This document shows positions 1 to 64,000 of a stretch of DNA of 64,000 nt, one piece after another. The notes below the pieces were generated by a model, which saw only the letters and a list, made by a program, of their open reading frames with translations, was not told the origin of the DNA and ran no database searches. Origin of the DNA: Pseudomonadales bacterium. Its GTDB lineage: Bacteria; Pseudomonadota; Gammaproteobacteria; Pseudomonadales; UBA7239. A program made the position numbers and the translations under genes. How positions within the stretch are numbered: position 1 is the first letter of the stretch; every line of letters starts with the position of its first letter. The DNA is taken from NCBI GenBank assembly GCA_041395785.1, contig JAWKZZ010000005.1, positions 263,653-327,652 of the forward strand, read 5' to 3'.

Positions 1-603
<603 letters not shown>

Positions 604-641
604 TTTTTATTTTGTTTTTTGGATTTTTGAGGAGAAAAAGC

Positions 642-1551
642 ATGGCAGTTTTAGACGGTAAGGTAGCAATCGTCACCGGCGCAGGCCGCGGTTTGGGTCG
701 CGAAGAAGCGATTGAATTGGCGCGCAACGGTGCTCGCGTGGTGATCAACGATATTGGCATCCCTGCGGCACAAGAAGCGGCGCAAGAAGCGGTAGAAATC
801 ATCAAAGGTTTCGGCGGTGAAGCGATTGCCGTTTTTGGTGATTGTGCCGACAGCAATGACGCACAAAACCTGATGAAAACTACGCTGGAAACATACGGCG
901 ACATGAACACTGCGCTGGTGAACAACGCCGGTTTTTGCCGCGACAAAACCATTTTGGCATGAGCGATGAAGAGTTTGATTCCGTGGTGCGTGCACTTGCG
1001 CGGTCACTCGTGAATACGCGCACGCTACCGCTTACGGCGTGAAAAAGCCAAAGCGACAGCTCACACTACGGTCGTTTGATCAGCACATCTTCCGAAGCAA
1101 TGCTGTTTGGTTCTGCGGGCCAGCCTAACTATGCGCCGCTGCGAAAGCTGGCATTACTGCGATGACTATGGGCGCTGCACAGTTGATGATCAAATACGGC
1201 ATCACTTGCAATGTCATCATGCTGCGCGCGCGTACGGCGATGACCGATCAAGGTGCAACGGCTGCGATGTTTGCCAAACCGCAAGACGGTTTTGATGTGT
1301 TTGATCCAGCGAATGTTGCGCCATTGGTGTCTTATCCTCGCTTCGCCAAATGCCGGTCATATTTCCGGCGAAGTGTTCATCGTGTGGGGGGCTGCGTGTC
1401 ACGATTGTGCAGCGTCCAACTATCGATACACACTACGACAACCCGCAAGGTGGCAAGTGGACGCAAGATGGCCTGCGCCAGTTCGCTGTCTGCTTACTTC
1501 GACGCGAATCATGCGCCGGTGTGGGGTGGCTTCTCTGTTCCGCCACAATAA
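642..1551 (+). pseudogene. short-chain dehydrogenase/reductase (SDR), multiply frameshifted as sequenced
   Basis: ATG 642 follows GAGGAG. The N-terminus MAVLDGKVAIVTGAGRGLGRE carries the TGxxxGxG motif. Later SDR-like segments (MSDEEFDSVV, GRLISTSSEAMLFGSAGQPNYA, AKAGITAMTMGAAQLMIKYGITCNVI, ISGEVFIVWGG, ...VWGGFSVPPQ-stop) appear in order but in different frames between 959 and 1551. Confidence 0.75.
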
Positions 1552-1572
1552 GTTTGTAAATTTTGCGGTAAT

Positions 1573-1601
1573 AAAAAAGCCCGCAGCGTGCGGGCTTTTT
1601 T
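1573..1601. terminator. bidirectional rho-independent terminator between convergent genes
   Basis: A-run, GCCCGCA-gcg-TGCGGGC hairpin, T-run. Confidence 0.75.
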
Positions 1602-1625
1602 GTGCCTTGTGATAATGCTGAGTAA

Positions 1626-2316
1626 TTACAGCAGATCGAAAGTTTTGCTGGCTTCAACACAAAGCGGCTTTCTCTGGCTTGCTTTATCGTGCAGGGTGTT
1701 TTTCCAGTAGCTCAGTGTGAAAATCCACATCAAACCAAGTGCGCGCTAAGCCCACACGGTAGAAGGTATCCGGCCGACATTGGTTTCTAAGTCGACGCGA
1801 GCAGCCGTTAGCAATAATGAAAGCTCGTAAAAAGGCAAAGGCTGTGCGTGCTCAAGGATGATGCGGCGCTGTACGCCATCCCATACTTTGCTGTCTTCTG
1901 CATAGTAGTAGTACAGCGAGGTGCCTTCCTGCCAAGTGAAGTTACAAACCACACTCTTGGTAATCCCACTCATCGTGATCGCTGCCGCTGTCATGGTACC
2001 AAGTGTAGTGGGTAATACCGATATCACCTTCTAAATCCTCCGTTAAGGCGTGTCGGGGCCGATGGTGTAGTCCAACTCTAGGGTTAGGGCGGTATCGTGC
2101 TCATCGCTGTCGATATTGGAGCCCCAAACGCCCGCATAAACCGCTGTGTTCGTAGTCCGCCTACTTGTAAGGCTGGCCCCGAGTCTGTAGCGCTAACGCC
2201 ACGTCGGCAACATAGTCGCTGGCGAGCGTAGTTGTTAGGCTGAGTGACGATTCGGTCAGTGGTAGCTGAGTATAGTGTACAGCAGCCAGATAGGATTACA
2301 GACAGGTAGAGCGCAT
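1626..2316 (-). pseudogene. TIGR02001-like (Gcw_chp) outer-membrane protein, multiply frameshifted as sequenced
   Basis: On the minus strand the family-typical segments SDYV / RGVSATDSGPALQ / DYEHSG / YAGVWGSNIDSDE..LELDYTIGP / ITHYTWYHD / ...ASKTFDLL-stop occur in order but hop between all three frames. Only 1746..2027 survives as a track ORF. Confidence 0.5.
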
Positions 2317-2414
2317 AAGAAAGAGACCTACAATGTGTATTCGTGAAAAAAGTGTGAAGATTCTACAGTAAACGCGAATCACTATCATTATTTTTTGTAG
2401 CCTGAAGGATGCAT

Positions 2415-2437
2415 AAAAAACCCGCCACGAGGGCGGG
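2415..2437 (-). terminator. rho-independent terminator ending the carbamoyltransferase/SxtJ/DUF5989 run
   Basis: The minus strand reads CCCGCC-ctcgt-GGCGGG followed by T6. Confidence 0.7.
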
Positions 2438-2459
2438 TCTCGGTGTAGCAGTGCTAGCG

Positions 2460-2616
2460 TTAGAACAAGGTGTAGATGAAGTGGTGCCACTGCCGAGCCA
2501 TGGGCAAACACAATCAACAAGCCCAGTAATAACATTACGACGATAACGATAGGAGCCAGCCAGTATTTTTTGCGCTCTTTCATGAAACCGGCAAAGTCTT
2601 TGAGTAATTCAAGCAT
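2460..2616 (-). CDS. DUF5989-family small membrane protein (one extra base near 2481 shifts the C-terminus as sequenced)
   Basis: ATG 2616 overlaps the upstream stop (TAATG). MLELLKDFAGFMKERKKYWLAPIVIVVMLLLGLLIVFAHGSAVAP fits the family. The expected end FIYTLF-stop (ttc atc tac acc ttg ttc taa, stop 2460..2462) is readable one frame over. The span is 157 nt, not a multiple of 3. Confidence 0.6.
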
Positions 2617-3044
2617 TAGTAAGGCTTCTCCATGTGTTGGCGGGCAGGATTGTTGCGGGTCACGCGGTAGCTGTCCAGTGCGGCATTGAGCTCGCGGTGC
2701 ATAGGATCTTTGCCAAACAGGCGCATGATGACGCCCATCGGCATGAACAGTCCGTAAAACAGAACGAACAGAATAATGCGGGTGTTGATAAAGCCCAGAC
2801 CTTCCGCCAATTTCATCCATGGCCTGTAGAAATAGATCAGGCTGGAGGGGTGTATCAAAGCCCAGACGATCAGTGTGCCGCCCACGGGGCCAACATACAG
2901 CAGCCAGCGCAGCATTGTTCCTACGCCGCTGTGCAGCCAAGGTAATAGGCAGCCGATGAGGCCGATCAGAATGGCACCAGTGACCAAGCCAAATTTACGC
3001 AATTCGGCGGCGGTCATATCCGTTTTGATAGCAGAGGTAGTCAT
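2616..3044 (-). CDS. SxtJ-family membrane protein
   Basis: The 142-aa product has several hydrophobic helices. It sits between a carbamoyltransferase and a DUF5989 gene, a recurrent triad. The start overlaps the upstream stop (TGATG at 3042..3046). Confidence 0.6.
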   Translation of the reverse strand: MTTSAIKTDMTAAELRKFGLVTGAILIGLIGCLLPWLHSGVGTMLRWLLYVGPVGGTLIVWALIHPSSLIYFYRPWMKLAEGLGFINTRIILFVLFYGLFMPMGVIMRLFGKDPMHRELNAALDSYRVTRNNPARQHMEKPY

Positions 3045-4906
3045 CAGTCCAACTCGAATTCATCTTGCCAGTTGTCGTTTTTCTCCCACACCGGTTGTTC
3101 CGGTTTGGCGAGCAGATAATTTTCCAACACCAAGTAATCCATTTCGCAGCGCATGAAGCAGCGGTAGGCATCTTCCGGTGTATTGACGATGGGTTCGCCG
3201 CGCACATTAAACGAAGTGTTAATCGAAACAGGGCAGCCGGTCAGTTTTTCAAACTCATCCAGCAGCGTGTAAAAACGCGGATTGGTTTCTGGATGCACGG
3301 TTTGAATGCGTGCGGAATAATCCACATGTGTCACGGCTGGAATTTGTGAACGCGGCACATTCAATTTTTCAATGCCGAACAAACGCTCTTGTTCCAAAGT
3401 CATCGGAATGCGTTTGTCTTCTGCAACCGGTGCCACCATCAACATGTAAGGGCTAACAGCGCTGTGCTGAAACCATTCGCCAACTTTGTCGGCTTTTACC
3501 GCGGGTGCAAACGGACGAAAGGATTCACGGTATTTAATTTTTAAATTCATCACCGACTGCATTTTCGGGCTGCGCGGATCACCGATGATAGAGCGCCCGC
3601 CCAATGCGCGCGGACCAAACTCCATGCGGCCTTGGAACCAGCCGACGACATTTTCGTTCGCCATGATTTGCGCCAGTTGCGGCAGCAAAACACTGTCGTC
3701 GAGGCGCTGATATTTTGCGCCGACACTGTCGAGATACGCTTTGATATCTGCATCACTGTGGCGCGGGCCTAGATAGCTGCCCTGCATCGAATCGCCAGGT
3801 AAGGCAGTGCGCGGTTTTTCTAAGTACTGATGCCAAATGGCGAGTGCAGCACCGAGTGCGCCACCAGCGTCACCGGCAGCGGGTTGTACCCAGATTTCTG
3901 AGAAAGGGCCTTCGCGCAACAGGCGGCCGTTGGATACGCAATTCAATGCTACGCCGCCAGCGAGGCAGAGTTTGTCGATACCTAATTCTGCATGTGCCGC
4001 GCGCGCCAACTTCAACACAATCTCTTCGGTGACGACTTGAATGGAGCGTGCGATGTCCATTTCTTTTTGCGAGACTTCGGATTCACGCGCACGCGGTGGG
4101 CCGTTAAACAGACGATGAAATTTTTCGTTGGTCATCGTCAAGCCGGCAGCGTAGTTGAAGTAACTCATATTCAAACGGAAGCTGCCGTCTGCTTTTACAT
4201 CAATCAAATTATCGAGAATTAAATCGACATATTTCGGTGTGCCGTAAGGCGCCAACCCCATCAATTTGTATTCACCGGAGTTCACTTTGAAGCCGGTGTA
4301 ATAAGTGAAGGCGGAATACAGCAAGCCGAGAGAGTGAGGGAAGTTGATGTCCCACTGTGGCGTGAGTGTGTTGCCGTCGCCCACCCACACCGAGCTAGTG
4401 GCCCATTCGCCGACGCCGTCTAAACACATCACTACGGCTTTGTCGAAGGGGCTGGGGAAAAATGCAGAAGCGGCGTGCGATTGATGGTGCTCAGTAAACA
4501 TCAGTGGCGGCAGTTCACTTTCTTTCATGCCGCCGAGTTCAGCTAATTCGCGGCGCAAGGTTTTTTTCAAATACAGTTTTTCTTTTAACCAAACAGGAAT
4601 CGCTTTGATGAAAGAGCGAAAGCCAGCTGGTGCGTAGGCGAGGTAGGTTTCCAACAGGCGTTCAAATTTGATCAGCGGCTTGTCGTAGAACACCACATGG
4701 GTGATATCGGCCAGCGACAAACCAGCTTCGCGCAGACAATAACGAATAGCTTCAGCGGGGAAAGCGGCATCGTGTTTTTTGCGCGTGAAGCGCTCTTCTT
4801 GCGCGGCAGCGATGATTTGGCCGTCTACTACCAGCGCGGCGGCGCTGTCGTGGTAGTAGGCGGAGATACCGAGAATGGCAACGGGGCGATGGCTGGAGCT
4901 AGACAC
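3044..4906 (-). CDS. carbamoyltransferase (NodU/CmcH family)
   Basis: The product is 620 aa. The N-terminus VAILGISAYYHDSAAALVVDGQIIAAAQEERFTRKKHDAAFP and overall length are typical of the NodU/CmcH family. Confidence 0.85.
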   Translation of the reverse strand: MSSSSHRPVAILGISAYYHDSAAALVVDGQIIAAAQEERFTRKKHDAAFPAEAIRYCLREAGLSLADITHVVFYDKPLIKFERLLETYLAYAPAGFRSFIKAIPVWLKEKLYLKKTLRRELAELGGMKESELPPLMFTEHHQSHAASAFFPSPFDKAVVMCLDGVGEWATSSVWVGDGNTLTPQWDINFPHSLGLLYSAFTYYTGFKVNSGEYKLMGLAPYGTPKYVDLILDNLIDVKADGSFRLNMSYFNYAAGLTMTNEKFHRLFNGPPRARESEVSQKEMDIARSIQVVTEEIVLKLARAAHAELGIDKLCLAGGVALNCVSNGRLLREGPFSEIWVQPAAGDAGGALGAALAIWHQYLEKPRTALPGDSMQGSYLGPRHSDADIKAYLDSVGAKYQRLDDSVLLPQLAQIMANENVVGWFQGRMEFGPRALGGRSIIGDPRSPKMQSVMNLKIKYRESFRPFAPAVKADKVGEWFQHSAVSPYMLMVAPVAEDKRIPMTLEQERLFGIEKLNVPRSQIPAVTHVDYSARIQTVHPETNPRFYTLLDEFEKLTGCPVSINTSFNVRGEPIVNTPEDAYRCFMRCEMDYLVLENYLLAKPEQPVWEKNDNWQDEFELD

Positions 4907-4987
4907 TACGACTACCCAATCAAGGAAAGCGTGGATTCTAGCCGAAGTCGCGGGTGGCGGCAGCCTAGAATCCGTGGCTGTGATGCA

Positions 4988-6241
4988 TTAGAGCTGTAAC
5001 AACGGAATGTGATCTTCCAGTTTGGTTTGATACAGCACCGTCCCTTTAGCAATTTGTACGGGCAGCGGCTCGGCACCTGTGAGCGCGGCTTCCTCCAGCG
5101 TGATTATCCAGTGCAGAGGCGTGCTGCCAGCTGTGAGTGTGGCGCGCGGGTCTATTCCTTTCATGATGCCTTCCAATCCGGCTGTTCTTGCGAGTGGCAG
5201 CAGGCTGTACCAGCCCAGATTTTGCGCCGATGTTTCCCGTAAAGCGGCGCAATCAGTAATCTGCAGTTCAGCTGTGTTGGCTCCCGTTTTTGTAATGGAG
5301 AGGGAGTGATATTCCAGCGGCTGAAAAGCGGGGTGTACTTCCAAGACACGAATGAGGCTGTCGATATTATTGTCGTTGATGCCCAGCCATTTTTTTAAGC
5401 GTTCGCTCATCACCCAGCCGCTGCCGGTCATTTGACATTCAGCCACGGTGCGCGCGGCAGCTTCGCCGTATTTTTTATCAATCGCCAGCATTAAACCAAG
5501 GATCAGCAAATGGTTTTGGATGGCAATTTCTTTGCACACCATCACCAACGCGGCGTGTGAGAGTTGCTCAAAGTGCAATTGCTCAAACACTTCACCGTGA
5601 TAAAAATCCAAGCCGCCTTGTTCGCGATTGCTGCTGCGTTCAATACGAAGATTGGCGAGTAGTGATTTGCGCAGTTCTGCTGTTACGACGGGTTCTTGCA
5701 GTGGTTCTGCGTCGTGATCGATAAAAACATTCCACTCGCAGTGCGGTGCGCGATCGACAGGTACGCGCGGCGGTCGGTGTACGGGGCGCATGCGCGCGCG
5801 CGGATTGGTGGCAATTGCGGTGCCATCAAAGGTGGGGTCTTCAATGTCGTGACACATGACTTTTACCGCCGCCTCGCCGCGCGGTTCGGTTTCCAATAGG
5901 GGGCCGCAGCTCGCTAACCAAAAGCGTCCTTTATCAGCTGCTTGTACTTCAAAATGCGCATCAAAATATTGATGCGTTAAACCGCAGTCCAATTGCAAAC
6001 CTTTGAAAATGGTGGCGACATCAGTGCCGCCGGCAAAGCCCATAGCGTGTTGCATGCGCTGAGTATAAATGGGGCTGGCGGCGAGCCAATTATCAATCGC
6101 GATATCTTTGTAGGCTTCATCGCCGTGGTTCATGCGTAACGCAGCGTAGCCGGTGCGACTGTTGAACTGTGAGGCCACCATGTATTCCCGCGCCAGTTGT
6201 GCCAGTTGTGCGCGAGAAAAATCTTCCAGTATTTTTCGCAT
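4988..6241 (-). CDS. hypothetical protein (417 aa), apparently two related halves
   Basis: Long intact ORF in the co-directional run. I could not name a family motif with confidence. Confidence 0.6.
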   Translation of the reverse strand: MRKILEDFSRAQLAQLAREYMVASQFNSRTGYAALRMNHGDEAYKDIAIDNWLAASPIYTQRMQHAMGFAGGTDVATIFKGLQLDCGLTHQYFDAHFEVQAADKGRFWLASCGPLLETEPRGEAAVKVMCHDIEDPTFDGTAIATNPRARMRPVHRPPRVPVDRAPHCEWNVFIDHDAEPLQEPVVTAELRKSLLANLRIERSSNREQGGLDFYHGEVFEQLHFEQLSHAALVMVCKEIAIQNHLLILGLMLAIDKKYGEAAARTVAECQMTGSGWVMSERLKKWLGINDNNIDSLIRVLEVHPAFQPLEYHSLSITKTGANTAELQITDCAALRETSAQNLGWYSLLPLARTAGLEGIMKGIDPRATLTAGSTPLHWIITLEEAALTGAEPLPVQIAKGTVLYQTKLEDHIPLLQL

Positions 6242-6258
6242 GATAAAACTCCTGTTTT

Positions 6259-7002
6259 TTATAGTTGGAATATCTGAGTTGCGATAGCTTCGCCTTGTTT
6301 GTTGAATTGCCGTTCCAGAAAATCGATTGGCCCAGTGTGCGTTTGCAGTATGACGGTTGAGCTGCGTGTGCCGTAATTATCGAAGTGTATAAAGCTGGCA
6401 GAAAGTTTTTGTTCCAACCATTGTGGAATTCCGGTGGCAGGGAGCTGTGCATCAGGAGCGGTAGAGCGATCCGCTAGCAAGCAAAACAAGGATTCGTGCT
6501 GCGGGTCTGACAGAGTTTCAGTCAGCGCTTGTTTGCCGTTTTCCACTTTTGGCCACGGCGTGTCTAAGGCGGCGTTGGATAAGCCGTAAATACCTGCAGG
6601 CAATGCAAAATTTTCTCCGCTGCTGTTGCAGTAGTACAGCGAATTGCCGTCACTCAATAGCAGGTTGAAAGGGCTGTAATCGGCGAGATGATTTTTTAAT
6701 TGCTCGATGAAATCTGCAGGTGTCTGTGTGCTGGCGAGAAAATCGCGCACTAAATGACCGCGTGAATGGGCGCCTATTTTTGCAGCAGGATCGCGCACAT
6801 TGGTGATGGCGGCGAAGCGTCCGCTGCGCGTAACGCCGAGCCAAGTGCCGCCTTGTTCTAGATCGCGGCCGGCGAGAATCTGCGGTGCGTCATGCCAAAA
6901 TTGTGCTGCTGCGGTAGGGCGCGCATAAAATTCATCGCGATTGGCAGCGACCACTAGTTTGTACTGAGGATGGTGCTGCCACGCGAATAAAATTAGGCAC
7001 AT
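6259..7002 (-). CDS. NRDE-family protein (DUF833, TANGO2-like)
   Basis: MCLILFAW...VVAANRDEFYARPT...GGTWLGV matches the NRDE signature near the N-terminus. Confidence 0.8.
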   Translation of the reverse strand: MCLILFAWQHHPQYKLVVAANRDEFYARPTAAAQFWHDAPQILAGRDLEQGGTWLGVTRSGRFAAITNVRDPAAKIGAHSRGHLVRDFLASTQTPADFIEQLKNHLADYSPFNLLLSDGNSLYYCNSSGENFALPAGIYGLSNAALDTPWPKVENGKQALTETLSDPQHESLFCLLADRSTAPDAQLPATGIPQWLEQKLSASFIHFDNYGTRSSTVILQTHTGPIDFLERQFNKQGEAIATQIFQL

Positions 7003-7003
7003 A

Positions 7004-9574
7004 TCATTCGGGTTGTTTTTGCGGCAATACGGATAGGAAGGCCATAAAAACGGCGGCGAGATAGGCGAGCGACTGCATCAGCAACATAAAGAGCCATGCC
7101 CATGCATCGCCAGTTTCCATGTCGTGTGTGATCAACATGGCCGCCGCTGCACCCCACAACAACACCAGGAAAAACAACTCCTCTCGGCATTCTGCTAACG
7201 CCAACATGAATCCGCCTTGATCGCGCATTTTGGGTGTGCGGAAAAAGGGAATGGTTTTAGTAAAGAGACCGTAAATGATCGATTTGGCGATGGTGTGAGA
7301 GAGTGCCAAGCCTGCAACGGCTGCGCCCACGGAAGTGCTCATCGGCACTTTCATGTGGCTTTTGTAGATGTACAAAATCTTGCCGAGTTTGAAGGAAAAT
7401 AAAATCAGCGGCGGCAGTGCAAACACCAGCGCTGGCGGCAATACATGTGTCGGTGCAAGCAGCATTGCGGCTGTCCACAACAGTGCGCCACCGGTGAAAA
7501 ATAAGTTCATGCCGTCGGCTACCCACGGCATCCAGCCAGCGATGAAGTGATAGCGCTGGCCGCGTGTCAATTTGGTGTCGCGCCCTTTGAACAAACTATT
7601 GAAGTGGCCTTTCATGATTTGCATCGCGCCGTAGGCCCAACGGAAGCGTTGTTTTTTGTAATCAATAAAACGGTCGGGCATAACGCCTTTGCCGTACGAA
7701 TTGCTGACATACGCAGCAGACAGTCCTTCTTCAAAAGCGCGCAAACCGAGTTCAGCATCTTCGGTAATCGTCCACTCTGCCCAGCCGAGGCGATCCATCA
7801 CTTCACGGCGAATCATGGTCATGGTGCCGTGTTGAATGATGGCGTTGCGATCGTTGCGCGTCACCATGCCAATATGGAAAAAGCCTTTGTACTCGGCGTA
7901 GCACAATTTTTTAAACAGCGACCAATCGCCGTCGCGGTAATCTTGCGGCGCTTGCACGATAGCGATTGTGGGGTCGGCAAAATGTGGCACCAAATGTTTG
8001 AGCCAATTCGGATCCACGCAGTAATCGCTGTCGATTACCGCAATGATTTCTGCATCAGGTGAAGTGCGCTCCAGTGCCCAGTTCAATGCGCCGCCTTTAA
8101 AGCCCTCTAAAGGTGCCACATGGAAAAAACGAAAGCGCGGCCCCAGTGTTTTGCAATATTCTTCAACCGGCCGCCACACATTTTCATCTTTGGTGTTGTT
8201 GTCGATGATCATCACTTCAAAGTCGGGATAATCCAGTGCTGCCAGTGCGTCCAGTGTTTCTTTCACCATGTCAGGCGGCTCGTTGTAGCACGGCACTTGA
8301 ATGCACACTTTGGGGCGATAGGCGTCATCATTGGCAACGCCAACAAATGGTCTGCGTCGTTGCGCCCACACGGTTTCAGCTAATTCGTGTGCTTCGGTGA
8401 ACATCACAATGAAGACACCGATGGCGGCAAGTACCAACAAAATGCCGAGAAGAACATTCAGCCAAGTCATGTACTGCTGTGAATAGTCGTAGGTGACGAC
8501 GACAAGAAAAGAAGCAAATAAAAACGCGACAAACGCGAGGAAAAAACGACCGCGTTGTTTTAAGCCGGAACTGTCGATCAAGAGTAAAGCCAAGGTCAGG
8601 ATGGCCATGATGACAGACACCACCGCCAGCAAACGCCATTGTGGAATTTTGACGACGCTGCCTTCAAAGGGAAACTTGGGTTGGCGATTGACGTCGTAAA
8701 CGCCCCAATATTTTCCAACATCACCTTCAGCAGCGGATTTCCACAGCTGATCAAATGCTTCGATCACAAAATAGTCGTAACCGGCGGTGTTGAGTTTGTT
8801 CAGCAAGGTGCGCAAATAAATCGCTTGATCAACTTGGTTCGCTTCGGCGGCACCGCGATTGCGTCCAAAAGACGGCCAGCCCACCTCGCCAAGCAGGAGG
8901 GGTTTTTGGGTAAACACAGTTTTTAGAGCTTGTGCTTTTTCTAATACAAAACCGACAGAAGGGCCGGCAGGAATTTTTTCCCAGAATGGCAGTATGTGTG
9001 CAGTCACGATATCAACATGCTGTGCCAGCTCTGGATGCTTCAACCAGATGTCCCAAGTTTCTGCTGTGGTCACCGGCACTTTAACTTTGCTGCGCACTTG
9101 CTCGATGTAATCAATCAGGCGCGGTAAATCCACTTCGCGACGAAAGATGCTTTCGTTGCCCACCACCACCATGGTGATGTTGCGGCTGTTGTTGATGACA
9201 GCAATCGCGCGTGCGATTTGCTCTTCGTTGTCTTTTTCAATGTTGCTGATCCAAATGCCTTGCACCACGCTCATGCCGAATTCTTGCGCTAAACGCGGAA
9301 TGTCGGCTTGCGTTCCTGTAACAGAGTAGGTGCGAATGCTGTGTGTTTGCTTCGACAACAATGCAAGATCTTTGCGAATTTCATCGTGGCTGGGGTGAAT
9401 ATTTTTAGTGGGATCCTGCCCGTTTTGGTATGGCGAGTAGGCGTAACCGGAAATGGAGGTTGGCCAGTCAGGAGCGCTCATGGGGCGGTTATAAAAAGCC
9501 CAGACGGCGATAACAACAGCGGCGATACCGGTAACGATAGCGAGGTTGATAATGGTTTTATGGCTGATGATCAT
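7004..9574 (-). CDS. bifunctional GH17 glycoside hydrolase / family-2 glycosyltransferase membrane protein (NdvB-like beta-1,3-glucan synthase)
   Basis: The N-terminal half carries GH17 catalytic motifs (VVGNESI, GEVGWPS). A TM block follows. The GT2 half carries VPCYNEP, DSDY, TEDAELG and QRFRWAYG (QxxRW), followed by C-terminal TM helices. Confidence 0.8.
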   Translation of the reverse strand: MIISHKTIINLAIVTGIAAVVIAVWAFYNRPMSAPDWPTSISGYAYSPYQNGQDPTKNIHPSHDEIRKDLALLSKQTHSIRTYSVTGTQADIPRLAQEFGMSVVQGIWISNIEKDNEEQIARAIAVINNSRNITMVVVGNESIFRREVDLPRLIDYIEQVRSKVKVPVTTAETWDIWLKHPELAQHVDIVTAHILPFWEKIPAGPSVGFVLEKAQALKTVFTQKPLLLGEVGWPSFGRNRGAAEANQVDQAIYLRTLLNKLNTAGYDYFVIEAFDQLWKSAAEGDVGKYWGVYDVNRQPKFPFEGSVVKIPQWRLLAVVSVIMAILTLALLLIDSSGLKQRGRFFLAFVAFLFASFLVVVTYDYSQQYMTWLNVLLGILLVLAAIGVFIVMFTEAHELAETVWAQRRRPFVGVANDDAYRPKVCIQVPCYNEPPDMVKETLDALAALDYPDFEVMIIDNNTKDENVWRPVEEYCKTLGPRFRFFHVAPLEGFKGGALNWALERTSPDAEIIAVIDSDYCVDPNWLKHLVPHFADPTIAIVQAPQDYRDGDWSLFKKLCYAEYKGFFHIGMVTRNDRNAIIQHGTMTMIRREVMDRLGWAEWTITEDAELGLRAFEEGLSAAYVSNSYGKGVMPDRFIDYKKQRFRWAYGAMQIMKGHFNSLFKGRDTKLTRGQRYHFIAGWMPWVADGMNLFFTGGALLWTAAMLLAPTHVLPPALVFALPPLILFSFKLGKILYIYKSHMKVPMSTSVGAAVAGLALSHTIAKSIIYGLFTKTIPFFRTPKMRDQGGFMLALAECREELFFLVLLWGAAAAMLITHDMETGDAWAWLFMLLMQSLAYLAAVFMAFLSVLPQKQPE

Positions 9575-9645
9575 TCAAGATCCGTTTTATCAGTAAGACA
9601 AGTGGTGGCAAAGCATAGCAGTTTGATTCCCTGAAAGGCGTTTCA

Positions 9646-11754
9646 CTACCGTGCTTTGCGTGCTTGTGACAGTGCTGCGGAAAAACGCGTTTGCAGTGTT
9701 GTCTGTTCTTCTGTGTTGGCGGAGCCGGTGCAGTGCCAATCAATCAATAGTTGTTCCAGCGCAGCGCTAGCGCCGCCGAGTGGCGCTTGCCCCAATCCCT
9801 GTTGCAGTTTTTTCAGTTGTAGCTCGCGACGCAGTTGGCGATCTGCCTCCGGTGTTGCGAGATCCAACAAAATTTCTACCGCGATACACAATTCACGGCG
9901 ACGCTGTGTGTTGGTGTGGGTATCCAGGGCGGACTGCTGATTAGCGGCAGCCAATGCCTGCTGCTTGCGCTGCTCGATCGCTTTTTCCCAGTCGGCAGGT
10001 AGCGTGCACTGCTGCCAGTTGGCTGTTACTTGTTCTGCGGTAACGGCATCTAGGTTTTTTTCTAACTGTTCACACAATTGTGCGCGTCGCGCCAGTTCAT
10101 CCAGTTGTTTTTGGTGTTGGCGCACAGCGATGCCGCGCAGCTGTTGCTGGTAAGCATCGCAGGCAGCAAAAAATTGTTTCTTGATAGTGGTTTGTAATTT
10201 TTCAGGGATGCCTTGAATGCCTTTAAATTCGCTCTGTAGTTGTTCAAAGCTGGCAGCACTCTGCGCAAGTTCATCATCGGGGAGTGTGGCGAGTGTGGCG
10301 ATACGCTCGCAGATGGCTTTAGCTTGTGCAATATGGTTGTCTTGCGCCTGCCGCTGTTGTTGTTGTGCATCGCGGCGCTTATCAAAAATGGTTTTGCCAG
10401 CATCTTGCAGGGCTTGCCACAGTTTTCGGTCTTCGTGATGGCGTGTAATGCCAATCAATTTCCACTGTTCTTGCAGTTGTAAGAAGCGCTCAATGGCTTT
10501 GTCGGTATCGTGCATTTCAGCAACACTTTTCGCAGTGTTGACCAGTTGTTGTTTGCGCGCTTCATTCGCTGTTTGCACTTCTAGCAGTTGCGTGTTGATG
10601 GCAGAGAAAGCGGCATCAAAACGGGTGCGAATAGGCTTTTCTTCTTGGCGTTCCACGGGGTGGAAATTGTGAAACTCTTGGCGCGATTTATCGAGAATGC
10701 GAGAAACCGCTTTCCAGTCCGCGTGTTGCCAATCGTGCGTGTGTGCAAATTGTTCCAGTGCTTCGCAGATAGCTTGGCGCTGTTGTAAGTTGAAAGCGCG
10801 GTGCTGGCGTTCTTTCTCATAATGCGCAGCGCAGGGTTCCCACGCGGTATCGCCCGCCTGCTTGAAGCGCTCCCACAGTGCTTGCGCTTCCGGTGTGTGC
10901 GGTGGTTTGAGTGCGCGCCACTGTGCTTGTAGTTCACGCACGGCTTCGGCTGTTTCTAAAGGCTGTAATGTGCTGGAGCAGAGCTTTTCCATCGCCACAC
11001 ACAGCGCCTCCAGTTTTGGGATAGCGGCGAAGGCTTGCCAATCCTGCATTTCATGTTGGCGGCTAGAAATTTTTTGCTGTTTGCTTTGGTCTTTTTTGGC
11101 TTCGCGCTGCATTTTTTGCTCGGCGAGAGCTTGATTCTTCTGCGCAATGGCTAGTGCTTGCTGTGCCTCGGCTTCTGCACGCTGTTGTGCAATTTCTGCT
11201 GCGCGTTGTGCTTTGGCCGCCGCTGCTTGCTGTATGGCGTGTTCTTCAGCCAGCTTGTGCTGTGTGACTTCTGTTTGTATTTGTTGGCAGCGTGCGATAG
11301 CGGCGGTTGCGCGCGCGATGAGAGCAACATCTGGCGTCGTGATTGCCTGCCATTGCTGTACTAAATGCGCCAGTTCGTTGTCAAACAGTGGGTGATATTG
11401 CAATTTGGCCAGTGTTTCTAATTTGCTGCAGATTTTTTCTTGTGCGTCGTGGTTTAGCTGTTGTTGCTGTTGCGCTGTTTTCAGTGTCAGCAAACGATCG
11501 CGCAATAGGCGATTGGTTTTTTTATCCAACTGCCCACTGTTTTTTAACAGTTGCTGTAATTGATGAATGTCGTGCAGTTCATCGACAGACTGCACATTGG
11601 CCAGTGTTTGCAGGCTGTGCTTAGGCGTTTTCTTGTTGACAGGCGTGCTGCTATCGCTAGGTGCGGCGGCGGGAGTTGGCGCTGCCGCAGCAGGCGTTTT
11701 TTTCTTGAAGCCAAAGAGTTTGCCTAACATGCCAATATGGGTCTCGTGAGCCAA
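9646..11754 (-). CDS. DUF349-like glutamine-rich coiled-coil protein
   Basis: The product is 702 aa. It has recurring W..(F/L)...A......(R/K) repeat units (e.g. WERFKQAGDTAWEPCAAHYEKERQ, WQALQDAGKTIFDKRRDAQQQ) typical of DUF349. Confidence 0.6.
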   Translation of the reverse strand: MAHETHIGMLGKLFGFKKKTPAAAAPTPAAAPSDSSTPVNKKTPKHSLQTLANVQSVDELHDIHQLQQLLKNSGQLDKKTNRLLRDRLLTLKTAQQQQQLNHDAQEKICSKLETLAKLQYHPLFDNELAHLVQQWQAITTPDVALIARATAAIARCQQIQTEVTQHKLAEEHAIQQAAAAKAQRAAEIAQQRAEAEAQQALAIAQKNQALAEQKMQREAKKDQSKQQKISSRQHEMQDWQAFAAIPKLEALCVAMEKLCSSTLQPLETAEAVRELQAQWRALKPPHTPEAQALWERFKQAGDTAWEPCAAHYEKERQHRAFNLQQRQAICEALEQFAHTHDWQHADWKAVSRILDKSRQEFHNFHPVERQEEKPIRTRFDAAFSAINTQLLEVQTANEARKQQLVNTAKSVAEMHDTDKAIERFLQLQEQWKLIGITRHHEDRKLWQALQDAGKTIFDKRRDAQQQQRQAQDNHIAQAKAICERIATLATLPDDELAQSAASFEQLQSEFKGIQGIPEKLQTTIKKQFFAACDAYQQQLRGIAVRQHQKQLDELARRAQLCEQLEKNLDAVTAEQVTANWQQCTLPADWEKAIEQRKQQALAAANQQSALDTHTNTQRRRELCIAVEILLDLATPEADRQLRRELQLKKLQQGLGQAPLGGASAALEQLLIDWHCTGSANTEEQTTLQTRFSAALSQARKAR

Positions 11755-11885
11755 TGAATCTGTAACTTCTCATTGTAGCGGCAGGCAGGGAGATAAGGCA
11801 GTCGGGGCGCGCGCAAAGGCGATTTTGCTATCATGCCTCCTCAGGCAAGGCCGCCACTTTCAATCACCCTCGCAACGGAATTTTT

Positions 11886-14006
11886 GTGCTCGATCAAGAC
11901 ACCAAACAAACCATTCAGACGGCGTATTCGCGCTTTCTGGAACAGAAAAACTTGAAACCGCGCCAAGGTCAAAAACTGATGATCGCGGCGGTAGCGCGCA
12001 CCTTGGGCAATGTCGCGACCGATGATGAAGGTCTGCGCATGGGGGAGGAGCATGTCTGCGTGGTGGAGGCGGGCACGGGCACGGGCAAAACCGTGGCCTA
12101 TGCGTTGGCCGCTATTCCGGCAGCGCAGGCGCAAGGGAAAAAGCTAGTTATTTCTACCGCAACGGTCGCCTTGCAAGAGCAGATTGTGTTGAAAGATCTG
12201 CCGGATTTGCGCCGACACAGTGGTCTGGCATTCAGCCATACCTTAGCCAAAGGGCGCGGGCGCTACGCCTGTTTGTACAAGCTGGATTTTTTGCTGGCGC
12301 ACGGTGGAGAGCCTGCGACACAAGCGCTGTATCCCGATGAGCGCGATGCGCTGCTGCCGGAGAAAACACTGCGCTTGTTTCAAACCTTGTTGGATGCGCT
12401 GAGTGATTCAAGCTGGGATGGCGATCGCGATAACTGGTCGCAAGCTGTAGACAACGAAGATTGGCAGCGCCTGACCACGGATCACAACCAATGCACAGGT
12501 CGCCGTTGTGCGTATGTGACGCAGTGCCCTTTTTTTCGTGCGCGAGAAAATTTAATTGATGCCGATGTAATCGTTGCCAATCACGATTTGGTGTTGGCGG
12601 ATCTTGCATTGGGCGGCGGTGCTATTTTGCCTGCGCCGGAGCAAACCATTTTTGTGTTCGATGAAGGCCATCATTTGCCTGATAAGGCGCTGCAACATTT
12701 TTCGGAGAGTGCGCGCATGCAGGGCAGTGTGCGTTGGTTGCAAACCACAAGCAAAACACTGGCAGCTGTCGCACAAACTTTGCACGGTGTGCATGCCGTG
12801 CAATCAACATTGTCGCGCTGGTCAGAGACGGAGCAAGCCTTGTTGCAGTCACATCAACAGGTTTCTGCTGCGTTATCTGTGATGCTCTCTGCGCGCGTGG
12901 ATGACAGAGAGAAGAATTATTTATTTCCGCAAGGCGTGGTGTCGGAAGCGTTGCGTGAGATGGCCGGTTTGTTATTTGAACAATGGCGACAAGCAGGTGC
13001 AATGTTGCGCAAAGTTTCAGAGGCTGTTGAGGGTTTGCTCGACAGTCGTTCGTCGGTCGTGGCGCGTGAAGTGGTAGAGCAGGCGCACGCGGCGGTGGGT
13101 GGTTTGTGGCAGCGTTGTGCGCATGCGGAAGCGTTGTGGCTGTTGTATGCGCGTGAAGACCGTGTGGGTGCTGCGCCCACAGCGCGTTGGTTGAGTCTGC
13201 ATGAGATCAACAATGGGTTTGATATTGAGGTCTGTGCCAGCCCCGTGTTGCCGACAGAGTTGCTACAAAAAAACTTGTGGCAACGCTGTTTTTCTGCGGT
13301 GATTACTTCAGCCACGCTGACGGCGCTGGGCAGTTTTGATCGTCTGCGTCAGCACACCGGTGTGCCTGAGAGTAGCGCATGTTCTGTGGTGCCTAGCCCT
13401 TTTCAGTATGCGCAATCGGCGCAACTGATCGTGCCGTCGGGTGCGGTGGAAAGTAATTTGGTGGAGCAGCACACGCAGTCGGTGGTGGATTTCATCAACA
13501 ACGATATTGACTTGCAGGAAGCGACACTGGTGCTGTTTGCTTCGCGGCGACAAATGTTGGATGTGTATCAAGTTTTATCGCAGGAATTGCGCGCTGTGAT
13601 TCTCTTGCAGGATGATTACAGTAAACAACAGTTGTTGCAGCTGCACCGAGAGCGCATTGATAACCAAGAGCCGAGTATTATTTTTGGCTTGGCGAGTTTT
13701 GCTGAAGGTGTGGATTTGCCCGGCGATTATTTGCGCCATGTGGTGATTGCAAAAATTCCGTTTGCACCGCCGGATGACCCAGTGGGGAAAACATTGTCGG
13801 ATTGGATAGATGCCAAAGGCGGTAACGCGTTTATGCAGATCCAGTTGGCCGATGCCAGCTTGCGCTTGGTGCAGGCTTCTGGGCGTTTGTTGCGCACCGA
13901 GAGTGATACAGGGCGCATCAGTATTTTGGATAAGCGCTTAGTCACCAAGCGCTACGGAAAAAAACTGCTCGACAGTTTGCCGCCGTACCGGCGTGTACTC
14001 AATTAA
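11886..14006 (+). CDS. dinG: ATP-dependent DNA helicase, DinG family
   Basis: Walker A (EAGTGTGKT), DEGH box (VFDEGHHL), and a Cys-rich Fe-S region (CTGRRCAYVTQCPF). Confidence 0.85.
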   Translation: MLDQDTKQTIQTAYSRFLEQKNLKPRQGQKLMIAAVARTLGNVATDDEGLRMGEEHVCVVEAGTGTGKTVAYALAAIPAAQAQGKKLVISTATVALQEQIVLKDLPDLRRHSGLAFSHTLAKGRGRYACLYKLDFLLAHGGEPATQALYPDERDALLPEKTLRLFQTLLDALSDSSWDGDRDNWSQAVDNEDWQRLTTDHNQCTGRRCAYVTQCPFFRARENLIDADVIVANHDLVLADLALGGGAILPAPEQTIFVFDEGHHLPDKALQHFSESARMQGSVRWLQTTSKTLAAVAQTLHGVHAVQSTLSRWSETEQALLQSHQQVSAALSVMLSARVDDREKNYLFPQGVVSEALREMAGLLFEQWRQAGAMLRKVSEAVEGLLDSRSSVVAREVVEQAHAAVGGLWQRCAHAEALWLLYAREDRVGAAPTARWLSLHEINNGFDIEVCASPVLPTELLQKNLWQRCFSAVITSATLTALGSFDRLRQHTGVPESSACSVVPSPFQYAQSAQLIVPSGAVESNLVEQHTQSVVDFINNDIDLQEATLVLFASRRQMLDVYQVLSQELRAVILLQDDYSKQQLLQLHRERIDNQEPSIIFGLASFAEGVDLPGDYLRHVVIAKIPFAPPDDPVGKTLSDWIDAKGGNAFMQIQLADASLRLVQASGRLLRTESDTGRISILDKRLVTKRYGKKLLDSLPPYRRVLN

Positions 14007-14017
14007 ACGGGAGCGTT

Positions 14018-14437
14018 TTATCGCGGTTCCATTGTCTGTACCCCGAGCAGTTCTGGCTGTTCATCGCCGCGAATGCCTAAGGCGTATGACATTTTTTTGG
14101 CTATAGCTTCAGCTTTCCACTTCATCATGTCGGCGTTGGGGCCGGCGTATAAATGGTCGATTGTTTGAACCAAGAAAAATACCCAGCGATGAAAATGGTC
14201 TTCACTCATGGCTGCTTGATTGTGTAGCAGCAGATGCACATTGAATACATCGCCGCGATAGCCCTTTTCGCCCAAAATCTGAAAAGCCCAGAAGCGGGCA
14301 ATTTTCGGTAGATGCTCAGGCAGATTGATCTTGGCAATATCGGTAAAGAAAAAACCGATGATGGGGTCGATCATCAGTTTTTTGTAAAACTCGGTCACGA
14401 TATGCAGCATGTCTTCGTAGGTTTGAATGTCGCGCAT
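14018..14437 (-). CDS. group III truncated haemoglobin-like protein
   Basis: Size (139 aa) and pattern (FYKKLMIDPIIGFFF ... HLPKIARFW ... H.RW) resemble truncated globins. The assignment is by eye only. Confidence 0.45.
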   Translation of the reverse strand: MRDIQTYEDMLHIVTEFYKKLMIDPIIGFFFTDIAKINLPEHLPKIARFWAFQILGEKGYRGDVFNVHLLLHNQAAMSEDHFHRWVFFLVQTIDHLYAGPNADMMKWKAEAIAKKMSYALGIRGDEQPELLGVQTMEPR

Positions 14438-14519
14438 GGTCGCTTGCCTCTCGTGCGGTACTGCTCGCCTTCATTGTAGTGCTGGCCGCAGGCGGCAGCA
14501 CGCGCAAGGCTGCGCTAGA

Positions 14520-15785
14520 ATGCTGCTTTTACTCGGGACATTTATCGCAGTGAATGCGCTTTCTTGGTTAGTGGGCTTGCGTTACCTGTCGGCGCGCAAG
14601 GGCAGCCGCTTTGTTTCGCTGTTTTCCGTTTTTTCTGTGGCGGGCATGGCGGTGAGTGTGTTGGCCATGGTGCTGGTGATGTCCGTCATGAATGGCTTTG
14701 AAGGTGAAGTGCGCAAGCGCATTTTGCAGGCAGTGCCGCACGCGCAAATCGCAACGCCACAAGGTATTGCCAACTGGCCCGCGCTACTTCCCGTGTTACA
14801 ACAATCTGGCGTGGTGTTAGCCGCGGCGCCACAAGATCGTGCGCGCGTGTTGCTGGAATCGGATGCGCGCATTCACGGCGGAGAATTATTCGGCGTGGAT
14901 CCGCCGTTGGAAGAAACTGTTTCACACATTGCGCAGTCGATGGTCGATGGGCAATGGACTGATCTGCATGCAGGGTCATTTGGCTTGGTATTAGGGCGAG
15001 CGTTGGCGCGCCAGCTGCGAGTGAATGTAGGTGACAACATCAACATTATGTTGCCGCAGGTGAGTGTGACGCCTTTGGGTTTGTTTCCGCGCAGTCGCCG
15101 TTTTACGGTAGTGGGCATTTTTGCTGTTGGTGTGCAATTAGATAGCACGCAATTGTATGTTCACTTGGAGGATGCGGGGCGTTTATTGCGCACGGGCGGA
15201 AAAGTGGATGCGTTGCGTTTGCGTTTTGATGATGTGATGCAAGCGCCAGCGAGAATAGAAAAATTGCGCACATTGCCTGAGTTGTCTGGTTTTGTAATGA
15301 AAAGCTGGCGCGAAGAAAACAGTACGCTATTCAATGCGATACACATGGAAAAAATCATGGTGGCGGTGATGCTGTCCGTCATCGTAGTGGTGGCGGTGTT
15401 TAATTTGGTGTCGATACTCACCATGGCGGTGGCGGATCGCCGCAAAGATATTGCCGTGTTGCGCACGATTGGCGCATCGCGTGCAACAGTGGTGTCCATA
15501 TTTTTAATTTATGGTTTGAGTATGGGGGTAATAGGCATCGGTATCGGCGCGTTGTTGGGGAGTGTGTTGGCGCTGTATGTTGGCGACATCGTTGCTGCAA
15601 TTGAGTACATGGCAAAGTTGATTGATGCCAATGCAGAACTCGCCATTTATCTGCCCAGTCAGTGGTTTTTTAGTCAAACAGTTATGGTGATTGCTCTGGC
15701 TTCACTGCTGTGCCTGCTGGCCGTTTTTTATCCCGCTTGGCGTGCCTCTACCATTCACCCAGCCGAAGCCCTGCGTTATGAGTGA
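14520..15785 (+). CDS. lolC: lipoprotein-releasing ABC transporter permease
   Basis: N-terminal LVGLRYLSARKGSRFVSLFSVFSVAGMAVSV and a C-terminal FtsX-type permease domain. The ATG at 14520 is preferred over the track start. Confidence 0.85.
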   Translation: MLLLLGTFIAVNALSWLVGLRYLSARKGSRFVSLFSVFSVAGMAVSVLAMVLVMSVMNGFEGEVRKRILQAVPHAQIATPQGIANWPALLPVLQQSGVVLAAAPQDRARVLLESDARIHGGELFGVDPPLEETVSHIAQSMVDGQWTDLHAGSFGLVLGRALARQLRVNVGDNINIMLPQVSVTPLGLFPRSRRFTVVGIFAVGVQLDSTQLYVHLEDAGRLLRTGGKVDALRLRFDDVMQAPARIEKLRTLPELSGFVMKSWREENSTLFNAIHMEKIMVAVMLSVIVVVAVFNLVSILTMAVADRRKDIAVLRTIGASRATVVSIFLIYGLSMGVIGIGIGALLGSVLALYVGDIVAAIEYMAKLIDANAELAIYLPSQWFFSQTVMVIALASLLCLLAVFYPAWRASTIHPAEALRYE

Positions 15786-15790
15786 GCGTT

Positions 15791-16486
15791 ATGAATTCTA
15801 GTCATCAAAGTTGTGTTTTAGAGTGTCGCCAGTTGGTGAAAAGTTATCGCCAAGGCGAGCAGGATTTATTGGTGTTGAATCATATTGATCTACAGGTGCT
15901 GCGCGGTGAGCGCTTGGCGATTGTGGGCTCGTCTGGATCTGGAAAGTCAACGCTGCTCAATTTATTGGGCGGCTTGGATGAAGCGCAGTCAGGCGAAGTA
16001 TTGATTGCTGGCAAAAGTTGGCAGTCGATGCAAGAGAAAGAACGCGCCGCGTGGCGCAATCAACAGTTAGGTTTTGTTTATCAATTTCATCATTTGTTGG
16101 CAGAGTTTACCGCGTTAGAAAATGCCAGTATTCCGCTGATGATTGCGGGTAAGAAAAAATCGGAAGCCAAAGAACAGGCCGTGGCGATGCTGGAGTCTGT
16201 TGGTTTAGGTGCACGCTTGTCGCACAAGCCTGCGCAATTGTCGGGTGGTGAGCGGCAGCGTGTCGCGATTGCGCGCGCGTTAGTCAACAAGCCGGCTTGT
16301 GTGTTGATGGATGAGCCGACCGGCAATTTGGATGCCGACAATGCGCTGCATATTCAAAATTTGTTGAACGCGTTGAATCGTGAATACGGTTTGGCGTTTG
16401 TGTTGGTGACACACGATCGCAGTTTGGCGGCACAGCAAGACCGCTGCTTGGTGTTGGACCACGGGCAGTTGCGAGTGCAAGCCTGA
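15791..16486 (+). CDS. lolD: lipoprotein-releasing ABC transporter ATP-binding protein
   Basis: Walker A (GSSGSGKST), ABC signature (LSGGERQR), Walker B (VLMDEPTG). Confidence 0.9.
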   Translation: MNSSHQSCVLECRQLVKSYRQGEQDLLVLNHIDLQVLRGERLAIVGSSGSGKSTLLNLLGGLDEAQSGEVLIAGKSWQSMQEKERAAWRNQQLGFVYQFHHLLAEFTALENASIPLMIAGKKKSEAKEQAVAMLESVGLGARLSHKPAQLSGGERQRVAIARALVNKPACVLMDEPTGNLDADNALHIQNLLNALNREYGLAFVLVTHDRSLAAQQDRCLVLDHGQLRVQA

Positions 16487-17712
16487 TGCTCGCGCGTTTC
16501 ATTGCCTTGCGTTACGCGCAGGCGCGCAGTGGCTCTGCACTGCTCGGTTTTATTTCGCGCGTGTCGATGGCAGGTTTGGTGGTGGCCGTTGCACTGTTGA
16601 TTACTGTGTTGGCGGTGATGAACGGTTTTGAACATGAGTTGCGCACGCGCATTTTGCGTGTAGTGCCGGCTATTACTTTGTATCCCGAAGCGAATGAAAT
16701 TCCTGAGTGGCAAGTGGTGGCGCAGGAAGTGTTAAAGAATCCGCAAGTAACGGCGGCGAGCCCATTGATTGAAGCGCAAGGTTTATTGGTGATGGGTGCG
16801 GCGGCAGAACCCGTGTTGCTGTTTGCAACGGATCCAGAAGCGGAATCAAAGCTGTCACATTTCGAAGAGTTTACCGATAGCAATGCGTGGCATGCGTGGT
16901 TGGCGGATCCGCAATCGGTGTTAATAAGTCGCAAATTGGCCGATAAGTTAGGTGTGCAAGCCGGTGGTACGGCAGTCGTGATGTTGCCAGGTGTGGGCGG
17001 TGATAAATCGGCCCCCGGTATTCTCAGTTTGCGCATCGCTGGTTTGTACGAAACCGGCACTGAAGTGGATAACCATCTGGTGATGGCGCAGCTGCCATTA
17101 TTGCAAGCGCAATACAACATTCAAGGTGTGGCGGCGATTCGTTTTTCTGTCGATAACTGGCTGAAGGCGGATGCGATTGCTTGGTCATTGGTGCAGCAGT
17201 TGCCGCCGCACTATTCGATGAAAACTTGGCTGCAAACGCACGGTAATCTTTACGAAGCGATTCGTATGTCGCGGCAATTGGTGGTGTTGATGTTGGTGAT
17301 CATCATTGTCATTGCTGCATTTAATGTGGTGTGTTCCTTGGTGTTAGTGGTGACAGACAAGCGCGGCGATATTGCGATCTTGCGCGCCATGGGTTTGCCC
17401 AATAGCCACATCATGCGCATTTTTATGATGCACGGTTTGTTGATTGGCGCGATGGGGACTGTTATCGGCGCGGTAGCAGGTTGTGTGCTGGCTGCGACGA
17501 TGCCGGCTATCGCTGAGGGTTTGCAAGCTGTACTTGGTGTGCAGTTGTTGAGCACGGATGTGTATCCGGTCAATTATCTGCCATCAGATTTGCGCGCCGT
17601 GGATGTGGGTGTGGTGGTCGGTGTGGCGTTATTGATTAGTGGCGTGGCGAGCCTGTATCCCGCATGGCGTGCAACCTGTACGCAGCCGGCAGATGTGCTG
17701 CGGCACGAATAG
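16486..17712 (+). CDS. lolE: lipoprotein-releasing ABC transporter permease
   Basis: Paralogue of lolC (ALRYAQARSGSALLGFISRVSMAGLVVAV...). The TGATG start overlaps the lolD stop. Confidence 0.85.
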   Translation: MLARFIALRYAQARSGSALLGFISRVSMAGLVVAVALLITVLAVMNGFEHELRTRILRVVPAITLYPEANEIPEWQVVAQEVLKNPQVTAASPLIEAQGLLVMGAAAEPVLLFATDPEAESKLSHFEEFTDSNAWHAWLADPQSVLISRKLADKLGVQAGGTAVVMLPGVGGDKSAPGILSLRIAGLYETGTEVDNHLVMAQLPLLQAQYNIQGVAAIRFSVDNWLKADAIAWSLVQQLPPHYSMKTWLQTHGNLYEAIRMSRQLVVLMLVIIIVIAAFNVVCSLVLVVTDKRGDIAILRAMGLPNSHIMRIFMMHGLLIGAMGTVIGAVAGCVLAATMPAIAEGLQAVLGVQLLSTDVYPVNYLPSDLRAVDVGVVVGVALLISGVASLYPAWRATCTQPADVLRHE

Positions 17713-17733
17713 TTTTTCCGTTAGCAATTTGTA

Positions 17734-18432
17734 TCAATCGCTGTCGCGTTTGTAGTAGGTAATTTCTAACGAATACGCCGTGTTGCCTTTCTTTTCTTGA
17801 TGCACGAGTTTCACGATGGCGTAATGCAGTGATGATGCGAACCAGAATTGTGTGTGGCGCGGGCTGTTAGGCTTGCGCAGGCGCTCAACCACTACGGTAT
17901 CCAGTTCGCCCAAGGCGGTTTTGATGGTTTCTTTTTTTGTTACACGAAAACAAAACAATTCTGCGCCGTCATCGCTGACCACATCGTAGCAAGGTTCCTC
18001 ATAGCCACGGGCAATATCATCGGCCAGTGCCAACATATATGTACCGGCATCCAGTTCACCACCTTTTAACGGCACTTGAAACGGTTTGTTCTCTTTGCTG
18101 CCTGCGGCAATGTGTTTTTTCTGGTTGTAAATAATTTCAGTTTCGCGATTTTGCCCGAGCACACTGCGTTTGTAGAGGTAGTGTTTAGGGATAATGCCTT
18201 TATCGCTGTAGCTAAAAGTGGCGTTTTCTTCAATCTGCCCAAAAAAACCGCTGGCGATGCTGGAAAAATACCAATCATCACCCGACTGTTCCAAGCGGTG
18301 CGTGGCTTGTAGTGGGAAACTTTTGTACATCGCTTGGTAAATGGCGGTGTACGGTGTGTGTTGAATCTCCGTTTCGCTGAAAGCCGCCGCTGGCAGCATG
18401 CTCAACATTATTGCTGCGAGAATTTTTTTCAT
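17734..18432 (-). CDS. DUF3108-like periplasmic protein
   Basis: Signal peptide (MKKILAAIMLSMLPAAAFS). Position immediately downstream of purN, as in many gammaproteobacteria. Confidence 0.55.
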   Translation of the reverse strand: MKKILAAIMLSMLPAAAFSETEIQHTPYTAIYQAMYKSFPLQATHRLEQSGDDWYFSSIASGFFGQIEENATFSYSDKGIIPKHYLYKRSVLGQNRETEIIYNQKKHIAAGSKENKPFQVPLKGGELDAGTYMLALADDIARGYEEPCYDVVSDDGAELFCFRVTKKETIKTALGELDTVVVERLRKPNSPRHTQFWFASSLHYAIVKLVHQEKKGNTAYSLEITYYKRDSD

Positions 18433-19079
18433 GCGTGCTCTCCAGTGCTGGGCAATATTTTTCCATCGAACATAACGGCGTGCTCCTTGCAGTGTAATCG
18501 TTCTTCACAAAACCAGCGCGCGGCTTGTGGATAGATGATGTGTTCCTGCTGCAGCACGCGCTTGGCCAGTGTTTCTGCTGTGTCGTCGGGTAAAACAGGT
18601 ACGCTCGCTTGGATGATAACTGGGCCGCCATCCAAGGCGGTGGAAACAAAATGCACGGTTGCGCCGGCTTCGCTGTCGCCTGCATCCAGTGCGCGTTGGT
18701 GTGTGTGCAAGCCTGGATATTTCGGCAGCAGCGACGGATGAATGTTCATCAGTTTGCCGTACAGCGGCGCGACAAAAACTGGGGTGAGGATGCGCATAAA
18801 GCCGGCGAGAATCACCAAGTCAGGTGCGTGTTGTTGCACAGCAGCCAATAGGGCGCGGTCGTAATCTTCGCGCGTAGTAAAGGTTTTGTGCGATAGCACC
18901 GTGGTGGCGATGCCGGCGGCGTGTGCGCGTTCCAAGCCGTAAACATCGGCTACATTGCTGATGACGGCGACAATGCGCGCGTTCAGAGTATTTGCTTTTT
19001 CGGCATCAATGAGCGCTTGTAAATTGCTGCCGCTGCCTGAAATTAGCACAACAATTTTTTTGGGTGGGAGTGCGCTCAT
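18429..19079 (-). CDS. purN: phosphoribosylglycinamide formyltransferase
   Basis: KIVVLISGSGSNLQALID ... LVILAGFMRIL ... NIHPSLLP, the classical PurN motifs. Confidence 0.9.
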   Translation of the reverse strand: MSALPPKKIVVLISGSGSNLQALIDAEKANTLNARIVAVISNVADVYGLERAHAAGIATTVLSHKTFTTREDYDRALLAAVQQHAPDLVILAGFMRILTPVFVAPLYGKLMNIHPSLLPKYPGLHTHQRALDAGDSEAGATVHFVSTALDGGPVIIQASVPVLPDDTAETLAKRVLQQEHIIYPQAARWFCEERLHCKEHAVMFDGKILPSTGEHA

Positions 19080-19097
19080 TGGTGTGGTTTGATGCAG

Positions 19098-20162
19098 TTA
19101 TTTGGTGTTGAACACAACGCTGGGCTCGGCATCGTGTGCGCCTTTTTCTATCGCGCCGATCACAAAAGCGGTTTCATTGCAGTCGTGCAACACGGCCAGC
19201 GCGTTATCAACATCGGCTTTTGGCACGCACACGACCATGCCGATGCCACAGTTAAAAGTGCGGTACATTTCTACAGGATCAACATTGCCCTGCGCTTGCA
19301 GCCAATCAAACAGTGGACCCAGTTTCCATGCTTTGGTATTGATGTTGGCTTTGGATCCTTGCGGCAGCACGCGCGGTAAATTTTCTGTCAAACCGCCGCC
19401 GGTAATGTGTGCAATGGCGCGCACATCGACAGCGCGTATCAAACGCAAAATGGATTTCACATAAATGCGTGTAGGTTCCATCAGTCTGTCAGCGAGCGAT
19501 TTGCCATCGAGCATTTCGGTGGCGGGATTCACGCCAGAGACAGCAAGAATTTTGCGAATCAACGAATAGCCGTTGGAGTGCGCGCCAGATGAAGCAATGC
19601 CGATCAGCACATCACCGACATGCACGCGTGAGCCGTCAATAATTTCATCTTTTTCGACTGCGCCGACACAAAAGCCGGCCATATCGTAATCTGCGCCTTC
19701 ATACATGCCTGGCATTTCTGCGGTTTCGCCGCCCACCAGTGCGCAGCCTGCCTGTTCGCAACCGTTGCCGATGCCGGTGATGACGCTGGCAGCGACATCC
19801 ACATCCAGTTTGCCGGTGGCGTAGTAGTCGAGAAAAAACAAAGGCTCCGCGCCGCACACCACCAAGTCGTTGACGCACATGGCGACCAAATCAATGCCCA
19901 CGGTGTCGTGTCGTTTCAAATCAATCGCCAAGCGCAGTTTGGTGCCCACGCCATCGGTGCCGGAGACCAAGACGGGGTGTTTGAAGTGGCTGGGAATTTC
20001 AAACAGCGCGCCAAAGCCGCCTAAGCCACCCATCACACCGGGGCGGCGCGTTTTTTTTGCCACATGCTTGATGCGTTCCACCAAGGCTGTGCCGGCATCA
20101 ATATCAACACCGGAATCCTTGTAGCTGAGAGAGGGCTTGTTGGAGGAGGACTGTTCAGTCAT
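19098..20162 (-). CDS. purM: phosphoribosylformylglycinamidine cyclo-ligase (AIR synthetase)
   Basis: [14 protein letters not shown]...GGFGALF...DGVGTKL. The internal ATG 20162 (MTEQSS) is preferred over the track start. Confidence 0.9.
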
Positions 20163-20283
20163 GGGCGGCAGCTGATTAACAAATCGGGGCGCGCATTGTA
20201 GCAGTAGCGTCCGTGCTGGGGGCAGTTGCATGGGGGGCTTGTGGTAGACTTCGCGGCCTCAGAGAACTCGCTGGAGCGCACGC

Positions 20284-20754
20284 ATGTCAGGCATTAAAAC
20301 AATCGAAGGTGATTTCAATCCGGGCAAGGCGCGTTTTGCGCTGCTGGTGTCCCGCTGGAACAGTTTTGTCGTCGAAAGCTTGAAAGACGGTGCTATTGAT
20401 ACCCTGCGCCGTCACGGTGTGGCCGAAGCGCAGATCACCTTGGTGCGCGCACCGGGCGCGTTTGAGTTGCCCTTGGTGGCACAGCAGTTGGCGGCCTCAA
20501 AAAAGTTTGATGCCATCATCGCCTTGGGCGCGGTGATTCGCGGCGGCACACCGCATTTTGAATATGTGGCGGGCGAGTGCGTGAAAGGTTTGGCGCAGGT
20601 TAGCTTGAATGCGTCTGTGCCGGTGTCATTCGGTGTATTGACGGTCGATTCCATCGAGCAGGCCATCGAACGCTCCGGCACCAAGGCCGGCAATAAAGGC
20701 GCGGAAGCCGCCAGCTCAGCGCTGGAAATGGTCAGCTTGCTGTCGCGCCTGTGA
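20284..20754 (+). CDS. ribH: 6,7-dimethyl-8-ribityllumazine synthase
   Basis: [16 protein letters not shown]...[10 protein letters not shown]...[15 protein letters not shown]. Confidence 0.9.
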
Positions 20755-21209
20755 GTGCCGACGGCGAAGCGGCTGCATTGCTGGATATCGGTGCGCGCCA
20801 GAAAGCGCGTCACTATGCAGTGCAGGCGTTGTATCAGCACATTTTGACGCAAGATTCTGCTGCAAAAATTGAGGCGGAGTTTCGTGTCGATTACGACATG
20901 AGCGCCGTGGATCTCGCGTATTTTCATGAGCTATTGACGAGTGTGATTGCCAAAACGGCAGAATTAGATGGGCTGTTTGATCCATATTTGGATCGCAATA
21001 TCGCGGAGTTAGATCCGGTGTCGCTGGCGCAGTTGCGTTTGTCCACTTACGAAATGCAAGTGCGTTTGGATGTGCCGTGGTTGGTGGTGATCGAAGAAGC
21101 GATTCGCCTCTCCAAAAAATTTGGCCCGACCGATAGTTACAAATATCTCAACGGCGTGTTGGATCGTTTGTCGCGCGATCTGCGTGCCGCCGAGCGCGCC
21201 AAAGGTTGA
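20751..21209 (+). CDS. nusB: transcription antitermination factor NusB
   Basis: [15 protein letters not shown]... pattern, and position between ribH and thiL. Confidence 0.85.
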
Positions 21210-21218
21210 GTGTCGCGC

Positions 21219-22187
21219 ATGACGAGCCAGAGCGACAAGTCATCGCTTGGTGAGTTTGAACTGATCCGCCGCTACTTCACGCCTAGCCATCTTTCAGAAC
21301 ACATTTTGCTAGGCGTGGGCGACGATTGCGCGGTGTTATCACTGCCTGCTGGCGAAGTGCTAGCGGTGTCGATTGATACGCAATTGCCTGCAGTGCATTT
21401 TCCTACAGACGCGAAGCCTGCCGATATAGCCGCGCGCGTTTTGCGCTGTGCGGCTAGCGATTTGGCAGCGATGGGTGCTACGCCGCTTGGCTTTACTCTG
21501 GCGCTGACACTTCCCGCCGTTGATGAATTTTGGTTGACCGCATTTTCTGCGGGCTTGTTAGAAACAGCACAGCAATTGCGCTGCCCGCTAATCGGCGGTG
21601 ATACCACGCGCGGTGCTTTGTGTCTCAGCATACAAGTGCACGGCAGCGTGCCGCCAGCGCAAATATTGCGCCGCAGCGGTGCGCAAGTGGGCGACAAAGT
21701 TTGGGTGTCCGGTTCCTTGGGCGATGGTGCGGCCGCATTAGCACTGTTAGAGAAACGCGTGCAGTTTTCGTCGTCAGCAGCACACTATTTGCAGCAGCGG
21801 TTTTATCAACCTGCCATCGATTTTGAGCTGGCGGTGCGGTTGCGAGCATTGGCGAATGCGTGCATCGATGTGTCGGATGGATTGCGCGCGGATCTTGCGC
21901 ATATTTGTACGGCAAGCGGTGTGGGCGCGCAGATTTTTTGCGAAGCGTTGCCTATTGCATCCGTGTGGCGTGAAAGTGCTGCACCGCAGCAAGCAGTGCA
22001 GTGGGCATTGAGTGGCGGCGATGATTATCGACTCTGCTTTACTGCATCGCCACACCACAATGCCGCGCTGCAGGCGTTGGGAAATGTATTTTGTATAGGT
22101 GAAATTGTCGCAGAACAGGGTGTGGTTGCACTCGATGCGGCGCGCAATCTTGTGGAGTTATCGGGCAATGGCTTCCAACATTTTTGA
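21219..22187 (+). CDS. thiL: thiamine-monophosphate kinase
   Basis: LGEFELIRRYF...GVGDDCAVL...DLAAMGA...GGDTTRG. An alternative GTG start lies at 21210. Confidence 0.85.
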   Translation: MTSQSDKSSLGEFELIRRYFTPSHLSEHILLGVGDDCAVLSLPAGEVLAVSIDTQLPAVHFPTDAKPADIAARVLRCAASDLAAMGATPLGFTLALTLPAVDEFWLTAFSAGLLETAQQLRCPLIGGDTTRGALCLSIQVHGSVPPAQILRRSGAQVGDKVWVSGSLGDGAAALALLEKRVQFSSSAAHYLQQRFYQPAIDFELAVRLRALANACIDVSDGLRADLAHICTASGVGAQIFCEALPIASVWRESAAPQQAVQWALSGGDDYRLCFTASPHHNAALQALGNVFCIGEIVAEQGVVALDAARNLVELSGNGFQHF

Positions 22188-22668
22188 TCGCGCGATCAAT
22201 CCTAAAGTGTTTGTAGATTGGAAGCACTGCCTCGCTTTCGGTTTGGGTAGCGGCTTGGCGCGCAAAGCGCCTGGTACTTGGGGCACGCTGGCCTCAGTGC
22301 CTTTGTGTTGTGTGTTGTGGTGGTTTTCTCCTGTTTGGTTGTTTGCGTTGCTATTGCTCGCCATGTCAGTGTTTGGTGTTTGGTTGTGCAAAGTGGTGGC
22401 GCAAGATTTGGGTGTGCATGATCACGGCGGCATTGTGTGGGATGAATGGGTGGGCTATGGCATAGCCTTGTTTGCGCTGCCTTTGCAGTGGTATTGGCCG
22501 CTGTTGGCGTTTGTGTTTTTTCGTGTATTTGATATTTGGAAGCCGTGGCCGATTGCGTGGTGCGATAAAAATATCCACGGCGGTTTTGGCATTATGGTCG
22601 ATGATGTATTGGCAGGCGTGATGACCTGTTTGTGCCTACATGGTTTGTTGGTGGTGATAACGCCATGA
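22168..22668 (+). CDS. pgpA: phosphatidylglycerophosphatase A
   Basis: FGLGSGLARKAPGTWGTLASVPL...DEWVG...FRVFDIWKPWPI. The internal ATG is preferred over the track start. Confidence 0.85.
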   Translation: MASNIFDRAINPKVFVDWKHCLAFGLGSGLARKAPGTWGTLASVPLCCVLWWFSPVWLFALLLLAMSVFGVWLCKVVAQDLGVHDHGGIVWDEWVGYGIALFALPLQWYWPLLAFVFFRVFDIWKPWPIAWCDKNIHGGFGIMVDDVLAGVMTCLCLHGLLVVITP

Positions 22669-24149
22669 AAAAACTTGCCGTGTTTATTGCGCTGTCTTGG
22701 TTTTGTTGGATGTCGGTTTCAGCGGCAGTAACACAGCCAGCGTCTACAAAAAAACCAATGAACTTTATCGTTATCTTGCTCGATGACTGGGGTTTGCATG
22801 ACGCCGGTTTTACGGGGAATGATTTTATTGAAACACCAGCCATTGATCAGTTGGCAAAGGACGGTGCGGTTTTTACGCAGGCTTATGCCAACGCGCCCAA
22901 CTGTGCGCCGAGCCGTGCGGCGATTCTCTCAGGGCAATACGCGCCGCGTACCGGTGTGTACACCATGGCAACCGGCGATATGGGCGATGCGACAAAACGC
23001 AAACTACTAACACCCAAGAACAATATGTTTTTGCCGGAGCAGGTTTATACGATCGCGGAACTGTTGCGTGATCACGGTTATGCAACGGCCAGTATCGGCA
23101 AATGGAATCTTGGACACGGTGCCGTGCGCGGTCCGGAAGGGCAGGGTTTTGATCTTAATATCGCAGGGCATCGCGGCGGTGTGGGGCAGTCGCACTTTGC
23201 ACCTTATTCCGCGCAACTGCCCAATGTGCAAAACGCGCCGGCTGGTGAATATCTCACTGATCGCCTAAATGCAGAGGCTGAGCGTTTTATTGATCAGCAT
23301 AAAACACAACCGTTTTTTCTTTATCTATCGCATTACGCGCCACATTTTCCTATTCAAGCACCGGCAGACACTAAGAAAAAATACGAAGAAAAACGCGCGG
23401 CGTCATGCGGAGAAAAACCTAAACTCGTGTTTTGTGAGATGTCTGGATACTATCCTGAATATGCAGCGATGATCGAGCGTGTTGATCGCGGACTTGCGCA
23501 GTTGCGAGAGAAATTGGCAAAAGATGGGCTCGATAAAAATACGACAATCGTATTGATGTCAGATAACGGCGGCTATCCTTTTGCGCGTGACCCTAACGCC
23601 ATGCGGGGGCAAAAGTCACAGTTGTACGAGGGTGGTATTCGTGTGCCGATGGTGTGGTTGGTCCCCAATCAGCACGCTGGGAATGAATCGGATGTACCTG
23701 TTTCTGGTGTTGATATTTATCCCACCATTGCCGCCTTGGCGGGAATTAGCACGATGAATATAGTGCTGGATGGAACAGATCTATCGTCACTCATGTTTTC
23801 GCCATTGCGAGCATTCCCCCAACGCGATCTATTTTGGTATTTGCCGGGCTATACCACGGACAGCACCGAAGAGCAGGAAGGTGAGCAAGGTAATTTACAG
23901 CTAAAGCCGCAAGAAGGTTTTACACAGACGCCCGCAGTGGCTATGCGTCGCGGTAATTGGAAATTAATTTGGTATTACGATGGCTCTCCTGCAGAGTTGT
24001 ACAATGTCCGCGTAGATCCGCTAGAAAAATACAATCAGTTTTTGGCAGAAAAAAAGCGCGGCGAGGAGATGTTGCAAGCGCTGAAGCAGTGGCTGATTGC
24101 CGTTGGCGGCGCGGTTGAATTGCCAATAAATCCGGTTTATCAGCCGTAA
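22665..24149 (+). CDS. secreted sulfatase (formylglycine-dependent, arylsulfatase family)
   Basis: Signal peptide MKKLAVFIALSWFCWMSVSAA, CxPxR motif (NCAPSRAAILSGQY), and LMSDNGG. Confidence 0.85.
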   Translation: MKKLAVFIALSWFCWMSVSAAVTQPASTKKPMNFIVILLDDWGLHDAGFTGNDFIETPAIDQLAKDGAVFTQAYANAPNCAPSRAAILSGQYAPRTGVYTMATGDMGDATKRKLLTPKNNMFLPEQVYTIAELLRDHGYATASIGKWNLGHGAVRGPEGQGFDLNIAGHRGGVGQSHFAPYSAQLPNVQNAPAGEYLTDRLNAEAERFIDQHKTQPFFLYLSHYAPHFPIQAPADTKKKYEEKRAASCGEKPKLVFCEMSGYYPEYAAMIERVDRGLAQLREKLAKDGLDKNTTIVLMSDNGGYPFARDPNAMRGQKSQLYEGGIRVPMVWLVPNQHAGNESDVPVSGVDIYPTIAALAGISTMNIVLDGTDLSSLMFSPLRAFPQRDLFWYLPGYTTDSTEEQEGEQGNLQLKPQEGFTQTPAVAMRRGNWKLIWYYDGSPAELYNVRVDPLEKYNQFLAEKKRGEEMLQALKQWLIAVGGAVELPINPVYQP

Positions 24150-24794
24150 TTATTCAGGCCATTTGTTGTCGGATACGAGCGCCGATAAATCAGCGCGCGC
24201 TGCCCATTTTTCTTGCTCGAGCATGGGTTTGTCGTAGAACGCGGTGACATGACCAATACACAAAATCGCAACGGGATGACTGCCTTCTGGCATGTGCAAA
24301 AGTTGCTTAAGTTTTTGTGGTTCGAATAGCGATACCCAGCCCACACCCAAACCCTCGCTGCGTGCGGCCAGCCACAGATTTTGAATGGCGCAAGACACCG
24401 AGGCGAGATCCATTTCCGGCAGGGTACGACGACCAAAAATATGCGTTTCGCGGCGATCCATCAGCGACACCACCAACACTTCTCCGCAATCAAGCACGCC
24501 TTCTACTTTCAGTTTCATGAATTCGTCTTCGCGTTCGCCGAGCGCTCGTGCTGTTGCGATGCGCTCTTCTTCAACGAGTGCGTGCAAGGATTGGCGCAGC
24601 GTTCTGTCGGTGATACGCACAAAGCGCCACGGCTGCATAAAGCCCACACTGGGTGCGTGATGTGCCGCTTGCAGCAGGCGGCGCAATACATCGGGGCACA
24701 CGGGGTCGGGCAGAAAGTGGCGCATATCGCGCCGTTCGGCGATGGCGCGATAGACAGCGGCGCGTTCGGCATCGCTATAGGCGAGTGGATTCAT
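24150..24794 (-). CDS. bluB: 5,6-dimethylbenzimidazole synthase (BluB-type nitroreductase fold)
   Basis: AVYRAIAERRDMRHF...APSVGFMQPWRF...LGVGWVS. The internal ATG 24794 (MNPLAYS) is preferred over the track start. Confidence 0.7.
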   Translation of the reverse strand: MNPLAYSDAERAAVYRAIAERRDMRHFLPDPVCPDVLRRLLQAAHHAPSVGFMQPWRFVRITDRTLRQSLHALVEEERIATARALGEREDEFMKLKVEGVLDCGEVLVVSLMDRRETHIFGRRTLPEMDLASVSCAIQNLWLAARSEGLGVGWVSLFEPQKLKQLLHMPEGSHPVAILCIGHVTAFYDKPMLEQEKWAARADLSALVSDNKWPE

Positions 24795-24887
24795 CGGCGA
24801 TCTGCGTGGTTGCGGTCTGTAATAGTGGTTGCCATTATATCGGTGCAGTGTACGCTGTAGAGAAGCGCGGGATGATTGGAGTAAAGC

Positions 24888-25691
24888 ATGGCAGATGAAT
24901 TGTTCAATGTGGTCTTTCGTGGCGATATTCTGCCCGGACATAACTTGGCCGATGTAAAGGCACGCTTTGCACAGTTATTCAAAATGGACCTTGCCAAGGC
25001 TGAAAATTTTTTCAGCGGTAAGCCGTTGGCGCTGAAGGCCAATTGCGATCGCGCCACTGCCGACAAATTCAAAGCGGTTTTAGAGCAAGCGGGAGCCGCG
25101 GTGGAGATTCGTGCGGCCGCTGCACAAACGCTCGCGCCACAAACAGCAGCGCCTGCGCCGCAAACGGCTAGCGCACCAGCGCCCAAGTCGGTAGCTCCAG
25201 CTCCCGTTGCGCCAACGACATCTGCTCCTGCGGCAGCGGCTGCACCACAAGATCCGTGGTCGCTGTCAGCGGCGGGTTCCAATTTATTGCGTCCGGGTGA
25301 AACCCAAGCGCCTCCTCCTGTAACGGTCGATATCAGCCATTTGAAGATCGTGAAGCCCAAGTTGTTTTCTGATGAGCCGGAAGAGCCGTTAGAGCCGCCT
25401 CGTCCAGTGGTGCAAAGCCAGATCAATCTGTCTTCGTATCAGTTGGCGGCGGCAGGAGAAGATTTGGTGCCACAGGAGCTGTTTGTTCCGCGCGACATCG
25501 ATCTGAGTGAGTTGTCGCTGGATGCAGTGGGTGCCGATGTGCTGCGCGAGGATGAAAGACAGAAGTTCGTACCTGCGAATATCGACACTGGCGGTATGGA
25601 CATCGCGCCCGCCGGCAGTGATATGGGGCAGGTGAAGCCGCCCGAAGCGCCGCCTGCACCATCGACAGAACACATCACCCTGCAAAAATAG
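24888..25691 (+). CDS. hypothetical protein with a small folded N-terminal domain and a long Ala/Pro-rich region
   Basis: Intact 267-codon ORF with no recognisable catalytic motif. Confidence 0.55.
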   Translation: MADELFNVVFRGDILPGHNLADVKARFAQLFKMDLAKAENFFSGKPLALKANCDRATADKFKAVLEQAGAAVEIRAAAAQTLAPQTAAPAPQTASAPAPKSVAPAPVAPTTSAPAAAAAPQDPWSLSAAGSNLLRPGETQAPPPVTVDISHLKIVKPKLFSDEPEEPLEPPRPVVQSQINLSSYQLAAAGEDLVPQELFVPRDIDLSELSLDAVGADVLREDERQKFVPANIDTGGMDIAPAGSDMGQVKPPEAPPAPSTEHITLQK

Positions 25692-25755
25692 TTCTAACGC
25701 TGCCTTCCTGGATAGCGCCCCTGTAGAATAGCAGCGCTGTTTTTGGAGTCTTCTC

Positions 25756-27117
25756 GTGCCCGTCAATTTGCAACAGGAAAAGCGCGCTGTCAGCACGCTG
25801 GCGTCTCTGTATACCTTGCGTATGTTGGGGCTGTTTTTGGTGCTGCCGATACTGTCTTTGTACGGTGCTGATTACACGGCGAGCACGCCGATGTTGATCG
25901 GTATTGCCATGGGCATGTACGGCGCCACGCAAGCGGTGCTGCAAATTCCGCTGAGCGTGCTCTCTGATCGTGTGGGGCGGCGCGGCATCATCATTGCGGG
26001 GCTCGCGCTGTTTGTGATTGGTAGTGTTGTGGCTGCGTTGTCGTCGTCGATTTACGGGTTGATTGTCGGTCGCGCTTTGCAAGGGGCTGGTGCTATTTCT
26101 GGCACGCTGATGGCGATGGTGTCGGATCTCACCTCGGAACAAAACCGCACCAAGGCGATGGCGACGATCGGCGCGTCGATCGGGGTTTCTTTTGGTGTAG
26201 CCATGATGCTCGGCCCTATCTTGGCGCACTGGAGTGGCTTGTCCGGCGTGTTTTGGATAACGGCAGCCTTGGGTGTGGCGGGATTTTTTCTGGTGCTGTT
26301 TGTATTGCCAGAGCCGCCTGTAGAAACGCTGCATTCGCCGCACCGTGACACTTTGCCCGTGCCGTCTTTGTTGTGGCGCGTGCTGAGTGATCCGCAATTA
26401 CTGCGTTTGAACGGCGGAATTTTTTGTTTGCACATGATCCTCATGGCGTCGTTTGTTGTAGTGCCGCGTTTATTGGAAACGCAATTGGGTTTAGATCGCA
26501 GTGAACACTGGGAAGTGTATTTGCCGGTGTTGGGCGGTTCCTTTATCGCCATGATTCCCTTGATGGTGATTGCAGAAAAAAAACGCTTGGTGAAAGAAGT
26601 GTTTGTGCTGGCTGTTGCAGTGTTGGTGTTTGCGTTGCTGTTCCTCGGTGCAGCGTATCAATTTAATGCGGGATTGATGACGGGTTTATTTTTGTTTTTC
26701 TTTGCATTTAATTTATTAGAAGCGCAGTTGCCGTCATTGGTGAGCAAGCAGGCTTTTGCCGGTGGTAGAGGTTCGGCGATGGGGGTGTATTCCACCAGTC
26801 AATTTCTGGGCACTTTTGCTGGTGGCGCACTGGGTGGTTTGATGTTGCATTGGGGCGAACCGCGTTGGTTGTTTTGGATTTTGGCGCTGCCTGTCGCGGG
26901 TTGGTGTTGGCTGGCGGCCACCATGCAAGCACCGCAGTATTTATTGAATGTGATGCTGCGTTTTCACGGCGATGCCAACACTGTGCGCGAGCAGCTGCAT
27001 GCCATCACCGGCGTGGCACAAGTGCTGGTCGTGCCGGAAGAAAACATGGCATATCTCAAAGTAGATGATGCGGTGTTGGATCGCGTCGCACTGGATCGCC
27101 TGCGCGCACCGGAATAA
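25756..27117 (+). CDS. MFS transporter
   Basis: About 12 hydrophobic helices and an MFS loop motif (LSDRVGRRGIII). It lies upstream of ssb, as in Pseudomonas-like genomes. Confidence 0.8.
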   Translation: MPVNLQQEKRAVSTLASLYTLRMLGLFLVLPILSLYGADYTASTPMLIGIAMGMYGATQAVLQIPLSVLSDRVGRRGIIIAGLALFVIGSVVAALSSSIYGLIVGRALQGAGAISGTLMAMVSDLTSEQNRTKAMATIGASIGVSFGVAMMLGPILAHWSGLSGVFWITAALGVAGFFLVLFVLPEPPVETLHSPHRDTLPVPSLLWRVLSDPQLLRLNGGIFCLHMILMASFVVVPRLLETQLGLDRSEHWEVYLPVLGGSFIAMIPLMVIAEKKRLVKEVFVLAVAVLVFALLFLGAAYQFNAGLMTGLFLFFFAFNLLEAQLPSLVSKQAFAGGRGSAMGVYSTSQFLGTFAGGALGGLMLHWGEPRWLFWILALPVAGWCWLAATMQAPQYLLNVMLRFHGDANTVREQLHAITGVAQVLVVPEENMAYLKVDDAVLDRVALDRLRAPE

Positions 27118-27134
27118 CGCTGCTGCACTTGTGA

Positions 27135-27154
27135 TACTGATTGAATATCCAGTA
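27135..27154 (+). promoter_or_regulatory. candidate LexA (SOS) box upstream of ssb
   Basis: TACTG-attgaatatc-CAGTA fits the gammaproteobacterial CTG-N10-CAG palindrome with an AT-rich centre. It lies about 70 nt upstream of the ssb ATG. Confidence 0.5.
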
Positions 27155-27226
27155 TAGTGCGCGAGCGCCATTCGCCAGTGTCGGGCGGACGGTATTCATT
27201 CATGCAGAGGATTAAGGAGCGTATTT

Positions 27227-27706
27227 ATGGCCAGAGGCGTCAACAAGGTTATTTTGATCGGAAATTTGGGTAAGGATCCTGAGTCGCGCACTTCGCCCGG
27301 TGGTGGTGCAATCACCAATATCACTTTGGCTACCAGCGAAACATGGAAAGATAAACAAACCGGTGAAAACCAAGAGCGCACGGAGTGGCACCGCGTCGTA
27401 TTTTTTGGTCGCTTGGGTGAAATTGCCGGCGATTATTTGAAGAAAGGCAGCAAGGTTTATGTGGAAGGTTCGCTGCGTACGCGCAAGTGGCAGGATCAAA
27501 GCGGGCAGGATAAATACACCACAGAAATCGTCGCCAGCGAAATGCAGATGTTAGATAGCCGCGGCGGTGACAGCACCAGCTTCAGCGAGCCGCGTGCGCA
27601 AAATATGGGCAGCAGCCGCAGTGGAAATGCAGGCGGTGCGCGCCAGCAAGAATCTGCACCGGCGGCAGGCTTTGACCAATTTCACGATGATGATATTCCG
27701 TTTTGA
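27227..27706 (+). CDS. ssb: single-stranded DNA-binding protein
   Basis: [19 protein letters not shown]...[13 protein letters not shown]-like OB fold, Gly-rich tail, and an acidic tip ending DDDIPF. Confidence 0.95.
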
Positions 27707-27724
27707 TTTTCGCATCGCGCAGAA

Positions 27725-27756
27725 CAAAAAAAGCCCGCATCGCTGCGGGCTTTTTT
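27725..27756. terminator. bidirectional rho-independent terminator between ssb and tal
   Basis: A-run, GCCCGC-atcgct-GCGGGC, T-run. Confidence 0.8.
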
Positions 27757-27769
27757 ATATCCGGTGAAA

Positions 27770-28729
27770 TCAGGTGAGGCGTTGTGCGAGCTGTTTTTCC
27801 AGTGCGATCTGATCTGCGGTAAATAAGCGAATCCCCTCGGCTAACTTTTCTGTCGCCATGGCATCGCTGTTCATTTGCCAGCGAAAAGTTTTTTCATCGA
27901 TGGTGGAAGATTTTTCTGTCGCTGCGCTGGCAACGAGTTGTCTTGGCAGTGTGTCTTGCGAGCTGCTCAATTCGTCCAGCAGCGTGGGGCTGATGGTGAG
28001 ATTGTCGCAACCCGCGAGTGCAAGAATCTCACCGACATTGCGAAAGCTGGCCGCCATCACAACCGTGTTGATGCCGTGCGTTTTGTAGTGCTGGTAAATC
28101 TGTTTCACCAGCGCGACGCCGGGTTCTTCGGCAGGAATAAATGTTTTGGTTTCTGTGTTTTTAACATGCCAGTCGAGTACGCGCCCGACAAACGGTGAAA
28201 TAAGGAATACGCCGGCATCGGCGCAAGCGCGCGCCTGGGCAAAAGCAAATAACAGCGTGAGGTTGCACTGAATATTGTCTTTTTCTAATACGCGTGCGGC
28301 TTGTATACCTTCCCAAGTAGAGGCGATTTTGATGAGTACGCGATCGCGGGTAACGCCGTGTTGTTCGTACAGCTGAATGAGTAACCTAGCGCGTTGTATG
28401 GTGGCGGTAGTATCAAAAGATAGGCGCGCATCCACTTCAGTAGAAACGCGACCAGTGATTTTTTTTGCAATCTCGCAGCCAATTTTTACCGACAACATAA
28501 CAGCAGCCCACTGAGCTGTTTTGGCGGCATCCGTGGCGCTTGTTTGCTGTTTTGCCCACGCAATGCTGTCGTTAATCAGTGAGGCATAGGCCGGTAGTGT
28601 GCTGGCTTTTAGTAACAGTGATGGATTGGTGGTGGCGCTGACGGGCTTGTATTTCGCAATAGCATCAATATCGCCGGTGTCAGCAACCACTTCAGAAAAT
28701 GTGCGCAATTGATCGAGCAGTGAGGCCAT
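27770..28729 (-). CDS. tal: transaldolase
   Basis: [38 protein letters not shown] closely parallels the TalB N-terminus. Confidence 0.9.
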
Positions 28730-28791
28730 ACGCAAAGAGTCCTGTGTTGAAATTTTCCATCATGTTAGCACTGTGTTTGCTGGCTTGAGTG

Positions 28792-29598
28792 TTAAACCAT
28801 CACCAGTTTTGCGCCCACCAAAACCATGATGGTGGCGAGCACAGGGCGCAATACTTTTTCCGGTACTGCGGCGGTTAAATGGCTGCCGACATAGATGCCG
28901 GGCAGAGAGCCGATCAACAAATTCACCAGCAGATCCCAGTTCACATTGCCTAAACCCGCATGGCCGAGGCCGGCAACCAAAGTCAGTGGCACGGCGTGTG
29001 CAATTTCAGTGCCGACCAAGCGTGCCACGGGTAGCACGGGAAACACCAAAAACAGCGCCACTGTGCCGAGCGCGCCGGCGCCGATGGATGTCACGGTAAC
29101 GGCAATCCCCAAAATTACGCCGGTGACGACGGCAGCTTTCTCGCGCTGCGGCATGCTCATGCGCGTAAAAATGGCATTGCTGCTGTGGCTCCAGTGCAAC
29201 AATTTTTGTTTGAAGACGATGGCCAGCGCTGTGAAAACCAGCGTGGCGCCCAGTGCAATTTTGATGGTGTCGTTGACATGCTTGCTCTCAAAACCCACCT
29301 GATGCATGACAAAGAGCGTCAGTATCGCGGCGGGTAGGCTGCCCAGTGCCAACAGCCCCGTGATGCGCCAATTGATATTGCCTTTGCGCTGATGCACGGC
29401 CACACCGCCAGCCTTGGTGATGGCGGCGTACAGCAAGTCAGTGCCGACAGCTGTGGTGGGCGGGATGCCGAAGAACAGCAGGATGGGTGTCATCAAGCTG
29501 CCGCCGCCTACGCCGGTCATGCCCACGATAAAGCCCACGGCGAGACCGGAGAGTACATAGATCCATTCAAGGTGTAGGCCAAACAGTTCAAATTGCAT
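28792..29598 (-). CDS. TauE/SafE-family anion exporter membrane protein
   Basis: The 268-aa product has 7-8 TM helices and two GxGGG-type repeats (GMTGVGGGSLMTP). Confidence 0.7.
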   Translation of the reverse strand: MQFELFGLHLEWIYVLSGLAVGFIVGMTGVGGGSLMTPILLFFGIPPTTAVGTDLLYAAITKAGGVAVHQRKGNINWRITGLLALGSLPAAILTLFVMHQVGFESKHVNDTIKIALGATLVFTALAIVFKQKLLHWSHSSNAIFTRMSMPQREKAAVVTGVILGIAVTVTSIGAGALGTVALFLVFPVLPVARLVGTEIAHAVPLTLVAGLGHAGLGNVNWDLLVNLLIGSLPGIYVGSHLTAAVPEKVLRPVLATIMVLVGAKLVMV

Positions 29599-29701
29599 AA
29601 AGCCTTCTGTGATAAGCGTTGCTAGGAGTGGGTGGGCATCCTAGCGCTGGACTCCTTATAACTGAAAGATTTAATTTGATTAAGTTTATTCTTTTTAGTT
29701 A

Positions 29702-31264
29702 TCAGCGGTCTGGGCGTATGAAGTAATAGAAACGCGCTGCTTCATGCACGATTATCAAGCTATTGGTGGGCATGTTGGCAAATGCACCCTCGTATACAGC
29801 AATTTGCGTGTAACCGTTATCGCGCAATTTTTGTAGATAGAGGTGCGAGTTGTGGTCATTCAAATCCTCCACCATAAAAATGCGCGGATTGCCGCTGAGT
29901 GGCTCGGGCAGCGTTTGAGAAAAAAGATCGCGCCGATCGATATTTTTAATCCAATACGCAGCTCCTTGTTTTTCTGACCACTGCTGTTTGAGTTGCTGTT
30001 GAAACGCTAGACGATGGTCATTGTGATGTGTGCGCAACAAATTGGTTTGCAGCGGATATTGGATGGCGATGGGCTTCCAACACGCAAGAAGCGTTAAGCA
30101 TGCCGTTGCAAAGGGTCGAGCAGGGATGCTTTGGGTGATAGCAGTGACGCCGATAGTCGGCAGCAAAATCATCGCCGCCGCCAAGCTGCAAAAGCTGCGA
30201 TCAAAAAATGCGGGGATATTAGAGAAGTACAGAATAAAAAATAACAGAGGAAGGATCAGTAGCAATAGTGTTTGTATTTTTTTTTGTAAGACGAGGATGG
30301 CTGCGCCGACAAAGCTAGCAAGCATTAACGGCCAGCCCAGCGTGGCGTAAAAATAGGTGAGGATGTTTTTACATTGAATGAAAAAACTGAAATGCTCCAT
30401 CGTTTCCGGTGGCTGTGGGTTTTGGTAGTACAGCTGCACGCTGCGCACACTGAGCCAAAAGTCGCGCGCGCTCATATCACCAGCCCAAAACATCAGTTGT
30501 AACACAGCGAACACTAGCGCCAACAGAATCACGCCTTGTACAACTATTGTGAGTGACGCTTTTATGTTGCGATTTTCTGCGCGCAGGAGTGGCATACAGC
30601 AGGCGAGGGCGGGAAAAATGCCGAGCATTAATTGGCTGGCTTTACCGGCTGTTGCAACACCCAGCACTAAGCCGTTGACTAGCAGCCAAGTGTTGTTTTT
30701 CCAGTTGTCTTTTTTGAACGCGAGCCAGAAAAGTATTGAGCCCATGGCGGTGAGTAGTGCATCAGGTCTGGCGTAGTGGCTGCCCTGCACGGCGAGTGGA
30801 AAAACGGTATAGAGAATGGCGCTGCACAACGCGGCCGTTGATCCGCCAATCATTCCGGCGGCTAACACGATAAATAATAGACTGATAGCATCCCAAAACA
30901 GCGCAATGTGATGCAGTAAAACGATCGTGGGTGTGGTGATGCCAAGCAGTCGCAGCGGTTTAATCATCGCAGCAGACAGCAACATGTGGCCGCTGAAGTT
31001 GTAGTGATGATCGCGTGTGGGTGCATCGCGTACAACTGTGGAAGGTACGCCTTTTTGTTGCGCAGCTTGATCGCCGAGGCGATACCAATCCGGCTGCCAA
31101 TTGCCGTTGTTGACCGCGTCGTCCACGGCCCAGACAACCACTTGGTCATCAATTTGAAAATAGGTGCGCGAGCTGGTGTCGATTCGCAGTGCGACAAAAA
31201 CCAACAACACACTTGCCCAGAGCAAGCGAGTGAGCAAGGCCATTGGAGATATTTTTGTCGCCAT
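29702..31264 (-). CDS. polytopic membrane protein, ArnT/PMT-like (GT-C type glycosyltransferase-like)
   Basis: About 12 hydrophobic segments followed by a soluble C-terminal domain. The assignment rests on architecture only. The start is set at ATG 31264 to avoid overlap with the upstream gene. Confidence 0.4.
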   Translation of the reverse strand: MATKISPMALLTRLLWASVLLVFVALRIDTSSRTYFQIDDQVVVWAVDDAVNNGNWQPDWYRLGDQAAQQKGVPSTVVRDAPTRDHHYNFSGHMLLSAAMIKPLRLLGITTPTIVLLHHIALFWDAISLLFIVLAAGMIGGSTAALCSAILYTVFPLAVQGSHYARPDALLTAMGSILFWLAFKKDNWKNNTWLLVNGLVLGVATAGKASQLMLGIFPALACCMPLLRAENRNIKASLTIVVQGVILLALVFAVLQLMFWAGDMSARDFWLSVRSVQLYYQNPQPPETMEHFSFFIQCKNILTYFYATLGWPLMLASFVGAAILVLQKKIQTLLLLILPLLFFILYFSNIPAFFDRSFCSLAAAMILLPTIGVTAITQSIPARPFATACLTLLACWKPIAIQYPLQTNLLRTHHNDHRLAFQQQLKQQWSEKQGAAYWIKNIDRRDLFSQTLPEPLSGNPRIFMVEDLNDHNSHLYLQKLRDNGYTQIAVYEGAFANMPTNSLIIVHEAARFYYFIRPDR

Positions 31265-31283
31265 GCGCTGTGGTTGGGAATGC

Positions 31284-31943
31284 TTAATGCAAAGCAGATG
31301 AATAGCGGTACGCGCTAAAACCTTCAATGGTGTTACCGTTGATAATGGCAAACGGAATGGCTCTATCTCCGCCTAGTTTTTTCATGCGCAGTGCGGCGTT
31401 GCCATCGTTTTGAATGTCATATTCTTGAAAGGGGATATTTTTTTCACGCAGCCACTGCTTGGCTTTTTTGCAAGCGCCACACCAAGGGGCGGTGTAGATT
31501 TCAACTTTGTTAGTGGTTGTTGCAGTGGTAGTGGCATTGCTTGTGTTGATAGTGTCGTTTGAGATTACGGGCGTTGTGTTGCGCCATGCAGCGACTTGAG
31601 CCATGGCATTTTCTAATGTGCTGCTGATGATTTGTTTTAGTTGTTCTAGAACTTTTGTGGCGGTTTCAGCGTACCCCTGTAAATTGTCCGGTGCTGGTTT
31701 TCCTGTGTCGTCAAATAATTTAGCGAGTTGAACGGTGTTTCGCTGTGGGTTAACCACTTTTCCATCACTCAAAATTTGAACAGGTGATAGCTCTGCCGCC
31801 GTATCGGCAGCAGAATTTTTTCCGGTTTGTTCAGGTGGTTTGTCGCCGTAGTGCACCACGCCTTGTTTGTCCGTCCACTTAAAAACATCGGCGCCTGCGT
31901 GCAGGCTGGTGCAGAGCAGGAGTATGGCGAGCAAAGCTTTCAT
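31284..31943 (-). CDS. secreted DUF4124 + glutaredoxin-like fusion protein
   Basis: Signal peptide, DVFKWTDKQGVVHYGDKPP (DUF4124 pattern), a low-complexity linker, and a C-terminal VEIYTAPWCGACKKAKQWL...IPFAIINGNTIEGF thioredoxin-fold CxxC domain. Confidence 0.7.
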   Translation of the reverse strand: MKALLAILLLCTSLHAGADVFKWTDKQGVVHYGDKPPEQTGKNSAADTAAELSPVQILSDGKVVNPQRNTVQLAKLFDDTGKPAPDNLQGYAETATKVLEQLKQIISSTLENAMAQVAAWRNTTPVISNDTINTSNATTTATTTNKVEIYTAPWCGACKKAKQWLREKNIPFQEYDIQNDGNAALRMKKLGGDRAIPFAIINGNTIEGFSAYRYSSALH

Positions 31944-31954
31944 CGGTGTCCCTC

Positions 31955-32720
31955 TCAGGCGTGTTGTGCGTCAAAACTGCATCCAGTGACGCCCTCGCTA
32001 TCGGAGCCCATCAGGTAAAGATACAGCGGCATCAGTGTATCGGCTGTGGGGCGTGTGTTGGGGTTTTCGCCAGGGTAGGCCGCCGCGCGCATGCGTGTGC
32101 GGGTGCCGCCGGGGTTGATGGCGTTGGCACGCACAGCGGTCACTTCTTCCAGTTCATCAGCGAGTGTTTCCATCATGCCTTCCACCGCAAACTTACTAAC
32201 GGCATACGCGCCCCAAAATGCGCGCCCGCGACGGCCGACTGACGAAGTGGTGAAGATGATGCTGGCATCAGGCGCTTGCGTTAGCAGCGGCAGCAAGGTT
32301 TTGGTGAGCAAGAACGCCGCGTGGACATTGACTTGCATGATTTGCTGCCAACGGTCGGGGCTGTAATCGGCGATGGGGGTAACGGTGCCGAGCAGGGCGG
32401 CATTGTGCAGTATGCCGTCGAGTCGCCCCAGCTCTTCGGCGATGGTGTCGGCGATGGCTTTTGCGCTGTCGGGCGTGAGGTATTGCAGGTCCAGCGGCAG
32501 GATCATCGGTTCAGGGTGACCGGCGGCAAGGATCTCGTCGTAGACCCATTCCAGCTTTTCCTGTGTTTTGCCGAGCAAAATCACCGTGGCGCCGTGAGCG
32601 GCAAAACTGTGGGCGGCGGCGCGGCCGATGCCATCGCCAGCGCCAGTGACAAGAATGACGCGCTCTGCCAGTAAGTCAGGGCGTGGCGCGTAACCGAGGT
32701 AGCGTGTGGATGGTTTTCAT
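31955..32720 (-). CDS. YciK-like SDR oxidoreductase (frame problem within the first ~10 codons as sequenced)
   Basis: The main frame reads ...PDLLAERVILVTGAGDGIGRAAAHSFAAHGATVILLGKTQEKL... The only ATG (32720, MKTIHT, ATGA overlap with the upstream stop) is one frame off. The span is 766 nt. Confidence 0.75.
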
Positions 32721-33378
32721 GCGGTCAGTGTAGTCGGTAGCGCTGGAATTTCCTCGGCAGAACGCAAACGAAAATCTGCGTTCCAGCAGTCAGTATTTTC
32801 ACTGGGGTCGATATAGCCCCACTCGCAGGCCACGGTGAGCATGCCGGCAGCGCGCCCCGCTTCGATGTCGCGTGCGTGATCGCCAAAGTAAATGGCCTCC
32901 GATGGCTCGCAACCACACTGCTGGCAGGCGAGCAGCATGGGCTCGGGGTCTGGCTTGCTGCAGGTTACACCGGTCGGAGCAGACCACGGTGCTGGGTGCG
33001 GTTGGCATCGGTTGCTCTGATAAGGGCAGGGTAAACCAGCTGGGTTTGTTGGTGATGATGCCCCAGTGCATGCCTTGCTCTGCTGCCCAACACAGGCTGC
33101 TGCGTATACCTGAAACAAGACGCTGTTGTTGCCGAGCACCTCTTGATAGAGGGCGAGCAATCGAGCGTTGAGTGCGTCAATGGCCGGGTCGCCATCGACA
33201 AGCTCACCGACCAGTCTCGTCATGGCGCGCGCACCGTTGGAGACTTGTGCGCGTATGGCGGTCTCTTCCAGCAAGGGCTTGCCGAGCTGTTGGCGCAGTT
33301 GATTGGCGCAAAAAATGAAGTCGAAGCCGTATCGAGCAGGGTGCCGTCCAAATCAAATAAAATTGCTTTTAGTTTCAT
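32717..33378 (-). pseudogene. HAD-family phosphatase (Gph/MupP-like), at least three frameshifts as sequenced
   Basis: MKLKAILFDLDGTLLDT (HAD motif I) starts at 33378. It continues as DFIFCANQLRQQLGKPLLEETAIRAQVSNGARAM..., MHWGIITNKP (motif II region) and ...SKPDPEPMLLACQQCGCEPSEAIYFGDHARDIEAGRAAGM (motifs III/IV) in alternating frames. Confidence 0.75.
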
Positions 33379-33382
33379 TGAG

Positions 33383-34090
33383 TTAGCTCGGTTTCTCCGC
33401 GTGCACTATGTAGTTGACGCTGATGTCGTCGCTAGCCATGGCGTACTTTTTAATCAAAGGGTTATAAGTCATTCCGGTAGTGTTTTCGAGTATCAGGCCG
33501 GCGCTGCGTATCCAGCTGGCGAGCTCGGCAGGGCGGATGAATTTGCTGTATTCGTGCGTACCTTTCGGGAGCAGCTTGAGCAGGTATTCCGCGCCCACAA
33601 TGGCAAACGCATAGGCCTTGGGGTTGCGGTTGATGGTAGAGAAAAATAGCTGCGCGCCGGGTTTGGCGAGGTCGGCGCAGGCTTGGATGATAGAGGCGGG
33701 GCTGGGTACATGCTCCAGCATTTCCAAACAGGTCACGATGTCGTAGTGCGCGGGTTGTTCGAGCGCCAGCTGCTCCACGGGTTTTTGTTGGTAGTCGATG
33801 CTGACGCCGCTTTCCAGTGCGTGTAAACGCGCCACCGACAGAGGTGCTTGCCCCATGTCGATGCCGGTGACTTGCGCGCCGCGCTGCGCCATCGCCTCTG
33901 ACAAAATGCCGCCGCCGCAGCCGACATCCAGCACCACTTTGCCTGCCAGTGGTGCGCGTTCGTCGATGTAGTTGCAGCGCAGTGGATTGATGTCGTGCAG
34001 TGGTTTGAATTCGCTGGTCGGGTCCCACCAACGGTCGGCCAAAGCTTCAAATTTTGCGATTTCAGAGGGATCAAAGTTGGCGGCTGCCAT
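33383..34090 (-). CDS. ubiG: bifunctional 3-demethylubiquinone / 2-polyprenyl-6-hydroxyphenol methyltransferase
   Basis: [19 protein letters not shown]...[10 protein letters not shown]...[13 protein letters not shown]. The internal ATG 34090 is preferred over the track start. Confidence 0.9.
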
Positions 34091-34173
34091 GCGGTGTTTT
34101 CCGGTAGCGCAGAAGGAGGCGCTCATTATAGCGGCGCACCGTTGTTGCGCACTTCTAGCTGGAGGGAGTGAGA

Positions 34174-35085
34174 TTACAGTGTGCGCTGCTGTAAATCGGG
34201 TGGCGTGGTTGCCCGCGCCCACATCTGTTTGAAATCTTCCAGCAGTGGTTTTACGCGCGCGCGATAGTCGTGATAGCCAATGCCCTGCATCGTTTGCGAG
34301 TCTTGCCTGAACAACAAGCCGTTGTCGTCAGCGATCAGATAATTGGGAAATTTTTCTGCAATCGTTGTGGGTAATTTGCGAATCTGAATTTTTTCCGAGG
34401 CGCGATGGCTGAGGCGCAGCAAACGATGCCCGCGTTCTAGGATAGCTTTTGTGTCGCGCACGAGAATGCGCACGCTGGTGTTGCGCTGTCTCTGCACCAA
34501 GCTCATTACCGCATCGGCAAAAGCATCGTTGTCGTACAGCCAATCTTCGAGATCTTCACTAAAGATGAGTAAGCCAAAACGCGCGGCTTGCACGAGTTCA
34601 ACAGACAGCGCGCGAAATTCGTCGATGGATTCCAAACGCACCAAATCAGAACCGCTAGTAATAAAACTGCGATCGGGCGGCAAAAAAAGCACCGTGACAT
34701 TTGGATTGGCGCTGAGCTCTGTCGAAAAACCCAAGGCAACAAAAATAGCGCTCCAAGGGTGCGCAGTGGGCGCAGAGAGTCGCGCTAGGCCGCGCTGTGG
34801 TGTGTCGCGCACCGCGTGGCGCATCAAGGCTTCAGCGATATCGTTGGCGTGTTCAGTTTGTGTGACGGCATGGCTGATGTGGCCATCGCTGTCGATGCTT
34901 AAATAGCCGACAACAGCTTCTTGGTTTTTGGCGAGGTAGTGCTCAGAACTGGCATCAAACACTTGTTCGGTATCTGCAGCGGGAATAAACCGTGCGCGGC
35001 AGGACAAAATCATTTCCTGCTCATCGGGCCAAGCCGCTCGAACGACGCTGACGGGGTAGTACGCTACGGTGTCATGGTCGCTCAT
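34174..35085 (-). CDS. hypothetical two-domain protein (N-terminal GNAT-like region, conserved C-terminal domain of unknown function)
   Basis: Intact 303-codon ORF between fabB and ubiG. The family call is weak. Confidence 0.45.
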
Positions 35086-35099
35086 GGTTGTGCCTGCGG

Positions 35100-36311
35100 T
35101 CAGAGTTTCTGGAACACCAGTGTGGCGTTAGTGCCGCCAAAACCAAAACTGTTAGACATCACGCGCTGCAAATCCACATTGTCGATACGCTGACGCACCA
35201 CCGGCATATTTTCTGCTTCGGGATCAATCGTGTCGATGTTGGCGGAGGCGGCAATAAAATTATTTTGCTGCATCAACAGCGAGTAAATCGCTTCTTGTAC
35301 ACCGGCTGCGCCGAGCGAGTGACCGGACAGTGATTTGGTGGAACTGATGCGCGGAATTGCATCGCCAAAAGCCGCTTTTACGGCTTTTAATTCGGCGAGA
35401 TCACCCACGGGGGTGCTGGTGCCATGCGCGTTGATGTAGTCGATCTTGCCATTCACGGTGGCGAGCGCTTGTTGCATGCAGCGCGTTGCGCCTTCGCCCG
35501 ATGGTGCCACCATGTCGTAGCCGTCGCTGGTCGCACCGTAACCGACCAGCTCTGCATAAATTTTTGCACCGCGTGCTTTGGCGTGTTCGTATTCTTCCAG
35601 CACCAAACAGCCACCGCCGCCGGCGATGACAAAACCGTCGCGATTGGCATCGTAAGCGCGCGAGGCTTTTTGTGGCGTGTCGTTGTATTGCGTGGACAGT
35701 GCGCCCATTGCATCAAACAGACAGGACAGCGACCAATGTTCTTCTTCGCCGCCGCCGGCAAAAATGATGTCCTGCTTGCCGAGTTGAATGAGTTCCATTG
35801 CATTGCCGATACAGTGCGCGCTGGTCGCACAGGCGGAGGAGATGGAGTAGTTCACGCCTTTAATTTGAAACGGTGTGGCGAGACAGGCTGACACTGTCGA
35901 GCCCATGGTTTGAGTGACACGATAAGGGCCGACACGCTTGATGCCTTTTTCACGCATGATGTCAGCGGCTTCGACTTGGTTAGAAGAAGAAGCACCGCCG
36001 GAACCCATGATCAAGCCGCTGCGCGGGTTGGACACTTGTTCGGGTGTTAAACCGGCGTCGGCAATGGCTTGTTGCATGGACAGATAAGCAAATGCAGCAG
36101 CATCGCCCATGAAGCGCAAAATCTTGCGGTCGATCAGTTCGCTCAAGTTGAGGGTGATAGAGCCGGAGACATGGCTGCGGAAGCCCATATCGCGGTAGGT
36201 GTCGTTAAAGCGGATGCCAGACAAACCTTCGCGCAGGGAGTGGGTGACATCGGCGGCATTGCTGCCTAGGCAGGAAGTGATGCCCATGCCGGTGACGACA
36301 ACTCGTCTCAT
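35100..36311 (-). CDS. fabB: 3-oxoacyl-ACP synthase I
   Basis: [10 protein letters not shown]..., active-site [35 protein letters not shown]. Confidence 0.9.
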
Positions 36312-36395
36312 GCGTTAAACCTCGTTATTCAATAGATGCCTACCATTATGGCACAGCAAAATAGTCCTGCTCGCGCCGAGCGATGCCCAGCGGAA

Positions 36396-36911
36396 TCAGA
36401 AGTTATCAGTGGTGGTGAATAAGCCCACTTTGAGATCTTTGGTGTGATAGATCTCTTTGCCGTCGACGGACATCACGCCATCGGCAATGCCCATGATCAA
36501 TTTGCGTTCGATCACGCGGCTGAGATGGATGTGGTAGGTGACTTTTTTTGCCGTAGGCAACACTTGGCCAGTGAATTTCACCTCGCCAGAACCCAGTGCG
36601 CGCCCGCGCCCAGGATTGCCTTTCCAGCCCAAATAAAAACCCACCAGCTGCCACATGGCGTCTAAACCCAAGCAGCCAGGCATGACAGGGTCAGAAATAA
36701 AGTGGCAGTCGAAAAACCATAGGTCGGGACGAATATCCAATTCGGCAATGATTTCGCCTTTGCCGTAATTGCCGCCCGTTTCAGAAATATGAACGATGCG
36801 ATCCATCATCAGCATATTGCCGACGGGGAGTCGCGCGTTGCCAGGGCCAAATAATTCGCCATTTCCGCAGGCTAGCAGTTCGTCGCGAGTGAATGAGCTT
36901 TTTCTGGTCAT
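36396..36911 (-). CDS. fabA: 3-hydroxydecanoyl-ACP dehydratase/isomerase
   Basis: [24 protein letters not shown]...[24 protein letters not shown], the FabA signature. Confidence 0.9.
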
Positions 36912-37125
36912 GCTGAAGTTCCCGATCCCTGTCGGCAAAAGTCCGTCAGTTTAACGGCAGATATAGCGTTGTCCAGCAAAACACAGTGGAAAAATGCTTT
37001 GTGTGGCAGGAACTTGCGCGAATTTCTTGCTGTTTTGCTTGATTGCATCGATACGCGCCATAATCCTGTATGCTTATGCCCATAAATATCCCCACTCGTT
37101 TCATATCATTTCCGCCCATCTTCTT

Positions 37126-37981
37126 TTGCAGGACATCTCGTTAACAAATGTTTGTTCCCTGTTTGCCGGTTATAGCTGCGCTTTTTGCCCGCTACAAAAT
37201 CGATGCCGAAAGAAATGCTGCCGGTGAGTGAACAAGCCCTTGGTGCAATACGGCGTTGAAGAAGCATTGGATGCAGGATTGGATGATATTTGTTTTGTTA
37301 CTGGCCGCAGCAAGCGCGCCATTGAAGATCATTTTGATCTTAATTTTGAATTGGAACATCAAATTGCGGGTACCGGCAAAGAAAAATATTTGGAAAGCAT
37401 TCGGCGCGTGATGGATAACGCCTCATTTTCTTTCACGCGTCAGCGCGAAATGAAAGGTTTGGGTCACGCGATTCTCACCGGTCGCCGCTTGGTGGGTGAT
37501 CAAGCGTTTGGTGTAATTTTGTCGGACGATTTGTGCATGCCGCCAGAAGCCGGTGTGGGTGTCATGGCGCAGATGGTCAAGCTGTACAAACAATTCCGTT
37601 GCAGTATCGTGGCGATTCAAGAAGTGGATGGCGCGGACATTGAAATTTGGTGTGGTGGAAGGCGAAAAATTAAAGAAGGAATTTTCCCGCGTTTCCAACA
37701 TGGTGGAAAAACCTAAATTAGCCGATGCGCCTAGCAATATGGCGGTGATCGGACGCTATATTCTGACGCCAGATATTTTTGATATTTTGGAAAAAACGCC
37801 ACCGGGTAAAGGCGGTGAAATTCAGTTGACCGATGCCCTGATGCAGCAGGCACAAGAAGGCGCTGTGCTGGCGTATCGTTTCAAAGGTACGCGTTACGAT
37901 TGCGGCAGCGTGGAAGGTTTTATCGAAGCCACGAACGCTATGTTTACGAAAACATTTATCGTCAATCAAAATAAGGATTGA
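37126..37981 (+). pseudogene. galU: UTP-glucose-1-phosphate uridylyltransferase, several frameshifts as sequenced
   Basis: KCLFPV / AGYSCAF / (L)PATKSMPKEMLPV / VNKPLVQYGVEEALDAGL...FRCSIVAIQEV / FGVVEGEKL...VEKPKLADAPSNMAVIGRYILTPDIF...GEIQLTDAL are all GalU-typical but lie in different frames. One break is a T5 run where T6 would restore the frame. The start is uncertain. Confidence 0.8.
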
Positions 37982-37990
37982 GAAGTTTCC

Positions 37991-39340
37991 ATGAGTGCGA
38001 TTCAAATCAATTGTTTCAAAGCCTACGATGTGCGCGGTCGTGTACCCGATCAGCTCAATGAAGATATCGCCTACCGTATCGGTCGCGCCTTTGTGCAATT
38101 TCTCGGCGCGAAAAGTGTAGTGGTTGGTCACGATATTCGTCTGTCCAGCCCAGCGTTGTCAGCGGCGTTAGTGCGTGGTTTGCGCGAGCAAGGCGCCGAT
38201 GTTATTGATATCGGTTTGTGCGGCACGGAAGAAGTGTATTTCGCCACTTTTCATTTGGGCGTTGATGGCGGCATTGCCGTGACAGCCAGCCACAACCCGA
38301 TGGATTACAACGGCATGAAATTTGTGCGCGAAGGCTCGCGTCCGATCAGTGGTGATACCGGTTTGAAAGAGATTCAAGCCTTGGCCGAGAGCGGCAATTT
38401 TGCTGCACCGCCGCGCGCGGGCAATTATCAAGAGCAGTCCACCCGCGATGCCTATGTGCAGCATTTGTTGGCTTATGTTGATCGCCACACTGAAGCCGTT
38501 GAAGTTGGTGATCAATACCGGCAACGGTGGTGCCCGGGTTTGGTCGGATGCACTGGAAAAGCATTTGCCGTTCCAATTAATTAAAGTGCACCAGCCGGAC
38601 GGTTCGTTCCCTAACGGTGCTAATCCATTGTTGGAAGAAAATCGCAAGCTCCACCATTGATGCCCTATGGAGGACATCGGATCGCAAGAAGTGCCGGGAC
38701 GGTGATTTTACCCGATCGCTATTTCTTTGGTGACGTGGTGCTATCAGAGCTATATATGGTTAACGCTGGCATGGAAGCATTTTATAATAAAATTGCTGTC
38801 ATTGTTACATTCCGTTGACGCAGGACTGCACTGGCGGTTGTGAACAATTCGGTGCTGATCTTTCATACAGGACAAAATGATCCGCTTTATCAAAAAGCGC
38901 GCGTGGCACCAGAAAGGACGCCGTATATTGGTGAAATGAGCGCTTCCACACCATTATTTTCCCGTGATTTTAACCTTGCGAATTCCGGCATGATTCAGCG
39001 GGCTGCTGGTGGCTGGTTGGTGTGCAGCAGCGGCAAGTCGTTGTCACCGGCGCCTGGTGGAGGAGCGCATGCGCGCTTATCCGTCAGTGGTGAAATCGTC
39101 GTGAAATCGCTGACCCGAAAGCGGCAATTGCGCGCGCGCGATATGTCGGCGAGGCGTTGTAGAGACAATACCGACGAGTCTGAGTTTTGGAATTTGCCGA
39201 TTGGCACTTCAATCTGCGGATGTCGAATACCGAGCGAAGTCGTGCGTTTGAATGTGGAAGCGTGGCAATCAAGCGCTGATGGTTTCGCGCCGTGACAAAT
39301 TAATTGGCTCTGTTGAGACGACTGACAGATTTGGTGAATA
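37991..39340 (+). pseudogene. phosphomannomutase/phosphoglucomutase (CpsG/ManB type), densely frameshifted from about 38490 onward
   Basis: The first 165 codons are intact ([12 protein letters not shown]...[22 protein letters not shown]). Later segments ([93 protein letters not shown]) are recoverable only by repeated frame hopping. The total span of 1350 nt equals a full-length gene. Confidence 0.8.
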
Positions 39341-39474
39341 ATTTTTGTCAGTCAGCGCTGCTTTTCTTGCTTTTGCGGCGCTGACGCTGTCTTGCTGATT
39401 TCTATTGGGTATTACAGTTGGCACGAATCTCACGCTTGTTGATAAAAGCAAGGCAAAAGTGAGGAGTAGTGGTT

Positions 39475-39693
39475 ATGAAAGGCAGCAAGAGGTATTAACA
39501 TCTTCGTGCGAAATACAGGCGAGACGAGTTGGAGCGCAGCATCAACCGATTGACGGGTCTGACCTTTGAAACCGTACCGGTGTCGCTGCTGAGTGTACAA
39601 GAGGAAAACAACGGCCTCGCTGAGTCACTGCTCTGCGATGCGCTCAACCTCTGGAAAGAAGACGCCGCGCAGGAAATGGGTGGTCGCGCTTAA
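39475..39693 (+). other. 72-codon reading frame with a strong RBS, interrupted by an in-frame TAA at codon 8
   Basis: GAGGAG-N8-ATG at 39475 gives MKGSKRY-TAA(39496..39498)-HLRAKYRRDELERSINRLTGLTFETVPVSLLSVQEENNGLAESLLCDALNLWKEDAAQEMGGRA-TAA, all in one frame. Confidence 0.35.
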
Positions 39694-39694
39694 A

Positions 39695-40114
39695 TTAGGC
39701 GACCGTCACTAGTTTAGGAACTTTCGCAGCGGCTTTGTCCGTGCTCTGTACAAACAATTCATCGACCACATAGGGAGGGCAGTGGTCCGGTACCTCTAAA
39801 TGCACGCTCATGTCGGTGATTCTGCCAACGGCGTGTATGGTCACAACGCCAGAGAGCAGGATGCTTCCTCCCAACTCGCCAGTCCCGCTATCGACCCGCA
39901 CTTCTTTGCTGATGTTGTCCTGATCAATAAATTTGAGCACCAAACTAATTTTGCTGTGGCGAGCTTGCAGGAGTCGCACCCAGCAAGCGGTGTTAAAGCT
40001 GCACTCCCACTGCGTGCGCGCAGACAACTGTGGATGAGGGATATAAGAATCAGGCACCTTGGCGATGAATTTATCTTTCATAACAGCATGCTCCGGCGTG
40101 GGTTTTGTAGTCAT
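39695..40114 (-). CDS. hypothetical protein (139 aa), no recognisable family
   Basis: Intact ORF, convergent with the interrupted small ORF. No motif recognised. Confidence 0.45.
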   Translation of the reverse strand: MTTKPTPEHAVMKDKFIAKVPDSYIPHPQLSARTQWECSFNTACWVRLLQARHSKISLVLKFIDQDNISKEVRVDSGTGELGGSILLSGVVTIHAVGRITDMSVHLEVPDHCPPYVVDELFVQSTDKAAAKVPKLVTVA

Positions 40115-40211
40115 AACTTATGTCTTTTATGAGATCACTTCAGCGTAGTGGTTTGTGTTTGTACTGTGAGCCAAGTCACCAAATGAGCAAATAGTGCTCA
40201 TTTAGGTGCAA

Positions 40212-41837
40212 TTAGCGCTGTTGGTAGCGAGCAATGCTGGCTTGGGTTGACGCATCCAAGCTGCGGCCGTCACCGCCAGACAGCGCCGCAAAAATAGGGC
40301 CGGACAATTGTTTGCCAAGCTCTACGCCCCATTGATCAAAGGAATTGATATCCCACAACACACCCTGCACATACACCTTGTGTTCGTACAGCGCGATCAA
40401 TGCGCCCAGCGTTGCCGGCGTCAATTGTTCGATGGTGAGCAAATTGCTAGGGCGATTGCCAGTGATGACTTTGTGCGGCGCCAACTGCGCAATTGCATCA
40501 GCCGATAAACCTTGCTGTTGTAATTCGGCTTCGACAACAGCCAGTGATTTTCCGCACATCAGCGCTTGGCTTTGCGCCAAACCGTTGGCGAGTAAGTGGC
40601 GGTGTTGTTCATCGCATTCTGGGTGATGTGATTGCAGCGACAAAATAAAGTCGGCGGGAATGAAATGCGTGCCTTGATGTAATAACTGATGAAAGGAGTG
40701 CTGTCCGTTGGTGCCGACCGATCCCCAAATGACAGGCCCTGTTTCGTAAGGCACATCGGCACCGGCGTGATTGACATGTTTGCCGTTGCTTTCCATGTCG
40801 AGCTGTTGCAAATAGTCAGGAAAAAAACGCAAGTAGTGATCGTAAGGCAATACCACATGCGTGCTGGCTTGCCAAAAGTGGCGATACCAAAAACCGAGCA
40901 AGCCGAGCATTACTGGCATGTTGTGCGCGAGATGTGCTTGCTGAAAATGTTCATCCATCGCGTGCGCGCCATTCAACAGCGCACGAAAGTGTTGCATGCC
41001 GACGGCCAAGGCAATCGGCAAACCAATGGCTGACCACAGCGAGTAGCGGCCGCCTACCCAGTCCCACATCGGCAAAATATTGTGTGCGTTGATACCAAAG
41101 TCAGCCGCTTTTTTTACAGCGCTGGAAACAGCAACAAAATGGCGAGCGGTTGCTTCGCTGTTGGGTGCAGCAGCGAGTAACCAACGGCGCGCCGCTTCCG
41201 CGTTTTGCAGTGTTTCCAGTGTAGTAAATGATTTGGATGCGACGATAAACAATGTGCGCGATGGCGCCATGTGTTGCAGCAAATCTTGCAAACAGGAGGG
41301 ATCGACATTGGAAACAAAATGTACGCGCACATGCCCTGTATGAAACGGTTTTAGTGCGTGCGTTGCCATTTGCGGGCCGAGGTCAGAACCGCCGATGCCG
41401 ATATTGACGATATCGGTGATGGTTTCATCGCTAAAACCGCGCCATTTGCCGCTGTGAATATCGCCAACCAGTGTTTCCATTTGCGCAAAAGCTTGTTGAA
41501 TAGCTTCTGCTTCAATGGCTGGTTTGGGTGAGCGCAGAGCGGTGTGCATAGCCGAGCGTTGCTCGGTGTTGTTCACTGTGCCACCGGTTAATAATTGCGT
41601 GATGGCGTGTGGCAGGTTGGCTTGTTTTGCCAGCTGCATCAACGAGTGAAGTAACGCGCCGTCGATAAAGTTTTTCGAATAATCCAAACGCAAACCGGCC
41701 GCTTCAATTGTATGTTGTGTAACGCGATCTGGATTGGTTTCAAACAGTTGCGATAATGATTGCGTTTGAAAGCGTTGACGGTGCGCCTGTAAATCAGGCC
41801 AGCAGGGAAAGCGTTGTGCGAAAGTGGGTGCGCTCAC
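40212..41837 (-). CDS. pgi: glucose-6-phosphate isomerase
   Basis: The product is 541 aa, with VNIGIGGSDLGPQM and the family motif region GSVGTNGQHSFHQLLHQG. Confidence 0.95.
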   Translation of the reverse strand: MSAPTFAQRFPCWPDLQAHRQRFQTQSLSQLFETNPDRVTQHTIEAAGLRLDYSKNFIDGALLHSLMQLAKQANLPHAITQLLTGGTVNNTEQRSAMHTALRSPKPAIEAEAIQQAFAQMETLVGDIHSGKWRGFSDETITDIVNIGIGGSDLGPQMATHALKPFHTGHVRVHFVSNVDPSCLQDLLQHMAPSRTLFIVASKSFTTLETLQNAEAARRWLLAAAPNSEATARHFVAVSSAVKKAADFGINAHNILPMWDWVGGRYSLWSAIGLPIALAVGMQHFRALLNGAHAMDEHFQQAHLAHNMPVMLGLLGFWYRHFWQASTHVVLPYDHYLRFFPDYLQQLDMESNGKHVNHAGADVPYETGPVIWGSVGTNGQHSFHQLLHQGTHFIPADFILSLQSHHPECDEQHRHLLANGLAQSQALMCGKSLAVVEAELQQQGLSADAIAQLAPHKVITGNRPSNLLTIEQLTPATLGALIALYEHKVYVQGVLWDINSFDQWGVELGKQLSGPIFAALSGGDGRSLDASTQASIARYQQR

Positions 41838-41878
41838 AGAGAGCTCCTTGATGCCTCGTTTACACCGCGTATGTTAAA

Positions 41879-42880
41879 TCATGTGCGGCGTTTGATGGCG
41901 AAATGCGCCAGCGCGGTCAGCTCATCGCGATACCGTGAAGCCGGCAAACTGCTCAAGCATCCTAAAGCCGACTCCACTTCGCGCAGTGCCGCTTGCTCGG
42001 TGTATTGCAGTGCGCCGTTGCTCTGCACGATCTGGATAATGCGCGGCAAATGTTCAGTGCTTTTGCTGGCAATCGCATCGCGCACACATTGCGCATCGTT
42101 TGTATCGCCAAATTGCAGGGTGTAAATCAGCGGTAGGGTGAGTTTGCCCTCGGCCAAATCATCGCCGATGTTCTTGCCCATTTCTGCGCTGTCGCCGGTG
42201 TAGTCCAGCACATCGTCGATCAACTGAAACGCCATGCCGAGGTGGCGACCGTACTGCGCCAGTTCTTTTTGCGTGTCGGTGTCGGCAGCGGCAATGATCG
42301 CGCCGCAATGTGCTGCCGCTTCAAATAGCTGTGCGGTTTTGCAGGCAATCACGCGGCGATAGCGTTCTTCATTGGTGGTGATGTCGCCGGCGTTGACCAG
42401 TTGCAACACTTCACCTTCTGCAATGGTGTTGGTGGTGTCGGCCATGATTTGCATGATGCGCATATCGCCGAGTGCTACCAGCATTTGAAACGCGCGCGAG
42501 TAGAGAAAATCGCCGACCAACACGCTGGGCGCATTGCCCCATTGCGCGTTGGCGGTGGCGCGTCCACGGCGCAGTGCTGATACATCCACCACGTCGTCGT
42601 GCAGCAGGGTGGCGGTGTGAATAAATTCAATCACGGCAGCCATGTCGATATGGTGCGTGCCGGTGTAACCGAGGCTGCGCGCCGCCAGTAACACCAACAG
42701 TGGGCGCAAACGCTTGCCGCCCGCATCCACAATGTAGTGGCCGATGTTTTCCACCAAGGCAACGCGCGAGTGCAGCTGCTCAATAATCAGCGCATTCACG
42801 GCGGCAAAATCTTCTGCGACGGCTTGATGAAATGAGAGCACGAAAAGCCTGCGGGCAAAGGGGTGAAAAGCAGGCGGCAT
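41879..42880 (-). CDS. ispB: octaprenyl-diphosphate synthase
   Basis: GGKRLRPLLVLL, DDxxD motifs (TLLHDDVVD, FQLIDDVLD). The start is uncertain (ATG 42880, ATG 42943 or GTG 42841). Confidence 0.85.
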   Translation of the reverse strand: MPPAFHPFARRLFVLSFHQAVAEDFAAVNALIIEQLHSRVALVENIGHYIVDAGGKRLRPLLVLLAARSLGYTGTHHIDMAAVIEFIHTATLLHDDVVDVSALRRGRATANAQWGNAPSVLVGDFLYSRAFQMLVALGDMRIMQIMADTTNTIAEGEVLQLVNAGDITTNEERYRRVIACKTAQLFEAAAHCGAIIAAADTDTQKELAQYGRHLGMAFQLIDDVLDYTGDSAEMGKNIGDDLAEGKLTLPLIYTLQFGDTNDAQCVRDAIASKSTEHLPRIIQIVQSNGALQYTEQAALREVESALGCLSSLPASRYRDELTALAHFAIKRRT

Positions 42881-43000
42881 GCTAGGCGCGGCTATGGGGA
42901 GTGTCAAGGAATCCAGCGGAAATCCAAGGGCTTGTGATAGCATGAGCGCCGTTTGATGACGGTATTTTTGCGGTTTTTTTGTGGGTGGGGCGCACATTCG

Positions 43001-44035
43001 ATGATCGAGTTAGACCAGTTTCCTGATGCGCGCCAGCTGGTGACGCCCAGCGCGCAGGAGCGTGAAGATCATCAAGATCGAGCCATTCGTCCTCGGCGCT
43101 TGGCTGACTATGTAGGCCAGCCGCAAGTGCGCGAACAGATGGAGATTTTTATCCAAGCTGCGCGCCAGCGCAGTGCGCCGTTGGATCACACGCTGATCTT
43201 CGGCCCCCCAGGGCTAGGCAAAACTACATTGGCCAACATCATCGCTGCCGAAATGGGTGTGGCGCTGAAAACGACTTCCGGCCCGGTGCTGGAAAAAGCG
43301 GGCGATTTGGCCGCGCTGATGACTAGCTTAGAGCCGGGCGATGTGTTGTTTATCGACGAAATTCACCGCTTAAGCCCCGTGGTGGAGGAAATCCTGTACC
43401 CCGCGATGGAGGATTACCAGCTCGACATCATGATCGGCGAGGGGCCGGCTGCGCGCTCCATCAAGCTGGATCTGCCGCCGTTTACCTTGGTGGGTGCGAC
43501 TACGCGCGCCGGCTTGCTAACTTCGCCGTTGCGCGATCGTTTCGGCATCGTGCAGCGTTTGGAGTTCTACCATGTTGATGATTTGACCCATATCGTCGCG
43601 CGCTCTGCCAGTTTGCTCGGCATGCACATGGATGCAGATGGAGCGGTGGAAATTGCCCGCCGCGCGCGCGGCACGCCGCGTATCGCCAACCGTTTATTGC
43701 GCCGCGTGCGCGATGTGGCGGATGTGAAAAACAGCGGCAGCGTCAGTGCCGAGATTGCGGATATCGCGTTGAAGATGTTGGGCGTTGACCACTTGGGTTG
43801 CGATGCTATGGACCGCCGTCTGCTGCTGGCCATCATCGAAAAATTTGATGGCGGCCCTGTGGGCGTAGAGAGTTTGGCATCTGCAATTGGCGAGGAGCGC
43901 GACACGATTGAAGAAGTGTTGGAGCCGTATTTGATCCAGCAGGGTTATTTGCACCGCACACCGCGCGGGCGTTTAGCAACCAAGCTGGCGTATACGCATT
44001 TGGGAATTGCTCCGCCACAGCGGGGTGAGCCGTGA
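43001..44035 (+). CDS. ruvB: Holliday junction branch migration helicase RuvB
   Basis: [15 protein letters not shown], Walker A (GPPGLGKTT), [23 protein letters not shown]. Confidence 0.95.
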
Positions 44036-44433
44036 ACTTTGCCGTGGATGTGCGTGTCTACATTGAGGACACCGATGCCGGCGGCATTGTCTACTATGTC
44101 AATTATTTGAAATTTATGGAGCGCGCGCGCACCGAGTTCATGCGGGCGTTGGGTTACGGCAAAACTGCTATTTTTTCCGACGATAAAATGTTTGTGGTGC
44201 ATTCTGCCAATGTGCAGTATCTTGGTGCAGCGCGACTGGATGACGAGTTAAGCGTAACGGCAGTGCCGTTGAAAGTAGCGCGCAGCAATATTGTTTTTGA
44301 GCAGTTAGTTTTCCGTGGGGGAGAGCTGCTGTGTCGCGGAGAAGTTCGCATCGCCTGCGTGGATCGCGCCACGCAAAAACCGTGCGCCATGCCGGATGTG
44401 ATGTTCGAAAAAGTTAAGTTAGGTTTCGATTAG
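44032..44433 (+). CDS. ybgC: Tol-Pal-associated acyl-CoA thioesterase
   Basis: [27 protein letters not shown] (4HBT hotdog fold). Position between ruvB and tolQ. Confidence 0.85.
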
Positions 44434-44501
44434 AAAAACTTGAGTGCGCACTTGCTATGTTCGACGCGGTAGTAGCGCGTTTGTTTTAAGGGGGAAAAAC
44501 C

Positions 44502-45212
44502 GTGGAAGCAGCTAATCAATCGCTGTCCTTGTTTGGATTATTTTTGCACGCTGCACTGCCGATCAAAATGGTGATCTTGGTGTTGATCGGCGCGTCGTTA
44601 GTGTCGTGGGCGATGATTATTCGTCGCTGGCGCGATTATCGCGATGCAGAAATCAGCTTTCATCAATTTGAACAGGCGTTTTGGTCGGGCATCGACTTAG
44701 GGCGCTTGTACCGTGAAGGCAATGATCGCGCGCACCACGGCGAAGTCAATGGCTTGGAAAGTATTTTCCGCGCGGGTTTCAAAGAATTTACGCGTTTGCG
44801 CAAACAGCCGGGCATAGAGGCCGATGCGGTGATGGAAGGCACGCAGCGCGCCATGCGTGTGGCCTTAGCGCGTGAAGAAGAATATCTGGAAAAACATTTA
44901 CCGTTTTTGGCGAATGTGGCATCTGCCAGCCCGTACATCGGTTTGTTTGGCACGGTGTTGGGCATCATGGATTCGTTTCACGGTTTGGCGGCGATGAAGC
45001 AGGCAACATTGGCTGTCGTAGCGCCGGGGATTTCCGAAGCGCTGTTTGCCACCGGCATCGGGTTATTTGCAGCTATTCCAGCGGTTATTGCGTACAACCG
45101 CTACACCGCCAGATTGAATCGCCAACTGGCGCGCTATGAAACTTTTGCGGAAGAATTTTCTAGCATCCTGCACCGTCAAGCGCACTCAGTGGTTCGCGGA
45201 GGCGGTGAGTGA
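44502..45212 (+). CDS. tolQ: Tol-Pal system protein TolQ
   Basis: MotA/TolQ/ExbB pattern (ASASPYIGLFGTVLGIM...VVAPGISEALFATGIGLFAAIPAV). Confidence 0.9.
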   Translation: MEAANQSLSLFGLFLHAALPIKMVILVLIGASLVSWAMIIRRWRDYRDAEISFHQFEQAFWSGIDLGRLYREGNDRAHHGEVNGLESIFRAGFKEFTRLRKQPGIEADAVMEGTQRAMRVALAREEEYLEKHLPFLANVASASPYIGLFGTVLGIMDSFHGLAAMKQATLAVVAPGISEALFATGIGLFAAIPAVIAYNRYTARLNRQLARYETFAEEFSSILHRQAHSVVRGGGE

Positions 45213-45643
45213 GACGGCGCAAAAAGCACGAACAAAAAGCGGAGATCAATGTTGTTCCGTGGATTGATGTCTGCCTCGTTTTGTTGATTGTTTTCATGGT
45301 GACAGCGCCTTTGCTGATGCAAGGTGTTGAAGTGCAATTGCCGCAAGCCAGCACCGAACCGATGGATACACAGGAAGAGCCGCTGATTGTGTCGGTGAAG
45401 CAAGACAAAACTTTTTATATCAACCTCGGCGCGGATCAAAATGCGGCGCAGCCCTTGGCAACGATTGCAGAACAAGTGCAGAAGGTGCGCGTCAATAAAC
45501 CTAAAACACCGGTGCTGGTGTGGGGCGATGCACGCGTCGATTACGGCACCGTGGTGGAAGTGATGGGCGCGCTACAGGCCGTGGGTGTTGACAATGTGGG
45601 CTTGGTGACTGAGCCGCCGTCTTCTGCGCCTGCAAAAAAGTGA
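45209..45643 (+). CDS. tolR: Tol-Pal system protein TolR
   Basis: ExbD/TolR pattern (AEINVVPWIDVCLVLLIVFMVTAP). Confidence 0.9.
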   Translation: MRRRKKHEQKAEINVVPWIDVCLVLLIVFMVTAPLLMQGVEVQLPQASTEPMDTQEEPLIVSVKQDKTFYINLGADQNAAQPLATIAEQVQKVRVNKPKTPVLVWGDARVDYGTVVEVMGALQAVGVDNVGLVTEPPSSAPAKK

Positions 45644-45652
45644 GAGCCGTCG

Positions 45653-46543
45653 GTGTCTGATGTGCGCGACGACAGTTTGATACGCCCGCTAGGGGCGAGT
45701 GTTGGGCTGCACATTCTTATCGTGATAGCCATGACGGTGAGTTGGTGGTGGCACTCCGAACAGAAAGTCATGGCTCCGCCTGCGATGATGAAAGCGTCAC
45801 TGGTATACGCGCCAAAATCGACCATGCCGCAACAGCGCACCCAAACGCAAAAAACAGAAAAAGCGAAACCGCAGCCTGAGCCACCCAAGCCAGAGCCACC
45901 GAAACCGGAAGTGGTGAAGCCCAAGGAAAAACCGCCAGAAATTAAACCGGTGGACAAGCCTTCGCCGGTGGTGGTGAAACCGGAACCGCCCAAGCCAGAG
46001 CCGAAAAAACCGGAGCCCAAAAAAGCTGAACCGAAAAAAGCGGAACCGCCGAAGCCAAAGGTAGAGCCGAAAAAACAGCCGGAAAAGAAAGTCGAGCCGC
46101 CAAAGCCTGACGCAAAACAAGCATCTAAAAAACAAGATGCAAAGTCAGCTAAAGACAGTGAGAGAATTAAAAAGGAAGCGGATGAAAACTTGAAGGCTGA
46201 ATTGAAAAATGAAGAGATCACCCGTACAGGTGCGTTGAGCGCAGAGCAGTTGGGCAAGTGGGTAGGATTGATTGCTGATCGGGTGGAAGGCAATTGGAAC
46301 CGACCACCGAATGCGCGGCAGGGGATGGTAGTTGTGCTGCGCATTCAGTTATTGCCTAACGGGCAAGTGAAAGATGTGCAGGTGGTACAGAGCAGTGGCG
46401 ACCGCGCTTTTGACTTGGCCGCCGAGGCTGCAGTGCGCAAAGTGGAAACTTTCAAAGATATTACTGACAAGATGAAGCCGGAAGAACTTAAAATGTTCAG
46501 CGACTTCGATCTCAAGTTTGACCCGCAAGATCTTCTTATGTAA
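45653..46543 (+). CDS. tolA: Tol-Pal system protein TolA
   Basis: N-terminal TM helix, a long Lys/Pro/Glu-rich repetitive domain ([21 protein letters not shown]...), and a C-terminal TolA domain III. Confidence 0.85.
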
Positions 46544-46557
46544 GAGGCAGTGCTGCT

Positions 46558-47838
46558 ATGAAGAAAATTGTTCTTTCCTTGGTATTTTTCTTTGCGTGTA
46601 CGACGGTGTACGCACAACGATTGACTATCAATATCGACAAGGGTGGTCGCAATCCGACGCCGATTGCGGTGATTCCATTCGCGTGGAGTGGCAGCGGTTT
46701 TAATGGCGATCAAGTGGCGGAAATTGTGTCCAGTGACTTGTACCGCAGCGGCCAATTTAAGCCTATCGACAAGCAAAGCATGTTGTCTTTTCCGCATGCA
46801 GAGTCGGAAGTGGTGTATCGCGATTGGCGTATGTCGGGCGCAGAGTATTTGGTAACGGGACAGTTGTCGCCGTTGGGCAATGGCGGTTTTGCAGCAACTT
46901 TTATTTTGTGTGATGTCAACGGCCAGAAATTGATGTTCAGCAAAACTATTCAGGGCGGCCCCAATAATTTGCGCGATATTGCGCATTACATCAGCGATCA
47001 AGTGTACGAAACATTGACCGGTTTTCGCGGCGCTTTTCAAACCCGCATCGTGTATGTCGGTGGCGGTGTCGGCAATGTGAAGTTGTATATGGCAGACCAA
47101 GATGGTGCGCGCGAACAAGTGCTGATGAACAGCACGGAGCCTGTGCTGTCGCCTGACTGGTCACCCGATGGCAAACAAATTGTTTATGTGTCGTTTGAGG
47201 GCGGTCGTCCCGGTATTTATTTGCAAACACTGGCAACCGGTCGCCGCGAGCGCCTCACCAGCTTCCCCGGCCTAAACGGCGCGCCATCGTTTTCACCGGA
47301 TGGTCGCAGCTTGGCCATTTGTCTGTCCAAAGGCGGTAATCCAGATATCTATGTGATGGACATCGCCAGCCGTCAGTTGCGCCAAATCACCAATCACCCA
47401 GGCATCGATACCGAACCCAGCTGGACGGCTGATGGCAGCGGCATCATTTTCACCTCTAGCCGTGGCGGCAAGCCGCAGCTCTACAAAGCCTCTGTCAGCT
47501 CTGGGCAGGCGGAGCGCATCACCTACGAGGGGGACTACAACGCCCACGGTCGTATGAGCAAAGACGGCAAATTGATCTCGTTCATCCACCGCCGCGATGG
47601 AGTGTTCCACACCGCCGTGCAGGATGTGAAATCCGGGCGCGTGACTGTGCTGACGCAGACCAGCCTCGACGAATCGCCGGCTCTGGCCCCTAACGGTCGT
47701 ATGGTGATGTACGCCACCAAGCGCGGCGGGCGTTCGGTGTTGTCCACTGTGTCGGTTGACGGTGGCGTGCAAGTGACAGTGCCCGTGCAAAACGCCGATG
47801 TGCGAGAGCCGGCGTGGGGGCCTTTTCGCTCGCAGTGA
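46558..47838 (+). CDS. tolB: Tol-Pal system beta-propeller protein TolB
   Basis: Signal peptide, then repeated ...[14 protein letters not shown].. / [11 protein letters not shown] / [14 protein letters not shown] propeller blades. Confidence 0.95.
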
Positions 47839-47926
47839 TTTTTAGGGGTGCGATACTAATTGAGAGTGCTATAATCGCGCCCGCTGTTATTTCCCTTACT
47901 TTTCACTCGTTTACGAAGGAATACTT

Positions 47927-48436
47927 ATGTCCATCATGCAAAAAATTCTCGGTGTTGCATTTGCTGTTATGTTGATGGCTGGTTGCTCAAGCCAACAGAG
48001 CAGCGAAGATGAAAATGCTTCTGCCAACGGCGGTAGTGGCGCAGATGGTCTGAGTGGCGCAGACACGCGCGGCATCGGTTCTGGCAGCGGTGATTGGGGT
48101 TCTGTTTCTGACCAGTACGGCAATGTGGTGTATTTTGAATTCGACAGCGCCAACATTCAGCCAGCTTCTGAAGAAATGCTGAACGCTTACAGCGAATTGC
48201 TGAAAAGCTCTGGTCAGCAAGCAGTATTACAAGGTAACACCGATGAACGAGGCACGCGTGAATACAACATGGCACTCGGTGAGCGCCGTGGCAAATCGGT
48301 AGCCGATTATTTGTCTATGCGCGGTGTTAGCTCTAGCCAGTTGGAAGTCGTTAGCTTCGGTGAAGAGCGTCCAGCCGAGCAAGGCAGTGACGATTGGGCG
48401 TACAGCAAAAACCGTCGCGTAGAAATTGTTAAATAA
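47927..48436 (+). CDS. pal: peptidoglycan-associated lipoprotein
   Basis: Lipobox LMAGCSS and OmpA-like domain (VYFEFDSANI...GNTDERGTREYNMALGERR...NRRVEIV). Confidence 0.95.
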   Translation: MSIMQKILGVAFAVMLMAGCSSQQSSEDENASANGGSGADGLSGADTRGIGSGSGDWGSVSDQYGNVVYFEFDSANIQPASEEMLNAYSELLKSSGQQAVLQGNTDERGTREYNMALGERRGKSVADYLSMRGVSSSQLEVVSFGEERPAEQGSDDWAYSKNRRVEIVK

Positions 48437-48484
48437 AAACACCTTTTTTCTGGGTGGTCAGTGTAAGAGCTGACAAAAAAAAGA

Positions 48485-48520
48485 GGGTCAGCACTCATTA
48501 GGCTGGCCCTTTTTGTTTTT
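48485..48520 (+). terminator. probable rho-independent terminator after pal
   Basis: GGGTCAGC-actcattag-GCTGGCCC (one mismatch) followed by a T-rich tract. Confidence 0.5.
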
Positions 48521-48550
48521 TGTAATCGTGCGTTGTAAGAGAGAGGAGAT

Positions 48551-49363
48551 ATGTTGATGAACAGTACAAAAAAAATGGTGGTGGCTGCGAGTTTTCTGGC
48601 AGTGGGAAGTGTTGCGTATGCAGCGCCCGCACAAGTCATTGATCTCAGCACGCAACAGCCGCGAGCTGAAGTAAATCAAGGGTACGAAAATAGTTCAACA
48701 AACACGGCGAGAACTTTTGGCACAGACCAAACCTCTGCGAACACTGGTGCAAGCAGTGCTGCGGTAGGTACCGTTAGCGCAGCCGGCGGAGGCAGTTTGT
48801 TTCTGCAGGTGCAGCAGTTGCGCGACGAAGTGGCCAACTTGCGCGGACAGTTGGAAGAGCAGGCGCACACAATAGGCAATCTCAGTCGTCAGCAGCTTGA
48901 GTTGGAACAGCGTTTGTCGGGTGGAGCGGCTACGACCAGTGCTAGCAGCAGTGCGAGTGCTGCAGCCACAACGACAGCTTCTGCTGCGGCAACCAATAAC
49001 GATGGTCAAGCGGAGTACGACGCTGCTTATGGTTTATTGAAAGAAAAAGAGTACGACAAGGCGAGCATGGCTTTTCAAAATATTGTTAACCAATATCCAA
49101 ACAGTAGTTATGCGGGTAGTTCATGGTTTTGGTTGGGTTTTGTGCATCAAACCAAAGGTGATATGGACGGCTCTGCCAAAGCTTTTTCTTCGTTGATCGA
49201 AAAATTTCCCACACATAGCAAAGCGGATAATGCGAAATACAATTTGGGGAAAATTTACAACCAGCAGGGCAAAACAGAACAGGCGCGCAGCTTGTTAAAG
49301 GAAGTAGCGGCAGGCAGTTCCAAGGAGGCGCCACTGGCAAAAAGTTATTTAGAGTCTATGTAG
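48551..49363 (+). CDS. cpoB: Tol-Pal system protein CpoB (YbgF)
   Basis: Signal peptide, coiled-coil (LQVQQLRDEVANLRGQLEEQ), and C-terminal TPR region (YDAAYGLLKEKEYDKA...YPNSSYAGSSWFWLG). Confidence 0.85.
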   Translation: MLMNSTKKMVVAASFLAVGSVAYAAPAQVIDLSTQQPRAEVNQGYENSSTNTARTFGTDQTSANTGASSAAVGTVSAAGGGSLFLQVQQLRDEVANLRGQLEEQAHTIGNLSRQQLELEQRLSGGAATTSASSSASAAATTTASAAATNNDGQAEYDAAYGLLKEKEYDKASMAFQNIVNQYPNSSYAGSSWFWLGFVHQTKGDMDGSAKAFSSLIEKFPTHSKADNAKYNLGKIYNQQGKTEQARSLLKEVAAGSSKEAPLAKSYLESM

Positions 49364-49367
49364 CATC

Positions 49368-50024
49368 GTGACGGCTGCTGAGAAAACATTGCGTATCAGC
49401 GAGATTTTTTACTCGCTACAAGGTGAAACACGCACGGTGGGTTTGCCTACCGTGTTTGTGCGGCTGACGGGCTGTCCGCTGCGTTGTGGATACTGCGATA
49501 CCGCGTATGCTTTTGAAGGCGGCCAGTTGATGACAATCAGCACCATTGTAGATGCCGTTGCTGCGTACAAGCCGCGTTTTGTCACGGTGACGGGCGGCGA
49601 GCCGCTGGCACAGCCCAATGTGCACGCGCTGTTAAAACAGTTGTGTGATGCCGGTTATGAAGTGTCGCTGGAAACGGGCGGCGCGATGGCAATTGATGAA
49701 GTCGATGTGCGCGTATCGCGCGTGGTGGATTTGAAAACACCAGCATCCGGTGAGCTGGCGCGCAATCGTTACGAAAATTTGGCGTTGCTAACCAAAAACG
49801 ATCAAATCAAATTTGTATTGTGTGATCGCACGGATTATGACTGGGCGCGTCTGCAAATTGACCAATACCAATTGCATGAAAAGGTAGACGAAGTTTTGTT
49901 GTCGCCTGCTTTTGGTCAGCTCTCTTATCGTGATTTGGCCGATTGGATTGTTGCAGACAATTTGTCGGTCAGAATGCAGTTGCAGTTGCACAAAATTATT
50001 TGGGGAGATGAGCGTGGGCGCTGA
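49368..50024 (+). CDS. queE: 7-carboxy-7-deazaguanine synthase (radical SAM)
   Basis: EIFYSLQGE...[16 protein letters not shown] (CxxxCxxC). Confidence 0.9.
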
Positions 50025-50703
50025 TACGGCAGCCGAAAAAAAAGCGGTGGTGTTGGTGTCCGGTGGTTTGGATTCCGCCACGGTATTGGCAATGGCTACT
50101 GCGCAGGGTTACCAGTGTTACACCTTGGCGTTTGATTATGGGCAGCGACACCGTTCGGAGTTGGCGGCTGCGGAGCAGGTGTCGCAAGCGGGCGGTGCGG
50201 TTGTACACAAAGTGGTGACTCTGGATCTTTCAACCATTGGCGGCTCGGCATTAACGGATAGCAGCATTGCCGTGCCGACAGATGCCAGCGACGGGATTCC
50301 TGTCACTTATGTGCCGGCGCGCAATACCGTGTTTTTATCGATAGCCTTGGGTTGGGCGGAAGTGCTGGATGCGCGCGATATTTTTATCGGCGTGAATGCC
50401 GTGGATTACTCCGGCTATCCCGATTGCCGCCCAGCGTACATTGAGGCGTTTCAAGCCATGGCCAATCTCGCGACCAAGGCTGGCGTAGAAGGGCGCACCA
50501 TCACGATCCATGCACCCTTGTTGCAGCTCACCAAGGCGGCCATTATTCAGCAGGGTACGCGCTTGGGAGTGACCTACACGCAAACGGTGTCGTGCTATCA
50601 AGCCGATACATCAGGTGCGGCCTGTGGTGTTTGCGATAGCTGCCGTTTGCGCCGTGAGGGGTTTCAGCAGGCGGGAATTACAGATCCCACACGCTATCAA
50701 TGA
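50008..50703 (+). CDS. queC: 7-cyano-7-deazaguanine synthase
   Basis: [15 protein letters not shown] (PP-loop) and a C-terminal Zn motif ([10 protein letters not shown]). The internal ATG 50008 is preferred over the track start. Confidence 0.9.
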
Positions 50704-50768
50704 TGTAATTTCTGGCAAAAAATACTTGTTTTTTTGTGGTCAGACATTAAGATGAGCGCCTCTTTCGA

Positions 50769-50844
50769 GGGTCGTTAGCTCAGTCGGTAGAGCAGTTGGC
50801 TTTTAACCAATTGGTCGATGGTTCGAATCCATCACGACCCACCA
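50769..50844 (+). tRNA. tRNA-Lys (anticodon UUU)
   Basis: GGGTCGTTAGCTCAGTCGGTAGAGCAGTTGGCTTTTAACCAATTGGTCGATGGTTCGAATCCATCACGACCCACCA forms a canonical cloverleaf. The anticodon loop is cuUUUaa and the CCA end is encoded. Confidence 0.95.
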
Positions 50845-50869
50845 TCTCTTCAAAAAAAAGCCCGCTTAT

Positions 50870-50897
50870 CAGACTGTGTCAAAACTAGCAGCCTGAA
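50870..50897. repeat. IS terminal inverted repeat (left)
   Basis: Perfect 28-bp inverted match to 52457..52484. Confidence 0.9.
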
Positions 50898-50985
50898 GAG
50901 CAAAAAAATGCCCCGACTAGCTCGGGGCATTTTTTTATCTGCCAATTTCGTAATAAATGTGCGTCACTTTTTTAAAAGTGGTGCT

Positions 50986-52407
50986 TTACGCCAGCAAAGC
51001 CATCATTTTTTCTGTTCCGACAATATTGATCGCTCTTTTCAGGTTGTAAGCCGTGACAGCCAGTGCCATTTCCGTGCTGGCACCCTGCAATCCCCATAGC
51101 AGGAAGCGACCATTGCCCATGATCCACTGCTTGATGTTGCCAAAGGGATGCTCCACTGTCTGCCGTCGCCAGCGCATCATGTCTGGTCGCGCTTGCAGGC
51201 GTTTTGTCATGCGATCAAAAGCGGCTTCGTGCGCATGGCGGCTGATAAAGCGCTGCGCGGCACTGGTGCATTGCGCTTTGAGTGGACAACAGGAGCAGTC
51301 GCTGGTGCTCGCGGCATAAATCACAGAGCCCTTGTTCATTTGCTTGCGCGTCAGTGTGCATTGGTTCGGGCAGCGCCAGCTGTCGCTGTTGGCATCATAG
51401 GTGAACGCTTCTTTTTGAAAATGCTGTTGTTGCGACTGGTTGTTGACCGCGCGATGCGGTGGCACAAAGGCTTCAATTTGTTGATCGTCGCAGGCTTGGA
51501 ATTGCTCGCCGTTGGAATAACCGGCATCTGCCGTGACGGTGAGCGTGTCCTGCTGCAAAACCACTTTCGTAGCTTGCGCCACGGACAATAGTTGGCGACT
51601 GTCACAGGTATCTTGCGTGACATCGTGATGTACCACCAAACCGTGTTGTGTATCAACGGCTGTTTGTACATTGTAGGCAGTCATTTTGCCGTGGGCGTGG
51701 CGCATCATGCGTGCATCGGGTTCGGTGTGGATGTATTGCGTCAAACCGTGCTGCTGCAAAAAGGCGTGTTGCTCTGTCACGGCCTCCTGTTTGGCTTGCA
51801 GTTGTTGCAAGGCGGCGTGTACGGCAGAACGATCAACAACCGTGTCAGCCTCTGCTTTATCACTGTGATCCAGTTGGGTGAGATAGCTGGCAATCTGTTT
51901 ATCCAATGCTACCTGTTGTTGCGCCAAACGCGTTGCGCTCGAGTATTGCTTGCGCGAAGAAGCCGCTTGAAATTTGCTGCCATCAATGGCGATTAACTCA
52001 CCGGCAATCAGCCCTGCGTGCCGACAAAATTGTACAAAGCTGCGGCATACGGCTGTAAATGCTTTGCTATTCAAGCGTCGGAATTCGGCGATGGTTTTGA
52101 AATCCGGTGTCAGACGACTCAGTAGCCACATGACTTCCACATTGCGTTGGCACTCAGCTTCCAGTCGGCGTGATGAGCGCACACGGTGCAGATAGCCATA
52201 CAGATACAACTTCAGCATGTCGGCGGGATCATACGGCGGTCGCCCTGTGGCTTTAGCTACCGCTTTAGAAAAACCCAAGGTATCCAGCGCAAGACTATCA
52301 ACATAAGCGGCAATTACACGCACCGGATGATCGGCGGGAATCAGTTCGTCGAGCGAAACGGGAAACAAACTGCCTTGTGTAACCGCTTCTCCTTTGATGT
52401 AAGCCAT
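50986..52407 (-). CDS. IS1182-family transposase
   Basis: MAYIKGEAVTQGSLFPVSLDELIPADHPVRVIAAYVDSLALDTLGF...GRPPYDPADMLKLYLYGYLHRVRSSRRLE is the typical IS1182/IS5-superfamily N-terminus. The ATG at 52407 is preferred over 52425. Confidence 0.85.
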   Translation of the reverse strand: MAYIKGEAVTQGSLFPVSLDELIPADHPVRVIAAYVDSLALDTLGFSKAVAKATGRPPYDPADMLKLYLYGYLHRVRSSRRLEAECQRNVEVMWLLSRLTPDFKTIAEFRRLNSKAFTAVCRSFVQFCRHAGLIAGELIAIDGSKFQAASSRKQYSSATRLAQQQVALDKQIASYLTQLDHSDKAEADTVVDRSAVHAALQQLQAKQEAVTEQHAFLQQHGLTQYIHTEPDARMMRHAHGKMTAYNVQTAVDTQHGLVVHHDVTQDTCDSRQLLSVAQATKVVLQQDTLTVTADAGYSNGEQFQACDDQQIEAFVPPHRAVNNQSQQQHFQKEAFTYDANSDSWRCPNQCTLTRKQMNKGSVIYAASTSDCSCCPLKAQCTSAAQRFISRHAHEAAFDRMTKRLQARPDMMRWRRQTVEHPFGNIKQWIMGNGRFLLWGLQGASTEMALAVTAYNLKRAINIVGTEKMMALLA

Positions 52408-52456
52408 AAATAACAATGCCCGCATTTTTCAATGCGGGCATTGTCTCTGTTACCTG

Positions 52457-52484
52457 TTCAGGCTGCTAGTTTTGACACAGTCTG
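52457..52484. repeat. IS terminal inverted repeat (right)
   Basis: Perfect 28-bp inverted match to 50870..50897. Confidence 0.9.
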
Positions 52485-52521
52485 TTATGCGGGCTTTTTT
52501 TTGGGCTGGAGTGCTTCGACT

Positions 52522-53748
52522 TCACGCGGGTTGTTTTTCCAGCTCTTGGCGCGGACCGAAGAACTCGAAATGCACTTGCGAGGCGGGAATACCCCACTGC
52601 ATCAAGCCGTGATACAGCGCGACCATGAACGGCTGTGGGCCGCAGAAGAAATAATCGGCATCGCGCCCAGAGAGCAGTGATTCCAAATATTCCGCAGTGA
52701 CAAAACCGTTGCTGGCATTGGCGGCACTGACGGGTGCTGCATCGCTGTAGCGGTAATACACTTTCAAGTTTTTGTGTTGTTGTGCCAGCGCATCGAAAGA
52801 AGCGCGGAACGCTTGCACTTCTGGATTTAATACCGCGTGCACCAACACAATTTTGCGCTCAGGGAATGCATCTAACGCAGCTAGCAGAATGCTGTTGATT
52901 GGCGTAATGCCGACACCAGCTGCCAGTAGCACGAGAGGGCGCGCATGTTTTTCGCTGACATCAAGGAAAAACTCGCCGCATGGTGGTGCGATTTCGAGCG
53001 TGCTGCCGACATCAATATTGTCGTGCAGTTGGTTGGAAACAAAACCAGCCGGTGTATTGGCGGCTGGTGGTACTTCGCGTTTTACGCTGATGCGGAAATA
53101 GTCCTGACCGGGTTTGTCGGAGAGGCTGTAATTGCGCATGGTGGTGGAGCCATTCGGTGTCGCCATGCGTACGGTGATGTACTGTCCCGGCTTGAAGGCA
53201 GGCAGCGGCGCACCATCGGTGTTTGCTAAATAGAAAGAGGTGATATTGCTGCTTTCTTTTTCTTTGCGAATGACGCGCAGCGATTTGAAGCCTTCCCATC
53301 CACCTGTTTTTTGCGCATTTTCTGCATAAATTTGTTTTTCACGGCCGATCAAAATATCAGCCAAAAAGCCGTAGGCTTCAGCCCAAGCGTTGATGATGTC
53401 GTCGGTGGCGCCTGCACCCAACACTTCGCGAATCGAAGCCAGCAGGTTTTCGCCGACAATTGGGTATTGCTCAGCTTTAATCATAAGAGATGCGTGTTTC
53501 TGTGCGATCAGTTCCACTGCGCCGCCCAGCACTTCCAAGTTATCAATATTCGCTGCATAAGCGGCAATGGCGCCAGCCAGTGCGCGCTGCTGATTGCCTG
53601 CGCCTTGGTGAGCTTGGTTGAAGAAAGGCGCCACTTCGGGGTTGTGGCTGAACATGCGTTTGTAAAAATGGCGGGTCAGTGTCTCGCCGTGTTCTTGCAG
53701 AATAGGGGCGGTCGATTTGACGATTTGGATGGTTTTTTCGCTGAGCAT
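52522..53748 (-). CDS. hmp: flavohaemoprotein (NO dioxygenase)
   Basis: N-terminal globin (MLSEKTIQIVKSTAPILQEHGETLTRHFYKRMFSHNPE...) plus an FAD/NAD reductase module (RNYSLS, GVGITP). Confidence 0.9.
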   Translation of the reverse strand: MLSEKTIQIVKSTAPILQEHGETLTRHFYKRMFSHNPEVAPFFNQAHQGAGNQQRALAGAIAAYAANIDNLEVLGGAVELIAQKHASLMIKAEQYPIVGENLLASIREVLGAGATDDIINAWAEAYGFLADILIGREKQIYAENAQKTGGWEGFKSLRVIRKEKESSNITSFYLANTDGAPLPAFKPGQYITVRMATPNGSTTMRNYSLSDKPGQDYFRISVKREVPPAANTPAGFVSNQLHDNIDVGSTLEIAPPCGEFFLDVSEKHARPLVLLAAGVGITPINSILLAALDAFPERKIVLVHAVLNPEVQAFRASFDALAQQHKNLKVYYRYSDAAPVSAANASNGFVTAEYLESLLSGRDADYFFCGPQPFMVALYHGLMQWGIPASQVHFEFFGPRQELEKQPA

Positions 53749-53761
53749 TTGGCAGGTCTCC

Positions 53762-53809
53762 ATAACATGTATGCAATTTACATGTTATGGATTGCACGGG
53801 AATAGTCAA
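53762..53809 (-). promoter_or_regulatory. candidate hmp promoter (TTGACT-16-TAACAT) overlapped by a 10-7-10 perfect palindrome (NsrR-like operator)
   Basis: The minus strand reads TTGACT(53809..53804)-16 nt-TAACAT(53787..53782). The palindrome is ATAACATGTA-tgcaatt-TACATGTTAT at 53762..53788. GGAG lies 9 nt before ATG 53748. Confidence 0.5.
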
Positions 53810-53818
53810 GCCGTTGGA

Positions 53819-54172
53819 TTACATATTTATCGCCACGCGATCGTTGTGGATAGCCGCCGGCCACACGCGCACTTGCAGGTCTGCCTCTAAACAGCGCCCT
53901 GTGGTGAGCGAAAAATGCTCTTTGTAGAGTGGAGAGGCGACCACCAGCTCGCCATTGATGTCGCCGACGATACCGCGCGCCAGCACATTGGCGCCGGCAG
54001 CAGGGCACCAATTGTCGAGCGCATAGACCTTGGGTTCTGCATCGGGCACATAGAACAGCGCGATTTGTACGCCGTTTACGCGGGCGCTGATGCCGGAATA
54101 AGCGACGAGGTCGTCGATGCTGCAGATATCCTGCCACTCGGCTTTGGGTTGCATGGCGATGACATTGCTCAT
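53819..54172 (-). CDS. nirD: nitrite reductase [NAD(P)H] small subunit
   Basis: 117-aa Rieske-fold-like small subunit. Its start overlaps the nirB stop. Confidence 0.85.
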   Translation of the reverse strand: MSNVIAMQPKAEWQDICSIDDLVAYSGISARVNGVQIALFYVPDAEPKVYALDNWCPAAGANVLARGIVGDINGELVVASPLYKEHFSLTTGRCLEADLQVRVWPAAIHNDRVAINM

Positions 54173-56706
54173 ACGGCTAGCTCCTCGGCGGCGATGCGGT
54201 TGGCGGATTTTTCAGCGGCAGTAGCGGGACGCGGTTGGCCGCGCTCGCTGACAAACACGATGTTCTCATCCGGCGTAGTGGGTTCGTTGACGAAAGAGCG
54301 GAAGCGCTTCAGTTTTTCCGGATCTTCGACGGTGGTTTTCCATTCGCACTGGTAAGTGGAGGCAATGTGCTCCATGCGCGCTTCCAGTTTGTTGGCGATG
54401 CCGAGAGAATCTTCAATGACGACGGCTTGCAGGTACTCAAGTCCACCTTCCAGATTTTCGCGCCACACCGATGTGCGTTGCAGGCGGTCGGCAGTTTCGA
54501 CATAAAACATCAACAAGCGGTCGATGTATCGAACCAGTGTTTCATCGTCGAGATCGGTGGCAAATAATTCGGCATGGCGCGGGCGCATGCCGCCGTTGCC
54601 ACACACATACAAGTTCCAACCTTTTTCAGTCGCGATCACACCGATGTCTTTGCTCTGTGCTTCGGCGCATTCGCGCGTGCAACCGGAAACGGCAAATTTT
54701 AATTTGTGCGGTGAGCGCAAACCTTTGTAGCGATTTTCTAATTGGATGGCCATGCCGACAGAATCTTGCACGCCGTAACGACACCAGGTGGAGCCGACAC
54801 AAGATTTCACGGTGCGTACCGATTTGCCATAGGCGTGACCGGTTTCAAAACCTGCATCAATTAATTCTTTCCAAATCAACGGCAGTTCGTGCACGCGCGC
54901 GCCGAACAAATCCACGCGCTGACCACCGGTGATTTTGGTGTAGAGATTGTATTTTTTGGCTACTTGTCCAACGGCGATTAAACCGTCTGGCGTGACTTCA
55001 CCGCCCGCCATGCGCGGCACTACAGAAAAAGTGCCGTCTTTTTGCATGTTGGCGAGAAAAGTGTCGTTGGTGTCTTGCAGCGGCACTAATGTGTTCGACA
55101 ACACATATTCATTGTTGAGCGAAGCGAGTATGGAGCCGATGGTGGGTTTGCAAATATCGCAGCCGTGACCTTTGCCGTGGAAACGCACCACTTCTTCGAA
55201 AGTGGTATAGCTGTTTACTTTGACGATATGAAATAACTCTTGGCGCGTGTGTGCAAAGTGTTCACAAATGGATTTGTTGACTTCCACGCCGCGTGCAGCG
55301 AGTTCGCTTTCCACCACATTTTTTAGCAGTGCAGCACAGCCGCCACAGCCTGAGCTGGCTTTGGTTTCGGCTTTGACATCGGCCAGTGAGCAGCAGCCAG
55401 CGGCGATACTGTCGCAGATATTTTGTTTGCTGACATTGAGGCAAGAGCAAATCGTCGCCGTCATTGGTAGAGCCGATGCGCCGAGTGTCGGTTTGTTTTC
55501 GCCGGCGGGTGCAATCAATGCCAGTGGGCTGCCGGGAATCGCAATCTCATTCAGCATGTATTGCAATAGCGTGTCGTAATCGCTGTTGTCGCCGATCAAT
55601 ACACCGCCCAACACTTTAGTGGCGTCTTCATTGACAACCACTTTTTTGTAGATGCCTTGGTGTTCATCGACAATGCGATAGCTTTTGCTACCCGGCGTGC
55701 GCGCGTGTGCATCGCCGATAGAGCCGACATCCACGCCGAGCAGTTTTAATTTGGTGCTCATATCTGCGCCGTTAAAACACAACTCGCCGCCTTGCAGTGC
55801 ATCGGCAGCTACTTTGGCCATTTGATAACCGGGCGCAACCAAACCGAATAGTTTTCCACCCCACAGTGCGCATTCGCCGATGGCAAAAATATTGGAGTCG
55901 CTGGTTTTGCAGTGGTAATCAATGACGATGCCGCCGCGCTCGCCAATTTTTAAGTCGGCCGCTTTAGCGAGTGCATCATCGGGACGCACGCCGGCAGAAA
56001 ACACAATGAGGTCGGTGTCGAGTGTGTCGCCGTCGGCAAACTGCATTTGCAACACGCCGGTTTTTTTCTGCTCGACAATTTTTACTGTGTTTTTGCTGAC
56101 ATGCGCATGAATGCCAAGTTCTTCAATTTTGTTGCGCAAAATAGCGCCGCCATCGGCATCGACTTGTGCGTCCATCAGTTGCGCAGAAAATTGCACCACA
56201 TGCGTATCCAAGCCGAGATTGCGCAGCGCATTGGCCGCTTCTAAACCCAACAAGCCACCGCCGACAACCACGCCGGTTTTTGCATTTTTTGCGGCTGCGC
56301 GAATGTCACCGAGATCATCAATGGTGCGATACACAAAACAGTGTTTGTGATCGTGTCCCGGCACCGGCGGCACAAACGGGTAAGAGCCAGTGGCGAGGAT
56401 CAATTTGTCGTAGGGAAAGTGGCGACCCAGTGCAGTGGTGATGGTTTTGTTGTCGCGATCAATCGAAGTAACCGCTTCGCCAAAAATGGCTTGAATGCCT
56501 GCTGCTTCATACGCCTCGCGTGTTGCCAGTGCGAGATCGGTGGGGCCTTTGCCGGCAAACACTTCGGAGAGATGCACGCGGTCGTAAGCAGGGCGCGGTT
56601 CAGCACCGATGACGGTGATGGCATAACGCTCGTCATGCATGATTTGTTCGACAAAGTGATGACCCACCATGCCGTTGCCCACTACCACGATTTTTTGTTT
56701 CTGCAT
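54169..56706 (-). CDS. nirB: nitrite reductase [NAD(P)H] large subunit
   Basis: KIVVVGNGMVGHHF (FAD/NAD), a BFD-like 2Fe-2S region (CSCLNVS...SSGCGGCA), and sirohaem/4Fe-4S motifs (SCVGSTWCRYG, VSGCTRECAEA). Confidence 0.95.
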   Translation of the reverse strand: MQKQKIVVVGNGMVGHHFVEQIMHDERYAITVIGAEPRPAYDRVHLSEVFAGKGPTDLALATREAYEAAGIQAIFGEAVTSIDRDNKTITTALGRHFPYDKLILATGSYPFVPPVPGHDHKHCFVYRTIDDLGDIRAAAKNAKTGVVVGGGLLGLEAANALRNLGLDTHVVQFSAQLMDAQVDADGGAILRNKIEELGIHAHVSKNTVKIVEQKKTGVLQMQFADGDTLDTDLIVFSAGVRPDDALAKAADLKIGERGGIVIDYHCKTSDSNIFAIGECALWGGKLFGLVAPGYQMAKVAADALQGGELCFNGADMSTKLKLLGVDVGSIGDAHARTPGSKSYRIVDEHQGIYKKVVVNEDATKVLGGVLIGDNSDYDTLLQYMLNEIAIPGSPLALIAPAGENKPTLGASALPMTATICSCLNVSKQNICDSIAAGCCSLADVKAETKASSGCGGCAALLKNVVESELAARGVEVNKSICEHFAHTRQELFHIVKVNSYTTFEEVVRFHGKGHGCDICKPTIGSILASLNNEYVLSNTLVPLQDTNDTFLANMQKDGTFSVVPRMAGGEVTPDGLIAVGQVAKKYNLYTKITGGQRVDLFGARVHELPLIWKELIDAGFETGHAYGKSVRTVKSCVGSTWCRYGVQDSVGMAIQLENRYKGLRSPHKLKFAVSGCTRECAEAQSKDIGVIATEKGWNLYVCGNGGMRPRHAELFATDLDDETLVRYIDRLLMFYVETADRLQRTSVWRENLEGGLEYLQAVVIEDSLGIANKLEARMEHIASTYQCEWKTTVEDPEKLKRFRSFVNEPTTPDENIVFVSERGQPRPATAAEKSANRIAAEELAV

Positions 56707-56745
56707 GGCCTACACCTCGCGCCAGATTCATTACGCGATATGCAT

Positions 56746-56761
56746 ATCAAGAACTGTGCCA
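56746..56761 (-). promoter_or_regulatory. candidate sigma-54 promoter for nirBD-hmp
   Basis: The minus strand reads TGGCAC-agttc-TTGAT. The -24 element is perfect and the -12 element deviates (GA instead of GC). It lies about 40 nt upstream of the nirB ATG. Confidence 0.45.
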
Positions 56762-56997
56762 GCGATGTTGTTAAGACGAGAAACCCTAATTTTTGGCGTC
56801 AATTAGCGAGTTTTGCGTTATGGCGGTGCGAGTTTTTTCTTTCTGCTGCAAAAGTGTGCAAAAAAAATAGTTTGAAGAAATTTCTGTGCTGCATATGTGG
56901 CGCGTTGTGGTGCGTGAGCTGTGTGTGTTGACTTTTTATGGTGCATAGCGCGGTTTTTGCGTGGAAATCGGCAATCTATTTAGCGTTTTGTGGCGCA

Positions 56998-57013
56998 TGG
57001 CACGGCGCTTGCT
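56998..57013 (+). promoter_or_regulatory. sigma-54 promoter for the transporter-kinase-molybdoenzyme operon
   Basis: TGGCAC-ggcgc-TTGCT matches the TGGCAC-N5-TTGCW consensus. It lies about 40 nt upstream of ATG 57052. Confidence 0.65.
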
Positions 57014-57051
57014 CTGTCACTGCTGTCATTGCTTATTGATGGAGTTGTGCC

Positions 57052-58257
57052 ATGCAGAAATCGTTCTGGCAGTCGGGCCATACGCCGACTTTGTTGTCAG
57101 CCTTTCTCTATTTCGATCTCAGTTTTATGGTTTGGTATGTGTTGGGGCCGCTCTCGGTGCAGATCGCGGCAGACCTATCACTGACGGCTTCACAGCGCGG
57201 CATGTTAGTTGCCACGCCGATTCTTTCCGGTGCGCTGCTGCGCATGGTGTTCGGTGTGTTGGTGGATCACCTAAAGCCGCGCATGGCGGGCATTATTGCC
57301 CAGCTCATTATGTTGGCAGCGCTCACGGTGGCGTGGCTGGCTGGTATCCATAGCTATACGCAGGCGCTGACACTCGGTTTATTCCTCGGTGTGGCCGGTG
57401 CAGCTTTTGCAGTGGCGCTGCCGCTGGCTTCGCGCTGGTATCCCCCTGAGCACCAAGGCAAAGCTTTGGGCATCGCCGGTGCGGGCAACTCAGGCACGGT
57501 ATTCGCTGCGCTATTTGCGCCGGCATTGGCAGCAGCTTTCGGTTGGACCAATGTGCTCGGCTGGGCGCTGTTGCCGCTATCGGTTGCCTTCATCGTGTAT
57601 CTGCTGTGCGCGAAAGACGCGCCGGAATGCCCGCCGCAGAAAAAATTTGAGGAATACCTAAAAGTACTGCAAGACAAAGACTCTTGGCTGTTCATGGGTT
57701 TTTACTGCGTGAGTTTTGGCGGTTTTGTCGGTTTGGCCGGCGCACTGCCCGGCTACTTCTATGACCAGTACGGTCTCTCGCCGATGATGGCGGGTTACTT
57801 CACTGCGGCCTGCGTGTTTGGCGGCAGCCTGATGCGCCCCATTGGCGGCTTGCTCGCTGATCGCTTTGGCGGTATTCGCGCGCTGACGCTGGTGTACACG
57901 CTGGTTGGCATTTTGATCATTTTGGTGGGCACAACACCGTCGCAGGCCTATGTCGCACTGGCGCTATTTGTACTGGCGATGTTGGTGTTGGGCGCGGGCA
58001 ATGGCTCGGTGTTTCAGTTGGTGCCGCAGCGTTTCAATAAAGAAATCGGCGTGATGACGGGTTTGATCGGCATGGCTGGCGGTATCGGTGGTTTCTTGCT
58101 GGCGGCTGGCCTCGGCTACAGCAAGTCGCTGACGGGTTCATATCAGTGGGGCCTGTGGCTGTACGCGGTGTTGGCGCTGAGCTCTTGGGCGGGCTTGTTG
58201 TCGGTGAAAACACGCTGGCGTACCACTTGGGGTGCGTTATCAGCGGCTCGGATTTGA
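57052..58257 (+). CDS. nitrate/nitrite transporter (MFS, NNP family; NarK/NasA type)
   Basis: The 401-aa product has 12 TM helices and Gly-rich NNP motifs (GIAGAGNSGTVFA, GMAGGIGGF). Confidence 0.85.
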   Translation: MQKSFWQSGHTPTLLSAFLYFDLSFMVWYVLGPLSVQIAADLSLTASQRGMLVATPILSGALLRMVFGVLVDHLKPRMAGIIAQLIMLAALTVAWLAGIHSYTQALTLGLFLGVAGAAFAVALPLASRWYPPEHQGKALGIAGAGNSGTVFAALFAPALAAAFGWTNVLGWALLPLSVAFIVYLLCAKDAPECPPQKKFEEYLKVLQDKDSWLFMGFYCVSFGGFVGLAGALPGYFYDQYGLSPMMAGYFTAACVFGGSLMRPIGGLLADRFGGIRALTLVYTLVGILIILVGTTPSQAYVALALFVLAMLVLGAGNGSVFQLVPQRFNKEIGVMTGLIGMAGGIGGFLLAAGLGYSKSLTGSYQWGLWLYAVLALSSWAGLLSVKTRWRTTWGALSAARI

Positions 58258-59948
58258 TGATGGATCGGTATCTGCGCGCAGGCGCTGATTCCTACGCCGG
58301 ACAAAAACCGCGCAACGAAGATGCGGTGGGCATTGCTACACCCTCTGCAGAGAGCTTTGCCGCGCGCGGGGCGGTGTTTGCGATAGCCGATGGCATCAGC
58401 GCTTGCGACCACGGCGATCGCGCCGCGCAGTACGCCGTGCGCGGCGTGTTGAATGACTACTACGCCACACCGGACACTTGGGCGCCGCCGATTGCCTTGG
58501 ATCGTGTGATCACCGCACAAAACCGCTGGCTGCGTTCACAGCGCAGCAATGGCAGTGACGCATCGCTGGCCACTACGCTGTCGCTGTTGGTGTTGATCGG
58601 TTCGCGTTATTGCATTGCACATGTGGGTGACACGCGTGTGTATCGCATGCGCGACAACAGCCTTGAATTGCTGACGACGGATCATGTTTGGAATCACCCG
58701 CAGATGTCGCATGTGCTGACGCGCGCACTGGGCCTCGATCAATCCGTGGCCGTGGATTACATCGAAGGCGATTGGCAGGCGGGCGACAGTTTTCTGCTGC
58801 TGTGCGACGGTGTGTGGGCCAGCGTGCCCGAGGCGGACATCTTAAAAACACTACACCTGTATGACGAGCCGAAAGCCTGTGCCTTGAAGTTGTGTGAACA
58901 GGCCTTGGACGCCGGCAGCCAAGACAATGTGTCGGCCTTGGTTGTGCGCTGCTTGGAAACGCCGCCCGATACCGTGCAGCAGCGTGTGGCGGCAGGGCGC
59001 ATGTTGTCGCCGCCGGCGAAGTTGAAATCGGGCAATGTGCTGGATGGGTTTGTTATCGAAGAACTGCTGCACGAATCGCGCGAAACGCTGGTGTATCGCG
59101 TGCGCCACCCGCAACACGATGGCGACTGGGTGTTAAAAACGCTGGCGCCGGCGGTGGCCGATGATGAATTGCGGCGCTTGGCGCTAGTCAGCGAAGAGTG
59201 GTTGATGGCGCGCATGCCGTCCAAACATTTCGTCGATGTATTGGTGTTGCCACAGGAGCAGCGCAGCGCGTTGTACTTGGTGCAACGCTTTCACACTGGC
59301 GCAACCTTGGCGCGGCGCTTGGCGAGCGGGCAACGATTTTCTGTCAACGAAGCCGCACAGCTCGCGCAGCAGTTATTGCGTGCGTTAGGCGCATTGCACC
59401 GCTTGCATGTGGTGCATCGCGATATCAAACCGGAAAACTTACATCTCGGTGCCGATGGCGTGCTGCGCATTCTCGATTTTGGTGTGGCATTACACGCCAA
59501 CAGCACTGAGCGCCAACTGACTACTGCGGGTACGCCTTCGTACATGGCGCCGGAGTTATTGCGCGGGGAAGATGCAACCACCACGACCGATATTTATGCG
59601 GCTGGCGTGACTTTGTATCGATTGTTGTCGCAGCAGTATCCCTACGGCGAGATTGAACCTTTTCAAAAGCCTGTGTTTGGCGACCCAACGCCTGTAACGC
59701 GCCATCGCCACGATGTGCCGCTGTGGTTGGACGATATCTTGTTGAAAGCCTGCGCGCGCGATGCGAAAGAGCGTTTTGAAACAGCGGAAGAAATGTTGCT
59801 GGCTTTGGAGCGCGGGGAAACGCACGGCTTGGTTGTGCGCCGTCAAAGTCCACTGCTGGAACGCAATCCTCTCGGTGTATGGCGCACGGTAGCGTTGTTA
59901 TCGCTGCTGGCGAATTTTTTTCTGCTGTACCTGTTGTTGGTGCAATAA
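58257..59948 (+). CDS. bifunctional PP2C-type phosphatase / Ser-Thr protein kinase with C-terminal TM helix
   Basis: PP2C motifs (NEDAVG, FAIADGIS, LLLCDGVW, GSQDNVSALVV). Kinase motifs (HRDIKPENL, ILDFGVA, SYMAPE). Hydrophobic tail WRTVALLSLLANFFLLYLLLV. The ATG overlaps the transporter stop (TGATG). Confidence 0.85.
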   Translation: MMDRYLRAGADSYAGQKPRNEDAVGIATPSAESFAARGAVFAIADGISACDHGDRAAQYAVRGVLNDYYATPDTWAPPIALDRVITAQNRWLRSQRSNGSDASLATTLSLLVLIGSRYCIAHVGDTRVYRMRDNSLELLTTDHVWNHPQMSHVLTRALGLDQSVAVDYIEGDWQAGDSFLLLCDGVWASVPEADILKTLHLYDEPKACALKLCEQALDAGSQDNVSALVVRCLETPPDTVQQRVAAGRMLSPPAKLKSGNVLDGFVIEELLHESRETLVYRVRHPQHDGDWVLKTLAPAVADDELRRLALVSEEWLMARMPSKHFVDVLVLPQEQRSALYLVQRFHTGATLARRLASGQRFSVNEAAQLAQQLLRALGALHRLHVVHRDIKPENLHLGADGVLRILDFGVALHANSTERQLTTAGTPSYMAPELLRGEDATTTTDIYAAGVTLYRLLSQQYPYGEIEPFQKPVFGDPTPVTRHRHDVPLWLDDILLKACARDAKERFETAEEMLLALERGETHGLVVRRQSPLLERNPLGVWRTVALLSLLANFFLLYLLLVQ

Positions 59949-59969
59949 TTTTTACTGGGGAGTAAGACC

Positions 59970-62171
59970 ATGTTGTTCGGTCGCGGCAAAAAAAATCCCA
60001 TCCATTTGCACGACAAAGGTGTGCAGGAGTGGAAATACGCCACTTGCGGTTATTGCTCCGTAGGCTGCTCAATTGAAATTGGCATCGATAAAAATGGCGT
60101 GCCAGTCACCACGCGCGGTGTGGGTGACGCGGATGTCAATCGCGGCAAACTGTGCATCAAAGGTTTAACCGAAGCGCAAATTTTTAAAGCCAGTGGGCGC
60201 GGCACCGATCCTTTAATTCGCAACAAAATTTTTGAGCCGTGGCAGACAGTAGACTGGGACACGGCGCTGGATAAAACCGCTGTCGAGTTTCAGCGCATTC
60301 AAGAGCAATACGGTCGCGATGCGGTGGCGATTGTTTCAACCGGACAAATTCTTACCGAGGAGTTTTACACGCTGGGAAAACTCGCACGCGGCGTGATCGG
60401 CACCAACAATTACGACGGCAATACCACACTGTGTATGGCATCGGCGGTGTCCGGCTACAAACGCTCGTTTGGCTCCGATGGCCCGCCAGGCTGCTACGGT
60501 GATTTTGAACACACCGGTTGTTTGCTGGCGTTTGGTTCCAACTTGCCAGAGCAGCATCCGATTATTTATTGGCGCTTAAAAGAAGCACTGGAAAAACGCA
60601 AATTTCCTGTGATTGTGGTGGACCCGCGCGTGACGATGTTCGCGCAGTTTGCCGATATTCATTTGCCGATCACGCCCGGTACAGACTTGGTGCTGCTGAA
60701 CAGTTTGGCGCATGTCATCATCAACGAAGGGCTGCACGATCAAGTCTATATCGATCGCTGCACCGTGGGTTTTGAAGAATTAAAAACACTGGTGCAAGCC
60801 TACGATCCCACAACGGCTGCAAAAATTTGCGGCATCGACGAAGACACGATTCGCTTAGTGGCGCGCACTTACGCGCAAGCCGGTGCGGCGATGAGTATCT
60901 GGACCATGGGCATCAACCAAAGCACACACGGTTCCGATGGCGTGAGTGCAATCAACAATTTAAATCTCATCACCGGCAATATCGGCAAACCCGGTGGCAC
61001 TTCGCTTTCAATTACTGGCCAGTGCAATGCGATGGGTACACGCGAGTGGTCGTCGTGCTCGGGTCTGCCCGGTTATCGCATGTTAGAAAAACAACAACAC
61101 CGCGAAGAGATTGCACAGTTTTGGAATGTGGATGAAAGTTTTTTTCCAGCAAAACGCGGCTTATCCGAAACCGATATTTTTCCTGCGATTGAGGCGGGGC
61201 AGATCAAGGCACTGTGGATCGTTGCCACCAACCCGATGACATCCATGCCCAACTCGCCGCGCATTCGCAAAACCATGGAGAAATTGGAATTGTGTGTGGT
61301 GCAAGATTCTTATGTCGATGTGGAGTGCACACAGTATGCGCATGTGTATCTTCCGGGCGCGGTGTGGGCAGAAAAAGAAGGCTGTTTTACTAACACCGAG
61401 CGGCGCGTGAATATCACACGCCCGATTGCGCCGCCTTTCGCCAACAGCAAACCCGATGCGTGGATTTTCTCGCAACTGGCCAAGCGCTGGGAGCAGGGGC
61501 GTCGTATGCGTTTCCCTGAAACATCCGAAGGCATTTTTGAGGAAATGAAGGCGCTGTCGAAATTTGGCAAAGGCTTGAATGGTCGTGAACGCATGCTGGA
61601 TATTTCTGGCATGAGTTATGACTTGATCGAACAATCGCGCGGTATTCAGTGGCCGATGCGCGAAGGCGATGAAGCCGGCAGCCCGCGTTTGTACATCGAC
61701 GGCGTGTTCCAATTTCCCGATGGCAAAGCGCGTTTATTGGCGCTGCCGTATATCGAAAACAATGAAATGCCGTGTAGTGAATTTCCGTTTTGGCTTAATT
61801 CCGGGCGCGTGGTGGAGCATTTCCACACGCGCACCAAAACCGGAAAAGTGGGCAACTGCAACAAATTCAGTCCGACGCCGTACATGGAAATCAACCCAGA
61901 TGCGGCGCACGAACTGGATGTGCAGCACATGGAGTATGTGCGCTTGGTGTCGCGCCGTGGCGATGCGGTGGTGATGGTGCAATTAACACAGCGCGTGCCA
62001 CACAATATGGTGTTTATTCCATTCCATTTTCACGATTGCGTGAATCGGTTGACGCTGGGTTTGCTCGATCCACACTCGCGTCAGCCGGCATTCAAACAAT
62101 GTTCTGTGCGCATTGAAAAAACCGATCAGCAAGAAGCGGCACGCTTGAATCTGCAAATGCGTAAGTTCTGA
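59970..62171 (+). CDS. molybdopterin (Mo-bisPGD) oxidoreductase, assimilatory nitrate reductase-like catalytic subunit, no Tat signal
   Basis: N-terminal CxxCxxxC...C 4Fe-4S motif (CGYCSVGCSI...KLCIKG) and molybdopterin oxidoreductase domains. It begins MLFGRGKKNPIH without an RR motif. It lies in a nas/nir context. Confidence 0.75.
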   Translation: MLFGRGKKNPIHLHDKGVQEWKYATCGYCSVGCSIEIGIDKNGVPVTTRGVGDADVNRGKLCIKGLTEAQIFKASGRGTDPLIRNKIFEPWQTVDWDTALDKTAVEFQRIQEQYGRDAVAIVSTGQILTEEFYTLGKLARGVIGTNNYDGNTTLCMASAVSGYKRSFGSDGPPGCYGDFEHTGCLLAFGSNLPEQHPIIYWRLKEALEKRKFPVIVVDPRVTMFAQFADIHLPITPGTDLVLLNSLAHVIINEGLHDQVYIDRCTVGFEELKTLVQAYDPTTAAKICGIDEDTIRLVARTYAQAGAAMSIWTMGINQSTHGSDGVSAINNLNLITGNIGKPGGTSLSITGQCNAMGTREWSSCSGLPGYRMLEKQQHREEIAQFWNVDESFFPAKRGLSETDIFPAIEAGQIKALWIVATNPMTSMPNSPRIRKTMEKLELCVVQDSYVDVECTQYAHVYLPGAVWAEKEGCFTNTERRVNITRPIAPPFANSKPDAWIFSQLAKRWEQGRRMRFPETSEGIFEEMKALSKFGKGLNGRERMLDISGMSYDLIEQSRGIQWPMREGDEAGSPRLYIDGVFQFPDGKARLLALPYIENNEMPCSEFPFWLNSGRVVEHFHTRTKTGKVGNCNKFSPTPYMEINPDAAHELDVQHMEYVRLVSRRGDAVVMVQLTQRVPHNMVFIPFHFHDCVNRLTLGLLDPHSRQPAFKQCSVRIEKTDQQEAARLNLQMRKF

Positions 62172-62179
62172 GGTGAGCC

Positions 62180-64000
62180 ATGAGTGTGTATGAATTTGTG
62201 CCAAGCGCAGACAGCGTAGCAAGCAAGAAGCAAGGTGGTTGTGGTAGCGGTAGTTGTGGCTGCAAGAGCCAAACTGTGCAAGACAATACTGTGGGTTATT
62301 CTGATTTTATCGCCAAAAACCGACAGCTTCGCTGTTTCCCGTGCGCAACAACGAGCCTTCGTATGCGTTACTGCATGATCCTGTGACACAAGACACTAAT
62401 CGCTATGGCAACCCGATTATTCTCGCGTCGGATCGCGGTGTCAGTCTAAATATCAACGGTGTGGATGAGATCAGTGCGAATCCCAATCGCACCAAGCAGC
62501 ACGCGTTTCACTTTACGGCAGACAACTGCATCGGTTGCCACGCTTGCGAAGCGGCGTGTAGTGAGAAAAATGATATGCCGCCGCATTTGAGTTTTCGCTC
62601 GGTCGGTTATGTAGAGGGCGGCACTTATCCCAATTACACGCGCATGAATATTTCCATGGCGTGCAACCACTGTGATGACCCTGTGTGTTTGAAAGGCTGC
62701 CCAACGCGCGCTTACACCAAGCACGCAGAATACGGTGCGGTAATTCAGGATCCAGACATTTGTTTTGGTTGCGGTTATTGCACTTGGGTGTGTCCGTACA
62801 ACGCGCCGCAGTTGGATCCGGTGAAAGGCCGCGTCGAAAAATGCAATATGTGTGTGGATCGTTTGGAAGTGGGATTAAAACCCGCTTGCGTATCGGCGTG
62901 TGTCGGTAACGCACTCAACTTCGGCGTGGTAGAAAATACACCGGACAATCGCGAGCAAATTGAGACGCGCATTCCTGGATTTCCTGATCCATCCATCACT
63001 AAACCGAATATTCGCTTTCAACAAACCAAATCCATGCCGCGTGAAGTGACGCGCACCGATTCTATGCCGCTCAAATACCGCAAGGATGATGCGGCTGGAT
63101 ACTATCGCCCGATGGTGGATCAAAAAGTGGGCGTGGCGCGTCACTGGAGCTTCAGCAAACTGTCGTCGCGTGAAAATCCGTTAGTGATTTTTACTCTGGC
63201 GGCGCAAGCGGCAGCGGGTGCTTTTGCCTTGTTATCGCTGGGCAAATGGTTTGCGGTGCCCGGTTTGCTGGAAGTAGCACAAGCGCCGGTAGCGGATGTG
63301 GTTACCTTGGTGTCGCTCGGTTTGATTGCGCTGGGCTTGTTGATGTCCACCATCCACTTGGGCAAACCGATGCGTTTTTATCGCGGCTTTAACAACCTGC
63401 GCCACTCGCCGGTGTCGCGTGAAGGCTTGGGCATCGTGCTGTTCATGGCGTTTGCCGGCTTCAGTTGGTTGGCGGCGCTACCGGCGAACGCGTGGGTGCA
63501 GATGCTGATCGGCGTGCTGCCTGCAGAGGTGTTGTCGCCATTGGCGCTGGCGCGTGAGGTGTTTGCAGGCTTGGGTATGCTGGCTTCAGCCGTGGCGCTG
63601 TACTACATGTACCGCTGCTATCGCATCAAGGCGCGTCCGTTTTGGGATCACAAACACACCGGCTTCACTTTTGTCGGAACCATTTTCAACTTAGGTAGCG
63701 TGGTGGTGGGTGTATTGGCTGTGCCGTATTTGTTGTGGATGGGGGTGAGTGTGTTGCCGCTGCTGTCGCTGCTCGGCGTGTTGATGGCTGTTGGTATGTT
63801 GGTGGAAGGTGTGGGTTTGTATTGGCATCGTCACGATTTGCACGCGGCTGAACACGAAGGTGCGGCATCGTTCTACATCCAGTGCACAACCTTCGGCAAA
63901 ACTTATATGGCGCGCAACGGCTTACTTGCTGTGAATGCGCTGTTGGCCTTGGCCTTGGCTTTGTTTGCCGGCGAGGGAGTGCTGTCGCTGCTGGGTTGGA
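62180..64000 (+). CDS. DmsB-type 4x[4Fe-4S] ferredoxin fused to a DmsC/YnfH-type membrane anchor; 3' end outside window; frame change between 62305 and 62386 as sequenced (alternative start GTG 62341)
   Basis: This gene is not in the ORF track. The frame of 62305 is open to 64000. Cys clusters: CIGCHACEAAC, CNHCDDPVCLKGCP, CFGCGYCTWVCP, CNMCVD...CVSAC. A polytopic domain follows with HLGKPMRFYRGFNNLRHSPVSREG. ATG 62180 with a GAGGTG RBS is in another frame. Confidence 0.7.

Follow-up and report, generated by a model that had tools for sequence, protein, structure and literature searches.

Characterised assimilatory nitrate reductases are soluble and receive electrons from ferredoxin, flavodoxin, or NAD(P)H via a flavoprotein or Rieske partner, and this is the textbook scheme of bacterial nitrate assimilation, from which the module described below would depart if our reading of it is true. 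Cyanobacterial NarB, Klebsiella NasA/NasC, Bacillus NasBC, Paracoccus NasC-NasG-NasB and Azotobacter NasB share the type of their catalytic subunit with the 733-aa molybdoenzyme analysed here (N-terminal [4Fe-4S], Cys-ligated Mo motif, cytoplasmic, encoded beside nirBD and nitrate transporter genes), but the partner in our case is a membrane-anchored four-cluster protein. Partners of that kind are known from other molybdoenzymes. In Escherichia coli DmsABC, a Tat-exported Mo-bisPGD catalytic subunit (DmsA) is paired with the four-cluster protein DmsB and the anchor DmsC, which we take, following Weiner and co-workers, to be N-out/C-out with its quinol site and partner subunits in the periplasm. 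SoeABC (Allochromatium and others) is a sulfite:quinone oxidoreductase that is cytoplasm-facing, three-module and Tat-less, with a four-cluster protein and a haem-less anchor. Moreover, catalytic subunits of the Nap/Nas/FdhF clade are served by a poly-[4Fe-4S] ferredoxin both with NapGH, which is also a membrane quinol-oxidising partner, and in FdhF-HycB (formate hydrogenlyase). Unlike the protein considered here, however, NapG is periplasmic, NapH, a four-helix Fe-S membrane protein, is unrelated, and HycB links to hydrogenase rather than to quinol.

In the window (the whole stretch of 64,000 nucleotides that was analysed), a same-strand cluster begins with a NarK-family transporter gene and ends in a nasA-like gene followed by a gene in which DmsB-type and DmsC-type domains are fused, with nirB and nirD divergent from it (Table 1). 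We assign a probability of roughly 0.6 to the reading that the fusion serves the cytoplasmic NasA/NarB-type nitrate reductase encoded upstream as its membrane anchor and electron-transfer partner, the two together making a cytoplasm-facing quinol:nitrate oxidoreductase for assimilation. We infer the contact between NasA and the fusion, the quinol donor, the nitrate substrate and the assimilatory role from the features set out below. The PP2C-kinase gene adjoins the transporter gene also in the related loci L001, L095 and L087, and the Pfam annotation of nirB and nirD was made via the L001 genes (94–98% identical). A flavohaemoglobin gene adjoins nirBD in the window and in L001. An Rfam scan of the whole window returned just one tRNA (50769–50841), with no leader or riboswitch ahead of the cluster, and a promoter and terminator scan of 56600–62400 gave counts equal to the shuffled-sequence level.

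Table 1. Coordinates, strand and basis of assignment for features of the nitrate locus (window positions)
Feature	Position	Strand	Basis
nirD, divergent, nitrite reductase	53819-54172	-	ORF, translation
nirB, divergent, sirohaem NAD(P)H nitrite reductase	54169-56706	-	ORF, translation
NarK-family nitrate/nitrite MFS transporter, first gene of same-strand cluster	57052..58257	+	TIGR00886 293 bits, MFS_1
PP2C phosphatase fused to Ser/Thr protein kinase, hydrophobic C-terminal tail	58257..59948	+	Pfam PP2C_2, Pkinase
Putative NasA/NarB-type molybdopterin nitrate reductase catalytic subunit, 733 aa	59970..62171	+	Pfam, NCBIfam, motif
True 5' end of fusion gene, N-terminal 45 residues	62180..62314	+	frame-2 translation
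A5 homopolymer, 1-nt deletion (frameshift) vs A6 in six nearest relatives	62313..62317	+	DNA alignment
Remainder of fusion gene, frame of 62305, open to window end	62318..64000	+	translation
DmsB-like four-cluster ferredoxin domain, 16 Cys in four motifs	62497..62937	+	Fer4_11, TIGR02951
DmsC-like membrane anchor, seven of eight TM helices inside window	63172..64000	+	PF04976, hydropathy
Predicted cytoplasmic quinol-site loop HLGKPMRFYRGFNNLRHSPVSRE, DmsC His65 and Glu87 equivalents	63355..63423	+	alignment

The 733-aa protein begins with MLFGRGKKNPIH and has no Tat leader of the kind seen in E. coli NapA, so the earlier note was right that a twin-arginine motif is missing; its further proposal, a cytoplasmic catalytic subunit, agrees with the NasA-like partners at large, none of which (0/73) has a signal or Tat motif. 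Profile searches, which the same note had called for, gave Pfam matches to Molybdop_Fe4S4, Molybdopterin and Molydop_binding in this protein, as well as Fer4_11 and DmsC in the fusion. Its best NCBIfam matches were the Fdh-alpha, NasC, NasA and NapA models, every one scoring under its equivalog cutoff: Fdh-alpha was the top-scoring model (557.9 bits against 666), while NasC (NF047855, 493 against 1100) and NasA_Halo (NF041323, 453 against 1000) cover other subgroups. The NarG model (TIGR01580) reached 30.8 bits, and there was no Soe model among the NCBIfam matches listed (best 25 per protein). The Mo-ligand motif TTLCMASAVSGYK aligned with HCMASAV of NapA and not with the Sec-His motif of FdhF, and CMASAV was present in 65 of the 73 partner ORFs. 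Desulfovibrio NapA was the best solved relative, and close homologues are named 'nitrate reductase', 'ferredoxin-nitrate reductase' or 'assimilatory nitrate reductase catalytic subunit' in their sources. The marks of NasA, NasC and NarB, namely a Cys-Met motif (C-M-A/S-S-A-V), no Tat signal and clustering with nitrite reductase and transporter genes, were thus all found, which points to an enzyme of the Nas/NarB group with putative nitrate reductase activity. The earlier note had allowed that the molybdoenzyme might fall outside the nitrate reductases; the CMASAV motif suggests that it does not. Some other substrate (e.g. chlorate, selenate or formate), with the linkage to nitrate genes incidental, would fit the sub-cutoff equivalog scores and the first place of Fdh-alpha among them. 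We nevertheless consider it extremely improbable, given that the Mo ligand lies in the Cys-Met motif of NapA/Nas and not in the Sec/Cys-His motif of formate dehydrogenases, that the best solved relative is a NapA, and that linkage to nirBD, NarK and cobA is kept across many lineages and gene orders.

As judged from its proteins, the locus appears to offer no alternative electron donor: the NasA is of the short form, without a C-terminal [2Fe-2S] domain, and NirD lacks Rieske His ligands. NirD was considered as a NasG-like Rieske donor and rejected, having no Cys-x-His or Cys-x-x-His ligands.

The fusion protein carries four Cys clusters, namely CIGCHACEAAC (62527–62559), CNHCDDPVCLKGC (62662–62700), CFGCGYCTWVC (62761–62793) and CNMC...CVSAC (62842–62901), all located where the earlier note had recognised the DmsB/PsrB/NrfC pattern. 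Four Cys groups (16 Cys) for four [4Fe-4S] clusters characterise a four-cluster protein (FCP), and each of the 16 Cys was invariant among 40 homologues. The Pfam model Fer4_11 matched residues 117–208 of the 565-aa translation with 82.5 bits (cutoff 26.2). Among four-cluster models, the NCBIfam model TIGR02951 (DMSO_dmsB) scored highest, with 156.7 bits over residues 65–211; this is below the equivalog cutoff of 214.1 and says that the fusion is no equivalog of DmsB. The domain shared 38% identity with E. coli DmsB across 182 aa (E 3e-44), nearly its full length, and HycB-type proteins were among its PDB sequence matches. In an AF2 model of a full-length relative, built from a 40-sequence alignment, the pLDDT of the Fe-S domain was below 50, which made it unusable for domain docking.

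The frame of position 62305 ran for 565 codons without a stop as far as the window end, as had been noted (chance of about 1e-12, from (61/64)^565, at 53% GC). The ATG at 62180, with which the earlier note began this feature, is the start of the gene but lies in a different frame, which reads MSVYEFVPSADSVASKKQGGCGSGSCGCKSQTVQDNTVGYSDFIAK... and meets a stop at about 62386. P0001, a homologue 92% identical to the 565-aa translation over 565 aa, reads ...GYADFIAKKPTASLFPV... unbroken across the frameshift site, and DNA alignment traced the difference to an A-run that has five A in the window and six in L001 and L002, and likewise in L003, L004, L095 and L096 (6/6 nearest relatives). Over 11.5 kb aligned to L001, the A-run deletion was the sole uncompensated indel, with no additional frameshifts that would hint at a low-quality assembly. 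The ATG at 62180 stands 8 nt past the nasA stop with GAGGTGA in front, and this 5' end of the fusion gene lines up without gaps in order with the P0001 and P0002 N-termini and with the L001 and L002 DNA; a lineage-specific Cys-rich insert (GGCGSGSCGCKS) lies within the N-terminal 45 residues. Beyond the window lie the last ~62 codons, which encode TM8 and a conserved C-terminal tail; intact fusions in relatives measure 613–673 aa, and the full-length relative 672 aa. The gene was therefore absent from the ORF track both because the window end cuts it, the cause named in the earlier note, and because the 1-nt frameshift, which that note missed, splits it.

Either the deletion arose in assembly or it is a lesion that this strain acquired recently. 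If the A5 is real, it cuts the gene body off from its native start, making the gene a pseudogene in this genome and the module inactive in the strain. Such a lesion would agree with the A6 of all six nearest relatives and with the lack, after the frameshift, of any ATG or of any GTG or TTG with a Shine-Dalgarno-like sequence, the lone candidate being GTG 62341. On the other side, the 565 codons that follow are undamaged and match an unbroken relative at 92% identity, and a lone uncompensated indel in 11.5 kb that falls in a homopolymer is typical of sequencing or assembly error. Every invariant residue (the first is Arg61 in P0001 numbering) also lies downstream of GTG 62341, a position equivalent to the annotated start of the Teredinibacter proteins. 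We therefore regard a pseudogene as doubtful, while acknowledging that, given the frameshift, the fusion gene may be inactive in the window genome. A start within the 62305 frame was set aside: GTG 62341, the lone start candidate ahead of the first Cys cluster, has no Shine-Dalgarno sequence and was retained just as a possible rescue start. Programmed -1 frameshifting at the A-run was rejected: C-AAA-AAC is a poor slippery heptamer, transcriptional slippage would need a longer run, and all six nearest relatives, with A6, need no shift.

Behind the Fe-S domain, the same polypeptide continues unbroken into a hydrophobic domain with a conserved loop, as the earlier note had read it, and the DmsC/YnfH likeness claimed there was recovered as a match to PF04976 (58.9 bits against a cutoff of 22.3 in the window-cut protein; present in all full-length relatives). 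From its N-terminus, the complete protein consists of a family-specific extension, the DmsB-type domain, a linker of ~80 aa that is conserved, and an eight-helix anchor of DmsC type. This anchor aligned end to end with E. coli DmsC at 27–32% identity, and a hydropathy scan of P0001 gave eight peaks, in keeping with the eight TM helices of the DmsC/YnfH family. The equivalents of His65 and Glu87, also features of that family, were invariant both against E. coli DmsC and among homologues as distant as 37% identity. For DmsC itself, H65 (H65R) and E87 are given as important for function (Geijer and Weiner 2004, as cited in PMC13059093). Modelled with AF2, the membrane domain of the full-length relative had a pLDDT above 90, and its best PDB matches in Foldseek were ActC and PsrC, NrfD-type quinone subunits, although these matches were weak (E about 1e-3) and are informative on the general fold class alone.

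The orientation of the anchor was assessed with the positive-inside rule and a simple hydropathy scan. In 40 sequences, loops on the side of the Fe-S domain held 18–24 Lys and Arg (mean 21), and those on the opposite side 0–3 (mean 0.5), against 4 and 4 on the two sides of E. coli DmsC. The predicted quinol-site loop itself has 5 Lys/Arg. The fusion has no signal or Tat motif. This charge bias, together with an N-terminus joined to a signal-less Fe-S domain, predicts an N-in/C-in anchor and a cytoplasmic location for both the Fe-S domain and the quinol loop, in line with the membrane-anchored, cytoplasm-facing complex that the earlier note had envisaged, and not the N-out/C-out topology of DmsC. 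The module resembles DmsABC in its four-cluster and anchor domains and in their pairing with a Mo-bisPGD subunit, but differs from it in having B and C on a single polypeptide, which also has additional segments at the N-terminus, in the linker and at the C-terminus, in its inverted predicted orientation and in its Tat-less Nas/NarB-type partner. Its likeness to SoeABC is one of topology only: the anchor matches Pfam DmsC and not NrfD, whereas Soe consists of three separate subunits with an NrfD/PsrC-type anchor, works from substrate to quinone and has a catalytic subunit from a different DMSOR clade; the direction proposed here is from quinol to substrate.

The DmsC-like domain could instead be a mere tether (holding NasA near NarK, for example), with a soluble donor (ferredoxin, flavodoxin or NirB) feeding the Fe-S domain. 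Short NarB-type enzymes that have been characterised run on ferredoxin or flavodoxin, the JGI name for the partner is 'ferredoxin-nitrate reductase', and quinol oxidation by the fusion is itself deduced from its sequence. Yet the two residues of DmsC quinol binding and oxidation are invariant down to 37% identity within a strongly conserved loop, and eight helices far exceed what tethering needs. Since tethering requires no conserved His/Glu loop, a passive role is unlikely, and we rate this alternative as quite improbable.

We then considered how far the pairing extends beyond the window. A close homologue of the 733-aa molybdoenzyme (68–94% identity) lay directly upstream of the fusion in 79 of the 80 species loci surveyed, and nirB was nearby in 44 of the 80. 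The order was cobA-nirB-nirD-nasA-fusion in Teredinibacter, stop and start codons overlapped in Parahaliea, and the gene order was inverted for one distant fusion. Fusions at 37–49% identity were likewise found next to a molybdoenzyme, NirB, a NIR_SIR nitrite reductase, NarK or amtB-glnK. The one locus with a fusion but no adjacent molybdoenzyme (L054, where a Glycos_trans_3N protein and cobA follow) counts against linkage; we treat it as an exception and not as a refutation. The earlier note had drawn the link to nitrate genes from a single locus and named unlinked homologues as evidence that would overturn it; across the surveyed loci the link was upheld. The window conforms to the CISM alpha-beta-gamma gene architecture, with a NasA-like catalytic gene and then an FCP-anchor fusion. 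In their sources, the fusions are named 'DMSO reductase iron-sulfur subunit' or 'DmsC/YnfH anchor', and one copy 'aspartate carbamoyltransferase'.

Dissimilation or redox balancing might instead be the chief role of this complex, a quinol:nitrate reductase that would face the cytoplasm and be non-electrogenic, with assimilation as a by-product. As such a sink, it would dump excess electrons from the quinol pool, as Nap does in the periplasm, and respiratory enzymes are otherwise the typical setting of a CISM-like architecture with a quinol anchor; the flavohaemoglobin gene beside nirBD in the window and L001, and the capacity of NirBD to serve dissimilatory nitrite ammonification as well, point the same way. 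However, the neighbours are consistently assimilatory (cobA, nirBD, the NarK uptake transporter, amtB-glnK and Moco genes), no respiratory accessory genes occurred in the loci read, and the catalytic subunit is of the Nas/NarB group and so named by its sources. A predominantly dissimilatory role is hence improbable, and assimilation remains our preferred reading.

In the assimilatory mechanism that we propose, quinol would be oxidised at the His/Glu loop site on the cytoplasmic face, and electrons would pass through the four clusters of the fusion to the [4Fe-4S] of NasA and on to Mo-bisPGD. NasA would reduce nitrate imported by NarK, and NirBD would carry the nitrite on to ammonium. Protons would be released from quinol and taken up in nitrate reduction on the same side of the membrane; the quinol:nitrate step would therefore probably be electroneutral, and electrons from NADH could run via a proton-pumping NADH dehydrogenase first. 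NarGHI is likewise a membrane-bound quinol:nitrate oxidoreductase with a cytoplasmic active site and a NarK-type transporter alongside, but its NarG family is distant (see the TIGR01580 score above), and in NarI, a dihaem cytochrome b, quinol oxidation takes place on the periplasmic side, which makes Nar electrogenic. We know of no haem ligands in a DmsC-type domain, and with the quinol site predicted to be cytoplasmic the module enzyme should therefore be electroneutral, unlike Nar. Two points count against this reading: the carriers, being aerobes, probably use ubiquinone, whereas the site in DmsC is one for menaquinol, and DmsB-type clusters are of low potential.

The earlier note missed the spread of the module, which is not peculiar to the window locus; it was present in at least 583 species genomes and in thousands of protein clusters. 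We give even odds to the broader reading that NasA with a fused DmsBC-like protein forms a previously unrecognised, widespread class of membrane-bound, cytoplasm-facing, quinol-dependent assimilatory nitrate reductases. On this reading, large groups of marine Gammaproteobacteria (Halieaceae, Spongiibacteraceae, Cellvibrionaceae, Alteromonadales, Shewanella, Colwellia) and freshwater or soil Burkholderiales would assimilate nitrate chiefly by this route. No description of the module was found in the openly searchable full-text literature, subscription-only literature being outside the search. Gene neighbourhoods are absent from the Alteromonas nasA knockout paper and from the marine nasA diversity paper, and the phylogeny of the whole DMSO-reductase family by Wells et al. 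(2020) states that four-cluster or anchor subunits do not accompany the Nas/Nap/Fdh clade.

The position of the fusion gene directly behind that of a cytoplasmic nitrate reductase suggests that, in many marine and freshwater bacteria, nitrate assimilation is fed from the membrane quinol pool and not by NADH or ferredoxin. If true, many nasA-carrying heterotrophs, which rival phytoplankton for nitrate, would pay for its reduction with quinol, and their assimilation would be coupled to the state of the respiratory chain, with electrons from NADH driving proton pumping first. Counts of dmsB and dmsC in metagenomes from oxic waters may then partly represent nitrate-assimilation genes, and in the module nature would provide an example of a DmsC-type anchor that functions the other way round in the membrane. 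Hosts of the module that can be cultivated include Teredinibacter, Parahaliea, Haliea, Shewanella hanedai and Polaromonas.

Translation of the frame of position 62305 yielded 565 codons without a stop up to the window end, as an earlier note had claimed from the sequence, and contained all four Cys clusters and the loop HLGKPMRFYRGFNNLRHSPVSRE that the note had named. The interval given in the note begins at 62180. An ATG does lie there, 8 nt past the nasA stop codon and preceded by GAGGTGA, but it belongs to a different frame, which closes at about 62386, and inspection of start codons in the window found no ATG in the 62305 frame 5′ of the first Cys cluster. The two frames are separated by a one-base difference in an A homopolymer: in DNA alignments the window has A5, whereas the homologous loci L001 and L002 have A6, as do L003, L004, L095 and L096, and the closest full-length homologue, P0001 (672 aa, 92% identical), is continuous across the junction (...GYADFIAKKPTASLFPV...). 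The fusion gene is frameshifted in the window by one missing A. We lean slightly towards an error of sequencing or assembly over a genuine lesion, since the deletion is the sole uncompensated indel over 11.5 kb aligned with L001 and the 565 codons 3′ of the A-run are undamaged; if the lesion is real, the module may be inactive in this strain. The heptamer is a poor one and relatives are in frame, which makes a programmed frameshift at the A-run unlikely.

Pfam searches of the window translation placed Fer4_11 (82.5 bits) and DmsC (PF04976, 58.9 bits, cutoff 22.3) on one polypeptide, bearing out the proposed fusion of a DmsB-type ferredoxin to a DmsC-type anchor. The last ~62 residues (TM8 and the conserved C-terminal tail) fall outside the window, and the anatomy of the intact protein was taken from relatives of 613–673 aa. 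The Fe-S domain shared 38% identity with E. coli DmsB across 182 residues (E = 3e-44), with 16 of 16 cluster Cys residues invariant among 40 homologues, and the anchor domain (the C-terminal ~330 residues) aligned over its full length with E. coli DmsC, the identity being 27–32%. Invariant positions of the latter alignment include His65 and Glu87 (E. coli DmsC numbering), residues reported to have an essential or important part in the binding and oxidation of menaquinol by DmsC (Geijer and Weiner 2004, cited in PMC13059093), and their equivalents were retained in fused homologues as distant as 37% identity. The anchor could instead be a mere membrane tether, with electrons coming from a soluble donor, but we disfavour this reading given the invariance of the quinol-site residues. 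In an AF2 model, the membrane domain had pLDDT above 90 and ActC and PsrC (NrfD-type quinone subunits) as its best PDB fold matches; the Fe-S domain was not modelled successfully. Three segments are specific to the family: an N-terminal extension of about 60–110 residues, in which invariant positions begin at Arg61 (P0001 numbering), plus a linker and a C-terminal tail (PTTMPGAFFWKNKAFEQHARDIGLA...), both of them conserved. The extension holds a Cys-rich insert of about 40 residues (KKQGGCGSGSCGCKSQ) in the window, P0001, the homologous protein P0002 and L095; it is limited to the window's close lineage (672–673-aa forms), is absent from 633-aa relatives, and may either bind metal or be low-complexity sequence.

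A hydropathy scan gave eight transmembrane segments. Across the 40 homologues, loops on the Fe-S-domain side carry 18–24 Lys+Arg residues (mean 21), versus 0–3 (mean 0.5) on the side away from it, while E. coli DmsC shows no side bias (4 vs 4). No signal peptide was found on the fusion or its catalytic partner NasA; the Tat leader of E. coli NapA is absent from the aligned 733-aa protein, in agreement with the earlier statement that it has no twin-arginine motif, and a Tat-like motif occurred in 0 of 73 partner ORFs. Because of this charge bias and the absent export signals, the Fe-S domain, the His/Glu loop (with 5 Lys/Arg) and the C-terminal tail are predicted to be cytoplasmic, consistent with the cytoplasm-facing complex proposed beforehand. 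This orientation would be inverted relative to the periplasm-facing DmsABC, with the quinol site still on the Fe-S-cluster side.

The segment TTLCMASAVSGYK of NasA aligned with the Cys-Met motif that supplies the Mo ligand in E. coli NapA rather than with the Sec-His motif of FdhF, and Desulfovibrio NapA was its best solved relative. Near-identical proteins are named 'nitrate reductase', 'ferredoxin-nitrate reductase' or 'assimilatory nitrate reductase catalytic subunit' in source databases. A substrate other than nitrate is disfavoured, as both the Mo-ligand motif and the gene context speak against it. NasA is a short NarB-like form without the C-terminal [2Fe-2S] domain (Pfam), and the neighbouring NirD sequence has no Rieske ligands, so no other obvious electron donor for NasA is encoded at the locus.

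Features of the nitrate gene cluster and the fusion gene (window coordinates)
Feature	Position	Strand	Basis or remark
tRNA gene	50769-50841		
479-aa ORF, putative IS-type transposase	50986-52425	-	read from translation
Flavohaemoglobin gene hmp (globin, FAD, NAD domains)	52522-53763	-	98% identical L001 gene; adjoins nirD
nirB, nirD		-	ORFs and 94-98% identical Pfam-annotated L001 genes (also hmp)
NarK-family transporter gene		+	Pfam/NCBIfam; further upstream of nasA
PP2C/Ser-Thr kinase fusion gene, C-terminal hydrophobic tail	58257-59948	+	Pfam; upstream of nasA
nasA, 733-aa molybdopterin oxidoreductase, N-terminal Fe4S4 domain	59970-62171	+	Pfam; upstream of fusion
Fusion gene	62180 to past window end	+	Fe-S domain and membrane anchor
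Cys-rich insert	62225-62275	+	frame of 62180
A5 run	62313-62317	+	A6 in relatives

The tRNA gene and putative transposase ORF (50769-52425) sit between queC and the hmp-nirDB-nas cluster, and this stretch may be an insertion point or mobility boundary of a nitrate island. The adjacency of hmp and nirD matches the idea, put forward in PMC4724949, that NO detoxification is paired with nitrate assimilation.

Homologues of the fusion formed thousands of clusters, with matches in at least 583 GTDB species genomes. Gammaproteobacterial carriers include Halieaceae, Spongiibacteraceae, Cellvibrionaceae/Teredinibacter, Porticoccus, Oleiphilus, Ketobacter, Alteromonadaceae, Colwellia, Pseudoalteromonas, Shewanella hanedai and Thiotrichaceae, and those in Burkholderiales include Polaromonas, Ramlibacter, Rhodoferax, Methylibium and Roseateles. 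The suggested tie to nitrate genes held across 80 retained species loci: a homologue of the window molybdoenzyme (68–94% identity) lay immediately upstream of the fusion in 79, and a nirB homologue within 10 kb in 44. The single locus without an adjacent molybdoenzyme (L054:4756-6789) has the order SDR gene, fusion, Glycos_trans_3N protein and TP_methylase (cobA). The nearest genome, a Cellvibrionales MAG (GCA_016713115.1, 87.7% nucleotide identity), shares the window's gene order and has an intact 672-aa gene. Teredinibacter has the order cobA-nirB-nirD-nasA-fusion, and Parahaliea nirB-nirD-nasA-fusion with overlapping stop and start codons, adjoining a transporter, a kinase and an NMT1_2 (NrtA-like) gene. 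Fused homologues at 37–49% identity, without the N-terminal extension, adjoin a molybdoenzyme, NirB or a sirohaem nitrite reductase; in one case (L093:6616-11921 and L094) the fusion (37% identity, 559 aa, again without the extension) lies 5′ of the molybdoenzyme in a NarK-fusion-molybdoenzyme-amtB-glnK cluster next to nirB, a true Rieske-type NirD-like gene and the Moco genes moaA/moaC. Linkage kept despite such divergence and altered gene order argues that the fusion and molybdoenzyme work together as a unit devoted to nitrogen assimilation.

Two further genes recur at these loci. The PP2C-Ser/Thr kinase fusion accompanies the nitrate transporter in 28 of 80 species loci (e.g. L087:1042-2808), which suggests that nitrate uptake or assimilation is under phosphorylation-based control. 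Immediately 3′ of the fusion, 24 of 80 loci, mainly from Alteromonadales, Oleiphilaceae and Burkholderiales (e.g. L041:11909-12298, L048, L055, L057, L066 and L076), encode a conserved protein of ~129 aa without a Pfam match, mostly on the same strand. This protein may assist the fusion-NasA module as an accessory factor or chaperone; the window's lineage has no such gene, and a convergent MCP gene comes next after the fusion.

We infer that NasA and the fusion form a quinol-fed complex for nitrate assimilation. The DmsC-like domain would oxidise quinol at its His/Glu site on the cytoplasmic side, and electrons would pass through the four [4Fe-4S] clusters and FS0, the [4Fe-4S] cluster of NasA, to its Mo cofactor; NasA would reduce NarK-imported nitrate to nitrite, which NirBD would reduce to ammonium. 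Since protons would be released and taken up on the same side of the membrane, the step would be electroneutral, unlike that of NarGHI. A plausible benefit is that NADH electrons would go through a proton-pumping NADH dehydrogenase before reaching nitrate, sparing ~0.7 V that a soluble NADH-dependent Nas would dissipate. A rival reading is that the same complex serves as a redox-balancing or dissimilatory enzyme. The earlier interpretation, a membrane-anchored electron supply for nitrate assimilation, finds support within the limits of what sequence analysis can show, and the observation behind it is real once corrected for the frameshift.

The nearest known systems are DmsB and DmsC by sequence, SoeABC and NarGHI by topology, and NarB and NasA by catalytic subunit. 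DMSO_dmsB was the best NCBIfam model for the fusion, at 156.7 bits under an equivalog cutoff of 214, and the predicted topology also departs from the DmsC orientation; we regard the fusion as a module derived from DmsBC rather than as a subunit of a DMSO reductase. Poly-ferredoxins serving the catalytic clade of NasA are exemplified by NapGH and FdhF-HycB. According to Wells et al. (2020), canonical four-cluster or membrane anchor subunits accompany no member of the Fdh/Nas/Aio/Nap clade. A full-text literature search turned up no description of a Nas enzyme paired with a protein of this kind, although text outside that search could hold one. The fusion-NasA module is widespread and apparently unnamed. 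Database names for the fusion family are generic or wrong: JGI uses 'DMSO reductase iron-sulfur subunit', and the Halioglobus japonicus protein (P0106) is named 'aspartate carbamoyltransferase' in NCBI/nr, an evident misannotation.
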